Below are positions 1-64,000 of a stretch of 64,000 nt of DNA, piece by piece (within the stretch, counting starts at the first letter, position 1; every line of letters starts with the position of its first letter). The notes beneath the pieces were generated by a model that searched no databases, had not been told where the DNA came from, and saw only the letters and a program-made list of their open reading frames with translations. Made by a program: the position numbers and the translations under genes. The DNA comes from Nitrosopumilaceae archaeon. GTDB taxonomy: Archaea > Thermoproteota > Nitrososphaeria > Nitrososphaerales > Nitrosopumilaceae. The stretch spans positions 192,001-256,000 of the forward strand of contig OZ242376.1 in assembly GCA_965209085.1 (NCBI GenBank). Reading direction: 5' to 3'.

Positions 1-1
1 G

Positions 2-919
2 GGTCTGGCAATAGATACCGAAGCGGGATCCCTCTCAGATGTCTCAGCCGGTCTGGCCGAGGCCATCTCATTTGGAGGCAGAATATCCATAGGAAAGGGT
101 CATTTTTCCACACGCGGCATATCCAACAAAACCCAAAAAGGCTCCGAGTTACCGGCTCAAAAACTTGAATCCATAACGATAAACCTGCCCCGCTTGGCTT
201 TTGAGGCAAACAAGGATGAGACCTATTTTAGAGCAAGACTTGCCATGCTGGTAACTCCGGCATTTGCAGCCATGGCTCAGCGCAAAAAAGACGTATCGGA
301 TATGACTAGACGCGGTTTAAACCCCATCATGTCAAAGAACACCCAGTATATGCAAAGAGGATCTTCAACACTGGTACTCAACCTAGTCGGTCTGCATGAG
401 GCAGTTTACAACATACTTGGCATCAACAATGAGAAAAAATGCCAAAGTATAATGTACAAAGTACTGGAAACGGCAGTAGATCGCGCCAAAAAAGAGGGTA
501 AAATACTTGGTGAAAATATTCATGTATCCATGACCGAAAATGACGGAACATCAAGATTTATCGTCCTAGATTCGGAAAAATATGGGAAAAATTCAGCTAT
601 TAGAGATTTAACTGACGAATCATACTCGGAGGGATTAGTATTGGACGGATCTAAAGCGAAAGAGTTTACCGATCATAGTGGAGAGATCGTACAGTGCAAT
701 AAAACACATAAACTGCTCAACGGAGGAATGCTCATCAGACTCCAGATCCCAAAAGATGCTGATGTTGCATCAATCAAGAGCACGATCGAAAAATTGTCAA
801 TTCTATTGCCATTTTTCAGATCGGATAAACACGTTTCCATGTGTGGCGAATGCGGTTACAAGGATTCTGCCCTTGAATTAAAATGTCCAAAGTGCAAATC
901 CCCGTACATTGTCCAATAA
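2..919 (+). CDS. NrdD-like (class III ribonucleotide reductase fold) protein, 5'-truncated by the window, lacking the C-terminal glycyl-radical loop
   Basis: Frame open from base 2. NrdD-like motifs TINLPRLA, LVGLHEAV and NGG, plus a terminal CxxC...CPxC zinc ribbon. Stops before any RxxGY motif. Confidence 0.75.
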   Translation, partial: GLAIDTEAGSLSDVSAGLAEAISFGGRISIGKGHFSTRGISNKTQKGSELPAQKLESITINLPRLAFEANKDETYFRARLAMLVTPAFAAMAQRKKDVSDMTRRGLNPIMSKNTQYMQRGSSTLVLNLVGLHEAVYNILGINNEKKCQSIMYKVLETAVDRAKKEGKILGENIHVSMTENDGTSRFIVLDSEKYGKNSAIRDLTDESYSEGLVLDGSKAKEFTDHSGEIVQCNKTHKLLNGGMLIRLQIPKDADVASIKSTIEKLSILLPFFRSDKHVSMCGECGYKDSALELKCPKCKSPYIVQ

Positions 920-923
920 CTCA

Positions 924-1016
924 GATCTAGATCGATAATTTACCGATCACGAATTCTACCTACCCCTCAATTCTCAATTAACGGCATCGATCAAAATCAT
1001 CTAAAAATAATTGATC
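924..1016. repeat. GATC cluster upstream of nrdJ
   Basis: GATC at 924, 930, 945, 989 and 1013, plus 1091 in codon 2. Confidence 0.7.
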
Positions 1017-1087
1017 ATTTGTGAACCAAAAACCGACCAAATTTTTATAACCACCCAAGTTTAAACAATAATTGGTGCAGTTATAAC

Positions 1088-3745
1088 GTGGATCATTCAT
1101 CAACTATTGAAGCAAATATCGCCTCTATAAAGAAAAGAAGCGGATCCATGGTCTCATTTAACCTCGAACAGGTCTCAGCTGCGATATACAAGGCTCTCTC
1201 TGCAACTGGTAAATCTAATAGAGATCTGGCAGGCGATATATCAAAAAATGTCCTAAGTGAGCTAACCGGACACGGATTCTCCTCGTCCAATCCTCCTACC
1301 GTGGAGGACATACAGGATGTGGTTGAATCCACACTAATCGATCTTGGTCACAGCGAAGCTGCAAAAGCGTTCATTCTGTACAGACACGAACGACGCAAGC
1401 TTCGTGAGGCAAAAATGAAGGTGTTAAACACTAGCACTTTGGACGCTGTGGCAAAAGCATTTGACATAAACTGCCTAAAAATTCTAGCTTCACGTTATCT
1501 ATTGCGAAACAACAAGGGCGATATAACAGAAAGTCCGGAACAAATGTTCCAACGGGTTGCCATGCTAATTACCGTGGGCGACATTTTATACGATTCGGAG
1601 ATCTTTGATGGTACAGGAAACATAGCACAGGATACTGCGGTGGCAGAATCATATTATTCAAAACTGGACAGCTTTGATTTTAAATTCAAAATTGGAGAAC
1701 ATTACCTGAACAAATACCATTTCCGTTCATTCATAGGTCATTACATAACACTTGCAAATAAAGGACACATGAAAGTGGACTTTAAACAGCTTTTGACAAT
1801 GCTGGTTGCCAAAAAATTTGATTCGTATGCGGCAAGACTGGACGAATATACAAAAATGATGACCGCGCAAAACTTTCTTCCAAACTCTCCAACAATGATG
1901 AATGCCGGCGCAAGATTGGGCCAGCTATCCGCGTGTTTTGTACTGGATATGCAAGATGACATGGCAAAAATAATGAAATCAACCACGGATGCGGCTCTAA
2001 TCTTCAAATCTGGTGGCGGTGTCGGAATAAATTACTCGTCCCTGCGGCAGGAAGGCGATATCGTAGCATCCACTTCAGGCGTAGCTTCAGGACCTGTCTC
2101 ATTCATGAACATCATAAACACCGTAACAGAGGTGGTAAAACAGGGAGGTAAGCGCCGTGGAGCAAATATGGGAATCATGGAGGTATGGCACCCTGATATT
2201 GAAAAATTCATCACACACAAGACAGAGCCGGGAAATCTTGAAAACTTTAACGTCAGTATAGGCATTTGGGAAGACTTTTGGAAGGCACTTGTTGATTCTG
2301 AAGACGGCAAATATGCTCTGCGCAACGTAAAGGACAGGTCTCCTATACGGGAGATAAACGCACACCAGTTGATGGACGTTATTGCAATGTCCGCATGGAA
2401 GAGTGGAGAACCGGGACTGATATTCCTTGATCAAATAAACAAATACAATGTATTTGCCAAAGCCCGTGGCGGCCCGATACGTGCAACAAATCCATGCGGC
2501 GAACAAAGTCTGTATCCATACGAATCCTGCAATTTGGGATCGATAAACCTTGCAAATTTGGTAAAGCGTACCGCCAATGGCCAGTATGAGTTTGATTGGC
2601 AAGGATATGAGGAACTTATCCGCAAAACTACAAGATATTTGGACAACGTTATAGACGTAAACCTTTATCCTGTTGATGAGATTGATCGCGCATCCAAAGA
2701 ATCACGACGTATAGGACTGGGAGTAATGGGAGTTGCGGATCTGTTATACAAACTGCGCATACCTTACAATTCAAAACAAGGATACGATCTCCAGTCAAAA
2801 CTTGCAGAGACACTCACATATTATTCAATGGAAGAGAGCGTGGCACTTGCAAAATCGCGCGGCGCTTTCCCGCTGTGTTCAAAGACCGAATACGCCGATG
2901 GCAAAATTCCGGTAGCTGGCTATTATGAGATTCCAAAAGATCAACACATCTATGACTGGGATGCACTGATTGCAAAAATAAAGACGCACGGAATACGCAA
3001 CGTGCTGACAACCACGGTTGCCCCAACCGGCACACTCTCCATGATAGCTGACTGTACAAACGGCATGGAGCCTACATTTGCACTGGTATTTGAAAAACGC
3101 GTGACAGTGGGACGATTTTTCTATACAAACAAAATTATCGAGCAAATGCTAAAGGACGAAAAAGTCTACAACGACGAAATTTTGGAAAAAATTGCAGACA
3201 ACTATGGATCTTTGCGCGGTATAGAAGGCGTTCCTGAATGGATGCAAAATATCTACATTACGGCAATGGATATACACTGGTCCGATCACCTGATGGCACA
3301 GGCTGTCTGGCAAAAGTGGATAGGCAACGCAATTGCAAAGACAATCAACATGCCGTACGATGCAACCACAGAAGACGTTAAAGCCGCCTATCTTTTGGCA
3401 CACGAACTTGGACTAAAGGGCATTACAGTCTACAGGGACGGTTCAAGGCACAAACAGGTACTGCACATGACCAGCGATAAAGCGAAAAAAACCTTTGATG
3501 TAAAACCCAGCAAACATGTCGTGGAATTTATCAAATCAACGATTACCAACAAGTATATTCTAAAACACGTTATTGCCGCATTAAACACCCCGATTTCAGA
3601 CGATCGTATAACCGAACATATTCCACAAACGTTGGAAGACATTCCAGAAGACTCTTTGTGTCCAACATGCAAAAGCATACTTATCTTTTCTGAAGGATGC
3701 AGCACCTGCATTGAATGCGGTCACAGCGGATGCACATCGGGCTAA
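1088..3745 (+). CDS. nrdJ: Adenosylcobalamin-dependent (class II) ribonucleotide reductase with N-terminal ATP cone
   Basis: ATP cone (IKKRSG...VEDIQDVVE), PNSPT, LSACF, TNPCGEQ catalytic motif, APTGT and C-terminal Cys pairs. Confidence 0.95.
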   Translation: MDHSSTIEANIASIKKRSGSMVSFNLEQVSAAIYKALSATGKSNRDLAGDISKNVLSELTGHGFSSSNPPTVEDIQDVVESTLIDLGHSEAAKAFILYRHERRKLREAKMKVLNTSTLDAVAKAFDINCLKILASRYLLRNNKGDITESPEQMFQRVAMLITVGDILYDSEIFDGTGNIAQDTAVAESYYSKLDSFDFKFKIGEHYLNKYHFRSFIGHYITLANKGHMKVDFKQLLTMLVAKKFDSYAARLDEYTKMMTAQNFLPNSPTMMNAGARLGQLSACFVLDMQDDMAKIMKSTTDAALIFKSGGGVGINYSSLRQEGDIVASTSGVASGPVSFMNIINTVTEVVKQGGKRRGANMGIMEVWHPDIEKFITHKTEPGNLENFNVSIGIWEDFWKALVDSEDGKYALRNVKDRSPIREINAHQLMDVIAMSAWKSGEPGLIFLDQINKYNVFAKARGGPIRATNPCGEQSLYPYESCNLGSINLANLVKRTANGQYEFDWQGYEELIRKTTRYLDNVIDVNLYPVDEIDRASKESRRIGLGVMGVADLLYKLRIPYNSKQGYDLQSKLAETLTYYSMEESVALAKSRGAFPLCSKTEYADGKIPVAGYYEIPKDQHIYDWDALIAKIKTHGIRNVLTTTVAPTGTLSMIADCTNGMEPTFALVFEKRVTVGRFFYTNKIIEQMLKDEKVYNDEILEKIADNYGSLRGIEGVPEWMQNIYITAMDIHWSDHLMAQAVWQKWIGNAIAKTINMPYDATTEDVKAAYLLAHELGLKGITVYRDGSRHKQVLHMTSDKAKKTFDVKPSKHVVEFIKSTITNKYILKHVIAALNTPISDDRITEHIPQTLEDIPEDSLCPTCKSILIFSEGCSTCIECGHSGCTSG

Positions 3746-3763
3746 CCGTACCCCCTGATCCAA

Positions 3764-4441
3764 ATGCTTTCCCTAATAATTGCCGAATCCGCACTTGAGA
3801 GGATACCTGCGGTAATAACTGGTCATCCGTCAGTCACTTCTGTTGCAAAAAAATTCGGCAAATATCCCGGACGTATGATGCTTGACAAATCGTGGCATTT
3901 TAGCGCCATGCTGTCCATGGAAAACAAAGAGCGGCGCGGCCGTCCGGACATAGCGCATTTGTGCATGCTGATCGCGTGTGGAACGCCGTTGTACATGAAG
4001 GATCTGCTGCGCGTATACGTGCATACGGTCACCGATAAAGTAATCGAGATTGGTTCTGGAGTGCGCATGCCAAAATCATATCACAGATTTACCGGACTGA
4101 TGGAAGATCTGTATCTGGAAGGAAAAATAACGGATGATTCAGGACGCATACTTGCAGAGATAACGGACTGTGATTTTACAACATTAATTGAGACAATCGA
4201 GCCGGACGTTTTAATCGGAATGTCTACTGCCGGAAGTTCGGGCACATACGGGAGCATAGCTGCCAGATTTGATGAACACAATGACGGCTGCATCGTAATT
4301 GGAGGATTCCCAAAGGGACATTTTAGCGACAAGGTGGCCCAAAATCTTGAAGAGATATACTGCATACCTGGAGGTTCGCAGGAGACGCACGTGATTCTTT
4401 CAAGAATTCTCTACGAATGTGAGTGCCGTGTATTGCAGTAA
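3764..4441 (+). CDS. nep1: 16S rRNA pseudouridine N1-methyltransferase Nep1/Emg1 (SPOUT)
   Basis: AESALE, RGRPDIAH, R.PKSY.RF.GLM and IGGFPKGHF motifs. Confidence 0.92.
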   Translation: MLSLIIAESALERIPAVITGHPSVTSVAKKFGKYPGRMMLDKSWHFSAMLSMENKERRGRPDIAHLCMLIACGTPLYMKDLLRVYVHTVTDKVIEIGSGVRMPKSYHRFTGLMEDLYLEGKITDDSGRILAEITDCDFTTLIETIEPDVLIGMSTAGSSGTYGSIAARFDEHNDGCIVIGGFPKGHFSDKVAQNLEEIYCIPGGSQETHVILSRILYECECRVLQ

Positions 4442-4500
4442 AATCCGTATAGATTTGACGGATGACCATTTTTATTTAGGAAAATGGTGTGGCGTCTCGT

Positions 4501-4576
4501 GCGGTCATAGTATAGCCTGGTAGTACGCTGGCTTTCCAAGCCCGTTACCCGGGTTCGAATCCCGGTGACCGCACCA
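4501..4576 (+). tRNA. tRNA-Gly(TCC), CCA encoded
   Basis: Acceptor GCGGTCA/TGACCGC, anticodon loop TT-TCC-AA, T arm CCGGG-TTCGAAT-CCCGG. Confidence 0.93.
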
Positions 4577-4621
4577 TCAAATCCGCGCAATTATTTAATA
4601 CAATATTGCAGATAAAATAAC

Positions 4622-7600
4622 GTGGTATATGAGATCCTCACCTCCCTGATTCTGCCGCTGCTGATTGCAGCAGCTGGGATATCTGCGGACATGCCTGCAT
4701 CCGAATCCGTCCATGAGGCGCACCATACGTCAATAATTCAGATTCCAAAACCGGACGGCACGCAGTACTGGAGGTACATAGTATCCGGAGCCGGAGAATC
4801 CAATCTTTTAGGCGCATTTGATGAGCAACAGGCCGCACAGATGCGCGCCAAAGGATACCAGGTGCTGCCAGATTCCATGGTTACCTTGCATGATGAACAA
4901 AAACCTGAAACATCAGCACACCTGATGCAGCGTCTGCAGACGCATGAAAAATACAACGGTACGGGCATTACTGTTGCAATAATCGATTCGGGGGTGGATT
5001 TTTCAAATACTGACATACGCAGTTCTTTGGCGCGCGATGAATCCGGATTTCCGATAATGTTGGATGCTGACGGTCAGGGTTTAGTACTGACGAACATTAC
5101 TTTTGCATCGGATATAGACAGATATGGAAAAATAAAAGCTCCGCTGAAAACTCCCGAGAATGCAACTTCAAACGTATACCTGTCCGGCGATGGCGTATTT
5201 CTTAATATGAATCAAAACGGCGCAGGAACCCGTGTCCATGTGTATAACGGACTGTATCCGTACAACGATCTGGAGCCGGTCTTCAACGCCACCGTATACA
5301 ACGACATGAAGATTGGAAAAAATTCCCGCGATTATATCATCTCAAAGAGCGGAATATACCATTTGGGATTTCTTTACCAGCCGGGAATACATTACGAGTC
5401 GGATCATCGGGTGCAGGTTGTTCCGATGCTGGTGGTGGATTCTGAAACTGCCGGAGTGTACGATACGGTAATACCTGACATGTCAACTTCATGGAAAGAC
5501 TATAACAATCCCTCATCATTTGGCATAACCGGATATGATTTTGATTTTACCGACGAGCGTCCAATACAGCTGGGCAATGGCGAGGAATTTCTCGTATATG
5601 ATGCAGACGATGACGGCATCGACGATTACAGCGCAGGCGTTCTAGGAGCCCGCGTGGTTGACGTATTTGGCGTAATCGGGGATGAAAAATCTGAAATTCT
5701 AGACTCTGGCGCGGCAAACGGAACTCTTTTGCCGGCAATGGATGATGCAGGAGAATTTCTTGGCGTAATGTCTGATGTGTCAGGACACGGTTCGCTGTGC
5801 GCTGCCACAATAGTTTCCTCAGGTGAGAGAATGTACGATATTTACGGAAACGGAACAGAGTATTCCATACGCGGAGTCGCCCCGGGCGCCTCTATCATAC
5901 CGATAAAATCCCTATGGCAGGGTAACATACAGTATAGTGTCATGTGGGCTGTAGGTTTTGAGAGCACGGGGAACGGATGGGAGTATTCGGGAAAACCCAA
6001 GGCGGAGATCGTATCAAACAGCTGGGGGATTCCTGCCTTTCCGGCAACCGGCAGTGTCCCAGGTCTTGATGATATCTCGATAATATACGGCTCAGCTGCA
6101 CTGCCCGGTTCACTGCATCCGGATCACCCCGGTTCCATAATGATATCCAGTTCGGGAAACGACGGACACGGTTACGGCTCGATTGCAATTCCGGCAGCAT
6201 CGCCGTTTGTAACTACGGTGGGTGCTACAACAAGCAACGTTTACGTGGGTTATGGTGAAATAATGGGGCAGCCGCGGTTTGGCAATACGACATCCAACGG
6301 AGGCGACATTGCCCATTTTTCAAGCCGCGGACCTGGCATAATAGCGGATCCAAAACCAAACATAATGGCCACGGGTGCGTACGCGTTTGTACCAGTTCCT
6401 GTAACCAAACCGATGAATAATGAAAATGATGGGGACTTTGAGATCTTTGGAGGTACAAGCATGGCAGCTCCGATTGTTGCCGGAGCTGCAGCAGTCCTGA
6501 TGCAGGCTGTATTTGAAGGCGGCGAGCAGTACAATCCGTTTTTGATAAAAAATATTCTTGCATCAACTGCGGATGATGCAAACAACGATCCGTTCGTACA
6601 GGGTTCGGGAACAGTAAACGTCTCAAGAGCGGTGGAATTTGCAACAGGAGGCAGCGGATCATTTCTAATATACAACGATGCAACGTATTCAAACCTGCTT
6701 GAATTCCTAGAACCTGCATACGAATCATTCAACCTCACAGAATACCATCTAAAACGCGCGCATCTTACAGACCGTCCGCTGCAGCAGTACGAATGGTTTG
6801 CCGGACACCTGCTTGCCGGAGATCGCAGTTCTGCAATTTTTACCGTGGAAAACCCCTCTAATTTGTCCCAGACGCTTCAAATCATGCCTGTGCACTCTGT
6901 ACTGATTGAGGAGAGCTCGTACAACGGAACCACCCAGACGCGCCTCAAAGATACGGTAATCCAAGACGAGGATGCGTTTGCATCCCAGTACGTTCTGCTA
7001 TCGGACGTACGAGAACATTCAAAGATTGCGGATTATTTTGCGCCCCAGGAGATACCTGGGAGTGCAAACCTGCTGATACTGCACCTGCGTTTTGCATTTG
7101 ATGATTTCTTAAACCAGACGGATACGCTGTATGCGGACAAAACGCAGATTGCCTCGCTTTACCTGTACGATTGGATGGATTACAACAATGATACAATCAT
7201 AGCCAGCGATGAGATCTCTTTGATAAACAGGGGTGCATCATGGGGCAATGTTCAGGAAATGCGCGTGGGAAATCCTGCGTCCCGGTTTGAAGGCACGCCG
7301 GTTGTGGGGATTTTTGCACCGCCGCAAATCTATTCGTACTGGAAGGGAATCACAGAGGAGAATGCAACGCTGATGAATTACACCATCACGGCACAATACT
7401 ATCGGCACGAGAGATGGAACGATGTCTGGCTTGAAGACAGCATACTGGAGGTTCCTGCAAAAGGATCCGCATCATTGCGCGCCACTCTAATAGTTCCGTA
7501 TGAAAGTCAGACCGGTGCATACCAGGGTGCGTTAAAATTCCAAAATGACGGGCGTGCTGCAATAGTGCCGGTCAGCTATGCGGTAAAAAAACAAATCGAG

Positions 7601-8080
7601 ACGGACATGACTGTCACAGTACAAGGCATGCACGGGGGACTTTTGTTTGATGCGCAGAATTTGGATGGTGCAACATCGTTTGCCAGCAACTATGCGTCAG
7701 GAGGATGGAGGCAGTTTTACTTTGAGGTAAGCGATCCGGAGATAACTCTGGGATCTGCATACGTATCCTGGAAAGATCCCGGAACACAGGTTACCGTCTA
7801 TGCGGTGGATCCTTTGGGCAATATTGCCGCCTCTACTGCGGATCCGGGAGCATACGAGGAGCTTGACAACTCTGTAAGCTCTGATTGGCTAGGTCCTGGC
7901 ATCCTTGGCCGGGGCGGATTTTATCCGGTAACCAACATCAATTCCACGTCCGTTGGTCTGTACATTCCGATAAATCAAACCGGTACGTGGTCTCTTTTGA
8001 CGCATTCTGCCGTATACGGAGGCATGTACGCGGCAGAACCCGTTGATCTTTTGCTTAAATTTACAAACCTGCACAAATAA
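4622..8080 (+). CDS. Secreted S8 (subtilisin-like) serine peptidase
   Basis: Signal peptide. Catalytic triad IIDSG, GHGS and GTSMAAP, with oxyanion SSGN. Confidence 0.93.
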   Translation: MVYEILTSLILPLLIAAAGISADMPASESVHEAHHTSIIQIPKPDGTQYWRYIVSGAGESNLLGAFDEQQAAQMRAKGYQVLPDSMVTLHDEQKPETSAHLMQRLQTHEKYNGTGITVAIIDSGVDFSNTDIRSSLARDESGFPIMLDADGQGLVLTNITFASDIDRYGKIKAPLKTPENATSNVYLSGDGVFLNMNQNGAGTRVHVYNGLYPYNDLEPVFNATVYNDMKIGKNSRDYIISKSGIYHLGFLYQPGIHYESDHRVQVVPMLVVDSETAGVYDTVIPDMSTSWKDYNNPSSFGITGYDFDFTDERPIQLGNGEEFLVYDADDDGIDDYSAGVLGARVVDVFGVIGDEKSEILDSGAANGTLLPAMDDAGEFLGVMSDVSGHGSLCAATIVSSGERMYDIYGNGTEYSIRGVAPGASIIPIKSLWQGNIQYSVMWAVGFESTGNGWEYSGKPKAEIVSNSWGIPAFPATGSVPGLDDISIIYGSAALPGSLHPDHPGSIMISSSGNDGHGYGSIAIPAASPFVTTVGATTSNVYVGYGEIMGQPRFGNTTSNGGDIAHFSSRGPGIIADPKPNIMATGAYAFVPVPVTKPMNNENDGDFEIFGGTSMAAPIVAGAAAVLMQAVFEGGEQYNPFLIKNILASTADDANNDPFVQGSGTVNVSRAVEFATGGSGSFLIYNDATYSNLLEFLEPAYESFNLTEYHLKRAHLTDRPLQQYEWFAGHLLAGDRSSAIFTVENPSNLSQTLQIMPVHSVLIEESSYNGTTQTRLKDTVIQDEDAFASQYVLLSDVREHSKIADYFAPQEIPGSANLLILHLRFAFDDFLNQTDTLYADKTQIASLYLYDWMDYNNDTIIASDEISLINRGASWGNVQEMRVGNPASRFEGTPVVGIFAPPQIYSYWKGITEENATLMNYTITAQYYRHERWNDVWLEDSILEVPAKGSASLRATLIVPYESQTGAYQGALKFQNDGRAAIVPVSYAVKKQIETDMTVTVQGMHGGLLFDAQNLDGATSFASNYASGGWRQFYFEVSDPEITLGSAYVSWKDPGTQVTVYAVDPLGNIAASTADPGAYEELDNSVSSDWLGPGILGRGGFYPVTNINSTSVGLYIPINQTGTWSLLTHSAVYGGMYAAEPVDLLLKFTNLHK

Positions 8081-8090
8081 TTTCAAATAA

Positions 8091-8100
8091 GGTTTATAAC
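8091..8100 (+). promoter_or_regulatory. TATA box of a leaderless Rieske-cytochrome b transcript
   Basis: GGTTTATAAC with an A-rich BRE, about 26 nt upstream of the ATG at 8126. Confidence 0.6.
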
Positions 8101-8125
8101 CAAACTGAAGGTTGTTAGTCAGTAT

Positions 8126-8734
8126 ATGACCGATCAAGAAGGCGTACAAAAAAGTGGTCTTTCTCGGCGTGATTTCTTAAAACTGATGGGAGCTGCAGGT
8201 ACGGGTCTTGCATTTGCACCGTTTGTTCCGTGGGGAAATTTTATGCCAAATCCCTCATCTGCTTCTCTTGAACGCGTTCTAGTAGAACTTCCTGACGGCA
8301 CGAATGCAAATGTCGTAACATTTCCAACAAACCATTCAGAAGTCATAACGTATCCGAAAACCGGAGACAGGGTTCTTGACGAGGAAGCGTTTCGCAAATG
8401 GCAGTTTATCAGACTTCCCGAAGGTCTTGGAGGGGGAGAACAAAACATATCCTCGTTTAGGGCATACAGCATGATCTGTCTGCATCTTTGGTGTCTGTGG
8501 AAATACTGGCCGCAGGTTGGTAGACAGCGCGGCGAATGTCCGTGTCATGGAAGCATATACGATCCTCTTACCGGCACGGCAATAGCGGGACCTGCATCAG
8601 TGCAGGCTGCACCGTCCAACACGCTTCCAAAACTTGACTTTGAACAGGATTCAGACGGTAACATATGGATATCTCCTCCGATTTGGGGTGTAAACGATAA
8701 TGGAGTTGTAGGATTTGGCCGTTTCATTAAGTAG
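8126..8734 (+). CDS. petC: Rieske 2Fe-2S subunit of complex III with Tat signal
   Basis: SRRDFLK twin-arginine motif; CLHLWC and CPCHGS ligands. Confidence 0.95.
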   Translation: MTDQEGVQKSGLSRRDFLKLMGAAGTGLAFAPFVPWGNFMPNPSSASLERVLVELPDGTNANVVTFPTNHSEVITYPKTGDRVLDEEAFRKWQFIRLPEGLGGGEQNISSFRAYSMICLHLWCLWKYWPQVGRQRGECPCHGSIYDPLTGTAIAGPASVQAAPSNTLPKLDFEQDSDGNIWISPPIWGVNDNGVVGFGRFIK

Positions 8735-10196
8735 AAGAACCGGCGCCGTTACCTTTTTGGCGTGGATATGGGACAGTCTTGATAGAACAATATTTACCGC
8801 AATAAAATTTTCATTCCCTGCCAGATTTGTCAGTCCGTTTGGATTTCTTGGAATGCTCACGTTTATTACATTTGTAATACTGGGCATAACTGGCGCATTG
8901 CTCATGTTTTATTACGAGCCCATACTTGACAGAGCTTGGGATAGCGTCGAATTTATCAACAACGACGTGCCGTACGGATTTCACATACGCAACATACACT
9001 ATCACGGCTCAAACGCCATGGTCTTGCTTGCCATGCTGCACATGTACTATCAGTATTTCAGCGGCAGGTACAAAATACGCAATGAAATACTCTGGGTTAC
9101 AGGCGTCATACTGGGAACGGTCACCATTTTGGAGGCGTTTACCGGATACGACATCATATTCAGCGAACGGGCCGAGCTTGCCATAAGCATAGCTGCATCG
9201 CTAACCAATTCCATACCTGTGGTAGGATCCCTCATACGGGAGACCATGTTTGGGAACGGATTCCACGACTTTGTGCTGCGTTTTTACGCCCAACACGTCT
9301 TCATTTTACCCCTGGTCATGCTGGGACTAATGGCGGTACACTTTCCCAGATTCCTGGTCTTTGATGTCCCAATGGTCATGGCAATATCCGGAGCCATACT
9401 AATCACCGGCGGCGTTTTTCCAATCGATCTTGGATTCAAGTTTGAACCCACGGTGCCGCCTGGCATAACGGTTCCAGAATGGTATCTGACCGCCCTTTAC
9501 GCGTTTCTTAGAACCCAGTACGACAAGTTTGTTACCGGCGTGCTCTGGCCCGGACTGTTTATACTCTCGCTGCTTTTGGTGCCGTTTATAGACAGGTATA
9601 AAAAATTCTCGTGGAAAGACCGCCCCATAATAACATCAATTGGCATAGTCGGAATTTCGCAAATCATGGTAACCACGTACTGGGGATTTTACATACCGTC
9701 GGATACTTCGCTTGCACTTGTGGAACGGCTCGTAATCGATCCAATATTCCTGTATCTTACGATGGTGATGCTAGTACCGTTGGGATTTGGATTCAGCTAC
9801 ATGATGATACATTTGGCAAAAGAATCCGAACGCAGGGCAAAGCTTGCAAAAAAAACCGGCCCGAAAAAAATTGCTACAATAGATATTTCTGACAAATGGC
9901 TCAACTGGGTCATAATAGCGATTATCGCGTTTCTGGTATTCCTAAACATAGCTGCCTACAATGCGGCTCTGACCGGATTCAAAAACCTCTCGCTGTTTTG
10001 GACCGGACTGATACTCTTTGTGTTTGCCGCATTCTTCCATGTGTATAGATACAGCATGAGCAGGGCAAAAAACGCTCCGCCACCTGTCCCTCCGTCAATA
10101 CAGGAGAGGCCCTTTGCGGATCATCTTGACAGCAAAGAGATGCCGCAGCTTGACGATCCGGGCAAAAAATCCGACGATGAAAAACCAAAAGAATGA
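8715..10196 (+). CDS. petB: Cytochrome b subunit of complex III
   Basis: Heme ligands RNIHYHGSN...LHM and QHVF...VH, the PEWY motif and many TM helices. TTG start overlaps petC. Confidence 0.95.
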   Translation: MAVSLSRRTGAVTFLAWIWDSLDRTIFTAIKFSFPARFVSPFGFLGMLTFITFVILGITGALLMFYYEPILDRAWDSVEFINNDVPYGFHIRNIHYHGSNAMVLLAMLHMYYQYFSGRYKIRNEILWVTGVILGTVTILEAFTGYDIIFSERAELAISIAASLTNSIPVVGSLIRETMFGNGFHDFVLRFYAQHVFILPLVMLGLMAVHFPRFLVFDVPMVMAISGAILITGGVFPIDLGFKFEPTVPPGITVPEWYLTALYAFLRTQYDKFVTGVLWPGLFILSLLLVPFIDRYKKFSWKDRPIITSIGIVGISQIMVTTYWGFYIPSDTSLALVERLVIDPIFLYLTMVMLVPLGFGFSYMMIHLAKESERRAKLAKKTGPKKIATIDISDKWLNWVIIAIIAFLVFLNIAAYNAALTGFKNLSLFWTGLILFVFAAFFHVYRYSMSRAKNAPPPVPPSIQERPFADHLDSKEMPQLDDPGKKSDDEKPKE

Positions 10197-10346
10197 TTGC
10201 ATGCGCAAATACACCGTTTAACATGATATCATAATGCAACCGGCCAAATCACTAATTCAGATCGTCATTTTATGTTTCACTGGTGTCATAAAGTATGCAA
10301 AATCAGTGTAAATATACTTTATATTTGCCATAATTGTCTAAAAATC

Positions 10347-10799
10347 ATGTCAACATATACGGCAAAATATTCGTCACAATCGGCAAATTTCATAATCCCC
10401 ATCATAGCTTTGGCGTTTCTTGGCATAGTGTACATAATGTCCCAGCGCGCAGGCTCTGAATTTGTCAGTTTTATCCTAATTGGCGTAGCGGCAATTCCCA
10501 TGATATATTGGGTCGTCGTGGTAAAAAAAATGACTTTAAAGAGCGCTACTGCATACGCGCCGCGTGAACAGGATACGAAAAACTGGGTGTACGATCTCAT
10601 AAAAGGCGATAAGGAATTTGTATTTGTAGCCGAGGTTCCAGGTCCTGAAGATAAGATATCCGTGCGACTTGTTGATGACATATTGTACATACGTGGAAGC
10701 TCCAATTTTTCAAAGGAAATCACAATGGAAAATTCCGGAGAATTATCTGACTTTAAATATAAAAACGGCGTCCTAACGCTGCGGATAAAACACCTATAG
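10347..10799 (+). CDS. Membrane-anchored Hsp20/alpha-crystallin domain protein
   Basis: Two TM helices, then AEVPG...YKNGVLTL. Start moved to ATG 10347 behind a TATA box. Confidence 0.8.
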   Translation: MSTYTAKYSSQSANFIIPIIALAFLGIVYIMSQRAGSEFVSFILIGVAAIPMIYWVVVVKKMTLKSATAYAPREQDTKNWVYDLIKGDKEFVFVAEVPGPEDKISVRLVDDILYIRGSSNFSKEITMENSGELSDFKYKNGVLTLRIKHL

Positions 10800-11987
10800 G
10801 CTTTTTGCAAGCTCTAATTTCTGCGGCAGATACTTGTCGGTAATATTGGTCAATCCATATTTTGAAAATGCTTCCAGTTCTGCCTTGCGTTTTATTTTTA
10901 TAAATTCTTCTAGTTCTGTTTTCCATATTCCTTTTTGATATCTGGGATCTTTTTTCAGATCATGGCATCTTTTGATGTCCGATTCCGTCATGGGTATGGT
11001 AGGTAGCTTGTATTTTTCAATGTCCGATGCCCATACGCCAACCCATTTGGCGTCTGGCACGGTAAGATCCCGGAGATGGGCAGCGTTTGCCGATCCGGAT
11101 TTTATAACCATGGCAATGTGTTCTCCATACACGTCCCCGTCGGTCAGTATGATTACTGGAAGCCCAAGTTCGCTATTGAGGCGTTTTAAGAGGGTGCGTG
11201 TGGAACGAGGAGCCTGACCACCAGTATCCACTATTATTGCTTTGAATTTTTTATCCACCTGTTCTTCCACAAATCTGGTAAACAGACCGCCTTTTTCCAC
11301 AGCAATAACAATCTCAGCACTCGTGTCAATTAGTTCCGCACTGGTCAGGCTTGGACCTATTGCATAGCCGTCAGGATGGTTTGCAAGGTTCATTTTTTTC
11401 CCTTCATAACCTGGAACCGTATATTCTATGTTGAGATCTCCGAACACACTGCTTCGTTCTTCCGGAAAGACATGAAAGTCCTCCCTGGGTCTGGTCATAA
11501 CGGCTTCAAAATCGACAATAATATTGTCCGATTCTGATTGATCCTCAAAATCCACTGCAAATGCCTGTGAGGAATAATAAACATCCCTGAGCGTGGATGA
11601 TTTTTTCTCAGTTGTCAGCTTGTTGGCAAAAAATGCAAGCCAAACCAGCTGTGTATACGAACGAAGCTGGGATGTGTTTTTTGAATTACGCAGCGCAGCC
11701 GCATTTCCAAGTATGTATTGTCTGAGAGTTTCATCATATACAATGTTGCTTACTGATCTGCTTGGAATCAGCACATTTGGGAATTTGCCGCTGATTAGAT
11801 CATTGTATATTGCATTACCCTTGCTTTTTAATTCGCCAAGTATGGCCTCTTGTTTTTCTTTTGCACTGATTTTTTTTGCCTTGTTGTAGATATTGCCGGT
11901 GGTCCTTACACTTTTGATCCTGCTCTTCTTTGAGGAAGATCTTTTTGAGGCGGATTTTTTACCGCTATTTTTGCTTTTCATTTTCAT
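10794..11987 (-). CDS. top6A: DNA topoisomerase VI subunit A
   Basis: TLRDVYY catalytic Tyr, AVEK, DGD Toprim and KAELEA motifs. Confidence 0.96.
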   Translation of the reverse strand: MKMKSKNSGKKSASKRSSSKKSRIKSVRTTGNIYNKAKKISAKEKQEAILGELKSKGNAIYNDLISGKFPNVLIPSRSVSNIVYDETLRQYILGNAAALRNSKNTSQLRSYTQLVWLAFFANKLTTEKKSSTLRDVYYSSQAFAVDFEDQSESDNIIVDFEAVMTRPREDFHVFPEERSSVFGDLNIEYTVPGYEGKKMNLANHPDGYAIGPSLTSAELIDTSAEIVIAVEKGGLFTRFVEEQVDKKFKAIIVDTGGQAPRSTRTLLKRLNSELGLPVIILTDGDVYGEHIAMVIKSGSANAAHLRDLTVPDAKWVGVWASDIEKYKLPTIPMTESDIKRCHDLKKDPRYQKGIWKTELEEFIKIKRKAELEAFSKYGLTNITDKYLPQKLELAKSL

Positions 11988-13815
11988 CCTTCATATTTCC
12001 CACCGTTAGAAACTTTTCAATATCCGGTACTTTTTTCTTTCCAGCCAATTCCGTACAAAACTGGGCTATTAACGGAAGGTATTTGGAATACAGGTTTGCC
12101 CTTTTCTTTTCGGCATCTGCCCTGCCTCTTTTTTGCATGTATGATGCAAGCTTGCGCAGTAAAAATTGTAAGGTAAGCCTCAACTCCCTCTCTATCTCCT
12201 GTCTGTCTGCAACGTTTTCCTTACCAACGGTCTTGTAGGGAATGCGTGTGGAGCAAATATGCGATATTATGACCAGCGGAGGATCGTTTCCGACCTTGTA
12301 TCTTTTGAGATCCATTTCGTTTACAACCTTTAAGACTACATCGCTGCCTTCATCGTACAGCAGCGGTATGCGATTGGCATATCTGTACACCTTTGTACCG
12401 CCGGAAGGAATTTCCCCCCCGTATGCTACGGCCATTTCCACTACAAACGGAAAACCCGAATATGCCGAAGCCGAACGTTGCAAAACAACTAAAAAATCCG
12501 GACTAAAAAATTGGTTAATTCCCTTTTCAAGAGGTTTTTCACCTAGAGGTGCAAGACAGCTCGGATCCGGAGACAAAAAGTTGGTGTATCTTTGCAGTGC
12601 ATCGCTCAGTTTTACCAGTTCCTGGTTTGTCATGGTTCCAAGCCTCTTTTCGGGCTTGAATCCGGCAAATTTTGAAAATTTTTCAGCAGTTGTGCGTCCA
12701 ACCCTTTGGAATCGCTTTGAGAGAAACGTGGAAAGCGTCTCACCTTGTATGATGCCAGCCACCTGTTTGTAATAATCGTCTTCGATCATGTCGATTGTGA
12801 TTGATTTTGATTTGCCAAAATCCCAATAGGTAATTTTTTTGTTGAGCAGATCAATATCCTCAATCTTTATCTTGGAAATTGTCTCAATATCGACTTTCAT
12901 CTGTGCCATTAACGATATTATAACTTTGGACTGTTTGGTCATGCCGGACCATTTTTTCGAAGCTTTTGCCAGTATTGTCTGCAGTGTTGGATTTGATTTT
13001 GGCTTTATCCCAAGCTCCTTTAGAATTCTGTTCATTATAGCATCATCAAAACTGGGTATGTCAAAGGCACTCTCAGTAATCATGCGCCGTATGGTCTCCA
13101 CGTCTACGCCGTACGGATGAGGATTGATTATTGTCGGAGGTTTTGGCATTTCGTTGATTATTCTGCTGTATTTGTAATTCTCGCCCTTTGGATCATCAAA
13201 GGTCACGGTTGCATACGGGGTAATAAGCGACGTCTGGTACACATAATCCCTGATCTTTGTACCGGCTTTTGTATAATCCCCCTCCAAACAAATGCTTATG
13301 GAAAGACCTTTTTTTGAAACCGGTTTTGATTCGTGTTTTAAAATAACCGGTTTATTTTTTTGTATGTCCAAAAGCATCTCGTATGATTCCTGAGTTTGCC
13401 CGTCCACGGAACTGTTTACTTTTACCGGTTTGTTCGTAGTAATCTGTCCGTAAAGTATTGCCATGGTTGCCCCAAGACCAAACATTCCCCTTGCCTGCTT
13501 TAATCCGAATTTTGATCCGTATAGAACAGTTCCAAATGCTTTGGGAATGTATTTTGATTCTATGCCCGGACCGTTGTCCTTTACGGTAAGTATGTACGCT
13601 TTGGGATCTTGTTTTTCTGGTTCAACAGCCTTTATCGAAAGATGTACGTTTGGCAATATGCCCTGCTGATCACACGCATCAAGTGCATTTTCAACAAATT
13701 CTCTTACGGCTGTATACAGTGATCTTGTGGGGTTGCTAAATCCTGCCAAATCCCTGTTTCTATAAAAAAATTCGCTGGGGGATATTTGATTAAAACTTTC
13801 CTTAATTGTGGACAT
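11965..13815 (-). CDS. top6B: DNA topoisomerase VI subunit B
   Basis: GHKL motifs EFVENALDA, DNGPG and RGMFGLG; RYANRIPLLY. Confidence 0.96.
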   Translation of the reverse strand: MSTIKESFNQISPSEFFYRNRDLAGFSNPTRSLYTAVREFVENALDACDQQGILPNVHLSIKAVEPEKQDPKAYILTVKDNGPGIESKYIPKAFGTVLYGSKFGLKQARGMFGLGATMAILYGQITTNKPVKVNSSVDGQTQESYEMLLDIQKNKPVILKHESKPVSKKGLSISICLEGDYTKAGTKIRDYVYQTSLITPYATVTFDDPKGENYKYSRIINEMPKPPTIINPHPYGVDVETIRRMITESAFDIPSFDDAIMNRILKELGIKPKSNPTLQTILAKASKKWSGMTKQSKVIISLMAQMKVDIETISKIKIEDIDLLNKKITYWDFGKSKSITIDMIEDDYYKQVAGIIQGETLSTFLSKRFQRVGRTTAEKFSKFAGFKPEKRLGTMTNQELVKLSDALQRYTNFLSPDPSCLAPLGEKPLEKGINQFFSPDFLVVLQRSASAYSGFPFVVEMAVAYGGEIPSGGTKVYRYANRIPLLYDEGSDVVLKVVNEMDLKRYKVGNDPPLVIISHICSTRIPYKTVGKENVADRQEIERELRLTLQFLLRKLASYMQKRGRADAEKKRANLYSKYLPLIAQFCTELAGKKKVPDIEKFLTVGNMKDENEKQK

Positions 13816-14374
13816 TTTGACCCTCCCATAAAATCATCTTTTCCTGTTTTACGCGTCGTCTTGAGGATTCCAGCTTGCTGTACACTGAACTGTGCATGCT
13901 GCCAAAACATAATGTTGATACAGCTTCTGAAGCGCTTTTCATTTTGGATACATTACCTATTATGGAAACAGTACGTCCGTATATGGATAATTTGGTTCCG
14001 CTTAAACTCTCTATGCTTTTTCTCGCTCTTCCCTTTTCGCCTATCAGTCTGGCTCTTACGCGTTCCACCTGTTTTGGGGATTTACCGGAAAATTCACGTA
14101 TGTCCATAATGTGCAGCGTGTTTTCTTCTTCAAGCAGATCAAAAGCATTATCGGGGGAAAAACCCCTGCCGATTGCCGATATAATTTCCGCAGCCTTGAA
14201 TGGAAGCATTTTTTCAATGTTTGAATTTGCATATATTGAAGCTTCACCGGTTTGTCCGTCTACGTTAATTTTCACGCCACATATTTCTTCAATGTGCGAT
14301 TTTGTTTTTCCACCTTTGCCTATCAGTACGGCTATGCGTTCTGTGGGTATTCTGATAATTTTTTCATAATTCAT
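13802..14374 (-). CDS. KH-domain pre-rRNA processing protein (Dim2/Pno1)
   Basis: LIGKGG, AIGRGF and RLIGEKG KH motifs; lies next to rio1. Confidence 0.9.
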   Translation of the reverse strand: MNYEKIIRIPTERIAVLIGKGGKTKSHIEEICGVKINVDGQTGEASIYANSNIEKMLPFKAAEIISAIGRGFSPDNAFDLLEEENTLHIMDIREFSGKSPKQVERVRARLIGEKGRARKSIESLSGTKLSIYGRTVSIIGNVSKMKSASEAVSTLCFGSMHSSVYSKLESSRRRVKQEKMILWEGQNVHN

Positions 14375-15168
14375 TCAATCACTTCCTTTAACACATCCGC
14401 AGGGTTGGTCACTTTTAATCCTCTTTTTACAAAAAAGTTTGTTATGTTATTAATGTCTCTTTTCAAAAACCCCAACGCTCCAGGATGCCTTTTGTCAACA
14501 GCCGATCCCAAATCAAAAACAATCAAACCTGAATCATCCTTGAATATGTTGTATTCTGACAGATCCCCGTGAACCAATCCGGCTTTTAAATACATATTTT
14601 TCATGATGGATATGGTATCTGTATAATCATCGTATGATATCTGTGCGGCGTGCATGGTTTTCTGTGGCATACCGCCGGATCCTACAAAACGTGTGGCCAT
14701 GACATTTTTTGAAACTTGGATGGGTTCTGGAACGCGAATTCCTTTTTCATAGCACAGCGTCATGTTTGTAAATTCTTTACGGGCCCACAGGTTTACCATG
14801 TTACGCGTTCCTTTTTTTATTCTCCCAAACCTTGGATCACCATCGATATAGGGCATACGCTTTTTGAAATTTGCAGTTGATACAAGATGCACCTTGAGTG
14901 CTATGTCCAAATCATTACCGCCTACTGCCCAAAACACGACCGACTCTTTACCTGCGCTGATAATTCCGTTGACGTATGATAAGATGCCGGATTTTATCAT
15001 ATCATATATGGTCATGATGGCTTGCTTGTCCAACGCCTCGTTTACAGTTTTGTTTCCTTCGAATCCGTCAAAGAGCTTGCTTTTGGTGGATCTTGCCAAT
15101 TTTGTTTTGATTTTAGAGGATGCATTGCTGTCCAATTCATACGATGTGGACATTACCTTGTTTGTCAA
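14371..15168 (-). CDS. rio1: RIO1 family atypical protein kinase
   Basis: SAGKES, WARKEF.N, LVHGDLSEYNI and FDLGSAV motifs. Confidence 0.93.
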   Translation of the reverse strand: MTNKVMSTSYELDSNASSKIKTKLARSTKSKLFDGFEGNKTVNEALDKQAIMTIYDMIKSGILSYVNGIISAGKESVVFWAVGGNDLDIALKVHLVSTANFKKRMPYIDGDPRFGRIKKGTRNMVNLWARKEFTNMTLCYEKGIRVPEPIQVSKNVMATRFVGSGGMPQKTMHAAQISYDDYTDTISIMKNMYLKAGLVHGDLSEYNIFKDDSGLIVFDLGSAVDKRHPGALGFLKRDINNITNFFVKRGLKVTNPADVLKEVIE

Positions 15169-15176
15169 TTATGTCC

Positions 15177-15494
15177 TCAAAAGTCTCGAGCAAGATGATT
15201 GCCGTTTTTGAGCCAGTCTACCTGCGGCAGTGTAAATCTCCATACGATGTCTCCGCGTTCGTCTTTTTTGAAATCCCACGGGGCTATTATGACAATATCG
15301 TTATCGCGTATCCAAATACGGCGTTTTAATTTTCCGCGTATTCTACCCCTTCTCGTTATGCCGTCTGTACATTTTACCAAAACCTGATCACTGCCCAAAA
15401 GCTTGATTACTCGTCCCAAAAGCTCGCCTTCTTCTGGAAGCCTAATCTCTTTTAACGCACTCTCATTGAGTACCTTTCGTTTTCCCACAAACAT
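15177..15494 (-). CDS. eif1a: Translation initiation factor aIF-1A
   Basis: GRIRGKLKRRIWIR.ND...PWDF and GDIVWR motifs. Confidence 0.95.
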   Translation of the reverse strand: MFVGKRKVLNESALKEIRLPEEGELLGRVIKLLGSDQVLVKCTDGITRRGRIRGKLKRRIWIRDNDIVIIAPWDFKKDERGDIVWRFTLPQVDWLKNGNHLARDF

Positions 15495-15525
15495 TATTTG
15501 GGTTTTTTATATATAACTGTGATGT

Positions 15526-15828
15526 TTACGCCTTGTAAACTATGAGAAATGGTACGCCGTCTACGGTTTTAATTCCTTGTTTTGAACCAACACCAAGCTC
15601 GATTGCGGCCGATACGGTTTTCTTTCCCACCATATTGATTATCAAATACTGTCGCAAAAGATTTTTAGCTTCTGCCATGCCCACTGTTTTATCACCGTAA
15701 TAATTTTTGCTGATGCTTATCACATGTTTCTTGTCACTAATGTCGCGTCCAAGAAGATCCGCATCGCACATGTTTAGCATTGTACTGCCTTGATAATTTG
15801 CAACTTTGATTGAAAATTCTGCATTCAT
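15526..15828 (-). CDS. DUF424 family protein
   Basis: CDADLLG...YYG...INMVG pattern. Start ATG 15828 overlaps the aIF-2beta stop. Confidence 0.8.
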   Translation of the reverse strand: MNAEFSIKVANYQGSTMLNMCDADLLGRDISDKKHVISISKNYYGDKTVGMAEAKNLLRQYLIINMVGKKTVSAAIELGVGSKQGIKTVDGVPFLIVYKA

Positions 15829-16247
15829 GCGTATTTGCCTTTCATTGTAGATTTTGCACCGCATGCTTCACAGATAAGAAAAGGTATTCTGTTTTCTTTT
15901 TCTATTTTTGTATCGGGGCTTCCACAAGTGGGACATTTTACATAATCTTTTATGTAAATTTCAAACAGTCGTGTAAAATCATCCGGATCACGTTTTCCTA
16001 TAAACATGGCCTTTTCCCCCAAAAGCTGGGCGGGTACGGCAAATTCTTTGGCCAGATATTGGAGTATTTTATCTGGATTGCGTCTCAAAATCTTTGGATA
16101 TTCTGAAAAATTACGCAGGAACGTTTTCTGCCCTTCCCATGCCACGTCGACCGGAGGAATTTCAAAACGTGTGGAATTTTTGACACTCCCGTCGGATATC
16201 TTGTCACTTATTCTTTTTAGCAGTTTTTCATATTCTGATTTGACCAT
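15825..16247 (-). CDS. eif2b: Translation initiation factor aIF-2 beta
   Basis: RFEIP, TFLRNF and YVKCPTCGSPDT...CEACGA. Start at ATG 16247. Confidence 0.95.
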   Translation of the reverse strand: MVKSEYEKLLKRISDKISDGSVKNSTRFEIPPVDVAWEGQKTFLRNFSEYPKILRRNPDKILQYLAKEFAVPAQLLGEKAMFIGKRDPDDFTRLFEIYIKDYVKCPTCGSPDTKIEKENRIPFLICEACGAKSTMKGKYA

Positions 16248-16412
16248 ATATTGCCTGTATGTGTGTGTAATATATGGATTAACACGGGGCAAATTTTTCC
16301 AAAATTACACGTTTGAATTTGGCATAATCGGTTTTATATGCGATCGACGATAACCTGCGGTATCGCCTAAAAGGCATCCGAATAAAAAATATGGATTTAA
16401 AAAATGACGATT

Positions 16413-16556
16413 TTATGGTTTGCCTATACGGAAAACATTGGTGTTGCAAACGGGACACTTGCCTTTTACTGCAGGACGGCCGTTTTTTAGCGTTGTCACC
16501 TCAGGATCCATTATTTCTTGTTTTTTTCTGCATTTGACGCAGTATGCTTCTGTCAT
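16413..16556 (-). CDS. Small basic zinc-ribbon protein (DUF5679-like), 47 aa
   Basis: MTEAYCVKCRKK...KNGRPAVKGKCPVC...FRI. Confidence 0.85.
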   Translation of the reverse strand: MTEAYCVKCRKKQEIMDPEVTTLKNGRPAVKGKCPVCNTNVFRIGKP

Positions 16557-16707
16557 GAAAAACATAAGATACAGGCAGTATTTAGTTAACGACTGTAAAC
16601 AATTTTTAACTATAAGATGTGTACTGAAGGAATTATTTTTGTAAAATCTGCGGCATTTTACGTCAAATTGTGCCATCAGTTATAACATACGTCCTAGGCA
16701 AATTGTC

Positions 16708-17196
16708 GTGGCGTCGAAAAAAGGGATAATAATGACCATAGTGGTTTTAGGATTCATTACGGCGGCAAGTTTTTTGGTATGGACACTTCCACAAGGGGCC
16801 ACCATAAGCGTTTCAGATTACGGGGCATACCTTGACCGTGTACAACAGATAAACCGGGTCGTTGTGGAAGAGATCGATGATAATTTTCAAATGCTCACAT
16901 CCGGCGGTCTTGATGCTGACGCATACGTTGATGCTGCAAAAACTTCGTCTGCACAACTGCGTTCAGAGCTGATACAAATGATGCAGGTAGGTGTTCCAGA
17001 GCAATGGGCAGAAAGCTACCAAAAACAGGTCGATTCAACAAGGCTCTCATTAGAGTACATCCGGGAAACCATTACAGTAGCCGAAAAAATTGACAAAGGC
17101 GATGACACAGATGATGCTGTCACAAGTGTCGAGGCGATGCGTGAACGCGCTGACACAGCAGACATGAAAGTAAATCACACGCGTCCTGACACCTAG
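16708..17196 (+). CDS. Hypothetical protein with N-terminal membrane anchor
   Basis: N-terminal TM helix and helical body; TATA box upstream. Confidence 0.75.
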   Translation: MASKKGIIMTIVVLGFITAASFLVWTLPQGATISVSDYGAYLDRVQQINRVVVEEIDDNFQMLTSGGLDADAYVDAAKTSSAQLRSELIQMMQVGVPEQWAESYQKQVDSTRLSLEYIRETITVAEKIDKGDDTDDAVTSVEAMRERADTADMKVNHTRPDT

Positions 17197-17247
17197 GCAC
17201 GCACCTGCTAGGTAACCGTTAAAAGGCGATTTTGTGTATTACAGTAA

Positions 17248-18366
17248 ATGCAAAAAGAAACCGTAATTGATACAAAGACAGAATCTGCCAAACTTTTGGT
17301 CATATGCGTGGATCGGGACAATGACGTGGGTGAGAAAACCGGACTTGCAACTCCTGTAGTGGGACGCAATGCATGCATTGAAGCGGCACAGAAACTGGCG
17401 CTTGAGGATCCCGAAGATGCGGATTCAAACGCAATATTTTCCGCGATAAAAACATACGAGGATTTGATCAGCAGGGGATACAAGGCGCAGGTAATCATAG
17501 TAACGGGCGTAGAGCACAGGGGAGTGGCAGCTGATGAAAAAATTGCTCTAGAAATAAAATCTGTCCTTAAAACATACAGTGCAAACGGCGCCGTAATTGT
17601 ATCTGACGGCGAAGATGATGAATCGGTAATTCCGGTCATACAGAATGTTCTTCCGGTAGTTTCCGTACAACGCGTAGTAATGAGGGTAAGCCGCACGGTG
17701 GAATACTCGTACGCGGTGTTTGCAAAATATGTAAAAATGCTTGCATACGATTCCAAATATTCAAAATTTTTCCTGGGTGTTCCAGGGATACTGCTGCTGA
17801 TAGGAGGTATTGCAACAGCATTCGGATATACGGCGGAAATTTTTGCAGTACTAGTTAGCATACTTGGAGCTGCATTTGTCATACGGGCATTTGACATAGA
17901 CAAGGCGTGGACTAGCTGGACCAAACCTTCTCCTTCGGGTTTTGTCAGATTGTTCACCGTAGTGGCGGGAATTGTGCTAATTCTCTCTTCGTTGGCTGCC
18001 GGATTCTCTGCTATAACATTAGATGAGATCTCCCAACCCTCGGATCTTTTGACCAATGGGGCAATCGCAGGCCAGTTTATCACTGGAGCGCTGCCCATAA
18101 TGTGGGTCGGATTGGGAACGCTGTTTGCAGGCACCCTGATCAGCAATTTGCTGGGAGGCGTCCAACGGCAGATAAACGACTCGCTTCGAATAATCGCCCT
18201 AGCCTCGCTGTATCCAACATTGGCACAGTTTGCACACATTTTGGTAACAGGCGAGAGTACGTTGACACTTGTTCTGCCGCTTGTGATCGGCCTGACGATC
18301 ACGGTCATAGCCGCCTTTGCTCTTTTCAAACGGTACAGAAACCCGCGTACAAATCTGGAATTGTAA
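17248..18366 (+). CDS. DUF373 family membrane protein
   Basis: LVICVDRDNDVGEK, DPEDADSN and VSDGEDDE motifs; C-terminal TM helices. Confidence 0.88.
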   Translation: MQKETVIDTKTESAKLLVICVDRDNDVGEKTGLATPVVGRNACIEAAQKLALEDPEDADSNAIFSAIKTYEDLISRGYKAQVIIVTGVEHRGVAADEKIALEIKSVLKTYSANGAVIVSDGEDDESVIPVIQNVLPVVSVQRVVMRVSRTVEYSYAVFAKYVKMLAYDSKYSKFFLGVPGILLLIGGIATAFGYTAEIFAVLVSILGAAFVIRAFDIDKAWTSWTKPSPSGFVRLFTVVAGIVLILSSLAAGFSAITLDEISQPSDLLTNGAIAGQFITGALPIMWVGLGTLFAGTLISNLLGGVQRQINDSLRIIALASLYPTLAQFAHILVTGESTLTLVLPLVIGLTITVIAAFALFKRYRNPRTNLEL

Positions 18367-18409
18367 CATTTCCCATCTGTTAAATAAACGGCGTGGGGAG
18401 TGTTTTTTA

Positions 18410-19144
18410 ATGGACTCTCAAAATCCTCCAAGTGTGGATTCTCCATTTTTACATCATGTAGGATTTATTCTAGATGGCAACCGCAGGTGGATGAAAAACA
18501 AAAACCTGCTGGGAATAGCGCACAAGGCCGGAGCTGACAAGGTGGAAGATCTGATTGACTGGTCGTACGAGCTGGGCATAAAGACAATTACGCTGTACGT
18601 ACTCTCAACGGAAAATCTGATACGCGAATGCGACTATCTTGAACAGCTTTATGATCTTATGGTGGAAAGACTGGAAAAATTATATTCTGATCCAAACCTG
18701 CACAAGAGGAAAATGCGCATAACTGCGATAGGCGAAATTAATCTTTTACCGGACAGAGTGCAAAAATTATTTGCAACACTTGATGAGGCGACAGCAGGAT
18801 ACGATGGACAATATGTCAACTTTGCCGTGGCATACGGCGGACGCCATGAAATAATACACGCGGTAAAAAAGATCTGCGCCAAGGTAAAAAAAGGGGACCT
18901 CTTACCGGATGAAATAAACGAAAAGATTTTTGAATCGTGCCTGTATACGTCAAAAATACCAAATCCGCAGCCGGATCTGATTATTCGCACGGCGGGGGAA
19001 ACAAGACTCAGCGGATTTTTACTCTGGCAGTGTGCCTATAGCGAGCTAATCTTTTTGGACATTCTGTGGCCTGAATTTGAAAAAAAGAATCTGATCGAAT
19101 CCATAGAGATGTACCATAACCGCGGAAGGAGGTTTGGAAAATGA
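18410..19144 (+). CDS. uppS: cis-prenyltransferase (undecaprenyl-diphosphate synthase family)
   Basis: HVGFILDGNRRW, STEN, YGGR and PDLIIRTAGETRLSGFLLWQ motifs. Confidence 0.93.
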   Translation: MDSQNPPSVDSPFLHHVGFILDGNRRWMKNKNLLGIAHKAGADKVEDLIDWSYELGIKTITLYVLSTENLIRECDYLEQLYDLMVERLEKLYSDPNLHKRKMRITAIGEINLLPDRVQKLFATLDEATAGYDGQYVNFAVAYGGRHEIIHAVKKICAKVKKGDLLPDEINEKIFESCLYTSKIPNPQPDLIIRTAGETRLSGFLLWQCAYSELIFLDILWPEFEKKNLIESIEMYHNRGRRFGK

Positions 19145-19566
19145 AACAGATTGAACAAACTTCAGCCGGCGCTGTCATATACCGAGATCTGCTGAACGGC
19201 AGGGAGTATCTACTGCTACGATATCTTGGAGGACACTGGGATTTTGTAAAAGGCAAGACCGAAGCTGGAGAATCACTCAAAGATACGGTAATACGGGAAA
19301 CACAGGAAGAGACTGGCATATCGGATCTTGTCATTGAAGACGGGTTTGAAGATGAGATTTACTACCGGTTCAAACACGATAGCACCCTGATAAGCAAACG
19401 AGTCGTGTTTTATCTTGCAAGCACAAAAACCGAACGTGTGGTAATATCTGACGAGCACACAGATTATGCGTGGATGGGAATGAACGATGCCATGCAAAGA
19501 CTCACTTATGATAATGCACGGTTTGTTTTGTTCCGTGCCGATAAAAAATTATCCTCATCTATCTAG
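19141..19566 (+). CDS. NUDIX hydrolase, Ap4A hydrolase-like
   Basis: Nudix box GKTEAGES...RETQEETG; SDEH. Confidence 0.88.
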   Translation: MKQIEQTSAGAVIYRDLLNGREYLLLRYLGGHWDFVKGKTEAGESLKDTVIRETQEETGISDLVIEDGFEDEIYYRFKHDSTLISKRVVFYLASTKTERVVISDEHTDYAWMGMNDAMQRLTYDNARFVLFRADKKLSSSI

Positions 19567-20280
19567 AATAGTTTTTGCCGCTTTTGCAGGATTTACAGAA
19601 TTTATAACGCTTCTTCCCGCTATGAGATACTTTGTTCCAGCTTTGATCGCCATGCGCGGATCCCCGCCCTGAACCCCGACTCCGGGAGAGTATATTGCAG
19701 TGTGCGGGGATTTTTTTCTGCACTCTGCGATTATCTTTGGATATGTTGCACCAACTACAATGCCGTCAACTTTTGCGTACAATGCCCAGTTTAGAAACAG
19801 CTCGTACAGACGTTTGCCACTTTTTACGGGCGTCTCGTACGCCTCTTTGGCCTCTGGCGCACTCATATGGCATAGGGATATTATTCCCATGCGGCGGCGG
19901 CGCGCCTGAATAACCAGTGCGGCAAGAGCTTTTTTGCCCATTATTGGATTTGTAATCACCGCATCAAAGCCCATTTTATTCAGACATTCTAGCGCAGCCG
20001 TATTTGTATTGCCAATATCGTTGAGTTTAATGTCTGCAATGCACGTTAGACCCAGTTTGTGCGCTGCTGAATTTACAGCCGCCATTTCCGAGGGACCGGT
20101 GCTTAGAAGCATGTGGAAGTTTATTTTTATGGCGCATATGCTGCCGCCTGCGGATTTTATGACTTTGAGAGTCTTGGATTTTACCGCCCTAGTGCCGGGA
20201 GCATAGTCGCATGCAAGAATGAGCGGACCGCTTCCTGCCGAAGCTTTTGCTATTCTAGTTTTGAAGCTGGGTGTGGTCAA
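19555..20280 (-). CDS. pyrF: Orotidine 5'-phosphate decarboxylase
   Basis: DIKLNDIGNT, VVGAT, SPGVG.QGG and GRS motifs. Confidence 0.93.
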   Translation of the reverse strand: MTTPSFKTRIAKASAGSGPLILACDYAPGTRAVKSKTLKVIKSAGGSICAIKINFHMLLSTGPSEMAAVNSAAHKLGLTCIADIKLNDIGNTNTAALECLNKMGFDAVITNPIMGKKALAALVIQARRRRMGIISLCHMSAPEAKEAYETPVKSGKRLYELFLNWALYAKVDGIVVGATYPKIIAECRKKSPHTAIYSPGVGVQGGDPRMAIKAGTKYLIAGRSVINSVNPAKAAKTILDR

Positions 20281-20923
20281 CTAGCGGATGCATCTCCATG
20301 AGTTTTATTATCTTAATGTACGTATATCCGTGTCCATCCAGATTGTCTACAAATTCAGGCATTTTGCCGTTGTTTAACGAATATCTTAGAAACGGCATTT
20401 TTGGTTTTTCATCCATCTGCACGTACAAAAAATACGAAGGACCATCCTCATTGAAATTCATAAACAGACCTATGAGCCATTTTTCACCGTACGGAAACGC
20501 AAAGAGTGGAAACGGAACCTCGTCTAATCCGTAACTTAGTTTTGCAAGACTTGCAATGTCTTCAAGTCTTACCGGGTGGTATTTTGTCCCCTCGCCGTTG
20601 CCGTCTTTTAGGATGTTTGGCAAATCTTTTATTTTTATTATGGGCGAATACAGTTTACTGTTGTCGTTGGTGTTTTCAACTATGGACGCATTTTCTTTGC
20701 CTACTTTAAAACCATAGCACAGATAGTGTCCGGCATCGCTGTTTGGCGTATAGTATATGACAGGTTTCTCATTTAGCAGATCAATTTGTACGGAGAGAAC
20801 TTTGGAGCCGTCGTGTTCGTGCAAAAACGACACCCTTGGCATACGTTCTAGCGCGCATACTAGACGGGAAAATTCAAGAGTTGATTCAACCTGTATGTAT
20901 TTTGGGCGAGAATTTGATTCCAC
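20255..20923 (-). CDS. Conserved hypothetical protein
   Basis: 222-aa ORF overlapping pyrF in an operon, GTG start. Confidence 0.75.
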   Translation of the reverse strand: MESNSRPKYIQVESTLEFSRLVCALERMPRVSFLHEHDGSKVLSVQIDLLNEKPVIYYTPNSDAGHYLCYGFKVGKENASIVENTNDNSKLYSPIIKIKDLPNILKDGNGEGTKYHPVRLEDIASLAKLSYGLDEVPFPLFAFPYGEKWLIGLFMNFNEDGPSYFLYVQMDEKPKMPFLRYSLNNGKMPEFVDNLDGHGYTYIKIIKLMEMHPLVDHTQLQN

Positions 20924-20979
20924 ATAAACCGTATAAAATCAAACCAAATAAACCTAACCCGTGAGTAATTGTTTTACCC

Positions 20980-21987
20980 TCATGGTGTGCCGCGTCTGTC
21001 CACAATGTCTTCGGAGGAGGGACCTGTGCCTACAAGCGTGACCGGCACGCCTAATTTTTCCTCGATGTTTTCTAAAAATTTTTTTGCATTCCCTGGCATG
21101 CCTGCATACTCGTTTACATGTGCGCATTCCGGATACAACACATCCATCTTTGTTATGGCTATCTGTGTGGCTCCGTTTAACATAACTGCGCGTCTGGCCA
21201 AATCAAAATTAAATTCCGCTGCGCGCCTAGCCCTGCCTGTGACCGTGCCAAATTCTCCCCACCGCCGTTTTTCTATCTCTTCTGCATCAAGCTCGCCATC
21301 CATGGGACCCGTGCCTACCCTGGTCACAAATGACTTGAAGACGACCATTACCTCATTAACCTTGGTTGGCCCCATGCCTATGTCGGCGCATATCCCGGAT
21401 GCGGTAACGTCTTTAGAGGTAACATACGGATACGTACCGTGCCACAATGAGAGGAACGTTCCTTGCGTGCCCTCTACAAGTACATTCTGACCTTTTCTGA
21501 GCGATTCGTTTATTCTTGCAGGCACGTCAGTTATGTATTTTTTGAGCTGATCGAATTCTTTTGCCAGCCTGAGGGTTCTCATTGCCCGTGCCGCATTGGC
21601 CGGACCTGTTCCTGAACCCGTACTGCCTATCTTTTCCTTTAGTCGCCCCCTGCTATCTTCGAGCTTGTGGGCATCCTCTATGATGCCGCAGTTGGCATCC
21701 ACAAACGTTCTGCCATCCGTACCCATCTCTGCAATCTCTCCAAGCAACACACCCGGATCGACTACCACCCCCGGTCCTATCATGATATCAGATGATTCGT
21801 TTAGAAAACCACTTGGGAGCATCCGAACCTTGAAAGTTTTGCCTTTATGCTTTATCGTGTGTCCTGCATTGGGTCCGGCTCCGCCGCGCACCACTATATG
21901 GGGAGAGTCATTTGATGCTAGATGGGATATGATCTTGCCTTTTCCCTCGTCTCCAAAAAATCCTCCAACCACGACTGTTGCCGGCAT
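20980..21987 (-). CDS. purA: Adenylosuccinate synthetase
   Basis: GDEGKGK, GPNAGHT, EGTQG, YPYVTS and GTVTGR motifs. Start at ATG 21987. Confidence 0.96.
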   Translation of the reverse strand: MPATVVVGGFFGDEGKGKIISHLASNDSPHIVVRGGAGPNAGHTIKHKGKTFKVRMLPSGFLNESSDIMIGPGVVVDPGVLLGEIAEMGTDGRTFVDANCGIIEDAHKLEDSRGRLKEKIGSTGSGTGPANAARAMRTLRLAKEFDQLKKYITDVPARINESLRKGQNVLVEGTQGTFLSLWHGTYPYVTSKDVTASGICADIGMGPTKVNEVMVVFKSFVTRVGTGPMDGELDAEEIEKRRWGEFGTVTGRARRAAEFNFDLARRAVMLNGATQIAITKMDVLYPECAHVNEYAGMPGNAKKFLENIEEKLGVPVTLVGTGPSSEDIVDRRGTP

Positions 21988-22058
21988 AAAATTACAGCAT
22001 ACTGTACAATATTTTAAGATAAGGGAACGTTTAATCGCCCACTCGGGTGCGATCATGC

Positions 22059-22520
22059 ATGTCTGGGGAAAACTATGCCGGAAACATTATTGTAATTCTG
22101 GCAAATATGCCTGATTTTCTGAGAAAACCCATATTAAAAAAACGCATAAACGAGTTTTACACGCTGGATAAAACCGAACAGGATGATATAGTATACAACG
22201 CACTGCAGGCGGGACCTGAAATTCCGTTTGCAAATTTTGGAAGATTATTTGGAACGTGGCTGGAGATCATGGCGGAGCTCCCGCAGGAGAAGCGGGTGCA
22301 AATGTTCGCATCATACGCTTCAATGGCCGCAAAAAATCCGCAGTATCTTGTCAGATTTCATCTGGATGGAATGCTGGAAATATTTCTCTCGCTTTCAGAA
22401 GAGGCAAAGGCTGCAATCGCATCATCTGCACTGTGCGCCATAAACGGAATAAAAGATGAAGAAAGAAAAAAAATTATGCTTATAATTCCGGACGGAATAA
22501 AAAAACAGCTTGGATTTTAG
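22059..22520 (+). CDS. Conserved hypothetical protein
   Basis: Helical ORF divergent from purA. Confidence 0.72.
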   Translation: MSGENYAGNIIVILANMPDFLRKPILKKRINEFYTLDKTEQDDIVYNALQAGPEIPFANFGRLFGTWLEIMAELPQEKRVQMFASYASMAAKNPQYLVRFHLDGMLEIFLSLSEEAKAAIASSALCAINGIKDEERKKIMLIIPDGIKKQLGF

Positions 22521-22786
22521 GCATCGGGGTTGCGGTTGTCCTCGTTGGTAAAGTCCGGCGCCGCACCATCTGCGTCCAACACTCCTACGAATATTTTTTC
22601 CTGTTTTTTGAGAACCTTGCGGTGATCTGACATGGACATGTCAAGCCTCATCTCGTTCATTACCATTACGCGGTATTCCATCCATTCTGCCCAGCATTTG
22701 GAACAGCACGGATACTTTTCTGCCCGATGATCCAATTCCTGACCGTCGGGTATCTCTGTTTTGCATTTTGTACATATTTTAGACAA
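22517..22786 (-). CDS. Fe(II)-trafficking YggX-like protein
   Basis: CWAEW...MVMNEMRLDMS...HRKVL matches the YggX pattern. Confidence 0.78.
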   Translation of the reverse strand: MSKICTKCKTEIPDGQELDHRAEKYPCCSKCWAEWMEYRVMVMNEMRLDMSMSDHRKVLKKQEKIFVGVLDADGAAPDFTNEDNRNPDA

Positions 22787-22860
22787 TAGTTGGGCGTCAA
22801 ATGACGCACTAAAATATCTTTATACAACAAATCTATTAACGGGATACCCCTTGTCTATAC

Positions 22861-23082
22861 GTGCTCATAAAATGTCCCAAATGCAAAAAAAATGCAAATT
22901 TGGGTCAGGATTTTTCAAAAGTTGAATGCAGCTTTTGCGGTCTTGACATTAGCTACGGCGAATACGTAAAAATCATAGCACACGAGGATCCTGCATATTC
23001 GGACATATTGAGCGATTATACCGGAACCACGCAGGGACAGGCTGCAGGAACCCTGGATGATTGGGATTCTCAGACGGAATGA
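22861..23082 (+). CDS. Small zinc-ribbon protein
   Basis: CPKC...CSFC with an acidic tail; TATA box upstream. Confidence 0.75.
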   Translation: MLIKCPKCKKNANLGQDFSKVECSFCGLDISYGEYVKIIAHEDPAYSDILSDYTGTTQGQAAGTLDDWDSQTE

Positions 23083-23120
23083 GATCATGTTAAAATAATT
23101 CCAAAACCTTTGCTACGTAA

Positions 23121-23747
23121 ATGGAATATCTTTTGGAGAACATTTTGAACATGGTTGGGTTTATTGTGGGACTTTGTATAGGACTTGCATCGTATTTTGG
23201 ATACAGGAATACTGGAAGCCCCGTTCTTTTTCGCATGTCCGTGGCGTTTTTGTCCATTGGCATTGGATTTTTTGTAATATGGATGGGATATCTTGCCGAA
23301 GATTTGGTGCTACAGCAGGGCCACATAGACAGATCGGTGCAGGCTCTTGGAATAGCGGTGCAGACTGTGGGATATTTTTTTATAGCATTCTCGCACGGAA
23401 TAAAATCATTTTTTCCAAAAAACCGCGCACTTCGTTCCGTTGTCGTGTTTCCACTTTTGATATCCGGAACGCACATCGAACACGTGCTTCGTTCGGTCTC
23501 ATTCATACTCTTAACATATGGCGCCATTGAAACGATACTCTCGTATACAGACACAAAAAATAAGAGCGTATTTTTTGTGGCAGGCGGTCTTCTAATGCTA
23601 GCACTTGGGGAATTTATCGCATGGTATTCGGTTCTCTTTCCAGAATCCACCATTTACAGTATTTCAGTGCTGATCAAAATTACCGGCCTGCTTTTGCTGT
23701 TCGTACCGGTGGGACGCGTCACACTGCGCAGCAGAATATCCGGCTAG
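23121..23747 (+). CDS. Polytopic membrane protein (putative sensor)
   Basis: About 7 hydrophobic segments; precedes a wHTH gene. Confidence 0.75.
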   Translation: MEYLLENILNMVGFIVGLCIGLASYFGYRNTGSPVLFRMSVAFLSIGIGFFVIWMGYLAEDLVLQQGHIDRSVQALGIAVQTVGYFFIAFSHGIKSFFPKNRALRSVVVFPLLISGTHIEHVLRSVSFILLTYGAIETILSYTDTKNKSVFFVAGGLLMLALGEFIAWYSVLFPESTIYSISVLIKITGLLLLFVPVGRVTLRSRISG

Positions 23748-23830
23748 GCGTGAATGTCAAATTTTTTTATCTTTTTTGTACATTTGATATCATCATACCC
23801 TAAACATTCAAAGATTACGTATCAATTACT

Positions 23831-24118
23831 ATGACAGAACACAGATCCAACATACGGGTTATCGGGGATATTCTGTTTACGGCAAGGGATCGCATGGAGG
23901 ATGAATGCGGCGTTGGCGTCACCGTACTTGTAAGGCGCGCAAACATACCGCATACGCGCATATCGGGAATACTAAACACGCTTGTCTCACAAGGGCTGCT
24001 TGAGCAGACCAATTCGGACGGGGCATGCAGGTACAAAGTGAGCGGAACGGGAAAAGAATTTCTTCTTGAATATCAAAAATTCAGCAGCTTTGCAGAAGAT
24101 TACGGCATGAGCATTTAA
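23831..24118 (+). CDS. Winged-helix DNA-binding protein
   Basis: RS...IGDIL...RRANI...GLL...YKVSGTGKEFL pattern of archaeal wHTH regulators. Confidence 0.85.
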   Translation: MTEHRSNIRVIGDILFTARDRMEDECGVGVTVLVRRANIPHTRISGILNTLVSQGLLEQTNSDGACRYKVSGTGKEFLLEYQKFSSFAEDYGMSI

Positions 24119-24183
24119 AATTCATCGTCTACAAAATCATCTTCAAATTCGTTTACTTCCTGCGGTTCGGGATTTGATGCCAC
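24115..24183 (-). CDS. Candidate 22-aa acidic microprotein MASNPEPQEVNEFEDDFVDDEF
   Basis: GTG...TAA frame filling the intergenic gap. Minus-strand TATA about 22 nt upstream; strongly biased composition. Confidence 0.45.
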   Translation of the reverse strand: MASNPEPQEVNEFEDDFVDDEF

Positions 24184-24230
24184 TGTTTTTCCTAGAACGG
24201 ATTTATATTAAAACCGTACGGGACGTACGT

Positions 24231-24836
24231 GTGGCGCAAACTGTTTACAAATGCAGTACGGACGGAATAAATGCAGCATGCACGGCTGTATCTTCTGGAG
24301 GCGTGATAATATTTCCAACCGATACAGTCTATGGAATAGGATGCAGCCCGTATCAAAGCAAGGCGGTAAACCGCGTGTATGAAATCAAAGGCAGGGATGC
24401 TTCAAAACGGCTGCCGGTTCTTGCCGGCTCGTATGAGGATCTTGAAAAATTTTGCCAGTTTGATATGCGGCACAAAAAGCTGGCCGATAAATTCTGGCCC
24501 GGACCTGTAACAATGGTGGTAAAACTTTTGGATCCGCGGATGGAAAAAACAATGAATCTTGATGGCACCGTTGCAGTCAGGGTGCCGGCCGGAGAGTGCG
24601 CCAAAGCTGTTCTTACATCGTGCGGCCCGCTTGCCTGTACTAGCGCAAATGTGTCCGGTGCCCCCTCTGCAATCAAATACGGCCAGTGCGATATGTTGGA
24701 TGTGGACGTGGGTCTTGACGGAGGGTCAGTGCAGGGAACAGAATCAACCATAATAGATGCCACAGGCGATGGAATGCGCATACTGCGGGAGGGACTAGTA
24801 GGTGCAAAAGAGGTGCAGGATGCATGGCAGGACTGA
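24231..24836 (+). CDS. Threonylcarbamoyl-AMP synthase (Sua5/TsaC)
   Basis: FPTDTVYGIG, IKGR, FWPGPVT, TSANVSG and STII motifs. GTG start at 24231. Confidence 0.93.
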   Translation: MAQTVYKCSTDGINAACTAVSSGGVIIFPTDTVYGIGCSPYQSKAVNRVYEIKGRDASKRLPVLAGSYEDLEKFCQFDMRHKKLADKFWPGPVTMVVKLLDPRMEKTMNLDGTVAVRVPAGECAKAVLTSCGPLACTSANVSGAPSAIKYGQCDMLDVDVGLDGGSVQGTESTIIDATGDGMRILREGLVGAKEVQDAWQD

Positions 24837-25345
24837 TTGTTACGTGCGCCAGGCATTTTGAGCCTGACACGTGCGGGGAAATTGAAAATATTCTTGCCGA
24901 TCTTGGGGATGAATGCTCATCCGCTAGGGCAACCTCCATGTCAGGAATAATAACCGTAGAGACGGAACTGGATCCGGAAAATGTGGTAAATCGCGTGCGT
25001 GAGATAGTGGATGATGAGCCGTGGGCGGTGCGGTATGTGATGAGGCTGATACCGATTATGGAGTGGATTGAATCAAAACAGGATCAAATCGTATCTGACG
25101 TACTGAAAATGTCCAAAAATCTGCTACCTGAAAATACTTCTTACCGCATTACAATTGAAAAACGCAATTCAGGACTCTCTTCACGCGATATTATTACGGC
25201 AATTGCGGAAAAAATACCAAACAAAGTATCGCTTGAAAAAGCCGATTTTATAGTGCTAGTTGAGATACTTGGCGCACGGACCGGCATTTCAGTTATGCGC
25301 GCGCCGGCCATACTCAGCGTGAGTCGGCAAAAACGTCTAGACTAG
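24824..25345 (+). CDS. THUMP-domain RNA-binding protein
   Basis: YRITIEKR and KVSLEKAD..VLVEILG motifs. Confidence 0.88.
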   Translation: MAGLIVTCARHFEPDTCGEIENILADLGDECSSARATSMSGIITVETELDPENVVNRVREIVDDEPWAVRYVMRLIPIMEWIESKQDQIVSDVLKMSKNLLPENTSYRITIEKRNSGLSSRDIITAIAEKIPNKVSLEKADFIVLVEILGARTGISVMRAPAILSVSRQKRLD

Positions 25346-26107
25346 CACGGCTGCGTGTTCTGCAAGCACATCTTCCAGACTGCCGTCGCATGCTGCCTCT
25401 TCTTTTTCAGATATGTTGAATTTTTTAGCAACGTCCATGCGCGCCGGTGCAGAGCATCCGATCTCATCTTTTGAAACCTCCAAGTACAGTTTTTTGCACT
25501 GCGCTGCAGAACCTACCGCCACAAGAACAAATCTGCCGCCTGATTTTGCACCCGCGTGCTCTATGGCCACTGAAATTTGCGTTGTTGCAGCAAACCGAAG
25601 AAGCATGTCAGTTTCCAATTTTTTTGCAAGCAGGGAATTGTTTTTGCGCGCCAAAAGGGAAATTGCGGCAATTTTTTCAACGTGCGAATATCCAAGTATG
25701 CATTCGGATGCAACCGCCTGTATGAGCAATTTTGGAAAGTTTTCCCTAATCCTGTCAATGTATGATCCGGCATTTTCTTTTATGCGTCCAATCCAGTACG
25801 CTTCCAGATGCGCACCATTGATGTCAAATGAGGCGCGCTGCAGTTTTATCGCCCCTCCATGAACCACGGGTATGATGCTTACAGTATCACCGCTGTGAAT
25901 AACAGCACTCATTCCGCCAAGAACTGAGATCTCTGATCCGTTTATTGCAACCAGGGTGTTTTTTGGCTCTATCCCCTCTGAGCCTTTGGGTTTTAACCCG
26001 TCAAGAATATCAAGCAGATCTGCAACGGTAATTCCGTCTTTGTCAACGTCCATGCAGTCAACACCAAACGCTTTTTTTGCGCCGCCAAGCATTTTTACTT
26101 TAATCAT
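25337..26107 (-). CDS. Ubiquitin-like (MoaD/ThiS/Urm1) domain fused to KEOPS subunit Cgi121
   Basis: N-terminal beta-grasp ending IIPVVHGG; C-terminal ETDMLLRFAATTQISVAI..AG Cgi121 motif. Confidence 0.88.
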   Translation of the reverse strand: MIKVKMLGGAKKAFGVDCMDVDKDGITVADLLDILDGLKPKGSEGIEPKNTLVAINGSEISVLGGMSAVIHSGDTVSIIPVVHGGAIKLQRASFDINGAHLEAYWIGRIKENAGSYIDRIRENFPKLLIQAVASECILGYSHVEKIAAISLLARKNNSLLAKKLETDMLLRFAATTQISVAIEHAGAKSGGRFVLVAVGSAAQCKKLYLEVSKDEIGCSAPARMDVAKKFNISEKEEAACDGSLEDVLAEHAAVLV

Positions 26108-26156
26108 GAAACATGTGTGAGACTGCGCTGAAAATTAACCTTTAGAACCGTACGAT

Positions 26157-26414
26157 CTATTCTTCTTCGGTTCTGGGCTTTGAATCAGTTTTTCTCTCGG
26201 CCACCGATGCGGTTTCACGCTTTACTCTCTCTTTCTCCTCAAAGATCTCTCTTTTGACCGCCCGTGTTATGCGTCCGCTAATTTTGTTTTTCAGGCTCTT
26301 TGAGCGTATAATGGCCAGAGATTCAAGAGCTGCCTTGTTTTCATCAAAGTTTGTGCCAAAATTCGATCTGTGATCCTTTAGCACTTCAAAGGATATTTTT
26401 CTTATTCTGTCCAT
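26157..26414 (-). CDS. rps17e: 30S ribosomal protein S17e
   Basis: MDRIRK...FGTNFDENK...SKSLKNKISG.IT. Start at ATG 26414. Confidence 0.92.
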   Translation of the reverse strand: MDRIRKISFEVLKDHRSNFGTNFDENKAALESLAIIRSKSLKNKISGRITRAVKREIFEEKERVKRETASVAERKTDSKPRTEEE

Positions 26415-26446
26415 AAAAATAATGCATCCGCTAGGGTGTTTTAAAG

Positions 26447-27208
26447 CTATACGGCTACTTGGGATTTGCCCAAAAAACGCCCAGAATTTTCCAATAAAAT
26501 ACACTCTGTCTCCTCGTACGTCAAATCCAAAGCTTGTGATGCTGCATATATGACGCTTGGAATAAACGAGACCTGGCCGGATCTTGCACCAAAACATCTT
26601 GAAAATCTGACCGGACCGTCAGTTTCGACAAGTATGCGGTCTGTGGGAGTTTTTGCAAGCAGGCTTTTTTTATCATTAGCATACACCATGACCGGACCGA
26701 ATCCCAAATACAGTCCTGCATCCACTGCGCGCCGCAGCTGTTTTTTGTTTCCGTCATACCAGTGCAGACAGGCAGAACGCACCGAATGGGTGGAGAGAAC
26801 ATCTAGTACATCATCCACACTCTTTCTTGAATGAATTGATACCGGTTTGCGGTGTTTTTCTGCCGCCATTAAAAATTCATCAAATACGCATCTTTGTTGC
26901 GCGTATTCTGTTTCATCCTTGGCCAGCGTGGGATCAAGACCAATCTCCCCTATCCCTGCTATGCGTTCTGTATTCTCATCGATCATGCGCAAAAGATTGC
27001 CCGCTCCCCCGGATGCATTTTCCGGATGCACCCCTACAAACGCAAGAATCATTTCATACCTGTCCGCAAGATCCATCGTCCGTGCAGAATCTGACTCGTC
27101 CATGGAAACACAGCAGGCGGCAGTGCGCGTTTTTTTCATGCCATATACTACAGCGTCAATGTATGCAGCATACTCTGGATCGGTCAGATGAACGTGTGTA
27201 TCATACAT
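26447..27208 (-). CDS. TatD family nuclease
   Basis: DTHVHL, GVHP, IGEIGLD, IHSR, HW and VETDGP motifs. Confidence 0.93.
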   Translation of the reverse strand: MYDTHVHLTDPEYAAYIDAVVYGMKKTRTAACCVSMDESDSARTMDLADRYEMILAFVGVHPENASGGAGNLLRMIDENTERIAGIGEIGLDPTLAKDETEYAQQRCVFDEFLMAAEKHRKPVSIHSRKSVDDVLDVLSTHSVRSACLHWYDGNKKQLRRAVDAGLYLGFGPVMVYANDKKSLLAKTPTDRILVETDGPVRFSRCFGARSGQVSFIPSVIYAASQALDLTYEETECILLENSGRFLGKSQVAV

Positions 27209-27320
27209 GAGAGCGCCGTAAACCATGTTAATTTTCAGCATGTGTGTGGTCTGTATAAATCGCCCCGTTTGTCGTATTTTTTTATATTTTGATTTTAATT
27301 TACATTGTGAAACACATGTT

Positions 27321-27542
27321 ATGAAATCCTCAGAGTTTGGATTGCTTCCAATGTACCGGCTGCTCAAAAGTTCCGGCGCCCACCGTATAAGCGAAGAATC
27401 AGCTGAGGAGCTGCGCCGCATAACCGAAGAAGTGGCTTTTGAGGTGGCAAAGAGTGCGGTGGATTTGTGCGAACACGCAGGCCGCAGAACCGTAAAAGCT
27501 GAGGACATCAAACTTGCCTCAAGAAACATTCTGAAAACATAA
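27321..27542 (+). CDS. Archaeal histone
   Basis: Histone fold RLLK..GA.RIS...HAGRRTVKAEDI. Start at ATG 27321. Confidence 0.93.
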   Translation: MKSSEFGLLPMYRLLKSSGAHRISEESAEELRRITEEVAFEVAKSAVDLCEHAGRRTVKAEDIKLASRNILKT

Positions 27543-27574
27543 CGGTTTAATTGTAAAGCTGGCATACACACTTC

Positions 27575-27646
27575 GGTGAGGTGGCAGAACGGTCATGCGT
27601 GAGCCTGCAAAGCTTATCCAAGGGGGTTCAACTCCCTCTCTCACCT
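27575..27646 (+). tRNA. tRNA-Cys(GCA)
   Basis: Acceptor GGTGAGG/TCTCACC, anticodon arm TGAGC-CTGCAAA-GCTTA, T loop TTCAACT. Confidence 0.92.
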
Positions 27647-27656
27647 TTATAAAAAT

Positions 27657-27718
27657 TGGCAGGCGTCGAACCGCGTAAAAAACTTGCAGGAGATTTACAC
27701 GGGTCAGACACGCTACCA
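27657..27718 (-). ncRNA. Candidate structured small RNA (long hairpin)
   Basis: About 22-bp hairpin with three G.U pairs that form only on the minus strand. TTAAATA lies 23 nt upstream and a U-rich tract follows. Confidence 0.45.
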
Positions 27719-27811
27719 AAGCTAGTAAAAAAACAACTAATATTTAACAATCGGTTTTTTCACAATTATTGCCCTGATCATTTTTATATGTGAGATCAAA
27801 AAACGGTTTGA

Positions 27812-27958
27812 ATGACCGAAAAATGCGCATCTTGCGGAGGAAACATTGCACAAAAATTCATGCCCATGGAAAAATGGAACACAAAGGGACCGCTGTGCGG
27901 CAAGTGTTATTCGAAAATGATATCTGATCATTATCCTGGGGATCACGTACGGGTATAG
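27812..27958 (+). CDS. Small zinc-finger protein, 48 aa (not in the ORF track)
   Basis: MTEKCASCGG...GPLCGKCYSK...YPGDHVRV. TTTTATAT box about 22-30 nt upstream. Confidence 0.8.
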   Translation: MTEKCASCGGNIAQKFMPMEKWNTKGPLCGKCYSKMISDHYPGDHVRV

Positions 27959-28539
27959 TCGTTTTTTTCGGCAGAGTACTTTTTTGAGTTTAAACAGTTC
28001 CATGCGAGCGGGTCGTCTTTAACATCATCTTCATGGAGAAATTTTATATCCGTAACGGTTTTCTTGCGTTTGTGCAACCTGACCTGAAAGCTCTCAAACT
28101 TTGAACACTTGCAGTCCTCGTACAGACATGAATAATCATTCTCGTCGTGATCATCTTGGTCGTGTTCGCAGTCGCATATGGCATCATCTTTTGAATCTTT
28201 GAAATATTTTTTTGCATACGTGCCAAGTCTCAAATACGCTTCCCCGTCGTGGCCTTTTTTGAACCGTTCATAGTTTTCCGATATTGGAAGCTCTTTGCAC
28301 AAAAAGACGTTGGTGTCCGGTCTTGTGGATTCAGAACCTATCGCAAACCAGTATTTTTCGCCGGATTCTATAAACCGGGCCCTTATACTGTGATCGATCC
28401 ACCAGTGGCAGGTATCATTCCACATCTCGGTAACTTTGGACATTACATCAAACAGCGGTACGATATTCATCCTTAGATCGTAATACCTGTACGCCACACC
28501 AAGCAGATCATCCCTCCATTTGATTGCATTATCTGCCAT
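27943..28539 (-). CDS. Conserved hypothetical protein with Cys/His-rich insert
   Basis: CDCEH...H...C....CKC..F segment. Start at ATG 28539. Confidence 0.75.
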   Translation of the reverse strand: MADNAIKWRDDLLGVAYRYYDLRMNIVPLFDVMSKVTEMWNDTCHWWIDHSIRARFIESGEKYWFAIGSESTRPDTNVFLCKELPISENYERFKKGHDGEAYLRLGTYAKKYFKDSKDDAICDCEHDQDDHDENDYSCLYEDCKCSKFESFQVRLHKRKKTVTDIKFLHEDDVKDDPLAWNCLNSKKYSAEKNDYTRT

Positions 28540-28593
28540 TGTGAATCCGTATAATGCACTAGGTATATTAATAATGATGAATGTACTATACCC

Positions 28594-28872
28594 ATGGCAA
28601 ATCGTACCCACATGATGATAGTAGCTGATCTTTTATCACTGACAAAAAATTCAGGGATGAATGGAATAAAACCAACCGTACTGCTCTCAAAGGCAAACCT
28701 GTCGCATTCGCGTCTCTCAAAACTGACTGAAAATCTGATCGGCACAGGTCTCATCTCAAAGATCACGTACGATGGCAAAAATACTTTTGTAATAACCGAA
28801 CGCGGTTCCACATATTTGGAACAATATGTGAAATTTTCCGAGATTGCAGAATCTTTTGGACTAGAAATGTAG
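28594..28872 (+). CDS. Winged-helix DNA-binding protein
   Basis: RT...IVADLL...KANLSHSRL...ITERG..YL; paralogous to 23831-24118. Confidence 0.85.
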   Translation: MANRTHMMIVADLLSLTKNSGMNGIKPTVLLSKANLSHSRLSKLTENLIGTGLISKITYDGKNTFVITERGSTYLEQYVKFSEIAESFGLEM

Positions 28873-28873
28873 A

Positions 28874-29068
28874 CTATTTTTTTGATTTTCGTCTTTCTCT
28901 TTTAATACGCTGGTGCTCTTTTCTGTTGTGCCACGTGGTGTATCCTATGACTCCTACGGAGCCGGCAAGCATCGTATAGAACATTGGGATGTTGAACTGT
29001 TTTGATGTGGCAGCTATTATCATGCCGGCGATCAAAAACGCCAGCATTACCATGGCATATTTCCCCAT
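28874..29068 (-). CDS. Small two-TM membrane protein
   Basis: Two hydrophobic helices and a basic tail. Confidence 0.7.
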   Translation of the reverse strand: MGKYAMVMLAFLIAGMIIAATSKQFNIPMFYTMLAGSVGVIGYTTWHNRKEHQRIKRERRKSKK

Positions 29069-29127
29069 GATTACGGGTAATTAAAAAAAGATATAACTTT
29101 TTAGTATATGCGTATAAACAACCCCTC

Positions 29128-29316
29128 ATGGGTAAAGCACTTGAACTGGTGGGATTGGCGCTAATTGGAGGGACAATTCTGTCATTTACCACGTTAATTC
29201 CGCAAAAATCCGAGTTTGGTTGGCCGATATTTTGGATATGTGCCGGCGGAGCTTTGGGTATTATTTTGTACAGAAAAAAACAGCGATCGAAGGCGGCAAA
29301 ATCTTCTGCCGGATGA
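29128..29316 (+). CDS. Small two-TM membrane protein
   Basis: Two hydrophobic helices and a basic tail. Confidence 0.7.
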   Translation: MGKALELVGLALIGGTILSFTTLIPQKSEFGWPIFWICAGGALGIILYRKKQRSKAAKSSAG

Positions 29317-29474
29317 AAATTATTGTATAATTCTAACCCATTATTGTCAGCTGTGGACGCACCGATAGATCTATAAAGGAACAAATTTAATAATTTACAG
29401 TGCATAGCGGTAATTCTAACGAATGGTGGGTTGGTCTCCCCAAAGATCTACAAGCGGATATTGAATCTGATTAA

Positions 29475-29548
29475 AGCCTCGAGTGGGATCTGAACCCACG
29501 ACCTAACGCTTACGAAGCGTTCGCTCTACCGGACTGAGCTACCGAGGC
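29475..29548 (-). tRNA. tRNA-Thr(CGT)
   Basis: Reverse complement GCCTCGG...AACGC-TTCGTAA-GCGTT...GTGGG-TTCAGAT-CCCAC-TCGAGGC. Confidence 0.93.
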
Positions 29549-29598
29549 GCAGCCAAAGTTGGTTAGAGTTTATAAAAAACCTTTGTGGATAAAATCGA

Positions 29599-30879
29599 AT
29601 GAAGAAAACCATCTCTGGAATACGCGGTATCGTTGGTGAGGATCTCTCCATTGCAGACGTGATGGAATTTTGCAGTAATTTTTGCACGTTTACCAATTCA
29701 AAATGCGTGATCGCACAGGATACAAGGCCAAGCGGTGCCATGTTAAAAGAGGCAGCGTGCGCTGCCATGATGCAAAACGGAACAGACGTGCTAGATTTGG
29801 GAATTACTCCAACCCCCGTGGTCTTTTGGGAGGCAAGAAGATGCGGTGCCGGAGTGGTTGTTACATCCTCGCACAATCCGTTAGAATGGAACGGTCTCAA
29901 ATTCATAATAAATGGGTGGGGAATAAACTCAGAGCAGTTGCGCACCATAGATACAAAACAGCACATCTCAAAGATAAAACACGGTTCAGTGTTCCCGCTT
30001 GATTCCCTGTATGTGGACAATGCTGCAAAAATGATTGCAGATACATGCGACAACGAGGTGGTGGTGGACATTGGAGGAGGCGCTGCGGCAAAAACGGCTC
30101 CGGAATTGTTGAAAAAACTCGGATGTACGGTGCATACAATAAACGAAGATCTTTCCAATACAGAACGCGGTCCGGATCCCACAGCGGATCCTCTAAACAA
30201 ACTTGTAGATGCCAGCTCAAAGTACGGGTTAGGCTTTGCATTTGATCTTGACGGGGACAGAATGGTGTTGGTGGTGGATGGAAAAAAACAGTCCCCAGAT
30301 GCAACACTTGCGTTGGGTGTTGCAAAAGCTCTGGATTTGGGAATAAGGAAATTCACATTGAGCATTGATACAAGTATTGCAGTTGAAAAAATTATTCTCG
30401 AAGGTGGTGCTGAGCTGACACGCTCCAGAGTGGGGGAGGCAAACGTAGTCGAAGAGATGCACAGAACCGGAGCGCGGGCCGGCGGCGAGGGAAGCAGCGG
30501 GGGATTTATTCTGCCCGAGTTTAACTATTGCCGAGACGGCATACTTGCGGCAGGTTTTGCTGCAACCATGGATTACAAACAGGTGCGCTCTATAGTTGAT
30601 GCGGTTTCAAAATACAGCCAGAGAAGGGAAAAAGTGGCGGTAAAATCATCAATGCACGGAGAGACTCTTGCAAAGGTTGCGAGCATTATGCAAAAACAGT
30701 ACAAAGTAATTACACTTGACGGGATAAAGGGAATCGTTGATGCGGACAGCTGGGTGCTGGTGCGCGCATCCAACACCGAGGATGTCATACGCGTGTCAGC
30801 TGAATCCAACGATGCAGCAAAGTCTGCAGAACTTGCGGCAAATACCAAAAGGACGGTGCTAGAGGCAGCTGCTAGCTGA
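29599..30879 (+). CDS. Phosphomannomutase/phosphoglucomutase family protein
   Basis: SGIRG, TSSHNP, FDLDGDR, GGEGS and RASNTE motifs. Confidence 0.9.
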   Translation: MKKTISGIRGIVGEDLSIADVMEFCSNFCTFTNSKCVIAQDTRPSGAMLKEAACAAMMQNGTDVLDLGITPTPVVFWEARRCGAGVVVTSSHNPLEWNGLKFIINGWGINSEQLRTIDTKQHISKIKHGSVFPLDSLYVDNAAKMIADTCDNEVVVDIGGGAAAKTAPELLKKLGCTVHTINEDLSNTERGPDPTADPLNKLVDASSKYGLGFAFDLDGDRMVLVVDGKKQSPDATLALGVAKALDLGIRKFTLSIDTSIAVEKIILEGGAELTRSRVGEANVVEEMHRTGARAGGEGSSGGFILPEFNYCRDGILAAGFAATMDYKQVRSIVDAVSKYSQRREKVAVKSSMHGETLAKVASIMQKQYKVITLDGIKGIVDADSWVLVRASNTEDVIRVSAESNDAAKSAELAANTKRTVLEAAAS

Positions 30880-30901
30880 CGAGGATCTCATAACCGGAAT
30901 T

Positions 30902-31813
30902 ATGAGGCATGCATTCGGGATTACCGGATCAGAAAATGATATCGAATATGCGCGGATGGGCGCAGAAGGCATCGCCGTGGCAGTTGACACGATAACTTCC
31001 TCCTCTGATGTTCCAAAGGGAATGAGACCGTATGATGCGGCAAGAAAGAGCGTCATCTCATGTGTGAGCGATTTTGCAGCAAAGGGGACAAGGCCGCGGT
31101 TTGGGGTCGTCTCTGTAACGGTGCCGCCCTCGTATGATGTAAAATCCATCAAAGAGACGGCACGCGGCATTGCCGATGCGTCTAAAAAATTCAAAATTAG
31201 GATGCTTGGCGGCGATACAAGCTTTGGCGAGCTGTCAATAAGCGTCTGCCTCTTTGGACCCTCAAAAAATCCGGTTGGCCGTGGAGGGGCAAAAATTGGG
31301 GACGGAATATTTGTCACCGGACGGTTTGGTTATTCGGCTGCCGGACTACATTTGATGATGTCTGGAAAAAAACCGGCCGGATTGTTTGAGATTCGGGCAA
31401 AAAAGGCGTTTTGCAGACCTGATGCACGGCTGGATTTTGGCGCAGCATCTGCTGAACGTTTTAGCTCCTCGATTGATTCAAGCGATGGATTGGCCGTCTC
31501 GCTGCACGAGCTGGCAGGGGCCAGCGGAAAACAGTTTTTGCTGGAAAAAATTCAAATCCCGCCCGGTCTTGCAGAGTTTGCAAAAAAACACCGTATAGCA
31601 CAGGATAATCTTTTGTTTTACGGCGGCGAAGAGTATGAAATTGTCTTTACGGCACCGCAAAAACAATGGCCTGCAATATTCAGATTGGCTGCAAAACACC
31701 GCGCCTGTCTGGTTCGGATTGGAACAGTGAGGGCCGGCAGCGGGGTATCTCTGAAAACCGGCTCTGAAACGGCAAGGATCCTGCGTCGGGGCTGGAAGCG
31801 CCGCGCTATTTGA
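30902..31813 (+). CDS. thiL: Thiamine-monophosphate kinase (true start may be CTG 30869)
   Basis: VSDFAAKG, GGDT, IDSSDGL and GGEEYE motifs. Confidence 0.9.
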   Translation: MRHAFGITGSENDIEYARMGAEGIAVAVDTITSSSDVPKGMRPYDAARKSVISCVSDFAAKGTRPRFGVVSVTVPPSYDVKSIKETARGIADASKKFKIRMLGGDTSFGELSISVCLFGPSKNPVGRGGAKIGDGIFVTGRFGYSAAGLHLMMSGKKPAGLFEIRAKKAFCRPDARLDFGAASAERFSSSIDSSDGLAVSLHELAGASGKQFLLEKIQIPPGLAEFAKKHRIAQDNLLFYGGEEYEIVFTAPQKQWPAIFRLAAKHRACLVRIGTVRAGSGVSLKTGSETARILRRGWKRRAI

Positions 31814-31849
31814 AAACATTTATCAACGGTTCAAAAATCGCAGTCCATA

Positions 31850-32608
31850 GTGTCACTCATAACCACCTCCATATCTGAAGGAGTCTGTACGGTAACAATC
31901 AACCGTCCTGAAAAACTAAACGCCATGAATACGGACGTGGCAAAAGAAATTGTAACAGTTTTCAAGGATTTGGGAACCAACGATGACGTAAAGGTGATAA
32001 TTATAACCGGATCCGGAGAAAAAGCGTTCTCTGCTGGAGCCGATATTGAATACATGTCTGAAATCACGCCGGATGAATCAGTAGAATATGCAAAATTGGG
32101 ACAGCTGGTTACAGCTACAGTTGAGAGAGTAAAACAGCCTACAATCGCGGCGGTAAACGGTTTTGCACTCGGCGGAGGATGTGAGCTTGCACTTTCATGC
32201 GACATACGGCTTGCCGCAGATACGGCAAAAATGGGACAGCCTGAGGTTACAATAGGCATCCCGCCAGGATGGGGGGGAACACAGCGCCTGATGAGAATCG
32301 TTGGCATTGCAAAAGCAAAAGAACTGGTCTATACAGGCAAGATAATAAAAGCGGCAGAAGCTAAAGAGATTGGACTTGTAAACCACGTGTATCCGCACGA
32401 GTCCCTCATGGAAGAGGCTACAAACATGGCAAAAGCTATTGCCAAAAACTCTGCAATCGGAGTTCAAATGTCAAAGACTGCAATAAACCACGGAAGAAAC
32501 GCGGATTTGGAAACCGGTCTTGGTTTGGAACTTTTGGCGTGGCGCAACTGTTTTACACATGAGGATCGCAAAAACCGCATGACTGCGTTTGTCAACAAAC
32601 AAAAATAA
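31850..32608 (+). CDS. Enoyl-CoA hydratase; crotonyl-CoA hydratase/3-hydroxypropionyl-CoA dehydratase of the HP/HB cycle
   Basis: [24 protein letters not shown] and [15 protein letters not shown]. Closely resembles N. maritimus Nmar_1308 as I recall it. Confidence 0.88.
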
Positions 32609-32646
32609 ACAATTCATAATATATGATTAAAACTGCCTGATACTAT

Positions 32647-33090
32647 ATGGATAGAGTGCATATTGCAGACTGGAGCAAGTCAAAACGGTTCAACGCTAGC
32701 ATGTTTGCCAGCTTTGTGGTGGCGTTTGTATTGTCCACTGCCGTAGCACATTACGCTTCTGATACAACCCATCACGTAAACGCCACGGCTGCACTAGTGG
32801 CCGATTATGCTGCATACTTTGGAATGTTTTCATTTGCATACTATATGCTGAACCGCAGGACCGGGGATGTCCAATCAATTAGGAGCAATATTGTCAAACT
32901 CATAACGTCCATGGGAGTGGCAGAGGCAGTATACGCGGTCATGAGATGGACGACACACTATTATTTTTTAGAGCTTGGATTTGATCCGTATGCGGCATCA
33001 ATCGTCTCGAATCTTCTCTCTGCGGCAGTATACTTTGCGACGGCAAACGTAGCAGCTAGGATTACCGGACTCTTCAAACAAAAGCAATGA
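32647..33090 (+). CDS. Four-TM membrane protein (GtrA-like)
   Basis: Four hydrophobic segments. Confidence 0.65.
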   Translation: MDRVHIADWSKSKRFNASMFASFVVAFVLSTAVAHYASDTTHHVNATAALVADYAAYFGMFSFAYYMLNRRTGDVQSIRSNIVKLITSMGVAEAVYAVMRWTTHYYFLELGFDPYAASIVSNLLSAAVYFATANVAARITGLFKQKQ

Positions 33091-33177
33091 CTTTCCCCAT
33101 TTTACGGCCAATCATGCAGGTATCCTCACGGATCATGGTTAGATTATTATGTAAATTACAAAGGCAGACTAGATGTA

Positions 33178-35268
33178 ATGTCCACATCCATCCTCTCCCC
33201 AAAATCAATAGCCGTAGTGGGGGCATCTGACAAAGCAGGCAGTGTCGGCCGTGCAATCACAAGTAACATCATCAAAGGATACAAGGGACCGATATACCCG
33301 ATAAGCCCAAGCCGACCCAAAGTCTTTGGCATAAAGGCGTACAAATCCGTTCTAGAGGTTCCAAAAAAGATAGACCTTGCCGTCATTGTAACAAAAAACA
33401 CCATCGTTCCGTATGTGCTGGAAGAATGCGGTAAAAAAGGAATAAAGGGTGCCATCGTAATTACGGCTGGATTCAAGGAAGTGGACAAAGAGGGCACAAA
33501 ACTGGAATTAAAACTAAAAGAGATTGCAAAAAAATACGGCATCAGTTTGGTCGGACCAAACTGTCTTGGCGTGATGAACCTTGATCCGAAAACAATGATG
33601 AATTCCACATTTTTAAAGATCACTCCAAAGTCCGGTCAAATTGCACTAATCTCACAGAGTGGGGCCATATGCGCCGCACTCGTAGAGGATGCAAGCGCAC
33701 AGGGAATTGGATTCTCGGCAGTAATCAGCATGGGAAACAAGGCGCAGATGAGTGAGGTAGACATGCTGCACATGCTTGCAGAGCACAAGCAGACAAAGGT
33801 AATCGTAATGTATCTGGAGGATATGGGCAACGGCCAGGAATTTCTAAAGGTGTGCCGGCATCTGACGCGGGATCTTAAAAAACCGGTTCTTGTATTAAAA
33901 TCAGGGCGCAGTCCTGAAGGTGCAAAGGCTGCAATGTCGCATACGGGCGCCCTCATGGGTTCTGATGAAACCTATGATGCACTGCTGCGTCAGTCCGGAG
34001 CAATACGGGTTGACACAATGGAGGAGCTCTTTGATTATGCCACGGCGTTTTCAAAACAGCCGCTTCCAAGAAAAGGCGATCTTGTCATAGTTTCAAACGC
34101 GGGCGGTCCGGCAATAATCTCCACGGATTCATGCTCCAAACTTGGAATAAAGATGGCAAAAATAGACAGCATACGCAAGCAAATTGATTCAGTAATTCCT
34201 CCCTGGGGCAGCTCACGCAATCCTGTTGACATTGTGGGCGATGCAGATTATGTCCGGTTTGAAAACGTATTGGACAAGGTACTGCGGCATAAAAACGTAG
34301 GATCCGTCATTACAATGTGCACGCCGTCAGCAACGCTCGACTATGACAAGCTAGCAGAGGTTGTTGTAAAAATGGCAAAAAAACATAAAAAAACAATGCT
34401 TGCAAGCCTTATGGGACTTGACGAGGGCATAAAAAATAAAGAAATTTTGGCATCTGGCGGAGTGCCGTATTATCCGTATGCTGAGCGGGCAATACACGCA
34501 CTGGGAACCATGCTGCGTTTTTCACAATGGTCCAACTCCAAACCTGGCCGGGTGAAAAAATTCCCAGTCAAAATCGCTGTGGCAAAAGAAATTATTGAAA
34601 ACGCCAGAAAACAGGGCAGAACAAGCCTGCTAGAAGAGGAGGGGCAGCAGATCCTAAAAGCGTACGGCATGCCTATTCCAAAGAGCAGGCTTGCCAAAAA
34701 CGCCGCAGACGCGCTAAAGGCTGCAAAATCAATAGGATATCCGGTGGTCATGAAGATAGTCTCACCGCAAATAATTCACAAGTCAGATGCGGGAGGTGTG
34801 GAGGTAAACCTGCAAAACCCCAACGAGATAAAATCCGCATTTGGACGCATTACAAAAAATGCCAAAAAATACAATTCAAAGGCCGAAATTAAAGGCGTTC
34901 TTGTAGTAGAGATGGTCAAAGGCGGCAAGGAGATGATAATAGGATCAAAGCTGGAACCGGGGCTGGGCCAGGTGGTAATGCTTGGAATGGGCGGAATATA
35001 CGTAGAGGTTCTCAAAGATGTCACGTTCAAACTTGCTCCCGTCTCGGATGCTGAATCGCACGAGATGGTTCACTCGCTAAAGGCCTCAAAGCTGCTGCAG
35101 GGCGTGCGCGGAGAAAAACCATCCGATATTGCATCACTTTCTGAATGCATACAGAGGCTCTCACAGCTGGTAACGGATTTGGATATACGGGAACTGGACA
35201 TGAATCCCGTACTGGTTCTTGAAAAAGGACGGGGCTGCAGGGCGCTGGACGTGCGCATCGGATTATAG
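33178..35268 (+). CDS. ADP-forming acyl-CoA synthetase, probable 4-hydroxybutyryl-CoA synthetase
   Basis: PKSIAVVGAS, GPNCLG, SQSGA, SHTGAL, HKSDAGGV and ELDMNP. Adjacent to hcd, like Nmar_0206/0207. Confidence 0.9.
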   Translation: MSTSILSPKSIAVVGASDKAGSVGRAITSNIIKGYKGPIYPISPSRPKVFGIKAYKSVLEVPKKIDLAVIVTKNTIVPYVLEECGKKGIKGAIVITAGFKEVDKEGTKLELKLKEIAKKYGISLVGPNCLGVMNLDPKTMMNSTFLKITPKSGQIALISQSGAICAALVEDASAQGIGFSAVISMGNKAQMSEVDMLHMLAEHKQTKVIVMYLEDMGNGQEFLKVCRHLTRDLKKPVLVLKSGRSPEGAKAAMSHTGALMGSDETYDALLRQSGAIRVDTMEELFDYATAFSKQPLPRKGDLVIVSNAGGPAIISTDSCSKLGIKMAKIDSIRKQIDSVIPPWGSSRNPVDIVGDADYVRFENVLDKVLRHKNVGSVITMCTPSATLDYDKLAEVVVKMAKKHKKTMLASLMGLDEGIKNKEILASGGVPYYPYAERAIHALGTMLRFSQWSNSKPGRVKKFPVKIAVAKEIIENARKQGRTSLLEEEGQQILKAYGMPIPKSRLAKNAADALKAAKSIGYPVVMKIVSPQIIHKSDAGGVEVNLQNPNEIKSAFGRITKNAKKYNSKAEIKGVLVVEMVKGGKEMIIGSKLEPGLGQVVMLGMGGIYVEVLKDVTFKLAPVSDAESHEMVHSLKASKLLQGVRGEKPSDIASLSECIQRLSQLVTDLDIRELDMNPVLVLEKGRGCRALDVRIGL

Positions 35269-35370
35269 AATAGTATGAGGTCAGTACCTCGTGCTATTTT
35301 GTGCATACATCTTCATTTATTGCATAAATTTTAGGCATGATGTGATCTCGTACATGGAATATGGTTTAAA

Positions 35371-35380
35371 ATTTATAACA
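35371..35380 (+). promoter_or_regulatory. TATA box of a leaderless hcd transcript
   Basis: ATTTATAACA with A-rich BRE, 21-30 nt upstream of the ATG at 35401. Confidence 0.55.
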
Positions 35381-35400
35381 CCAGCTCCCCATTATAATAC

Positions 35401-36900
35401 ATGGCGATTAGAACCGGCGAGGATTACATCCAGAGTCTGCGCGGAAGAAACCTCAAAATCTATCTTTTTGGCGAGCTGGTAAAAGAGCCAGTGGATCACC
35501 CCATGATACGTCCTTCAATAAACGCCGTGGCCGAGACGTACGATTTGGCGGTTCGCGAGGAAGATCTGGCATCTGCCACATCTGCCATGACGGGCAAGAA
35601 AATAAGCCGGTTTTTGCACATTGCCGAGAGCGCAGAAGATTTGGTAATGCAAAACAAGATGCAGCGCAAGCTTGGCCAAAACACTGCCACCTGTTTTCAG
35701 CGTTGCGTGGGAATGGATGCGCTCAATTCACTGCATTCTACAACATTTGAGATTGATGAAAAACACGGAACAGACTATCACAAAAAATTTCTAGCTTTTG
35801 TAAAAATAATGCACGAGGGCAACTTTGTCATCGGAGGCGCCATGACGGATCCAAAGGGAGACCGGGGCAAGGGACCGTCCGAGCAGGCTGACCCCGATCT
35901 GTTTGTTCACGTTGTTGAAAAAACCGACAAGGGTGTGTATGTTACGGGTGCAAAGGCGCACCAGACCGGATGCATAAATTCGCACTGGATAATCCTAATG
36001 CCGACGATGAACCTCTCAGAGGCGGACAAAGATTATGCGATTGTGGGTGCGATACCTGCCGACGCCAAAGGCATCACGTACATTTACGGAAGACAATCGT
36101 GTGATACGCGCAGCATGGAAGATGGCGATATTGATTCGGGCAACGCAATGTACAGCGGACAGGAGGCGATGATCATTTTAGAGAGGGTGTTTATACCAAA
36201 TGAGCTGATATTCATGTACGGAGAGCACGAATACGCATCCATGCTAATTGACAGGTTTACGTGCTATCACCGTCGCAGTTATGTCTGCAAGACCGGACTT
36301 GGCGATGTGCTTATCGGGGCTGCTGCAACAATAGCTGACTATAACGGAGTTGCAAAAGCATCCCACATAAAGGACAAACTTGTAGAGATGACCCACCTAA
36401 ACGAGACGATATTTGCAGCCGGAATTGCATCCTCATATCAGGCATTCAAGACAAAATCCGGCGTATATATGAACGATAACCTCCTCGCACAGGTGTGCAA
36501 ACATAACGTAACGCGGTTCCCGTATGAAATCAGCAGGCTTGCACAGGATATAGCAGGAGGTCTCATGGTAACACTGCCGTCGGAAAAAGATTTTAGACAT
36601 CCAGAATCGGGTCCAATGCTGAAAAAATATCTTGCCGGCAGGGAGGGAGTTGACGTGGAAAACCGTATAAGAATACTGCGGCTGATTGAAAACATGACGC
36701 TTGGGCGCAACGCCGTGGGATATCTTACCGAATCAATGCACGGAGCAGGATCTCCACAGGCGCAAAGAATACAGATTGCAAGACAGATGCAGCTTGGATA
36801 TAAAATGAATTTGGCAAAAAAACTCGCCCAGGTCAAAAACGATACGGTAGAACCCAAGGAAAACTCGGATTATTTCAAGCGCGTCTTTAAGATAATCTAG
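35401..36900 (+). CDS. hcd: 4-hydroxybutyryl-CoA dehydratase
   Basis: CFQRCVG, GAMTDPKGDR, HRRSYVC and ESMHGAGSPQAQ motifs. Confidence 0.96.
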   Translation: MAIRTGEDYIQSLRGRNLKIYLFGELVKEPVDHPMIRPSINAVAETYDLAVREEDLASATSAMTGKKISRFLHIAESAEDLVMQNKMQRKLGQNTATCFQRCVGMDALNSLHSTTFEIDEKHGTDYHKKFLAFVKIMHEGNFVIGGAMTDPKGDRGKGPSEQADPDLFVHVVEKTDKGVYVTGAKAHQTGCINSHWIILMPTMNLSEADKDYAIVGAIPADAKGITYIYGRQSCDTRSMEDGDIDSGNAMYSGQEAMIILERVFIPNELIFMYGEHEYASMLIDRFTCYHRRSYVCKTGLGDVLIGAAATIADYNGVAKASHIKDKLVEMTHLNETIFAAGIASSYQAFKTKSGVYMNDNLLAQVCKHNVTRFPYEISRLAQDIAGGLMVTLPSEKDFRHPESGPMLKKYLAGREGVDVENRIRILRLIENMTLGRNAVGYLTESMHGAGSPQAQRIQIARQMQLGYKMNLAKKLAQVKNDTVEPKENSDYFKRVFKII

Positions 36901-36970
36901 GCGCAGTTTTGTAAACTTGCATGTTCAGTCTGGCTAATTATCGCCAACATGCAATTATTTTACACATTAT

Positions 36971-37630
36971 CTAGACATTTTTCTCAGAATCTGAATCTTC
37001 TTTTTTTGGAGGATCGTCGGGTTTTTCATCAAACACTGCATCGCGGGTGGTATTATCCAAACCGTCTTTAGGTTTTTCATCATCATTTATGTTATCTGCA
37101 AAATTTTCCATTATGGCTTTTTTGTTTTTTGATTTTTTGTCGAAAAAATGTTTTGCAACCATTATGGATATGATTATGGCCATGATGATATAGTTTGTAG
37201 GGGGCATGAGTATTTTTGTCACATATCCAAGCTGGGGCACGGTAAAAATCACGGTTCCGATATACTCATCTTCTGTTATCGGATAATCGGTGCCGGGAAT
37301 TGACGCTGAATTTGCATCCCCTTTTGTTCTCAATTCTACGGGATTTTCGTTTGTTATCGATTTGACCCTGTGAACTATGACTCTTTCATGATCCGAAGGC
37401 CTGTCAAATACAATAATGTCGCCGATTTTAACTTCTGTTATTGGATTCTTTCCCTGTACTATGATAATGTCGTTTATTTCCAATTCTGGAACCATACTTC
37501 CGCTTGAAACCACATAAAACGGATTTGTAACTCCAAGCGTTACCTGTAAAAGTAGCCATACCACCGCAAGACCTGCAAGTGTGATGCACAAATCCCTTAC
37601 CACCTTGTTGGATAGTATGTTTGCAACCAT
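36971..37630 (-). CDS. Signal peptidase I (Sec11 type)
   Basis: SSGSMVP, IVHRV and TKGDAN motifs. Confidence 0.92.
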   Translation of the reverse strand: MVANILSNKVVRDLCITLAGLAVVWLLLQVTLGVTNPFYVVSSGSMVPELEINDIIIVQGKNPITEVKIGDIIVFDRPSDHERVIVHRVKSITNENPVELRTKGDANSASIPGTDYPITEDEYIGTVIFTVPQLGYVTKILMPPTNYIIMAIIISIMVAKHFFDKKSKNKKAIMENFADNINDDEKPKDGLDNTTRDAVFDEKPDDPPKKEDSDSEKNV

Positions 37631-37644
37631 TGTAATCACTTTGT

Positions 37645-38349
37645 CTAAATTTTACTGCCGCACTGTTCGCAAAACTTTGAGCCAGACTTGTTTGATTTAC
37701 CGCATTCTGGACATCCGTCAGTGGATTTTACAGCATCATCGTCTGCGCTTTTTAATAGAATTATTTCCCCAACTTTTTTTACCTGTGACCACGGTACGGT
37801 CACGACTGTTCCATCATCTTTGTCAATTGACAACACTAGGGATTTGGCATCATCTATGCCAATTTGTCCGGCACTGCCAATTTTTATTCCAGATTCGTCG
37901 TATACTGTCATACCGCCAATTGGTTTTATCTCACCGCTTACGGCGTCAGGTACTGTGGAAATTTTTTCCTGACGTGTGACAACAGTCTGCTGTTCCTGCG
38001 GTTTTGCCATTCCGATATCTCCTGCCTCGTCGGGTTTTACAAACTGACGGTATTCTGCAATAGTCGTTCCGCATTCGGTGCAGGAATATTTACCGCGTTC
38101 GGCTAGAACCAAATTATCTGCAACTTCCTCGTTTGGATTTTCATACTCAATTTCAGGGCATCCTTGCATCTCTTTTTCACATGTATTGCAAAAATATTTT
38201 GAAATAGATTCGTTTGGAAGCCTGCCAATGGGAGCCAAAAACAGATCAGGACCTCCAAGATTACCCTTGCTTTGCTGTTCATCGGTCAGTGAGGCCATGA
38301 TATAACCGCCAGAACCGCGAAGTTTTTTCATCCGTAGCTCTGAACTCAT
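37645..38349 (-). CDS. PRC-barrel and zinc-ribbon protein
   Basis: GMTVYDESG..IG and VPWSQV..VGEIILL; several CxxC pairs. Confidence 0.8.
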   Translation of the reverse strand: MSSELRMKKLRGSGGYIMASLTDEQQSKGNLGGPDLFLAPIGRLPNESISKYFCNTCEKEMQGCPEIEYENPNEEVADNLVLAERGKYSCTECGTTIAEYRQFVKPDEAGDIGMAKPQEQQTVVTRQEKISTVPDAVSGEIKPIGGMTVYDESGIKIGSAGQIGIDDAKSLVLSIDKDDGTVVTVPWSQVKKVGEIILLKSADDDAVKSTDGCPECGKSNKSGSKFCEQCGSKI

Positions 38350-38463
38350 AGATAGGCTAGTATATTACACCTTTATGTATATTTTCAACTTGAACGCATG
38401 AGGATTTAATTTGACGCCATGTACGTTTGATAATTCTTAACACTTTTAGGGCGTATTTACCAC

Positions 38464-38796
38464 ATGGTGAATATGGCTCTAGAAAAAGTTACCACTCCTG
38501 CAGAATGGCAATCCAAAGTCTTGGATTCCCCAATGCCCGTATTTGTTGACTTTTGGGCCGAATGGTGCGGTCCGTGCAGAATGGTGAGTCCTGTAGTGGA
38601 GGAACTTGCAGGCGAGTATGATGGCAAGGTAAACTTTATCAAAGTAAACGTGGATGAGGCAGGCGAAGTGGCCTCCAAATACAGCGTATTTAGCATACCC
38701 ACACTCATGCTGTTCAGCAAAGGGGAAATTATAGCACAAAACGTGGGAGCTTCATCCAAAGATTCCTACAAAAAGATGATAGATAAAGCTCTCTAG
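38464..38796 (+). CDS. trxA: Thioredoxin
   Basis: VDFWAEWCGPC and SIPTL motifs. Confidence 0.95.
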   Translation: MVNMALEKVTTPAEWQSKVLDSPMPVFVDFWAEWCGPCRMVSPVVEELAGEYDGKVNFIKVNVDEAGEVASKYSVFSIPTLMLFSKGEIIAQNVGASSKDSYKKMIDKAL

Positions 38797-38853
38797 ACCG
38801 CATATTGGAACTTTTTCAAAACCGTTTAATATCGCTAGTATGAATGATACACC

Positions 38854-39384
38854 ATGTCTCTTGGAGAAGTGGATACGCTAAATCTGTTAACTGAAAAACT
38901 GGACAGTCTATTTACGGACTCGCAGAGTTATTACGAATCCTTTCTTGACATGAACAATCTGTATAAAAACGGCAAAATCGGAGAAAAGGAATTTTTTGCA
39001 AAGCTTGGGGATTATGTGGTGGCTTATTCTGCACTGGAATTTCTCTCAGTAAAGGTAGTTTTGGAACTTAAAAAAACAATTGATAAAATGTCCAAAGGTC
39101 AGGCTCTGGGAGGAACACAATCACCTGGACTGATGCCAGGTATGGGATCTCCTGGGACGATGCCGGGAGGAATGCAGCCTAGGGTTGGATCAAGCGACAA
39201 TCCTGTTGGAGGGCCACCTGGAATAGTGTCGGCAAACCAGGAATTTAACGATCTGGGAACACTTCCATCGCCGGATCCGTCACTTGTACCGCAACAACAG
39301 CCATCTGCCAATGCGTGTTCTTCGTGCGGTTCAAATCTACGTGCGGGGGCAAAATTCTGCACATCATGTGGAACAAAAGTCTAA
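38854..39384 (+). CDS. Zinc-ribbon protein with Pro/Gly-rich linker
   Basis: C-terminal CSSCG...AKFCTSCG. Confidence 0.8.
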   Translation: MSLGEVDTLNLLTEKLDSLFTDSQSYYESFLDMNNLYKNGKIGEKEFFAKLGDYVVAYSALEFLSVKVVLELKKTIDKMSKGQALGGTQSPGLMPGMGSPGTMPGGMQPRVGSSDNPVGGPPGIVSANQEFNDLGTLPSPDPSLVPQQQPSANACSSCGSNLRAGAKFCTSCGTKV

Positions 39385-39743
39385 TCTTGCGTTGTACCGC
39401 ATTCGGTACAAAATTTTGCAGTTGATGATATTTTTATACCGCATTCTCCACAAAATCTGGATTCGCCTTCTGCAGTACTGCGGGTGCTGCCGTATGCACT
39501 TGACTGTCTGACAGCGCCGCTGGGAACATAGGTATCATCGTCAATAATGTTGGCGGGGGCAAAATCTTTCTCATCAACATACGAATACAGTCTTGGCATG
39601 GTTGAATCCTTGTCTGTCGGATCCGGTATTATGTCCCCAAGCCAAAAGGCAAATCTTGTAAGAGTCAGCTCTGGCGTGGAAAATGCAAGCGTATGGGCGG
39701 ACATATAGTCTTCGGCCGCTTTTTTCCCGTTGAATACCTTCAT
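39381..39743 (-). CDS. Zinc-ribbon protein
   Basis: C-terminal FCGECG...AKFCTECG. Confidence 0.8.
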   Translation of the reverse strand: MKVFNGKKAAEDYMSAHTLAFSTPELTLTRFAFWLGDIIPDPTDKDSTMPRLYSYVDEKDFAPANIIDDDTYVPSGAVRQSSAYGSTRSTAEGESRFCGECGIKISSTAKFCTECGTTQD

Positions 39744-39779
39744 GAGTAAACACCGTTACATTTGGTAATGTATAACTTT

Positions 39780-39854
39780 TGGTGGACCAGGAGGGAATTG
39801 AACCCTCGACTTCCGCGTTGCGAACGCGGCATTATACCACTAAACCACTGGCCC
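39780..39854 (-). tRNA. tRNA-Ala(CGC), CCA encoded
   Basis: Reverse complement GGGCCAG...CCGCG-TTCGCAA-CGCGG...GAGGG-TTCAATT-CCCTC-CTGGTCC-ACCA; G3.U70 pair. Confidence 0.93.
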
Positions 39855-40078
39855 ATGAGAAAACGTGCGGTTACAGGCGTTTTTAATCATTACGTGCCTC
39901 TTGAATACACTATAATAGCGACACGCCAATGTTCATGAGCATCTAACCATCTCTGTACTATTGGATTGAGACTATTTTTAGCTCACGAACTTTTGCGTGT
40001 GGCTAAAGATACAAATAATCTCATCATATTTCATTTTACACGAGTGTTGAAGAATGGGCCAAAAAATTAAATGAAGAA

Positions 40079-40735
40079 GTGTTTAATGATTGGAAAAAAA
40101 ATAAACGTACGCAATTAAAACATGGTTTTAACATTTTTTCATCACCAGTGCATGAAAATCCTCTAGTGATGATTATAACTCTAAATCCCGGAGGTGATGA
40201 AGATTTTAAATATTATCCGCAGTATAATCAGTATGAAAACGGAGAATTTAATACTATGAAAAATAATAATTGCATTTACAATTGTTCAAACTTTTTTACA
40301 AAACTTTTAGACATATTTGCACCATATCATTATAAAATATTAGACGAATCTGTTAGAATGCAAATTTTATTTTATCGCAGTAAAAATATTGGAGTATGGA
40401 ATAGCAAATTTAAATCAGATAAAAAAACAAAAAAAGATCTTGAATCATATTGTTATGATAAAACAGTTGAAGGAATAAAGAAAATAAAACCAAAATTATT
40501 GTTGATTACAGGTATTGATACATTTCATAGATTAAATAAAAATAACGACATGATAAAAAAAGAAATTTGTTATGAACCGTATAATAAGAATAAACGAGAA
40601 ATATACTCTAAAACAACGTGGTCTGAAGATAATATTCCCGTATTATCCACAATACATCCCGCTAGATTTACTAATTATTCTAAAGGAATGATCAAATCGA
40701 AACTTGATGATATTCTAAGCAACATGTACAACTAG
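40079..40735 (+). CDS. AT-rich accessory gene, uracil-DNA-glycosylase-like fold
   Basis: MIITLNPGG, IKPKLLLITG..TF and TIHPAR resemble UDG-superfamily motifs. The frame is open back to 40019. Confidence 0.55.
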   Translation: MFNDWKKNKRTQLKHGFNIFSSPVHENPLVMIITLNPGGDEDFKYYPQYNQYENGEFNTMKNNNCIYNCSNFFTKLLDIFAPYHYKILDESVRMQILFYRSKNIGVWNSKFKSDKKTKKDLESYCYDKTVEGIKKIKPKLLLITGIDTFHRLNKNNDMIKKEICYEPYNKNKREIYSKTTWSEDNIPVLSTIHPARFTNYSKGMIKSKLDDILSNMYN

Positions 40736-40806
40736 ATGCTGTAAATTCTAAAACCTGTGTAATATATGCCCGTGCCATTAATAACACAGATTGCGTACAA
40801 CACGGC

Positions 40807-42216
40807 ATGGTCACATACGATATGATAGTTTCAGGCGCCCACGTTGTAACTCCTTCCGGAATAATGGAGAGAAATATCATCATAAACGATGAAAAAATTT
40901 CCGCTATTACGATAGACGAACCCCAGTGCGACCAAAAGATCAGGACAAACGGACTGGTTGCAATACCTGGAGCAATTGACACTCACGTACATTACGGAGT
41001 TTACTCTCCAATTGACCGGGCTGCGGCAACAGAATCGCATGCAGCTGCAATAGGCGGGGTAACAACAATGATGCGCATGCTCCGATTGGGAGGATCGTAT
41101 AAAAAATTATTAAACGAGCAGCTAAAGGCAAGCTTGGAAAAACATTACGTAGATTATGCAGTCCATGCGTCGATATTTGATCTTGAACAGGCCGAAGAGA
41201 TGGATTATTGCATAAAATCCCAAATTACATCATTCAAACTGTACATGAATCTTGGATCGGAAATCGGACACGTCTACATGGACATGAAACCGGGTTCATC
41301 AAAGCTGGTAGAAGCTCGGGTGGAAGTTACAGATGAAATTGTCGATCGTGTGGTTGCAAATGCTGCAAAACTGGGATGTCCGGTACTTGTTCATGCAGAA
41401 GATTACGAGTCGTGCTCTTGCGGAATAAAAACTGCAAGAGAAAAAAATCAGGATGGACTTGCGGCATGGTCTGAGAGCCGCTCTCCTGAATACGAGGCAA
41501 AAGCCATAGGCCGCGTTTCAGCCATGGCAAGAAAGCACGGCTGTATTCTGTATTTTGTACATATAGGATCAGCTGCGGCATTGGAAAAAATACGTGCAGA
41601 GCGTAATCTTGGAACAAAAATATTCGTAGAGACATGCCCGCACTATCTGGCACTCTCCCATGAGAGTCAGACAGGCTATCTTGCAAAGGTAATGCCTCCG
41701 ATTAGAACTCGAAAAGATCAGGATGCTGTATGGAATGCCGTATGCTCTGGCGAAATTAACACCATAGGCACGGATCATGTTGCAAACCGGATAAAATCAA
41801 AACTAGATGGGACCCACGAGGAGGGCGTGTGGGGAGCCCTTGCAGGATTTCCTGGAATAGGTACGTCCCTGCCGGTTCTTGCCAGCATGGGGGTAAACGA
41901 GGGAAAACTCTCGCTTGAAAGGCTTGTAAATCTTACCAGCACCAACGCTGCCAAAATATTCTCGCTTGCACCAGGCAAGGGCACCATATCTGTGGGTGCT
42001 GATGCAGATATTGCCATACTGGATATGAAACTTGAAAACAAAGTATCCAGTGAGATATTCGGAGGATTTTCAGATTATACCGTATACGAGGGATGGAACC
42101 TAAGGGGTTGGCCCGTAAAAACAATCGTACGAGGAAGTCTTGTTGCAGAAAACTTTGAGATCGTGGGAAAATTAGGACACGGCAAACTCGTACCGCGCAC
42201 TATTTTGCAATCCTGA
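40807..42216 (+). CDS. Cyclic amidohydrolase (dihydroorotase/hydantoinase family)
   Basis: PGAIDTHVH, FKLYM, VHAED, ETCPHYL and GTDH motifs. Confidence 0.88.
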   Translation: MVTYDMIVSGAHVVTPSGIMERNIIINDEKISAITIDEPQCDQKIRTNGLVAIPGAIDTHVHYGVYSPIDRAAATESHAAAIGGVTTMMRMLRLGGSYKKLLNEQLKASLEKHYVDYAVHASIFDLEQAEEMDYCIKSQITSFKLYMNLGSEIGHVYMDMKPGSSKLVEARVEVTDEIVDRVVANAAKLGCPVLVHAEDYESCSCGIKTAREKNQDGLAAWSESRSPEYEAKAIGRVSAMARKHGCILYFVHIGSAAALEKIRAERNLGTKIFVETCPHYLALSHESQTGYLAKVMPPIRTRKDQDAVWNAVCSGEINTIGTDHVANRIKSKLDGTHEEGVWGALAGFPGIGTSLPVLASMGVNEGKLSLERLVNLTSTNAAKIFSLAPGKGTISVGADADIAILDMKLENKVSSEIFGGFSDYTVYEGWNLRGWPVKTIVRGSLVAENFEIVGKLGHGKLVPRTILQS

Positions 42217-42877
42217 TTTTTTCAAATTTACCACCCATCTTTGCCTTGTAAATAATGTCAGGTTTGCGCAAAAATATTCCAACTTCGGCCACGCCGGCTA
42301 CTGTGGAAATTTTTCTGGAAAGTAACGCGGGAGTTTTTATCGTGCCAAAGTCACAGTCTAGTATTAAATTTCCATTTTCAGTGATAAACGGATATCCACG
42401 ATCAAGTGTGCGCAAAACGGGTTTGCCGCCCATTTTTTTAATCACAGTATCTGCTGTATATTTTGCAAAAGGATGTATCTCCACTGGCACGCTTTTGTTC
42501 AGATATTTGGAAAACTTTGTGTGATCCGCCATGATGACTATTTTCTGTGCAGAGCTTGCAAGAATATTCTCGCGCAACAGGGCGCCGCCTCCGCCTTTGA
42601 TCAGATACCCGTGCGAATCTATCTGATCTGCCCCGTCAAAAACCGTATCCACCATGCCTGAGGCCAAAAGCGGTATGCCGCATGATTTTGCAACTTGTGC
42701 AATTTGCATGGATGTTGGCACACCATATACGGAGATGTTATTTTTTTTACAGTATTTGCCAAGAGCTAGCACAAACGCTGTGGCTGCCCTTCCGCTGCCA
42801 AGACCTAGTACCTGATTGTTCTTTACTAGCTTTAAAGCATCAGCTGATAATGCCTCAAAGGCACCATCAAAAGACGT
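42200..42877 (-). CDS. rpiA: Ribose-5-phosphate isomerase A (apparent ACG start)
   Basis: DGADQID, KGGGGALLRE and TENGN motifs. The GLGSGRA motif lies upstream of the first canonical start and the frame opens at ACG 42877. Confidence 0.9.
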   Translation of the reverse strand, partial: TSFDGAFEALSADALKLVKNNQVLGLGSGRAATAFVLALGKYCKKNNISVYGVPTSMQIAQVAKSCGIPLLASGMVDTVFDGADQIDSHGYLIKGGGGALLRENILASSAQKIVIMADHTKFSKYLNKSVPVEIHPFAKYTADTVIKKMGGKPVLRTLDRGYPFITENGNLILDCDFGTIKTPALLSRKISTVAGVAEVGIFLRKPDIIYKAKMGGKFEKIRIAK

Positions 42878-43759
42878 CTATTCCACCTCTACCTGGTCTA
42901 ATTTTTCCAAAGTCTTCATGATGTCTTTTTTGAGTTTGTCAAGATCCGATGTATCCTCCAAATCAGCATCCTGTTCTGGAGTCAGATCCTGGATCACTTT
43001 TGGAGGCGTTATCAGCGGTTCCTGCTTTGGAATATCCACACTCTGCTGCGCTGGAGTGTATTCTGGTTTTGGAGCAGGTTTTGATATGTCCGGTCTTGGC
43101 GTATCAATAACTGGCCTGTATTCTGTTTTTAGCTCTGATTGCTGCATAGCAGTCTGTGTCGTTTGAATTTTAGGTTCTGGTGGAACAAAAGACTGGGATC
43201 TTTTTGCAAGAGGAGTAAGGGTGGTAATCTCCACGCGGCTGCGTACATTTTCCATCTGGGAAATTTTTTCCTGTTGGATGCTGGATATTTTGGGAACATG
43301 AATGCGCGGTTTGGATTCTTTACTGGATGATCTCTCATATGCTTCTGTTTGTATCGATGTTGCGGAAATCTTTGAGGATATCTCGTGCAGTTTTTCATCC
43401 AAAGCTGAAAGCTTTTGATCCATTAGAGTGACAAGTCCGTCGCCTATCGGACCCATGTCCGGATGTTTGCTTGCAATCTCTAATTTTTCAATTCTTGCCA
43501 AAACTATGCCAAGCTGGTGCTGGTATTTTGAAAGCAGTTTGCCGCGTTTTTCTCCATCCACTTTGGCATCATGTTGGTAAAGTCTTGATACGGTTTTCAC
43601 AAGTATGTCCCGCTCGACTTCCATGTATGCAATTTCTTTTTGTATGCGCGGATTTGCACCTATGATTTTGAGTGCTGGCGTATTTCTTGGAAATTTTGCA
43701 AATGCTACAGCAGATGCTGCTCCAGCCAAGCCCGTCAGTAAAAATGCGAGCTCTTGCAT
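42878..43759 (-). CDS. Hypothetical protein (N-terminal TM, coiled coil, Pro-rich linker)
   Basis: 293-aa ORF in the lsm-rpl37e-rpiA operon. Confidence 0.75.
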   Translation of the reverse strand: MQELAFLLTGLAGAASAVAFAKFPRNTPALKIIGANPRIQKEIAYMEVERDILVKTVSRLYQHDAKVDGEKRGKLLSKYQHQLGIVLARIEKLEIASKHPDMGPIGDGLVTLMDQKLSALDEKLHEISSKISATSIQTEAYERSSSKESKPRIHVPKISSIQQEKISQMENVRSRVEITTLTPLAKRSQSFVPPEPKIQTTQTAMQQSELKTEYRPVIDTPRPDISKPAPKPEYTPAQQSVDIPKQEPLITPPKVIQDLTPEQDADLEDTSDLDKLKKDIMKTLEKLDQVEVE

Positions 43760-43760
43760 G

Positions 43761-43928
43761 CTAGGTGTACCATTTTACCCATGAATACTTTCTAATCTTT
43801 GCGTCCGGATAGCCGCAGCTTGCGCAGCGCAAATGACGTTTGTGAAAAGCGTTCCTGCCGCAGCGTCTGCAGCGAATGTGGACTTTTTTCTTTGTATAAC
43901 CACCCATGGAGGTGGTGCCCTTTACCAT
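43761..43928 (-). CDS. rpl37e: 50S ribosomal protein L37e (not in the ORF track)
   Basis: MVKGTTSMG...[13 protein letters not shown]...CASCGYP...RKYSW; GGTGA SD; directly follows the Sm gene. Confidence 0.95.
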
Positions 43929-43931
43929 TGG

Positions 43932-44165
43932 TTATTCACCAGGTGGAGGGGATATCATTATAACATTGTCTCCCCTGACTACGATGGTTCCAAGCGTTAT
44001 TGCGTTGCTTTCTCCACCCAATTCCTCAGAAGAGTCCAGTATGAGATTCATGTGCTGATCAAAGCCCATCAGCTTGCCCCGTATGGTTTTGTTGCCTTTG
44101 AGCTTTACCAAAACGATCTTGTTAATGCTCTCATCAAGTACCTTTACTGCCATATCAACGGACAT
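43932..44165 (-). CDS. Sm/LSm archaeal protein
   Basis: GKLMGFDQHMNLIL and VRGDNV motifs. Confidence 0.93.
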   Translation of the reverse strand: MSVDMAVKVLDESINKIVLVKLKGNKTIRGKLMGFDQHMNLILDSSEELGGESNAITLGTIVVRGDNVIMISPPPGE

Positions 44166-44207
44166 GTTATACACACTAAAACTCCATTATATTAAAATTT
44201 CATCCAG

Positions 44208-44918
44208 TCATGAGGCGGATTTGCCAGCGCACGCACGGCATTTTTTTTCCAAATTGGCTGTTATAAGATCAAGCATCTTTTTGCCCTCCGCTGCCGTAGC
44301 TTTTCTTGGATCCCCCCATATGCCGTTTTTTGTAACAGAAACAAACGATTTTGATGCTAATTTGGCGGCTTTCTCCAATTCAGCTCCTGTGGGCTCGTAT
44401 CCTTTCATTGCCCGGCTCATCCTGGTATTCTTTGAGACTGCCAGCATCAGAGAGGTCTCTATGTGTCCGGCATGATCAAAACCCCTGTCCATAAATTTCC
44501 AGTACGAAAATACAAACGTCCTGATTTTGCACGCTCTGTTTGTCATTTCTTCAACACCCTTTAGGGCATCCTGATTTCCATGGTGTCCGTTTATGATGAA
44601 CAAAGTGCGCACCCCTAGTGCTGCAGCGGACACTGCCACGTCGCGTACAATGGATCGCAGTGTGGATGGGCGTAGACTCAGATTGAAAAGTGGAGCGTGT
44701 TCTCGTGAAACGCCGTACTGTATGGGAGGCAAAAGAAGGTATCCGGTTTTTTTGCACAACCGTTTTGAAATCTCCTGCGCCAAATCCGCATCAGTGGACA
44801 CGGGAAGATGCGCGCCATGCTGTTCTATGGAACCTATGGAAATTACCGCTATGCGTTTTTTGAGTGTCTCCCTGCGCAGTTCTGGATCAAAACCGTCTAT
44901 CACATCGGACAATTGCAT
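44208..44918 (-). CDS. Creatininase family protein
   Basis: GSIEQHGAHLP..TD, NGHHGN and DHAG..ETS motifs. Confidence 0.9.
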   Translation of the reverse strand: MQLSDVIDGFDPELRRETLKKRIAVISIGSIEQHGAHLPVSTDADLAQEISKRLCKKTGYLLLPPIQYGVSREHAPLFNLSLRPSTLRSIVRDVAVSAAALGVRTLFIINGHHGNQDALKGVEEMTNRACKIRTFVFSYWKFMDRGFDHAGHIETSLMLAVSKNTRMSRAMKGYEPTGAELEKAAKLASKSFVSVTKNGIWGDPRKATAAEGKKMLDLITANLEKKCRACAGKSAS

Positions 44919-45751
44919 CACTTTTTGATGTGGACCTTTCTCCACCGGACATCAATTTTTCCGTTTATGTGAAGTTTTGCCGCATTCAGTAATGTAAGAG
45001 CTTCTAGCTTTTGTCCCTGTTTTTTTACACTTTCCAATGCATCCTCAGGTTCAACCTTGAAAGAGTTTTGGAGTATTATTGGACCCTGGTCTAAATTTTC
45101 CGTAACATAATGGGCTGTGACACCGACCGTTTTTGTTCCCCTCTCGTATGCTTGAGCGTATGCTGCAGCTCCCGGAAATGCCGGAAGCAGCGACGGATGT
45201 ATGTTGATTATTCTGTTTGGATAACGCCAGACAAAGTTTGGCGTCAGTATCCGCATGTATCTTGCAAGCAGTATGAGATCGATTGAATATTTTTTACACG
45301 AGGATATTATCTGGGATTCGGCTTTGTCCTGTCCTCGTTCTGTAATGAGTACAAATGGCACGCCGGCTTTTTTGGCATCTAACGCAAGCGTTTTTTCGGT
45401 CCCAACAACCACTGATACCTTGCATCTGAGACTTTTGCGCGCCTTTAGTATGGCGTCAAGGCAGTGGGATTCTTTTGTGACAAACACGGCCACGTTCTTT
45501 CTTTTACCCGTCTCATAGTGCGCATTTGAATCCATTTTGAATTTTTTTGCCAGCGCATCAATGCGTTTTTCCAGATTTGATGTTTTTTTGACAAATGATG
45601 CCTCTAGATACATTCCAAATATTCCCTTTACCACGTTTTGACTGATCTTTTCGACGTTTCCGCCCTCTTCAAATATCATGCTAGTAAAGGCTGCAACCGT
45701 ACCCTCGCAGTCTTTGCCCACCACAGTTATCCCAACACGTGTTTTTTTCAT
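44918..45751 (-). CDS. purU: Formyltetrahydrofolate deformylase
   Basis: ACT domain; LARYMRIL, INIHPSLLPAF and LDQGPII motifs. Confidence 0.9.
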   Translation of the reverse strand: MKKTRVGITVVGKDCEGTVAAFTSMIFEEGGNVEKISQNVVKGIFGMYLEASFVKKTSNLEKRIDALAKKFKMDSNAHYETGKRKNVAVFVTKESHCLDAILKARKSLRCKVSVVVGTEKTLALDAKKAGVPFVLITERGQDKAESQIISSCKKYSIDLILLARYMRILTPNFVWRYPNRIINIHPSLLPAFPGAAAYAQAYERGTKTVGVTAHYVTENLDQGPIILQNSFKVEPEDALESVKKQGQKLEALTLLNAAKLHINGKIDVRWRKVHIKK

Positions 45752-45794
45752 GGTGGAATGTTTTGTGAATTGACATTTAACCATATCCCTAGGG

Positions 45795-45882
45795 TGGTGC
45801 GGAAGGTGGGATTCGAACCCACGAACACCTGAGTGACAGGGACCTAAACCCTGCGCCTTTGGCCATGCTTGGCAACTCCCGC
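45795..45882 (-). tRNA. tRNA-Leu(TAG), CCA encoded
   Basis: Reverse complement GCGGGAG...CAGGG-TTTAGGT-CCCTG, long variable arm, GTGGG-TTCGAAT-CCCAC. Confidence 0.93.
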
Positions 45883-46193
45883 ACGGATTCTCTTTGAGAC
45901 ATAAACTTAACGTTTGTCATGATGTTTTGCTGATAAATTCACATACGCACTAGATCTAGATGCATAAACTGTGATCTGAAATGAGATTGGATATCTGTAT
46001 TTATATGATAATTTTGGAATATTTTAGAGATCTTTCAGACTTTATTATATCATCATTTTCTAAACAACAACGGACGTGCTAGTTATGCCGCATTATAATA
46101 TTATCAAAAAACAACTGTAATTTTGTCCACTAGTTATTAACGATAATTTGATCACTATGATCTTTTAAACACCATTTCTGCTATAAAGGATCC

Positions 46194-46430
46194 ATGAATT
46201 TTGAAACCGAATTTATGCAAGAAAAATGGTCAAAAGACGTTGATGCATTAAGACTGGATGTCGATGCATTTAGAAATTATTTTGATCAACATAAAAAATG
46301 TGTTTGTCCAATATATGACTGCAAACATTATAAAAAAGCACTTGTAAAAATTCTGGGAGATCGAATTCATAATCTTTGTCAAACCAGTATTGATATTGGC
46401 GTTAAAACGTATTATGATGTAATGAAATGA
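46194..46430 (+). CDS. Small Cys/His-containing hypothetical protein in AT-rich islet
   Basis: 78 aa with CVCPIYDC...IHNL. Confidence 0.55.
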   Translation: MNFETEFMQEKWSKDVDALRLDVDAFRNYFDQHKKCVCPIYDCKHYKKALVKILGDRIHNLCQTSIDIGVKTYYDVMK

Positions 46431-46438
46431 TAATGAAA

Positions 46439-47437
46439 TTAAATTTCAATATTTAAAATTTTACCTAGTGATTTTTCAGTATATTTTTTATGTAGTGTTT
46501 CAAATGTTTCATTTAAACGAACAATATCGTGGGTTGATACAGGAATGGATGATTGTTCAAAATGTTTTCTAAAATATTGTGAAGATTTGTATAAATTTAA
46601 TTCTTTTTTAATGGTACAAGTTAGATGTGTATCTGCCAATAACAATCCGTATTTGAAACCATTTAGTGCTTTTAAAAGATAATCTGCAACATTTTGGTTT
46701 CCTTTTTTTGTCATAAATGAATACGCATCTAATCCGTTCCAGTGATGTTTTAAAGAGCTGACTAAGTCATTATCTACCTTTACCGTCATGGATGTTAACC
46801 GCAATATTTTATCATTTTTATGTTGACGAATAAATGTAAAATTTAATTCGTTGTCTGGATTATTTTTACTTATACTTTGTCGTCGACCAAAAAATGTGAT
46901 AATTTCATCATCATGCTTGAGACAATCGTGATATAAAAATTCAAATTTTTTATTATCCATATTTTCATCTAAAGATGCCACAAATCGTTTTTTAGGAATT
47001 ATACTTCTATAATATTCGTAATCCTCTGAAATATTTTGTACATGTTTGAGAAATATTTTGATTAATTTAAATCCACATTGTTTTTGAAATTCAATGAGAT
47101 GTTCATTATTTATTCTTGAAAACTTGAAGGAAGTTTTTTTATCTCCTTTTGCGCCATTTATGGCAAATAAAAATAAATAACTCGGAAATTTGTTGATCAT
47201 TTTTGTAATTATTTCTAATCGTTCATTTTTATAATCTTCATCACTAACAAGCTTTTGAGGTTCAAATTCTATTATTTCTACAATTTTTGTTTTAAAATCA
47301 AAAGGAGAAAAATTTCCTTTTTCTGCGTTATTTAGATTTGTAGATGTTATTACCTGTGTCGGAAATGTACTTTGAATTCCGTGAATAGTAAACGATCCAT
47401 AACGAATACCATTTTTGATCTTGACAGTTATCGTCAT
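46439..47437 (-). CDS. AT-rich hypothetical protein, possibly a divergent TGT/DpdA-like barrel
   Basis: 332-aa ORF whose N- and C-terminal patterns recall tRNA-guanine transglycosylases. No DSGG motif is seen. Confidence 0.6.
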   Translation of the reverse strand: MTITVKIKNGIRYGSFTIHGIQSTFPTQVITSTNLNNAEKGNFSPFDFKTKIVEIIEFEPQKLVSDEDYKNERLEIITKMINKFPSYLFLFAINGAKGDKKTSFKFSRINNEHLIEFQKQCGFKLIKIFLKHVQNISEDYEYYRSIIPKKRFVASLDENMDNKKFEFLYHDCLKHDDEIITFFGRRQSISKNNPDNELNFTFIRQHKNDKILRLTSMTVKVDNDLVSSLKHHWNGLDAYSFMTKKGNQNVADYLLKALNGFKYGLLLADTHLTCTIKKELNLYKSSQYFRKHFEQSSIPVSTHDIVRLNETFETLHKKYTEKSLGKILNIEI

Positions 47438-47700
47438 GCTTTTTTTTAAAGATTGACAGTTATAAAATTATTGTTGATCGCGTTTCTTTATCATGAATAT
47501 CGGTTATATTATTTTACATCATGTATAATTTAATATTTTGATCGATCCCATATCTTTCAATTAATTTCTTAATTTTGATGTCCAAAAACCTCTATAACTG
47601 CCAGCTCCCCAATATTTGATTTTAATATATCTGATCGCATGACACTTTGATCAATATCATAATGGATACTAACAAATTTGGCGTATATTGAGCATATGTA

Positions 47701-49104
47701 ATGGCGCGCCTCTTTGGAACAAACGGCATACGCGGTGTCTTTGGTGAAGACATGAGTCTGCAGTTTGCACACGATATTACACTCTCCTTGGCAGTACATT
47801 TTGGCAAAGGACCGGTATTGGTCGGATACGATGGACGGCATTCGGGTCCGGCTATGGCAAAAACGGTCTGCTCTTCTCTAAACTATGCCGGACTTGACTG
47901 CAGTCTTACAGGACTGGTACCTACCCCGTGTCTGGAATTTGCCGTAAAAAAACTTGGATATGCCTGGGGAATAATGATAACAGCCTCGCACAATCCCCCC
48001 GAATACAACGGCATAAAACCGGCAGGAGCAAACGGCACGGAGATATCCAGGCAGGCTGAGCTTGATGTGGAATCGATATATTTTGAGGGATCAAAACCGC
48101 CAAAACCTGCCAAATGGGGAACGACACGCAAAGAAACCGGCGCAATTGACGCATACATTAAAGGAATACTATCACACGTTGATGTAAAATCAATACAAAT
48201 GAAAAAACTCTCCATTGTACTGGACATGGGGAATGGTGCGCAAACAGTTGCTGCAAAAACTTTATGTGAAAATCTTGGCTGCAAAACTTTTGAGATAAAC
48301 GGAAACATTGACGGGGATTTTCCCGGCAGGGGACCGGAACCGACCCCTGAAAACCTTTCGGATCTTTCATCGGCCATCAAAGAGCATTCGGCCAACCTTG
48401 GAGTTGCGTTTGACGGCGACGGGGATCGCAGTATGTTTTGTGATGAGCTTGGCAACATACTCACAGGGGACAGGTCAGCGTTACTTTTTACCGAATACAT
48501 TTTGGAAAAAAACCCAGGCTCTACGGTGGTAACATGTCTCAACTCTGGCGGAGCTATTGAAGAGCTTGCATCTAGGACAAACTCAAAGATCATCCGCACA
48601 AAGGTGGGCAGCGTAGAGGTAACGCAGAGAATGCTGCAAGAGGATGCACTTGCAGGATTTGAAGAAAACGGCGGCTACATGTACGGCCCGCACAATCAGG
48701 TTCGGGATGGGGCGATGACCATGGCACTTGCCTTGGAGATGCTTGCAACAGGGACAAAGAGCATCTCGCAAAAAATACAATCACTGCCCGCATCATATAC
48801 TGGAAAACGCAAGGTTGTATGCAATGCCGAACACGTCAAGGCACTCTTGGATATCTTTGCAAAAGAATATCCTGACGCGGATACGCGTGATGGCATCAAA
48901 GTCTCCCTTGGTGGCAAAAAATGGGTCATGGTGCGTCCAAGCGGAACCGAGCCCATAGTGCGGGTTTATGCAGAAGCCTCTTCTGAGAGCGAACTTGTTG
49001 ATCTGCTCTCAAAATACGTCAGCAAAATAGAATCAACCCTAGCCGATAACACTTTTAATACCAATACAGGACAGCTTGAAGATGGAGACAATATTAACAG
49101 GTGA
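47701..49104 (+). CDS. glmM: Phosphoglucosamine mutase
   Basis: LFGTNGIRG, ITASHNP, FDGDGDR and RPSGTEP motifs. Confidence 0.88.
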   Translation: MARLFGTNGIRGVFGEDMSLQFAHDITLSLAVHFGKGPVLVGYDGRHSGPAMAKTVCSSLNYAGLDCSLTGLVPTPCLEFAVKKLGYAWGIMITASHNPPEYNGIKPAGANGTEISRQAELDVESIYFEGSKPPKPAKWGTTRKETGAIDAYIKGILSHVDVKSIQMKKLSIVLDMGNGAQTVAAKTLCENLGCKTFEINGNIDGDFPGRGPEPTPENLSDLSSAIKEHSANLGVAFDGDGDRSMFCDELGNILTGDRSALLFTEYILEKNPGSTVVTCLNSGGAIEELASRTNSKIIRTKVGSVEVTQRMLQEDALAGFEENGGYMYGPHNQVRDGAMTMALALEMLATGTKSISQKIQSLPASYTGKRKVVCNAEHVKALLDIFAKEYPDADTRDGIKVSLGGKKWVMVRPSGTEPIVRVYAEASSESELVDLLSKYVSKIESTLADNTFNTNTGQLEDGDNINR

Positions 49105-49110
49105 AATTTA

Positions 49111-49497
49111 ATGGCGGATCCATATTATGTAAAATTTGAAACACCAGAGGATCTTGTAAATCCAATATACGAGGCAGTCCGGGTTTCAGCTGAGAATGGC
49201 AAAGTCAAAAAAGGCACAAACGAGGCCACAAAGGCCGTAGAGCGCGGTACTAGCAAGCTTGTTGTTATTGCAAAAGATGTGGATCCTCCAGAACTTGTAG
49301 CCCATCTGCCAATTTTATGTGAGGAGCAAAATTCCGCTTATGTCTTTGTTCCCAGTAAACAGGATTTAGGCAAAGCACTTGGCATCGGCATCGTATCTGC
49401 AGCCGCAGCCATAGTAGATGCCGCAGACGCCCAGCACATTGTCGATCAAGTGATCAACACGATATCAGAGATCAAAGGCGGCAAGACCAAAGCATGA
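49111..49497 (+). CDS. rpl7ae: 50S ribosomal protein L7Ae
   Basis: [14 protein letters not shown] and [12 protein letters not shown] motifs; GGTGA SD with a 6-nt spacer. Confidence 0.96.
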
Positions 49498-49706
49498 GCA
49501 CAGAACAGGAAGAAGTAGTCTCAGCTGAAGTAATCCAAGTAGTGGGTCGGACCGGTATTGCAGGTGAGGTAATTCAAGTCAGGGTAAAAATCATGCAGGG
49601 AGCAGATTCTGGACGCATTCTTACCCGAAACGTCAAAGGCTCAGTCCGTATGGGAGACATACTCAGACTGCGTGAGACAGAAAGAGAGGCTAAAAAGATC
49701 AAATAG
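49494..49706 (+). CDS. rps28e: 30S ribosomal protein S28e
   Basis: GRTG..GE..QV, RNVKG.VR.GDIL and ETEREA motifs. Confidence 0.96.
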
Positions 49707-49716
49707 GTGAAATGAT

Positions 49717-49917
49717 ACGAGCCTTCTAGTAAAACAGTGTACTTTCTGCGACCGTCCGGTGGCAAAAGGTTCTGGAACAATGTACGTAAAAAACGACAGC
49801 ACCATCATGTGGTTTTGCTCATCCAAATGCAAAAAAAACATGCTAGAGCTAAAACGCGATCCTCGCAAATTCAAGTGGACCAAAAAATTTGTCAAGGGCG
49901 GAATCAGGAAAAAATAG
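49717..49917 (+). CDS. rpl24e: 50S ribosomal protein L24e (apparent ACG start; not in the ORF track)
   Basis: (M)SLLVKQCTFCDRPVAKGSGTMYVKND...FCSSKC...RDPRKFKWT, in its canonical position between rps28e and ndk. Confidence 0.93.
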   Translation, partial: TSLLVKQCTFCDRPVAKGSGTMYVKNDSTIMWFCSSKCKKNMLELKRDPRKFKWTKKFVKGGIRKK

Positions 49918-49930
49918 GTGACACTTTGTC

Positions 49931-50329
49931 TTGGAACGCTCATTATTCATGGTAAAGCCTGACGGAGTGACGCGGGGTTTGGTGGGAAACATTTTAACCC
50001 GGTTTGAGCGTAAAGGGTTTCTCATACAAGAGCTGAAAATGATCCGGTTTTCAAAAAAACAGGCGGAAGAATTTTACAAAGTTCATAAAGAGAGGCCGTT
50101 TTTTGACGAGCTCGTTCAGTTTATCACATCAGGACCTGTAGTGGTTACAGTACTAGAGGGCAGAAACGCCATATCAGCTGCGCGCACCATACTTGGGTCA
50201 ACTGACTCATCAAAGGCAGAAGCTGGTTCGATAAGGGGCGATTACGGTCTTGGATTTACCGATAATATCATACACGCATCAGACTCTGCTGCAAGCTTTG
50301 AACATGAACAGGGTGTAGTGTTTCAGTGA
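49931..50329 (+). CDS. ndk: Nucleoside-diphosphate kinase
   Basis: VKPDGV, GSIRGDYG and NIIHASDS motifs. Confidence 0.96.
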   Translation: MERSLFMVKPDGVTRGLVGNILTRFERKGFLIQELKMIRFSKKQAEEFYKVHKERPFFDELVQFITSGPVVVTVLEGRNAISAARTILGSTDSSKAEAGSIRGDYGLGFTDNIIHASDSAASFEHEQGVVFQ

Positions 50330-50335
50330 TCTATA

Positions 50336-52117
50336 TTGAAAATACGTCAGCCAATCGTAGTGGTGCTCGGTCATGTGGATTCGGGAAAAACATCGCTTTT
50401 AGATAAAATCAGGGGAACAGGAGTACAGGAGCGCGAAGCTGGCGGCATTACGCAGCATATAGGGGCAAGTTTTCTTCCCGAAGAGATAATCCGTAAACGG
50501 TGCGGTTCAATGTACGATCGCCTCTCCAATTCTGCCATAAACATTCCAGGCGTGCTAGTAGTTGATACGCCAGGACACGAAGTCTTTGCAAATCTTCGGG
50601 CACGCGGCGGTTCCGCAGCTGACATTGCAATACTTGTAGTTGACGTAAACCGGGGATTTCAGCCGCAGACCAACGAGAGTCTGCAGATACTGAAAAACCG
50701 CAAGGTTCCGTTTGTACTAGCACTAAACAAGGTGGATCAGATCTCCGGATGGCGTGCCTCAAACAAACCGCAGATAGAGCAGGCGATAAAAGATCAGGAT
50801 GAATCAATACAGGCGGATTTGGATCAAAAAATCTACGACGTGGTGGGAACCCTCTCGGTTTTGGGATATCCCTCAGAAGCGTTTTACCGAGTAAAGGATT
50901 TTGCAAAAGAAGTCTCCATAGTTCCGATAAGCGCTAGAACCGGAGTTGGAATATCTGAGCTGCTAACAGTCATGGTCGGACTCACGCAGCATTATCTTGC
51001 CGAGAGGTTGGAGCAGGATCAAAAACCCGCCCGTGGAATAGTGCTGGAGGTAAACGATGAGATTGGTGTTGGACCTTCTGCCAATATCATACTCATAGAC
51101 GGCACGCTCTCCAAAAGCGACACCATACTTGTAGCAAAACGCGATCAGGTGATCGTGACAAAACCAAAGGCAATCCTTCTTCCAAAACCGCTAGATGAGA
51201 TGCGCGACCCGCGCGATAAATTCCGCCCGGTGGATATGGTGGAGGCAGCAGCCGGAATCAGACTTGCCTCATCGGATCTTGCCGGCGTGCTCCCAGGAAG
51301 CACAGTATACGTGGCAAAAAATTCATCCGAGATTGAAAAATTTACCGCCGAGATAAAAGCCGAGATGAAATCCGTCTTTTTGGATACCTCAACTGACGGC
51401 GTTTTGATAAAATGCGACACCATCGGATCACTGGAGGCGATAATCTTGATGTTGCGGCAAAAAGACATTCCCATCGCACGTGCCGACATCGGCCCGATAA
51501 ACCGGCGTGATGTAATGGAGGCACGCGCCGTAAAGGACAACGACAGGCATCTTGGGGCGATACTTGCCTTTAACGTCAAAGTGCTGCCGGATGCGCAAGA
51601 AGAGGCGGAGATCTCACACGTGAGAATATTTTCTGACGGCATCATATACCGTCTGATTGAAAGCTATGATCAGTGGGTTATGGACGATACGGCGCACGAA
51701 GAGGATGCGATATTTGCAGAGATGACTCCGATTGCAAAATTTACTTTTCTCAAAGGATACGTATTCCACAACAGCGATCCTGCCGTCTTTGGCATACGCG
51801 TGGATGCTGGAGTATTGAGGCAAAAAATCCCGTTTATGAACGAGAAGGGGCGTAAAATAGGGCAGATACACCAGCTGCAGGATAAAAGAGTGACAATTCG
51901 GACGGTGAAAAAAGGCCAGGAAGCGGCATGTTCTGTAAAAGGAATTACCGTGGGAAGACAGATTGCTGAAGATGATGTATTTTATACGCTGCCTCACTCG
52001 CACGAGGCCAAAAGACTGCTCAGAGATCTCTCGCACAAACTCTCATCAGAAGAGTTTGAAATCCTAAACCACATAGTGGAAGTTCAGCGCAAGCTGGACG
52101 CAGCATACGCCTATTAG
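50336..52117 (+). CDS. infB: Translation initiation factor IF-2/aIF5B
   Basis: GHVDSGKT, REAGGITQHIGA, DTPGHE and NKVD motifs. Confidence 0.96.
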   Translation: MKIRQPIVVVLGHVDSGKTSLLDKIRGTGVQEREAGGITQHIGASFLPEEIIRKRCGSMYDRLSNSAINIPGVLVVDTPGHEVFANLRARGGSAADIAILVVDVNRGFQPQTNESLQILKNRKVPFVLALNKVDQISGWRASNKPQIEQAIKDQDESIQADLDQKIYDVVGTLSVLGYPSEAFYRVKDFAKEVSIVPISARTGVGISELLTVMVGLTQHYLAERLEQDQKPARGIVLEVNDEIGVGPSANIILIDGTLSKSDTILVAKRDQVIVTKPKAILLPKPLDEMRDPRDKFRPVDMVEAAAGIRLASSDLAGVLPGSTVYVAKNSSEIEKFTAEIKAEMKSVFLDTSTDGVLIKCDTIGSLEAIILMLRQKDIPIARADIGPINRRDVMEARAVKDNDRHLGAILAFNVKVLPDAQEEAEISHVRIFSDGIIYRLIESYDQWVMDDTAHEEDAIFAEMTPIAKFTFLKGYVFHNSDPAVFGIRVDAGVLRQKIPFMNEKGRKIGQIHQLQDKRVTIRTVKKGQEAACSVKGITVGRQIAEDDVFYTLPHSHEAKRLLRDLSHKLSSEEFEILNHIVEVQRKLDAAYAY

Positions 52118-52428
52118 CGTCTCTGCAATTCTTTTGGTGCGTGCAAGTTTACAATCCGCCTCAGATCAAAGAGGCCTACTGTGCCGGTAATTCTGTCAGC
52201 TTCGCTGCCATCTTTAAAGATGATAAAAGTGGGTATTGATGCGACATTGTATCTTGCCGCTATCTGCTGCGCTTTATCCACGTCGAGGCGTGCAAATTTT
52301 GCACGTGTCATCTCGCGCGCGGCCGCCTCAAATGTCGGATGCATTGTTTTGCACGGACCACACCATTTTGCCCAAAAATCCACAAGGACAAGCGGATTTG
52401 CAGATATGAACGCATCAAAGTCTGCATT

Positions 52429-53783
52429 AGGCCTTATGCATAATCAATCACTGAGACATACGGTTCCGACTATGACGCTGTCATGATCAAAGTACACATG
52501 GCCTAAAACCTTCAAGCAGACAACAAAATAAATCAAAATATCATATGCATGACAAAAAGCAGAATATTATGCGTGACCGTATGCACAAAGATGTGCTACT
52601 TGATTTGAGGGCAAACTTTTTCCAACGGTTCGATATACTTGCGATCCTTTAACATGATGTGCAGATTGGTCAGTCCTGTAACCACTTGGATTTCTGTATA
52701 AAACGCATCCATTGTGTCATCATATATGGCACTCATTCTGCGGAACCATTTGAGCCGGTTTATGGCATGCTCTACTTTTATGCGCTTACGACTGATCCTC
52801 TTGCTATATTCGCGTTCTGTCTCTGTCAATCCCCTACCCTTTGGTTTTTTGTATGGCTGCTTTGAGATAATGCCCCGATAGTCTTTTTCCACGGACAGAT
52901 ATCCCTTGTCAGTATATAGCATAATTTGGCGCTCTTTTTTTGTATCAGAGTTTTTCATGCCATCGGTCCATTTGCCAAAATTTGGCGGATTACGCCGCAG
53001 TACCTCCATGTCATGTACTGAGCCATCTTCAGGTCCGCCAATGTCAAGTACCAACCCGTCTTTGTTTGAGGTTATCTGTACGTTGTAGACGTGCCTCTTG
53101 CGCTTTCCAGAGTATACTACCTCTTGGTTTTCCTGCGGTCTTTGAACCTGTACAAACGTGGCATCAAGATACAGCTCGCCGCCGCCTCTGCCGGGTACGA
53201 ATTTTTTAAACAACTCGCTTGTACGTATTGTCCGTATTGCAGCACCAATATTCTTAGCCGTTGGAAGAATATTCATCAACAATTCATCAGAAAAGGTCAG
53301 ATATCTGCTGATGGTGCTCTGATCAACGCCTGCAATGGCCGCAAGCAATTCCTGTTTAGGATTGTTGCGTTTGCGGCACAGTGTGACAAACAAAATTTGA
53401 GATGCAGTGAGAATACAGGTGTTTCCAGGATCGTCGACATAATCTGAAAAGCGGGGGACCTTGGGCGAATATTCGATAACTTTTTCAAACCGTTCCTGAA
53501 TCCATTCAAACTCTTCACGGTTCATTCCAGTCGTCCCGTACAAATAATTGTCATCATCAATTATGTGGTTCAAATATTCGTAGGCAGATTGTTGCTTTTC
53601 GACCTCATTATCATGTATCGTTTTTTTGTAGTGTTGAATTTCTGCTTCAAGCTTGGAGATCATCTCTGTTTGCTGGGCGATTATACGCTTGTCTGGGGCA
53701 CACATGCTGTACGAATGTGATACTAGATCATAGATCTTTCGATTTGTCAAAATTGATTTTTTGGTTAATTATGCATAAGGTCT
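52429..53783 (-). mobile_element. IS5-family (DDE_Tnp_4 type) insertion sequence, about 1.35 kb
   Basis: 22-bp imperfect TIRs AGGCCTTATGCATAATCAATCA / AGACCTTATGCATAATTAACCA. Flanking duplication is ATT (52426-28, 53784-86), or TA if the ends are shifted by 1 bp. Confidence 0.92.
52596..53750 (-). CDS. DDE transposase (IS5/Harbinger-like)
   Basis: HTH (GVDQSTISR), LDATF...QRP, YSGKRKRH, DKGY and RIKVEHAINRLK motifs. Confidence 0.92.
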   Translation of the reverse strand: MTNRKIYDLVSHSYSMCAPDKRIIAQQTEMISKLEAEIQHYKKTIHDNEVEKQQSAYEYLNHIIDDDNYLYGTTGMNREEFEWIQERFEKVIEYSPKVPRFSDYVDDPGNTCILTASQILFVTLCRKRNNPKQELLAAIAGVDQSTISRYLTFSDELLMNILPTAKNIGAAIRTIRTSELFKKFVPGRGGGELYLDATFVQVQRPQENQEVVYSGKRKRHVYNVQITSNKDGLVLDIGGPEDGSVHDMEVLRRNPPNFGKWTDGMKNSDTKKERQIMLYTDKGYLSVEKDYRGIISKQPYKKPKGRGLTETEREYSKRISRKRIKVEHAINRLKWFRRMSAIYDDTMDAFYTEIQVVTGLTNLHIMLKDRKYIEPLEKVCPQIK

Positions 53784-53915
53784 ATTGTCAAGTTCGGCAA
53801 TGACCGGCTCTAAAGCTCTCTGCTGTCTGCGGAGCATTTCCTGCATTTGTTTTTGTTTTATCGCTTCGAGCTCATCATCCATGCGGGAAAAAATCCCGGA
53901 TGTATATTTAATTCC

Positions 53916-54335
53916 TCACAGGTCGAGCAAAAACCGCATGCTAGCGCCTTTGGAATTTTCTTCTATTTGCATCTCGTGAAACGTGGGCGCCTTTATCTCC
54001 ACTTTGAATCCGTGCTTTTTTAGATCAATGGGCTCCCCGTGTACAATGCCGTGAATTGAATACTTTTCCCTGTCCAACCTGTACACCTCTATGCGGGATA
54101 TTGCAAAACCCTCGGTTATCATTTTGTATATAATCTCCTCTAGCCACGAATACAGCATGTGCCTCATGTCAGAACCGGACGCCTCTACTGTCATTGATCT
54201 TATCTGGCATACGCTTGGGACGTTGACTGTGGTATCCGCTACAGCCATCCCTGCCTGCACAAACGCCTCTTCCAAATTTGGAGCATCCACCTGTACTATC
54301 ATATCGGTTGCATGATCCAGATATTTGTAGCTCAC
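53916..54335 (-). CDS. Archease
   Basis: YKYLDHATD, EIKAPTFH and terminal LLDL motifs. Confidence 0.92.
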   Translation of the reverse strand: MSYKYLDHATDMIVQVDAPNLEEAFVQAGMAVADTTVNVPSVCQIRSMTVEASGSDMRHMLYSWLEEIIYKMITEGFAISRIEVYRLDREKYSIHGIVHGEPIDLKKHGFKVEIKAPTFHEMQIEENSKGASMRFLLDL

Positions 54336-54403
54336 TAATACTGCAATATGTGATCCGTATTAAAAACCGTAAAATCTTAAATCGTCATACGGGCACGTAC
54401 AGT

Positions 54404-55687
54404 ATGGAACTGCCGCGCGGAATGAGGGATTTGGAGCCAGCAGAGCTGCATAAAATTCACATCATTCGGGAAAAATTCGAAGAGACTGCCTCCATATTCG
54501 GCTTTGAGATGGTGGATCCATCCCCGATAGAATCACTCTCCACTTTGGAGGCAAAAAGCGGGCCGGAGATACGAAAAGAGATTTACAATTTCAGGGATAA
54601 AGCGGATCGTGAAATTGCATTGCGGTTTGATTTTACCGTCGGCATGACCCGCTATGTCGCATCAAAACAGTTTGCGCGCATGCCTGCAAAATTTGGATCG
54701 TTTGGCGGAGTATGGCGGTATAATGAGCCGCAAAAAGGAAGGTATAGGTATTTTCACCAGTGGAACGTGGAGATATTTGGAACACCTTCAGTTGAATCCG
54801 AATCCGAGGTAATCGAGTTTGCATCTATATTGTTTGAAAAACTCGGCATAGGTGATTCCCTAATATGCATAAACCACAGGGAGCTTGTAGAGTCGTTTAT
54901 AAAAAAAACATATCCGGGATTTGAAAACGACAGGGATTGGACCATAATAGGGGATTCTTTCCGCATGATTGACAAAGCTGCAAAAAAACCCCGCAAAGAT
55001 CTGCTTGCCGAATATTCAAAACTGCCAGAACAATATGCTGAGGCTTTGCTGGATTTTGCAGCAGCTCATGGCACCCCGGATAAAATAGAGTCATCTGTAA
55101 ACGTAAAAGATTTGGAAAAGTGGGATCACATCAAAAACCTGTGGGATTCGCTTGAAAATCGCACAGTTGCCAATAAAGAGATCAATCTTGGAGTTGTAAG
55201 GGGGCTTGATTATTACTCTGGAACAGTCTTTGAGATCTTTGATTCTGCAGGCCATGACGCACTTGCCGGCGGGGGCCGATATGACCGTCTCACAAAGGCG
55301 TTTGGCCGCAAAGATATGGGAGCCACTGGAATGGCAGGCGGTGTGGAGCGCATGATTATGGCAATGGACGCGCACGGCACGGACTGGAAAAACAATACCC
55401 GGTACGTCTCTGTAACGTACATGAATCCTGATCTTGAAAAAGCTGCAATGCATGCTGCATCACAAATCCGGCGGGCCGGAATCCGGGCTGATGTTGATCT
55501 TGCAGGCCGCGCGTTTAAAAAACAGCTCAAAGCCTGCTCTGATTCAACATATGCTGTAATCATAGCTCCTGCGGAATTTGAAAAAGGCCAGATAATAATA
55601 AAAGATATGCATACTGGGAATCAAAATACCGTGCCAAAAGATGACTTTGTAAATAATTTAAAAAATCTCATGCAAAAGCCCGAGTGA
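54404..55687 (+). CDS. hisS: Histidine--tRNA ligase
   Basis: PRGMRD, LRFDFT, PQKGRYRYFHQ, RGLDYYSG and GGGRYD motifs. Start at ATG 54404. Confidence 0.96.
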   Translation: MELPRGMRDLEPAELHKIHIIREKFEETASIFGFEMVDPSPIESLSTLEAKSGPEIRKEIYNFRDKADREIALRFDFTVGMTRYVASKQFARMPAKFGSFGGVWRYNEPQKGRYRYFHQWNVEIFGTPSVESESEVIEFASILFEKLGIGDSLICINHRELVESFIKKTYPGFENDRDWTIIGDSFRMIDKAAKKPRKDLLAEYSKLPEQYAEALLDFAAAHGTPDKIESSVNVKDLEKWDHIKNLWDSLENRTVANKEINLGVVRGLDYYSGTVFEIFDSAGHDALAGGGRYDRLTKAFGRKDMGATGMAGGVERMIMAMDAHGTDWKNNTRYVSVTYMNPDLEKAAMHAASQIRRAGIRADVDLAGRAFKKQLKACSDSTYAVIIAPAEFEKGQIIIKDMHTGNQNTVPKDDFVNNLKNLMQKPE

Positions 55688-56330
55688 GTGTCATTATCTC
55701 CGGACCCGTTGTAAAACTCCCAGTTACAATTGATTTTGAATTTGCCAAAATTCCCGACGATACAAACGGCACTCCGCCGTTTATTGTCGAGTGCTCTATG
55801 TTGATTTTTAAAATATCAGATAATTCCTTGAGATCATCCTCGTTTGATTCGGGATGAACTATTCCGCCCTGCGAGGTTACAGCTAGTACGGTTCCCGTCT
55901 GATGATAGCCTGCAATTTTTTTATGGATTATTTCAACGCCCATGACATCAGAAACTATCTGCGCATCTTCTTTTGTAATCAGCGGCGAGAGTGCGGCACC
56001 CTTGTCGTTTACGGATATCATGTTTCCAAGTGCCGTATACTTTGTATCAAGCACCCCTACGTTTAACCCTGATGTTTTTTTGAAAAATTCTATCTCCTCA
56101 TATGATGAAATGTTTGGCAGCAGCATTCCCTTGTTGTTCATTACCATCATGGTTCCAATGAGCCTGGTATTTGCCACCGCAACATACTGGGCCGTAACCC
56201 CGAGATATTTCTCAATGTTCTCTGACTTTGTTTTTGCAAAACCTCTGGGCAAAAATACGTACTCGTTGTTTGCCTGAGCGTATACGCCAACATTGGGCCC
56301 CCCGTACAGATCGTACTTGAATATGTCCAT
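55668..56330 (-). CDS. eif6: Translation initiation factor aIF-6
   Basis: NVGVY, ALGN, TINGG.PFV.SG and TTGPE motifs. Confidence 0.93.
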   Translation of the reverse strand: MDIFKYDLYGGPNVGVYAQANNEYVFLPRGFAKTKSENIEKYLGVTAQYVAVANTRLIGTMMVMNNKGMLLPNISSYEEIEFFKKTSGLNVGVLDTKYTALGNMISVNDKGAALSPLITKEDAQIVSDVMGVEIIHKKIAGYHQTGTVLAVTSQGGIVHPESNEDDLKELSDILKINIEHSTINGGVPFVSSGILANSKSIVTGSFTTGPEIMTLTRAFA

Positions 56331-56452
56331 GTATGTGGGGTGGAATTTAAAAAATATGAACGTAGACTAAAAAAAACGCCGTTATATGCTGTAAATAAAA
56401 CAAGTTACGCCTAATTATATCTAGATTTAAATAATAATGCCTAATTGTCTAA

Positions 56453-56992
<540 letters not shown>

Positions 56993-57083
56993 GAATAGCC
57001 CCGATTTTTTTACATTTTTTACTCTTCCCATGTTAATTCGCACACCACCAACAAATTTTAAGCACTTTGCACGCCGTATCACT

Positions 57084-57170
57084 GCAGAGGTCGCCTAGCC
57101 TGGTAGGGCGCGGGCCTTGAGAGCCTGTGTGAGCAATCACACGAGGGTTCGAATCCCTCTCTCTGCGCCA
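57084..57170 (+). tRNA. tRNA-Ser(TGA), CCA encoded
   Basis: Acceptor GCAGAGG/TCTCTGC, anticodon arm CGGGC-CTTGAGA-GCCTG, long variable arm, TTCGAAT T loop. Confidence 0.93.
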
Positions 57171-57234
57171 TTTTAAACACGTTATCTAATATTTAATCAA
57201 AGGACATAATAATATCAAAGACAGTAATGTATCC

Positions 57235-58737
57235 ATGACAAATATTACATTTCATGGCGGAGTAAAGGACATCGGGGGAAACAAATTTCTGGTGGAAGAT
57301 AAGGGAACCAAAATTTTCATGGATTTTGGAATGAGTTTTAGCGCAGAAAAGAAATATTTTTCAGGATTTCTCAAAGCACGTGGTTCAAACAGCCTGGTGG
57401 ACATGATTGAACTTGGAATCCTGCCCAAAATCAAAGGACTGTACAGGAGGGATTTTGCAAAACACATGAACTGGGGAGGGGACGAGGATACTGAAATTGA
57501 CGCCATTTTGCTGACGCACGCGCACGTGGATCATTGCGGATACCTGGAATACATTAGGCCTGAAATACCAATCTATTGCTCAGAAGAATCCAAAATTATA
57601 ATGCAAAATTTTGACGATACCGGGGTTGGATCACAGTACATAACCCTAAAGGAAAAATTTCAATTTCATAAAAGCGAAAAAGGCACAACAAAGGATCAAA
57701 TGGTAAAGGATTACGGAGATAGTGTAAAAATACCTAGAAAAATCATAGTTTTTAAAAAATATGAAAAATTCAAAATAAATTCAATCGAAGTGGAACCGCT
57801 GCCGGTGGATCATTCAATATCAGGCGTGTATGGATTCATACTGTACACTTCGGAGGGAACGATTGTAAATACGGCCGATTTGAGATTTCACGGACGCAGA
57901 AAAGAAGACACTGAAAAATTTGTAGAAAAATGCGGCAATGCATCCCCGGATCTGCTCTTATGCGAGGGAACAAGAATAGAGAAAACATCATCAATAACAG
58001 AATATGATATTGAAAACAAGCTTGTAGATGTCATAAACGAGACAAAAAAACTCGTCATATGCGGATATCCAATTAGAGATTTGGACCGACTGCAGTCGAT
58101 TTACCTGGCAGCCAAACGGGCAAACCGGTACCTTGCCATTGAGCCAAGACAGGCGTATTTGCTGAAATTATTCAACGAATCTGACAATCTAAAAGGCATT
58201 TACCCAAGTCCGGATGATGAACACATCAAGATATACTTTCCAAAAGAAACATGGGGATTAATTGACAAGGACATCAACGTATACACTAGAAAACTTTTGG
58301 ATGCTGATTACAGGCCTTGGGCAAGGGAATTTCTTGATTATGGTAATAGAATAGATCATCGTGACGTATCCAAAAATCAGAATGAAATTGTAATATCTCT
58401 GAGTGATTTTAAACTCCAAGAGCTGATTGACATAAAACCTGACGAGAATTCATGTTATGTTCGATCGCTTACCGAACCGTTTGATGATGAAATGCAATTG
58501 CAGCAGGAAAAAATCAAAAATTGGTTTGAAAAATTTGGACTGATTTCAAACGAGAAAAACTGGCATCAAATACACGTTTCAGGCCACGGTGACGGAACCC
58601 AGATTAAAAAAATCATAGACGGAGCATTTGCAAAAAAAATAATCCCGATACATACGGATCCAAAAAACGAAGTATATCATCAAAAATGGCACAACAACGT
58701 CCAGCCGGTAAACACGCACGATACTGTACAGCTCTAA
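57235..58737 (+). CDS. MBL-fold beta-CASP nuclease (RNase J-like)
   Basis: IGGN, THAHVDH, VDHS, ADLRFHG, CEGT, HVSGH and PIHT motifs. Confidence 0.88.
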   Translation: MTNITFHGGVKDIGGNKFLVEDKGTKIFMDFGMSFSAEKKYFSGFLKARGSNSLVDMIELGILPKIKGLYRRDFAKHMNWGGDEDTEIDAILLTHAHVDHCGYLEYIRPEIPIYCSEESKIIMQNFDDTGVGSQYITLKEKFQFHKSEKGTTKDQMVKDYGDSVKIPRKIIVFKKYEKFKINSIEVEPLPVDHSISGVYGFILYTSEGTIVNTADLRFHGRRKEDTEKFVEKCGNASPDLLLCEGTRIEKTSSITEYDIENKLVDVINETKKLVICGYPIRDLDRLQSIYLAAKRANRYLAIEPRQAYLLKLFNESDNLKGIYPSPDDEHIKIYFPKETWGLIDKDINVYTRKLLDADYRPWAREFLDYGNRIDHRDVSKNQNEIVISLSDFKLQELIDIKPDENSCYVRSLTEPFDDEMQLQQEKIKNWFEKFGLISNEKNWHQIHVSGHGDGTQIKKIIDGAFAKKIIPIHTDPKNEVYHQKWHNNVQPVNTHDTVQL

Positions 58738-58769
58738 TAACATGCATGATGTATGATAAATTTATTTTA

Positions 58770-59309
58770 TTATTTGGCAAGATCCAGCAATCTTAAAAGC
58801 TCTACTCCTCGCGGTGCCATATTTGGATTAATTTTCCAATTGTAATCTTTTGCTTTTTCTATTATCATATCCAATGTGACGCCATCATCATCTTCTGCTG
58901 CATGATATATTTTTGCAGCGTATGATAATTCATTTATGTCGATCTTTTCGTCACAATATTCTTTACATATCTTGACAATTTTTTCTATTTTGTTGTATTC
59001 ATTTTTGTGTTTTTTAAGAATTCCATTATCAATAATTTCAATTCCATCATCTGTCAATTCATATTCATACGTAAAATAATTTCCTTCCTGCCTGATTGTT
59101 TCTTTTACAAAATCATACGCCACCAAATCCCTGAATGCCTCTCCAACATCCAAATTGTACGGTCCGTAATAATGGGAAGTAAAACTGGGCGGTTTTAACT
59201 CCTTGATCGATTTACAAGATAAATAAACAAGATTTTGTATGGTAGTTCTGCCGCGTATTTTCCCCCCATTTGCTTTTATTATCAATATTGCCATGTCCCT
59301 ATAATTCAT
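58770..59309 (-). CDS. YwgA/SocA-like winged-helix protein
   Basis: I.GRT.IQ.LVYL, F..HYYGPY and YEYELT..G motifs. Confidence 0.75.
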   Translation of the reverse strand: MNYRDMAILIIKANGGKIRGRTTIQNLVYLSCKSIKELKPPSFTSHYYGPYNLDVGEAFRDLVAYDFVKETIRQEGNYFTYEYELTDDGIEIIDNGILKKHKNEYNKIEKIVKICKEYCDEKIDINELSYAAKIYHAAEDDDGVTLDMIIEKAKDYNWKINPNMAPRGVELLRLLDLAK

Positions 59310-59388
59310 GATTTATTGACATCATATTATACCATAAAGTTTGTTTTGTGCACATCATTCACATACAACGACGCACCGTCAATACAAG

Positions 59389-60351
59389 TTATTTTTTTGC
59401 ATTCTTGCCAAGCTCTGCAAGCATTGCTGAGAGCTGTATCTCCGGATTTGCCCCGGCAAGTATGCGATAGTCGTATTTTGCCAAAGTCTCCAAAACATTT
59501 CCATATTCATCAGCAGCTATGTCTGATTTGAATACTGATGATGCGGCATATTTTAAAAAGTCTGAAACTGATACGCCGTAAACTTTGATAATCTCGATCA
59601 TCTTTTCCCGCGCTTCTGCAGTCTTTCCTGCAAGCGCGGATTTTATCACAACATCAACATCGGACACTTTGGAGAGTCCTGCAGCTTTATTCACATTCTC
59701 AACGGTAATTTTGCCCATGCTTGAAACTGCCTGCATTATGTTTATCGCATGCCGCATGTCCCCTCCCGCATGCTCGTATAATTTCTCCAATCCTGCCTTG
59801 TCGGATTTTACTTTTTCACCCTTTGCTATGTACTCTAATCTTGCAATTGAATCATTTTTGGGAACGGCGGTAAATTTGAAAACAGCACATCTGCTCTGGA
59901 TTGGATCTATAATCTTGGAGATATTGTTTGCAATTATGATAAATCTGCAGTATCTGGCAGTATCCTCAATGATTCTTCGCAGGGCAGTCTGCGCCCCAGA
60001 GGTCATCTCGTCGGCCTCGTCAAGTATGATGATCTTGAACGGAATTTCCGTGTAAAGTCCGGCAAACCTTGAGAATTTTTTCACCCTCTCTCTGACCATG
60101 TCAATACCCCTCTCATCTGATGCGTTCAACTCTAGGGTGCTATCCTTCCATCCTGCGCCTAAAACCTGTTTTGCAATGCACAAGCTGGCCGTGGTCTTGC
60201 CCAAACCTGCGGAACCTGAAAACATCAGATGGGGCATCTGGTTGGGCTTTTTAAGCAGAGCCTCCAAGCTTCCAATTACGTCCTTTTGACCCACGATATC
60301 GGCCAGTTTCTCTGGGCGGTATTTCTCAACCCACATTTCTCCTCCAAGCAT
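59389..60351 (-). CDS. rfcS: Replication factor C small subunit
   Basis: WVEKYRP, GSAGLGKT, ELNASDERG, LDEAD and SRC motifs. Confidence 0.96.
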   Translation of the reverse strand: MLGGEMWVEKYRPEKLADIVGQKDVIGSLEALLKKPNQMPHLMFSGSAGLGKTTASLCIAKQVLGAGWKDSTLELNASDERGIDMVRERVKKFSRFAGLYTEIPFKIIILDEADEMTSGAQTALRRIIEDTARYCRFIIIANNISKIIDPIQSRCAVFKFTAVPKNDSIARLEYIAKGEKVKSDKAGLEKLYEHAGGDMRHAINIMQAVSSMGKITVENVNKAAGLSKVSDVDVVIKSALAGKTAEAREKMIEIIKVYGVSVSDFLKYAASSVFKSDIAADEYGNVLETLAKYDYRILAGANPEIQLSAMLAELGKNAKK

Positions 60352-60388
60352 ATGTGTGCGTATTCTTGTCCCTAAATATATCACATTA

Positions 60389-60472
60389 GATCGCTAGATC
60401 AAATGATCAACGCATTTTGTTAGATTATTTCATAGATCCGTTGTATAAGGATCCTCGCTGATCCGATCGATC
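60389..60472. promoter_or_regulatory. GATC-dense divergent promoter between rfcS and GINS-mcm
   Basis: GATC at 60389, 60397, 60405, 60435, 60450, 60460, 60465 and 60469, around the TATA-like TTGTATAA at 60441. Confidence 0.75.
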
Positions 60473-60473
60473 C

Positions 60474-60992
60474 ATGCCTACCATTGGAGATGTACAGCAA
60501 ATCTATGCCGCCGGTTTTAATCTAGAGGACGTAAAGATTACCCTCGAGCACGACCTAAAGATAGATGTTGGAGGAATTAAAATTGATGCTAGAGTGGGGG
60601 AAATAATTGACATACCGCGCTGGGCCGCTATAATTTTGGAAAATGAAAAACACTGCACCCTACAGGAGACAAATATGATAGCAGAGCTAACACAGGCGCT
60701 TGGAAAAGAAAAAGGGTTAGACGAATACGAACTTGCAACGTTAGAGGATGGATTTTACATTAAACTAAACGCGTACATTGAAAGACTCGAAAAGGACGAA
60801 CAAAAAGAGGCAAAAGATATGCTAAATACACTCTTCCGCAGAAGACATGTAAAACTGATCCGTCTAGCAGGCTCTTCCCCGCTTACGGCCGATCTTTCAA
60901 AACGCATGACAGTAGAGGAAAAATTATACCATGATAAAATTCACTTTGAGAGCAAAAACTTTACCGGTCGTATAATGGACGATCAAAAATGA
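60474..60992 (+). CDS. GINS subunit (Gins23 type)
   Basis: IPRWAA..L, L...FY and RR..KL..LA...MT.EE motifs; immediately upstream of mcm. Confidence 0.85.
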   Translation: MPTIGDVQQIYAAGFNLEDVKITLEHDLKIDVGGIKIDARVGEIIDIPRWAAIILENEKHCTLQETNMIAELTQALGKEKGLDEYELATLEDGFYIKLNAYIERLEKDEQKEAKDMLNTLFRRRHVKLIRLAGSSPLTADLSKRMTVEEKLYHDKIHFESKNFTGRIMDDQK

Positions 60993-61080
60993 CTGCAATA
61001 CATTACAGGTTATTTCACAATAACCCGCACGTTATATCCGACATGGTGCTAGATTCTCATCTAATGGAGTTTACAGTATA

Positions 61081-63168
61081 ATGGCATCAGTTGAAGTTGT
61101 CACAATGACAGAGTCAGCATTAGCTCAGCATGTAAAAGATTTTATCACAGGATTCCGCAAAAACGGCCAGTACACGTACGTTGAGAGAATAGATGCAATG
61201 ATGCCAAAGAGGCTAAAGGCGGCGGTCATCGATTACAACGATCTGGTAACGTATCCGATGTTTGATTCGATGGTTAATGAAAATCCTGACCGCATACTGC
61301 GGGCATTTTCTGAAGCGATTGGGGAAATTTTGAGCGAGCGGTTTCCAGATTATGCCATAAAGATCAAAGATGAGGTACGCGCCAGAATTGTAAACTATCC
61401 GATACAACGAAGCCTAAGGGACATCAACGCGGAGATTATCAACAAAATGACCAGTGTCTCAGGCATGGTGGTCCGGGCCTCGGAGGTAAAACCGCTGGCA
61501 AAGGAGCTGAGCTACACTTGTCCCGAAGGTCACACTACGGTGGTGACACTTAACCGCGGCATGAGTATAAAATCACCCCTGCGGTGTTCAACTCCAAAAT
61601 GCCAGCATAAAGAGCTGGAAGTGGAGCCTGAATCCAGCAAGTTTATCGATTTTCAAATATTGCGTATACAAGAGCTCCCCGAAGATCTGCCGCCAGGACA
61701 GCTTCCGCATTATGTTGACGTTACAGCAAAACAGGATCTAGTTGATAGTGCGCGCCCGGGCGATCGCATAGTGCTTACCGGCGTGGTCCGCATAGAGCAG
61801 GAACCGATTGCAGGAGTGATGCGGGCAAACAGTGCACTGTACCGTCTCCGTCTTGAGGGGAATAACGTGGAATTTTTGGGCGGTCACGGTGCAAAAAGAT
61901 CCAGAAGAACAGAACGTGAAGAGGTTACAGCAGATGAAGAAAAACAGATAAGATCTCTCTCGCAAAACCCGGACATTTACACGCGCCTGATTGATTCTTT
62001 TGCACCGCATATACGCGGACAAGAGCTGATTAAAGAGGCAATAATGCTGCTTATCGTAGGCTCTACGCAGAACATACTGCCGGATGGGACAAAAAACAGG
62101 GGCGACATTAACGTATTTCTTGTAGGAGATCCGGGTACTGCAAAATCAGAGATGCTAAAGTTTTGTGCAAGAATAGCGCCGCGCGGACTGTACACGTCCG
62201 GAAGAGGCTCCACTGCGGCGGGTCTGACAGCTGCGGTGGTGCGCGACAAGTCTGGAATAATGATGTTAGAAGCTGGAGCTGTGGTTTTGGGCGATCAGGG
62301 TCTTGTATGCATAGACGAGTTTGATAAAATGAAGCCTGAAGATCGGAGCGCACTGCACGAGGTCATGGAGCAACAGTCCGCAAGCATAGCCAAAGGGGGA
62401 ATTGTGGCCACACTGAACGCTAGAACCTCAATTTTGGCCGCGGCAAATCCGATATTTGGAAAATACGATCCGTACAAAAATATCTCTGAAAACATAAATC
62501 TGCCAATACCCCTGCTGACCCGTTTTGACCTGATATTCGTGGTGCGCGACAAACCCTCAAAAGAAAAAGACCGCAACATTGCAACGCACATTATAGAGCG
62601 CAACACCCGCGCGACACAACAAGGACCGTCAATCATCGACATTGATATGCTGACAAAATACCTCACTTTTGCGAAAAAAGGCAAGCCAACATTGATGCCA
62701 GGGGCCAAAAAAATGATAATAGACTATTACCTAAAGATGCGCAACGTGGAGGATGAGGATATGATTACAGTCACCCCACGCCAGCTTGAAGGCTTGGTGC
62801 GTCTTGCAACGGCTCGCTCCAGGATACTTTTGAAAACCCAAATCGACGAGGAGGATGCAGAGCGGGCAATATACCTGATTGAAAACATGCTGCACGATGT
62901 CGGAGTTGACGTAAACACGGGCAAGGTGGATCCGGGAGTATTGCATGGAAAACCGCGTAGCGAGATGTCTAGAATGCAGGCCTTTATGGACATGATAAAG
63001 GCACTGGAAGGCATTCCAAGACAGCCTGTTCCAGAGGATGCACTGCTTGATGATCTTGAAAAATCAGGCAAATTTACCCGTGAGGCTGCCCGCATCTTTA
63101 TAGAAAAAATGCTGGCCGAGTCTGTAATATTCGAATCAAGACCGGGACACTATAACACGGTAAATTAG
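61081..63168 (+). CDS. mcm: MCM replicative helicase
   Basis: GDPGTAKS, CIDEFDKM, AAANP, LTRFDL and TPRQLE motifs; zinc finger. Confidence 0.97.
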   Translation: MASVEVVTMTESALAQHVKDFITGFRKNGQYTYVERIDAMMPKRLKAAVIDYNDLVTYPMFDSMVNENPDRILRAFSEAIGEILSERFPDYAIKIKDEVRARIVNYPIQRSLRDINAEIINKMTSVSGMVVRASEVKPLAKELSYTCPEGHTTVVTLNRGMSIKSPLRCSTPKCQHKELEVEPESSKFIDFQILRIQELPEDLPPGQLPHYVDVTAKQDLVDSARPGDRIVLTGVVRIEQEPIAGVMRANSALYRLRLEGNNVEFLGGHGAKRSRRTEREEVTADEEKQIRSLSQNPDIYTRLIDSFAPHIRGQELIKEAIMLLIVGSTQNILPDGTKNRGDINVFLVGDPGTAKSEMLKFCARIAPRGLYTSGRGSTAAGLTAAVVRDKSGIMMLEAGAVVLGDQGLVCIDEFDKMKPEDRSALHEVMEQQSASIAKGGIVATLNARTSILAAANPIFGKYDPYKNISENINLPIPLLTRFDLIFVVRDKPSKEKDRNIATHIIERNTRATQQGPSIIDIDMLTKYLTFAKKGKPTLMPGAKKMIIDYYLKMRNVEDEDMITVTPRQLEGLVRLATARSRILLKTQIDEEDAERAIYLIENMLHDVGVDVNTGKVDPGVLHGKPRSEMSRMQAFMDMIKALEGIPRQPVPEDALLDDLEKSGKFTREAARIFIEKMLAESVIFESRPGHYNTVN

Positions 63169-63441
63169 CAGGGCTCACATTATATCTGTAATTTATATGA
63201 AAAATAATGCTGTTTAATCTGCAAGGTTACAAACTGGTGTGGTAGTGTTCAACCTGGGTATTTTAAATTGATAATCACTTGCAATAATTCCCGTCTTTGT
63301 CGGATGTGATATCAGTTTTCTGATGTCGCTTTAGCAAATGATATGATTTAATGATGATTTTGGTATTTGCAGACAAGTCGATCAATGGTTGTGCAACATT
63401 ATAATCTCACAGCATAAATTTCGTAGAGATTCATCCAAACA

Positions 63442-63999
63442 TCATGCGGTAGGATCTGAGATTCTGCCCATAAAGAGTATGATATTGGTCTCATCATCCC
63501 AAATTGCGAATATAAATGGATGATCCGCCCGGAATGTGATTATATCTATATAATCTGTATCAGTCTCGCTAGTGATGCCAACAGTCATTGATGTTACAGC
63601 TGCAGCTTCGGTTCCTATTTCATTTACATTCACAAATGCTCTATGAGTAATGTCACCAATATGCAAACTAGTCGCGGTTTCGTGCGTTATGCCTGTTAAA
63701 TCCGCAATGCTGGGATCAAACGCATCATGTATTCCAAGATTTTTAAATGCGGATATTGTCGTCTTGTCGCCATATTTGGTATTTATTTCGAATTTTGGAA
63801 TATACATCTGTACAATATGGGGTTTTGTGTTTCCAATCCATTCTGTAAACATATCATATGTCAGATTATTCTTCAAGTGTCCTAAACCGTCCCTGTCTTC
63901 TGGCAGTGCTATTATCATTGATAGGCGGTTTGAATCAGATTTATATGGAATTTTTAATATCTGCACGCCGTCTATTTTTGCATAATGTATTTGGTTAAC
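63442..63999 (-). CDS. Serpin (C-terminal part; 5' end lies outside the window)
   Basis: SMIIALP, IPKF, hinge EIGTEAAAVT and signature FRADHPFIFAI...ILFMGRI.DP. Confidence 0.95.
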   Translation of the reverse strand, partial: VNQIHYAKIDGVQILKIPYKSDSNRLSMIIALPEDRDGLGHLKNNLTYDMFTEWIGNTKPHIVQMYIPKFEINTKYGDKTTISAFKNLGIHDAFDPSIADLTGITHETATSLHIGDITHRAFVNVNEIGTEAAAVTSMTVGITSETDTDYIDIITFRADHPFIFAIWDDETNIILFMGRISDPTA

Positions 64000-64000
64000 A

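Follow-up and report, generated by a model that had tools for sequence, protein, structure and literature searches.

Translation in archaea is held to begin at AUG, GUG or UUG and, to our knowledge, NCBI table 11 does not count ACG among its starts. Initiation at ACG is known from eukaryotes and viruses, for example for AAV2 VP2 and Sendai virus C'. In bacteria, infC starts at AUU and is autoregulated via IF3, an arrangement that is conserved in many bacteria and whose regulatory role has been shown. A genomic ACG can also become a conventional start codon by RNA editing to AUG, as for psbL and ndhD in plant organelles.

In the parts of one source drawn on here, archaeal initiation is described as less stringent than eukaryotic initiation, Sulfolobus aIF1 as rejecting AUU, and ACG at yeast CYC7 as reaching about 0.4-0.5% of AUG (PMC4705826). 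For Haloferax ribosome profiling, the portion of the report used here gives about 30% of putative alternative sites as near-cognate and states that these were set aside (PMC7261190). Archaeal termination-reinitiation works at distances below about 30 nt according to Huber et al. 2019 and 2023, as cited in the relevant part of PMC12548453. No report of ACG as an archaeal start was found in the open-access literature searched.

Here, we characterize the start region of rpl24e, the gene for ribosomal protein L24e, of a Nitrosopumilaceae archaeon. The gene lies in the window, by which we mean the whole stretch of 64,000 nucleotides that was analysed (contig OZ242376.1, positions 192,001 to 256,000); all coordinates refer to it unless stated otherwise. 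A previous sequence-only reading of this DNA had proposed that rpl24e starts at a near-cognate ACG codon, which might tune the level of L24e, with C-to-U editing as a more exotic alternative. At this locus the ACG stands behind a Shine-Dalgarno (SD) sequence, in a frame that has no canonical start ahead of the first cysteine pair, and it recurs in related genomes.

The rpl24e gene and its start region

The window contains the gene order rpl7ae-rps28e-rpl24e-ndk-aIF5B, which is a typical conserved archaeal neighbourhood, entirely on the + strand. Pfam was run on rpl24e alone; the four neighbours we take to be the named genes from recognising their translations. The features of the region are as follows.

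49111 to 49497, + strand: rpl7ae (L7Ae), first ribosomal gene in the cluster; ATG with AGGTGA and 6 nt upstream
49494 to 49706, + strand: rps28e (S28e), with an ATG overlapping the stop of rpl7ae (ATGA) and a stop, TAG 49704-06, overlapping the rpl24e Shine-Dalgarno sequence
49705 to 49710, + strand: Shine-Dalgarno sequence AGGTGA, complementary to the 16S rRNA 3' end; contains TGA 49708-10
49711 to 49716, + strand: spacer AATGAT, 6 nt, the same in the sister species; includes an out-of-frame ATG at 49712
49712 to 49729, + strand: mini-ORF encoding MIRAF and a stop, from the out-of-frame ATG 49712, 1 nt behind the Shine-Dalgarno sequence
49717 to 49719, + strand: ACG, proposed initiation codon, at the homologous start-codon position
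49717 to 49917, + strand: rpl24e coding sequence, 66 codons plus TAG; sole PF01246 match in the genome
49738 to 49749, + strand: first Cys pair, C8-x2-C11 (CTFC), upstream of all canonical in-frame starts
49759 to 49761, + strand: GTG, codon 15, first canonical in-frame codon of rpl24e
49780 to 49782, + strand: ATG, codon 22, second canonical in-frame codon of rpl24e
49816 to 49818 and 49828 to 49830, + strand: second Cys pair, C34 and C38, read from the rpl24e translation
49931 to 50329, + strand: ndk, downstream of rpl24e; TTG start with AGGTGA and 9 nt upstream
50336 to 52117, + strand: aIF5B, TTG start

The codons of the L24e frame read TGA(49708-10) AAT GAT ACG(49717-19) AGC CTT CTA GTA AAA CAG TGT ACT TTC TGC. 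Read directly from the sequence, the frame is closed by TGA 49708-10, and there is no ATG, GTG or TTG between this stop and C8/C11; the first GTG is codon 15, at 49759. On both points the sequence-only reading was correct. The Pfam L24e profile matches with 71.6 bits against a curated cut-off of 27, over model positions 3-55 of 66 (window 49729-49890), and the match begins at codon 5, 30 nt upstream of the GTG. The four-Cys site CxxC ... CxxxC is present in the N-terminal half of the protein (C8, C11, C34, C38), and from knowledge of the family we take these residues to be zinc ligands. A start at GTG codon 15 or ATG codon 22 would drop C8 and C11.

Since the 3' end of the 16S rRNA reads GGATCACCTCCT, the AGGTGA ahead of rpl24e pairs with it. 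The sequence-only reading had likened the 6 nt between GGTGA and the ACG to the spacing of the rpl7ae ATG, and the two sites do share one geometry, namely AGGTGA, 6 nt and ATG for rpl7ae and AGGTGA, 6 nt and ACG for rpl24e. It had also pointed to the ATG at 49712, which indeed lies 1 nt from the SD and is translated into MIRAF before a stop. The rps28e stop ends 10 nt upstream of the ACG. Predicted mRNA structure around the rpl24e start was unremarkable (z = -1.2 vs shuffles). Weak start codons are frequent in the operon, with TTG at 49931-49933 for ndk and at 50336 for aIF5B. In the sister species (locus L003), the intergenic stretch before ndk is altered and carries ATG ATG in place of the TTG of the window.

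Authenticity and copy number

The window is part of a one-contig genome of 1.69 Mb that is 98% complete (G000). Two circumstances under which the proposal would fail had been named with it, an assembly error hiding a true ATG and a second intact rpl24e. Contigs of the sequencing runs X1 (depth 150), X2 (depth 2683) and X3 (depth 9.5), which come from three studies, equal the window across at least 49300-49904 and show no differing letters or indels there; the comparison uses assembled contigs (Logan), is hence blind to rare variants, and may include the run from which the assembly was made. All three contigs retain ACG. A Pfam profile search returned one PF01246 match per genome in G000 and in the four other genomes with an ACG at this position described below (G001, G133, G345 and G351), and the complete genome of the window accordingly holds a single rpl24e.

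The homologous codon in relatives

Of 61 related genomes, 60 yielded an rpl24e locus, whose DNA we read. For comparison of start codons, 111 loci were used, made up of 30 species representatives, 80 metagenome contigs and the window, which was entered twice. The codon before the conserved Ser-Leu-Leu-Val-Lys (AGY-CTN-YTR-RTN-AAR) is ATG in 81 loci, TTG in 23, GTG in 4 and ACG in 3. These three ACG loci are the two entries of the window and that of G001, the one other species in the genus. Tabulating orthologue start codons, as the sequence-only reading had suggested, thus gave ATG, TTG or GTG in 108 of 109 other loci, with G001 as the exception. Among 30 further genomes of the order, a canonical start lies between the upstream stop and CxxC in 29, the thirtieth locus being cut by a contig end.

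The two ACG-bearing rpl24e genes of the genus differ at 30 of 201 nt, distributed over 28 codons of which 23 are changed synonymously, and the 24 nt spanning stop, SD, spacer and ACG are identical. The L24e of the window shares 97% and 95% identity with the database proteins P0001 and P0002, respectively. Both carry the genus-typical Gln7 and begin with M at the ACG position, which suggests, as far as protein records tell, close kin with a canonical start. A metagenome scan returned no further members of the genus of the window, the best match being 88% identical.

Residues 22-66 of the G001 protein are found in the databases as the 45-aa record P0083 and, because the two are equal, gene callers appear to truncate an ACG-started gene. 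Three further L24e records of 45-46 aa (P0091, P0093 and P0094) likewise begin at the internal Met22; they come from other lineages and may hide additional non-canonical or TTG starts.

Recurrence of ACG in the family

A census of the family covered 401 genomes, with completeness of at least 90% in 246, and used the pattern [codon] AGY NTN YTN RTN AAR NNN TGY NNN TTY TGY. Of the known family N-termini, this pattern picks up 32 of 36, and of the metagenome loci 79 of 80; about a tenth of genes therefore lies outside the census. Among codons with A, G or T in the first and a letter other than T in the second position, there were five matches in the 401 genomes, all of them ACG. They belong to G000 and G001 and to G133, G345 and G351 of genus g14, that is, to 3 of the 99 sampled species of g14. 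A first-letter C gave one match, CTG in G270 (locus L163, G270:C15:2025-2057), a 70% complete genome of another genus; this case is ambiguous because an in-frame GTG lies three codons upstream, inside the SD. That GTG sits directly behind the rps28e stop and could itself serve as start. No NTH codon (ATA, ATT, ATC etc.) was found at the start position by the pattern in the 401 genomes. Neither TCG, the transition product of TTG, nor GCG occurs there in the census, although TTG is common (23 of 111 loci). Unlike TCG and GCG, ACG keeps two of three pairs with a CAU anticodon. The motif ACG AGT TTT TTT RTC AAA KGT TGT was seen in seven g14 genomes, where it belongs to some other gene (loci L153-L156, L158 and L161 in G185, G423, G348, G314, G218 and G326; G297 without a locus).

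The three g14 genes come from assemblies of one or two contigs that are 97-99% complete. Each shows TAGGTGA, 6 nt and ACG; the in-frame TGA stands two codons ahead of the start position, and the frame offers no canonical codon earlier than codon 22. TAGGTGA, in which the rps28e stop overlaps the SD, is common to all five ACG genes. The spacers are ACAGGC in G133 and TTAGAT in G345 and G351, and none of them contains ATG.

Several observations point to separate origins. The gene of G345 is 4.8-6.5% away from ATG-bearing loci and 13% from that of G351, and in the nearby G014 the SD and spacer are identical to those of G345 while the codon is ATG. The loci nearest to G351 are 11.8-12.4% away and have ATG or TTG; the one nearest to G133 is 18% away and has ATG. 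In a maximum-likelihood tree of 101 loci, for which rps28e, rpl24e and ndk supplied 845 columns after removal of the start codon, the ACG label changes at least three times and well-supported branches force at least two changes, the place of G133 being unsure because it sits on a long branch. Based on this tree, ACG at the rpl24e start would have arisen at least two to three times in the family. The rps28e-rpl24e-ndk stretch of G133 (L166) reaches no more than 61% identity with its best neighbour, deviates in base composition and forms a very long branch; GTDB assigns the genome to the genus of G345 and G351 despite this divergence.

Ribosome-binding context and selection on the N-terminus

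Start regions were compared after exact duplicates and loci with less than 20 nt upstream had been dropped, leaving 103 of 119. GGTGA followed by exactly 6 nt is present in all five ACG genes and in 15 of 97 non-duplicate canonical loci. The remaining canonical loci have GGTGA at 4, 5, 7 or 8 nt (34), only the four-letter core (35) or neither (13). Related genomes are not independent samples and the contrast therefore rests on two to four events. With two to four independent events and no statistic attached, the tie of ACG to GGTGA and 6 nt is suggestive.

We also compared codons 2-21 between ACG genes. Synonymous and non-synonymous differences number 7/2 for G000-G001, 6/3 for G351-G345, 10/1 for G133-G345 and 11/2 for G000-G345. 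In the rest of rpl24e, the within-lineage pairs G000-G001 and G351-G345 show 16/3 and 12/2, similar to codons 2-21, and the distant pairs G133-G345 and G000-G345 show 21/9 and 19/9, which is less constrained than codons 2-21. The codons for C8 and C11 are kept, with changes between TGC and TGT. Judged from these substitution patterns, purifying selection acts in every ACG lineage on codons 2-21, which no start other than the ACG would include in the protein.

Alternative explanations

Four other accounts of the locus were weighed. Internal initiation at GTG codon 15 or ATG codon 22, yielding a truncated L24e, survives best among them and is still very unlikely. These are the first canonical codons of the frame, and the P0083 record has exactly the extent of a product begun at residue 22 in G001. 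Set against this, truncation would remove both C8 and C11 and, with them, the beginning of the Pfam domain from codon 5 onwards. In the window neither codon 15 nor codon 22 has an SD ahead of it, and the genes of G133, G345 and G351 lack any canonical codon ahead of codon 22. A truncated product is moreover contradicted by the apparent selection on codons 2-21.

C-to-U RNA editing, which would make AUG of ACG in the mRNA and let canonical initiation follow, strikes us as highly improbable. It has in its favour that the required change is exactly C to U, and it would also explain why ACG alone, without TCG or GCG, appears at the start site. However, a single-site editing factor would be needed in three or four separate lineages, and the strict link to GGTGA and 6 nt suggests the need of a weak codon rather than that of an edited one. 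We know of no description of mRNA C-to-U editing in archaea, and the literature searched on ACG and other non-canonical archaeal starts held nothing on it.

Equally slight is the chance that rpl24e has lost its start codon and is in decay because L24e can be dispensed with, or that the C is an assembly error. The eukaryotic counterpart of L24e is dispensable in yeast, and the rarity of ACG in the family (5/401) would suit decay. Against this account stand the intact frames, the mostly synonymous divergence over 13-25% nucleotide distance, the agreement of three assemblies and the sharing of ACG by five high-quality genomes, as well as the restriction of non-canonical codons at the site to the best near-cognate types.

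Initiation at the out-of-frame ATG 49712 with a subsequent -1 frameshift into the L24e frame is barely credible: G000 and G001 do share this ATG within an unchanged spacer, yet a start 1 nt behind the SD is too close for initiation, no slippery heptamer was seen in 49712-49729, the encoded peptide is unconserved (MIRAF in G000, MIRVY in G001) and the account is contradicted by the ACG genes of G133, G345 and G351, which have no upstream ATG.

Proposed initiation at ACG

We consider it likely that translation of rpl24e begins at ACG 49717, a near-cognate and SD-directed start. The codon is one letter from AUG, occupies the homologous position and has a ribosome-binding signal at working distance, while no canonical in-frame start lies between the upstream stop and the needed residues. 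The state is kept across species and the N-terminal codons are constrained. Near-cognate initiation as first proposed has gained from the homologous position of the codon, its presence in the sister species, its recurrence, the SD geometry and the selection on the N-terminus, all in a gene of single copy. From these observations we infer ACG to be the codon actually read.

In the proposed mechanism, AGGTGA 49705-10 would pair with the 3' end of the 16S rRNA and thereby place the ACG, 6 nt downstream, in the P site. Initiator Met-tRNA (anticodon CAU) would be used there although its middle position forms a C:A mismatch, presumably making Met the first residue. Ribosomes terminating rps28e at TAG 49704-06 probably feed the ACG by termination-reinitiation, and such a supply would let a weak codon suffice. 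The distance between this stop and the ACG at 49717 lies within the range reported for such coupling. ACG would have come from ATG by a single T-to-C transition and would have been fixed at least two times, probably three or four, in the family, only on a background of GGTGA and 6 nt.

An initiator-like tRNA(CAU) is encoded outside the window at C1:176409-176578 (- strand); it bears an intron and has A1:U72 and a GGG/CCC anticodon stem. Its apparent intron follows the anticodon, and its D region contains extra letters. ARAGORN reported only one CAU tRNA along with several odd calls, including one with a four-letter anticodon at C1:387433-387530; these fit intron-rich tRNA genes beyond its parsing. 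The tRNA-Thr(CGU) at 29475-29548 of the window (- strand) is without the G:C-rich anticodon stem of initiators and looks like an ordinary elongator.

The genome of the window was additionally screened for GGTGA followed after 4-8 nt by a near-cognate codon and an open frame of at least 60 codons, a homology-free search limited to SD-led genes. Out of the 26 candidates listed, eight picked by hand were run against Pfam, namely the longer frames and the two other ACG sites. This crude SD-led screen revealed no second convincing ACG start among the eight Pfam-tested candidates. The sole candidate with a Pfam match, aIF5A, was rejected as its domain begins behind its canonical start.

Within the family, the ACG state is rare (5/401) and seemingly reversible. 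It may be mildly deleterious, drifting in and reverting. Taking the loci together, we lean towards the broader view that ACG can act as a genuine archaeal start given a full AGGTGA exactly 6 nt upstream and ribosomes arriving from the upstream cistron, and that it has repeatedly evolved from ATG at rpl24e of ammonia-oxidising archaea.

Comparison with known systems

A single-copy ribosomal-protein gene that is under selection and has only ACG available, with the change recurring in two or more genera of a cultivable family, is strong comparative evidence for an archaeal ACG start. If the broader view is true, the aIF1/aIF2 machinery of archaea would tolerate a middle-position mismatch as eukaryotic ribosomes do, and neither the starts listed for genetic code 11 nor any prokaryotic gene caller would be complete for archaea. 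Gene finders truncate or miss genes of this kind, which leads to false reports of missing ribosomal proteins. The locus also offers a natural context for testing archaeal start stringency (AGGTGA, 6 nt, ACG and a stop 10 nt upstream), with ATG, TTG and GTG variants as controls.

Compared with archaeal GUG and UUG starts, the rpl24e site is similar in that it switches freely among ATG, TTG and GTG (81, 23 and 4 loci), whereas the mismatch of ACG is at the second position instead of the first. The arrangement resembles archaeal termination-reinitiation in the rps28e stop 10 nt before the ACG and in the ATGA overlap of rpl7ae and rps28e in the same operon; that coupling has been studied with canonical starts, and it may support an ACG as well. 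With psbL and ndhD of plant organelles the locus shares a genomic ACG at a conserved start position, but its tie to SD geometry favours a codon read directly over one that is edited. Similar to infC, rpl24e is a gene of the translation apparatus with a weak start behind a good SD and could, in principle, sense a fidelity factor, here aIF1. In contrast to the infC AUU, for which regulation is known, the rpl24e ACG is sporadic (5/401 genomes). A bolder version, if true, would make L24e output depend on the level of aIF1 or on rps28e translation, amounting to an infC-like control of stoichiometry. Common to the rpl24e site and the eukaryotic and viral ACG starts would be the reading of ACG by initiator Met-tRNA with a middle-position mismatch and a weak codon in need of a favourable context. 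Unlike those, the archaeal codon would be positioned by a Shine-Dalgarno sequence in a polycistronic operon and not by scanning and a Kozak context, and it would serve as the only start of an ordinary ribosomal protein gene instead of the start of an alternative isoform.

Follow-up and report, generated by a model that had tools for sequence, protein, structure and literature searches.

A conserved GATC-rich promoter module between rfcS and gins-mcm in the Nitrosopumilaceae and its possible reading through Dam methylation

The short spacer that separates the divergent rfcS and gins-mcm genes of this archaeon holds the densest GATC cluster of its genome. Judged from its sequence, the spacer is a control module, conserved and present essentially once per genome, that serves the divergent promoters of rfcS and gins-mcm. 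Very probably it regulates rfcS and/or gins-mcm in cis, by a mechanism that it shares with the promoters flanking the replication origin. The best explanation that we can offer, and which we hold tentatively, is a promoter operator whose recognised word is the Dam-methylated GATC, possibly sensitive to methylation state.

The GATC cluster and the anatomy of the rfcS-gins spacer

The window, i.e. the whole stretch of 64,000 nt that was analysed, corresponds to positions 192001-256000 of a genome made of one contig with 41% G+C. Eight GATC start at window positions 60389, 60397, 60405, 60435, 60450, 60460, 60465 and 60469. They span 84 bp and are all held in the 89-bp spacer between rfcS and gins-mcm. 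Both the density and the exact 8-bp spacing between the starts of the first three sites had been reported in the original prediction, and both were confirmed. The background given there, one GATC per 250-300 bp, was of the right order but slightly low compared with the genome, in which 7381 GATC in 1,693,554 bp make one per 229 bp. The window itself contains 340 GATC (one per 188 bp), while its dinucleotide shuffles contained 250 +/- 14, and none of 100 shuffles had at least 340. Over the whole genome, the observed/expected ratio was 0.88 under a second-order Markov model, so that the word is neither favoured nor avoided overall. We then slid an 85-bp window along the whole genome, a check that had been proposed with the prediction. 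The top peak was the rfcS-gins spacer, the only place with the maximum of 8 GATC, and the runner-up windows, found in five places, had 5. When the 7381 sites were placed at random, at least 8 fell within 85 bp in 2 of 3000 trials, and a Poisson scan estimate for such a cluster was about 1e-3 genome-wide. Among 1463 crude gene starts, rfcS and gins alone have 8 GATC between -100 and +5; six other starts have 4, and four of these six belong to IS copies. The spacer gave no match to a known RNA family. The features of the region are the following (window positions):

59389 to 60351, minus strand: rfcS coding sequence, RFC small subunit (Pfam Rep_fac_C, AAA, DNA_pol3_delta2)
60373 to 60381, minus strand: predicted rfcS TATA box (reverse complement ATATATTTA), from the sequence and conserved in the spacer alignment
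60389 to 60392, no strand: GATC-1, an extra site at -41 from the rfcS ATG, present in the own genus only (this genome and its congener G001)
60397 to 60408, no strand: box A, GATCAAATGATC, made of GATC-2 and GATC-3; alignment-invariant columns
60417 to 60424, plus strand: box B, TTGTTAGA (family consensus TTGTTAAC), TATA-like, from the alignment
60435 to 60438, no strand: GATC-4, the remnant of box C, here ATAGATCC, at -39 from the gins ATG
60441 to 60449, plus strand: predicted TATA-like box TTGTATAAG, at -33 to -25 of the gins ATG, matching the genome-wide TATA peak
60450 to 60453, no strand: GATC-5, at -24 from the gins ATG, directly 3' of the TATA-like box
60460 to 60472, no strand: GATC-6, GATC-7 and GATC-8 (GATCCGATCGATC), at -14, -9 and -5 of the gins ATG
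60474 to 60992, plus strand: gins, Sld5-domain GINS subunit (Pfam PF05916), with its ATG at 60474
61081 to 63168, plus strand: mcm, downstream of gins on the same strand (Pfam MCM, MCM_OB, MCM_lid, MCM_N)

The flanking genes were thus correctly named beforehand, Pfam giving an RFC small subunit, a GINS/Sld5-domain protein and MCM, and 40 of 41 relatives yielded a gins orthologue. The likely start of rfcS is the ATG at 60351 (MLGGE-MWVEKYRP), the longest open reading frame extending to a GTG at 60384. This start (M-x4-MWVE) and a TATA box at -31 to -24 are kept in relatives, where the counterpart of the box is GATTTATTAG on the minus strand. Box A has the family consensus GATCAAWTGATC with a palindromic core, TCAATTGA. 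It lies at -77 to -66 from the gins ATG and at -46 to -57 from the rfcS ATG (-44 to -60 as counted in the comparison of the conserved start), and is placed just upstream of the rfcS BRE/TATA. The family consensus of box C is GATCGATC.

Genome-wide, TATA-like words peak at -30 to -25 from ATG starts and GGTG or GGAG is found at about -12 in a minority of genes, so that most genes look leaderless. Used as a TATA box, TTGTATAAG would likewise make the gins transcript leaderless in this genus. The -33 to -25 stretch of gins is a poor TATA in most other genera, and there TTGTTAAC as the gins TATA would give a leader of about 30 nt holding GGAG or GTGATC. Box B would then be a TATA box, and its TGTTAAC recurs at -29 in the promoter of a 129-aa gene flanking the origin. 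A GATC at -25 to -28 of gins is present in several genera and a start-codon-proximal one (-6 to -16) in many, with flanks that differ; in G001, the start-codon-proximal sites stand at other positions. With a TATA box about 25-30 nt before the start and boxes abutting BRE/TATA, the arrangement is that predicted for an archaeal TBP/TFB promoter with operator boxes.

The GATCs close to the start codon could also be translation signals, GTGATC being an extended Shine-Dalgarno sequence set against the 16S rRNA 3' end (...GGATCACCTCCT), which itself contains GATC. GGAG or GTGATC indeed stands 7-19 nt upstream of the gins start in several relatives. However, this genome, with its mostly leaderless-looking genes, has no GATC peak before ATGs, and the proposal explains part of the cluster only, leaving boxes A and C and the -42 and -70 sites aside. 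We regard it as very improbable. Archaeal origins often lie next to replication genes, as this spacer does, and it could therefore serve as a second origin or hold an ORB array for Orc1. The 89 bp, however, contain neither an ORB repeat nor an AT-rich unwinding element, and a classical oriC-like region lies 167 kb away, at genome 85475-85979, beside the single orc1/cdc6 gene. The second origin was rejected as barely credible; cumulative GC skew is uninformative as to the origin in this genome.

Conservation in the family and specificity of the element

Conservation in related genomes had been named as a check of the prediction, and it was found at both the gene and the sequence level. The order rfcS, gins-mcm is intact in 21 of 25 family loci. 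The spacer has at least 3 GATC (3-8) in 20 of the 25 genus representatives and 0-2 in the other five. Outside the family but within the order, five loci gave 0, 1, 0, 0 and 2 GATC between -300 and +30. In the 25 family spacers (2914 bp), GATC is the most enriched canonical 4-mer, with 112 occurrences for 14.4 expected from the flanks, a 7.8-fold enrichment among related sequences that are not independent samples. Their alignment gave one architecture: the rfcS TATA box, box A, exactly 22 nt containing box B, box C, and then one to four bare GATCs up to the gins start. Three helical turns, about 32 bp, separate the centres of boxes A and C. A profile running from box A to box C matched this genome at the spacer only (E 8.7e-8), the next best match having an E of about 1. 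Of 201 family genomes, 156 have the pattern GATCAAWTGATC-N20-28-GATC (22 of 27 genera), mostly as a single copy, and its reversed control matched once among the 201 genomes. This count includes three genomes flagged as unpublished (G092, G107 and G108), all of which match; excluding them, it is 153 of 198. Of 30 loci checked, 29 have the element in the rfcS-gins spacer.

Lineages differ in detail. In the own genus, box C is reduced to one half, and the additional GATC lies upstream of box A. Its other member, G001, also has 8 GATC in -300 to +30. In G005 the flanks of the boxes are retained and the GATCs have decayed, and in one genus, g17, the adjacency of rfcS and gins is kept with a half-degenerate box A. 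The conserved flanks and the fixed 22-nt spacer predict that a sequence-specific protein binds here. This fits the main rival to our explanation, in which a dimeric or tetrameric factor, an ordinary operator-binding protein or activator blind to methylation, would sit on the palindromes (the TCAATTGA core and GATCGATC) and on the -42 boxes described below, Dam having no regulatory part. The fixed non-GATC parts, such as AAWT inside box A, and the exact 22 nt from A to C speak for such a factor, as do the box centres, whose distance is typical of cooperative binding, and G005, with its flanks and without its GATCs. Against it stand the bare GATCs before the start codon, whose flanks vary and which different lineages have gained or shifted independently, and the four distinct flank contexts in which GATC is found inside this single spacer. 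From these contexts, the bare sites and the independent gains in this genus we conclude that GATC is under selection; the own-genus gains at new positions near the start codon and the variable flanks of the -8 sites likewise indicate that GATC itself is the conserved word. We take the methylation-blind factor to be possible, though rather doubtful.

To see where else the word is concentrated, we scanned for intergenic GATC triplets with gaps of at most 16 bp, excluding full IS66 copies. The following places were obtained:

rfcS-gins spacer: 8 sites
radA, on the side of a Schlafen-like helicase: 4 sites
upstream of ribonucleotide reductase (RNR): 3 sites
beside an MT-A70 methyltransferase / HTH_Tnp pair: 4 sites
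beside a DDE transposase / GmrSD pair: 3 sites
IS66 remnant before the H+-pyrophosphatase gene: 3 sites
beside an IS110 transposase / TPR pair: 3 sites
pair of an adenylate-cyclase-domain gene and an unknown ORF: 4 sites
one pair of unknown ORFs: 3 sites

Several dense GATC spots are ends of an IS66-family element or neighbours of mobile or defence genes. Three of the five 85-bp windows with 5 GATC (genome 44061, 753382 and 1621333) are ends of this multi-copy element. Ten such ends were found in the genome, each with the palindrome GATCATATGATC and two more GATC in the terminal ~60 bp.

The replisome was used as a control. The promoters of PCNA, PolB, PriS, PolD-L, PolD-S, RFC-L and Fen1 have 0-1 GATC between -130 and +5 of crude gene starts. 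The radA promoter, with 4 GATC here, has 0-2 across the 22 remaining family loci, the congener having none; the cluster is not conserved, and the promoter has its own conserved palindrome in its place. Upstream of RNR, 3 GATC lie at window 924-945 and 5 in 168 bp, while relatives have 0-4 per 176 bp and no conserved cluster. A general replisome regulon was rejected on the seven promoters with 0-1 GATC, and the idea that GATC peaks generally mark replication or division promoters did not survive these controls. They indicate instead that the GATC grammar is specific to rfcS/gins-mcm and to the pair of genes that flank the origin.

The origin-flanking promoters

The single orc1/cdc6 gene lies at genome 84257-85474 on the minus strand and adjoins the oriC-like region, 505 bp with ORB-type repeats and an AT-rich stretch. 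In this genome its promoter has GATC at -69, -42 and -8, i.e. 3 GATC in 70 bp; a GATC cluster is thus found at the promoter of the initiator gene beside the oriC-like region, as in a sequestration module. The cdc6 spacer is GATC-rich (3-6 in 130 bp) in 12 of 25 genera, in which about 110 nt separate the last ORB from the ATG. In 11 of these 12 genomes the sites stand at -68/-70, -41/-43 and -8/-10, often with another at -18/-20. In the other 13 genera an ORB abuts the cdc6 start codon and 0-1 GATC is present. The pattern GATC-N5-TGT-N15-GATC-NNTTSAA was found in 44 of 201 genomes and 12 of 27 genera, none of the three genomes flagged as unpublished among them, and its control was not found in any; all 12 loci checked sit just upstream of cdc6.

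On the opposite flank of the origin, the 129-aa gene (genome 85980-86369, plus strand) is present in 23 of 25 family loci, the remaining two having less than 200 nt of flank; outside the family, 4 loci have it. In 16 of the 23 family loci, GATC stands in the promoter of this gene at about -40 and about -7, and these loci include nine genera without GATC at the cdc6 promoter. Here the -42 GATC box is followed by TGTTAAC at the TATA position, -29, and by a -8 GATC without conserved flanks. The -42 boxes of the cdc6 and 129-aa promoters have the consensus GGATC..TTsAA.TGT(T/A)AA and resemble box A (GATCAATTGATC; core TCAATTGA). The 18-nt form GATCNNTTSAANTGTWAA was found in 34 of 61 family genomes with 37 matches in total, about one per genome (control 1), and it adjoins cdc6 wherever the coordinates of cdc6 are known. 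Such an 18-nt extension, present about once per genome, again suits a methylation-blind factor.

GATC positions of about -70, -42 and -8 are therefore common to gins and cdc6, and those of about -42 and -8 are found in the 129-aa promoter as well. Among 1462 predicted starts of this genome, GATC stands at both -47 to -38 and -12 to -5 in five, namely cdc6, the 129-aa gene, gins and two metabolic genes, and when a GATC at -73 to -66 is added, cdc6 and gins alone are left. In this sense a second replication locus with GATC bears out the prediction, two promoters flanking oriC using the same positions as gins.

The cluster might have a Dam-related role outside transcription, as a site of binding or sequestration for chromosome organisation, for fork or MCM handling or for strand discrimination in repair. 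The GATC density is itself conserved, the second locus abuts oriC, and in most complete relatives 160-450 kb separate gins from cdc6. However, the GATCs are fixed relative to the TATA boxes and start codons of four genes, which indicates promoters, and no SeqA partner was found in this genome. We consider such a role improbable.

The 129-aa protein matches no Pfam family. Its structural model has a mean pLDDT of 77, and its fold matches are weak, with a Foldseek E of 0.008 at best. Among the matches listed, most are winged-helix regulators of the ArsR/SmtB, Fur, MarR and RosR types, and the protein may accordingly be a winged-helix protein, as far as such weak matches to a model can suggest. 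A winged-helix protein encoded at oriC behind the same type of promoter would suit autoregulation, also by a methylation-blind factor.

Dam-family methyltransferase and the possible reading of GATC

The METHYLTRANSFERASE gene, for a Dam-family methyltransferase, is the one PF02086 gene of this genome (285 aa, genome 1637988-1638845, minus strand). The protein scores 193.8 bits with PF02086 and 275.5 bits with TIGR00571 'dam' (cut-off 114.85). Among solved structures, DpnM (2dpm, E 1.2e-60) comes closest and E. coli Dam next, and the protein carries the FxGxG motif and the DPPY catalytic motif of the D12 class. A GATC methyltransferase, on which the prediction depended, thus appears to be encoded here. 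All 25 family genomes have a PF02086 match, compared with 2 of 16 genomes from the order's other families, and DPPY is intact in all 21 Dam orthologues examined. The enzyme seems to be solitary as to the families DpnII, which gave no match in this genome, and DpnI, which gave sub-threshold matches only. SeqA, whose absence had been expected, was indeed not found (PF03925, no match at E<=1 in this genome), and none of the known families of m6A or GATC readers searched in this genome was present.

In this genome, as in 19 of 20 loci of relatives, the Dam gene adjoins amoA. In its promoter, a TATA-like TTAAAAAATA is followed after about 12 nt by a single conserved GATC (TTGTgatcTTTTGTTG); over 22 loci the site is GATC in 12 and AATC at the same place in 5, with other arrangements in 5. 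One genome, G068, has the box A - N22 - box C element a second time, in the interval from amoA to Dam and about 145 nt before the Dam gene. The other neighbour of Dam codes for a 128-aa protein, which has no Pfam or NCBIfam family and whose monomer model (pLDDT 76) has no fold match. A weak ribbon-helix-helix lead came from Atlas, and a homologue, 63% identical, is found in G027, a genome outside the family that has no PF02086 match. As a reader, this protein was retained as a weak lead only.

The specificity of the enzyme for GATC is predicted, homologues in relatives having been assigned to GATC m6A in print. M.Nca01II and M.NspBD3II are listed as GATC m6A enzymes in a review (PMC11033074), according to which more than 99% of GATC is methylated in Ca. 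Nitrosomarinus catalina. In a Nitrosoarchaeum MAG, m6A was reported at 9446 of 9618 GATC sites (98.2%) and m4C at 96.0% of AGCT, matching methyltransferase genes being present (PMC6329791). In marine archaeal MAGs, 19-99% of GATC was modified, with two exceptions (PMC8919816). The GATC methylation that the prediction named for relatives is therefore on record. Together, the Dam present throughout the family and the m6A level of about 98-99% in relatives suggest that the words of the cluster are methylated in vivo and become hemimethylated on fork passage. At this level, a reader of the major groove would meet m6A on both strands, which makes its indifference to the mark less likely and argues against a methylation-blind factor.

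Our explanation, that of an operator recognised through Dam-methylated GATC, would work as follows. The solitary Dam would keep the GATC grammar (about -70, -42 and -8) fully methylated across the family. The shared elements would be a GATC box at about -42 abutting BRE, a TGTTAAC-type TATA box and a bare GATC at about -8. A passing fork would turn the promoter GATCs hemimethylated, and a sequence-specific factor and/or the TBP/TFB pre-initiation complex would read the GATC boxes by their methylation state. The winged-helix protein encoded beside oriC or a TFB paralogue would be candidates for this factor. Expression of the initiator, of the GINS-MCM helicase and of the clamp loader would in this way become coupled to replication.

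Some observations count against a role for methylation. G005 keeps the flanks with decayed GATCs, five of 25 genera lack the gins element with Dam intact, and G027, without a PF02086 match, has 4 GATC in its 129-aa gene promoter, a point which also favours a methylation-blind site. Decay of Dam in the genera without the element was looked for and not seen, as all five keep an intact gene. Moreover, box A (TCAATTGA) and the -42 boxes (GATCNNTTSAANTGTWAA) have conserved non-GATC flanks, as ordinary transcription-factor sites do. Read-out of the module could quite possibly depend on methylation state, as far as sequence comparison allows us to judge, while a replication-coupled switch thrown once per cycle seems unlikely. 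Of the methylation-gated replication switch originally predicted, the cluster, its conservation, the Dam enzyme and the second locus stood; the general mark of the replisome did not, and the flanks look like those of an ordinary factor site.

In E. coli, Dam and SeqA sequester oriC and the dnaA promoter via GATC clusters. The present case is similar in its GATC clusters at the initiator promoter beside the origin and at other replication genes, in its solitary Dam-family enzyme and in that fork passage would make the promoter hemimethylated. Unlike in E. coli, no SeqA homologue was found here, the promoter is of the archaeal TBP/TFB type, and the GATC spacings of 8 and 4 bp lie inside palindromes with conserved flanks; such spacings differ from the same-face spacing used by SeqA. 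In Caulobacter, CcrM and GcrA act through methylation words in cell-cycle promoters, with timing set by distance from the origin. There too the words stand at fixed promoter positions of cell-cycle and replication genes, and they are read together with the transcription machinery, but the Caulobacter word is GANTC and the class of methyltransferase differs. Dam-sensitive bacterial promoters and phase-variation switches, such as those of the IS10 transposase, pap/Lrp and agn43/OxyR, also have GATC inside core promoter elements or factor-binding sites, and the IS66-family element of this genome has four GATC in each terminal 60 bp. Those are single bacterial loci, whereas the module described here is family-wide in archaea and belongs to core replication genes. 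The eukaryotic G1/S promoter regulons, MBF/MCB and E2F, have overlapping targets (CDC6/ORC1, MCM, GINS and RFC), but no homology of sequence or factor, and PCNA, the polymerases and RNR are outside the set here. Finally, cell-cycle transcription in Sulfolobales, a related archaeal lineage, involves aCcr1 boxes and TFB2 (preprint 10.64898/2026.09.06.749720), with two or three short conserved boxes per cell-cycle promoter and a paralogue of a basal factor. It differs in motif, targets (division genes) and lineage, and a link to DNA methylation is not described in the accessible part of the preprint.

Full-text literature searches gave no paper describing the rfcS-gins GATC element. The word methylation is absent from the text of the 2024 review 'The Archaeal Cell Cycle', and a regulatory role of archaeal DNA methylation is described as largely uncharacterised in the abstract of PMC5809426. 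For the question of how archaea that lack cyclins and CDKs time the expression of their replication-initiation genes, the module offers a narrow target: three promoters with few GATC at fixed positions, plus a universally retained solitary Dam beside amoA. We think it doubtful, on present sequence evidence, that Archaea have here a first epigenetic cell-cycle circuit, in which a methylated GATC grammar at orc1/cdc6, the winged-helix gene, GINS-MCM and RFC-S is switched once per replication round by a non-SeqA reader. If true, the circuit would stand in for the CDK/cyclin logic that is absent from these organisms. The hosts are abundant and globally important ammonia oxidisers, in which the module may link the expression of replication genes to DNA methylation.

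Neighbourhoods of the Dam gene and the oriC-like region

We observed that amoA directly adjoins the gene of the predicted Dam methyltransferase in the source genome and in 19 of the 20 relatives' loci, the pair being part of a conserved block that includes the other highly conserved genes of this neighbourhood. The Dam promoter contains one conserved GATC, 3' of a TATA-like box. Close to Dam, and convergent with it in most genera, lies a gene for a 128-aa protein with a ribbon-helix-helix-like N-terminus and a CxxCx4CxH motif, which is kept in 25/25 family genomes with 45-91% identity; searches of Pfam and NCBIfam assigned it to no family, and a fold search gave no match. On the origin side, the oriC-like region carries two direct and one inverted ORB-type repeat together with an AT-rich stretch, and the conserved 129-aa protein encoded at its flank, a winged-helix protein by its predicted model, matched no known family.

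Features on the source contig (G000:C1)
1637988-1639699 (own Dam locus, L001): Dam and amoA; relatives' loci, L147-L166
1637285-1637671, + strand (L001:741-1127): 128-aa protein gene
85475-85979, outside the window: oriC-like region, between orc1/cdc6 and the 129-aa protein gene
85980-86369, outside the window: 129-aa protein gene

Other promoters and copies of the box A/box C element

The radA promoter contains a palindrome, GTACCGTAC..GTACGGTA, located between the TATA box and the ATG and conserved family-wide. It is a separate putative operator. Five GATC, three of them within 25 bp, were also detected at window 920-1016, in the 168-bp spacer 5' of ribonucleotide reductase. This cluster is not kept in relatives, whose spacers share a different element, ..ATGA.TTCATAGTA.CGGTGT... 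The gene 5' of the spacer encodes a protein in which HTH, ATP-cone and NrdD-like domains are fused.

In G068, a metagenome-derived relative, a second box A - N22 - box C copy was found between amoA and the Dam gene. A look-alike of box C, TTTTGATCGATCC, occurs at window 47536-47547 in the spacer 5' of a phosphoglucomutase/phosphomannomutase-family gene. The rfcS-gins spacer of another relative (G078:C112, L210) reaches about 360 bp, enlarged by a 12-nt, CATATCATGCCA-like unit that is repeated in tandem.

Promoter and element features
G000:C1:345967-346010: radA promoter palindrome; relatives' radA loci, L117-L139
Window 1088-3745: ribonucleotide reductase gene
L186 (G068:C24), locus 1500-1541: second box A - N22 - box C copy, overlapping the start of a 77-aa ORF
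Window 47701-49104: phosphoglucomutase/phosphomannomutase-family gene

Two further genes were noted in the window. A 179-aa ORF 3' of rfcS (58770-59309, - strand) matched no family in a Pfam search and has weak NCBIfam similarity, far under cut-offs, to DarG antitoxin and AcrIF11-type ADP-ribosyl enzymes. At the window end (63442-63999, - strand) lies a serpin gene fragment (Pfam Serpin, E 6.8e-44).

Palindromes genome-wide and IS66-family ends

Among 4-bp palindromes of the source genome, under a second-order Markov model, CTAG and AGCT are over-represented (observed/expected 1.87 and 1.41) and GGCC is under-represented (0.64). AGCT is given as the relatives' second methylated motif in PMC6329791. 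The source genome has two PF01555 methyltransferase genes.

An IS66-family element, whose 467-aa transposase has DDE_Tnp_IS66 and zf-IS66 domains, carries GATCATATGATC and two more GATC in each terminal ~60 bp, just 5' of the transposase start. Ten such ends were found in the source genome.

IS66-family ends (G000:C1, outside the window)
8716-8757, 44061-44107, 470756-470797, 753382-753423, 811936-811977
846576-846617, 1311756-1311787, 1621367-1621408, 1626756-1626797, 1681356-1681397

In bacteria, some transposase promoters are under Dam control, and the GATC-bearing IS66-family ends of this genome resemble them.
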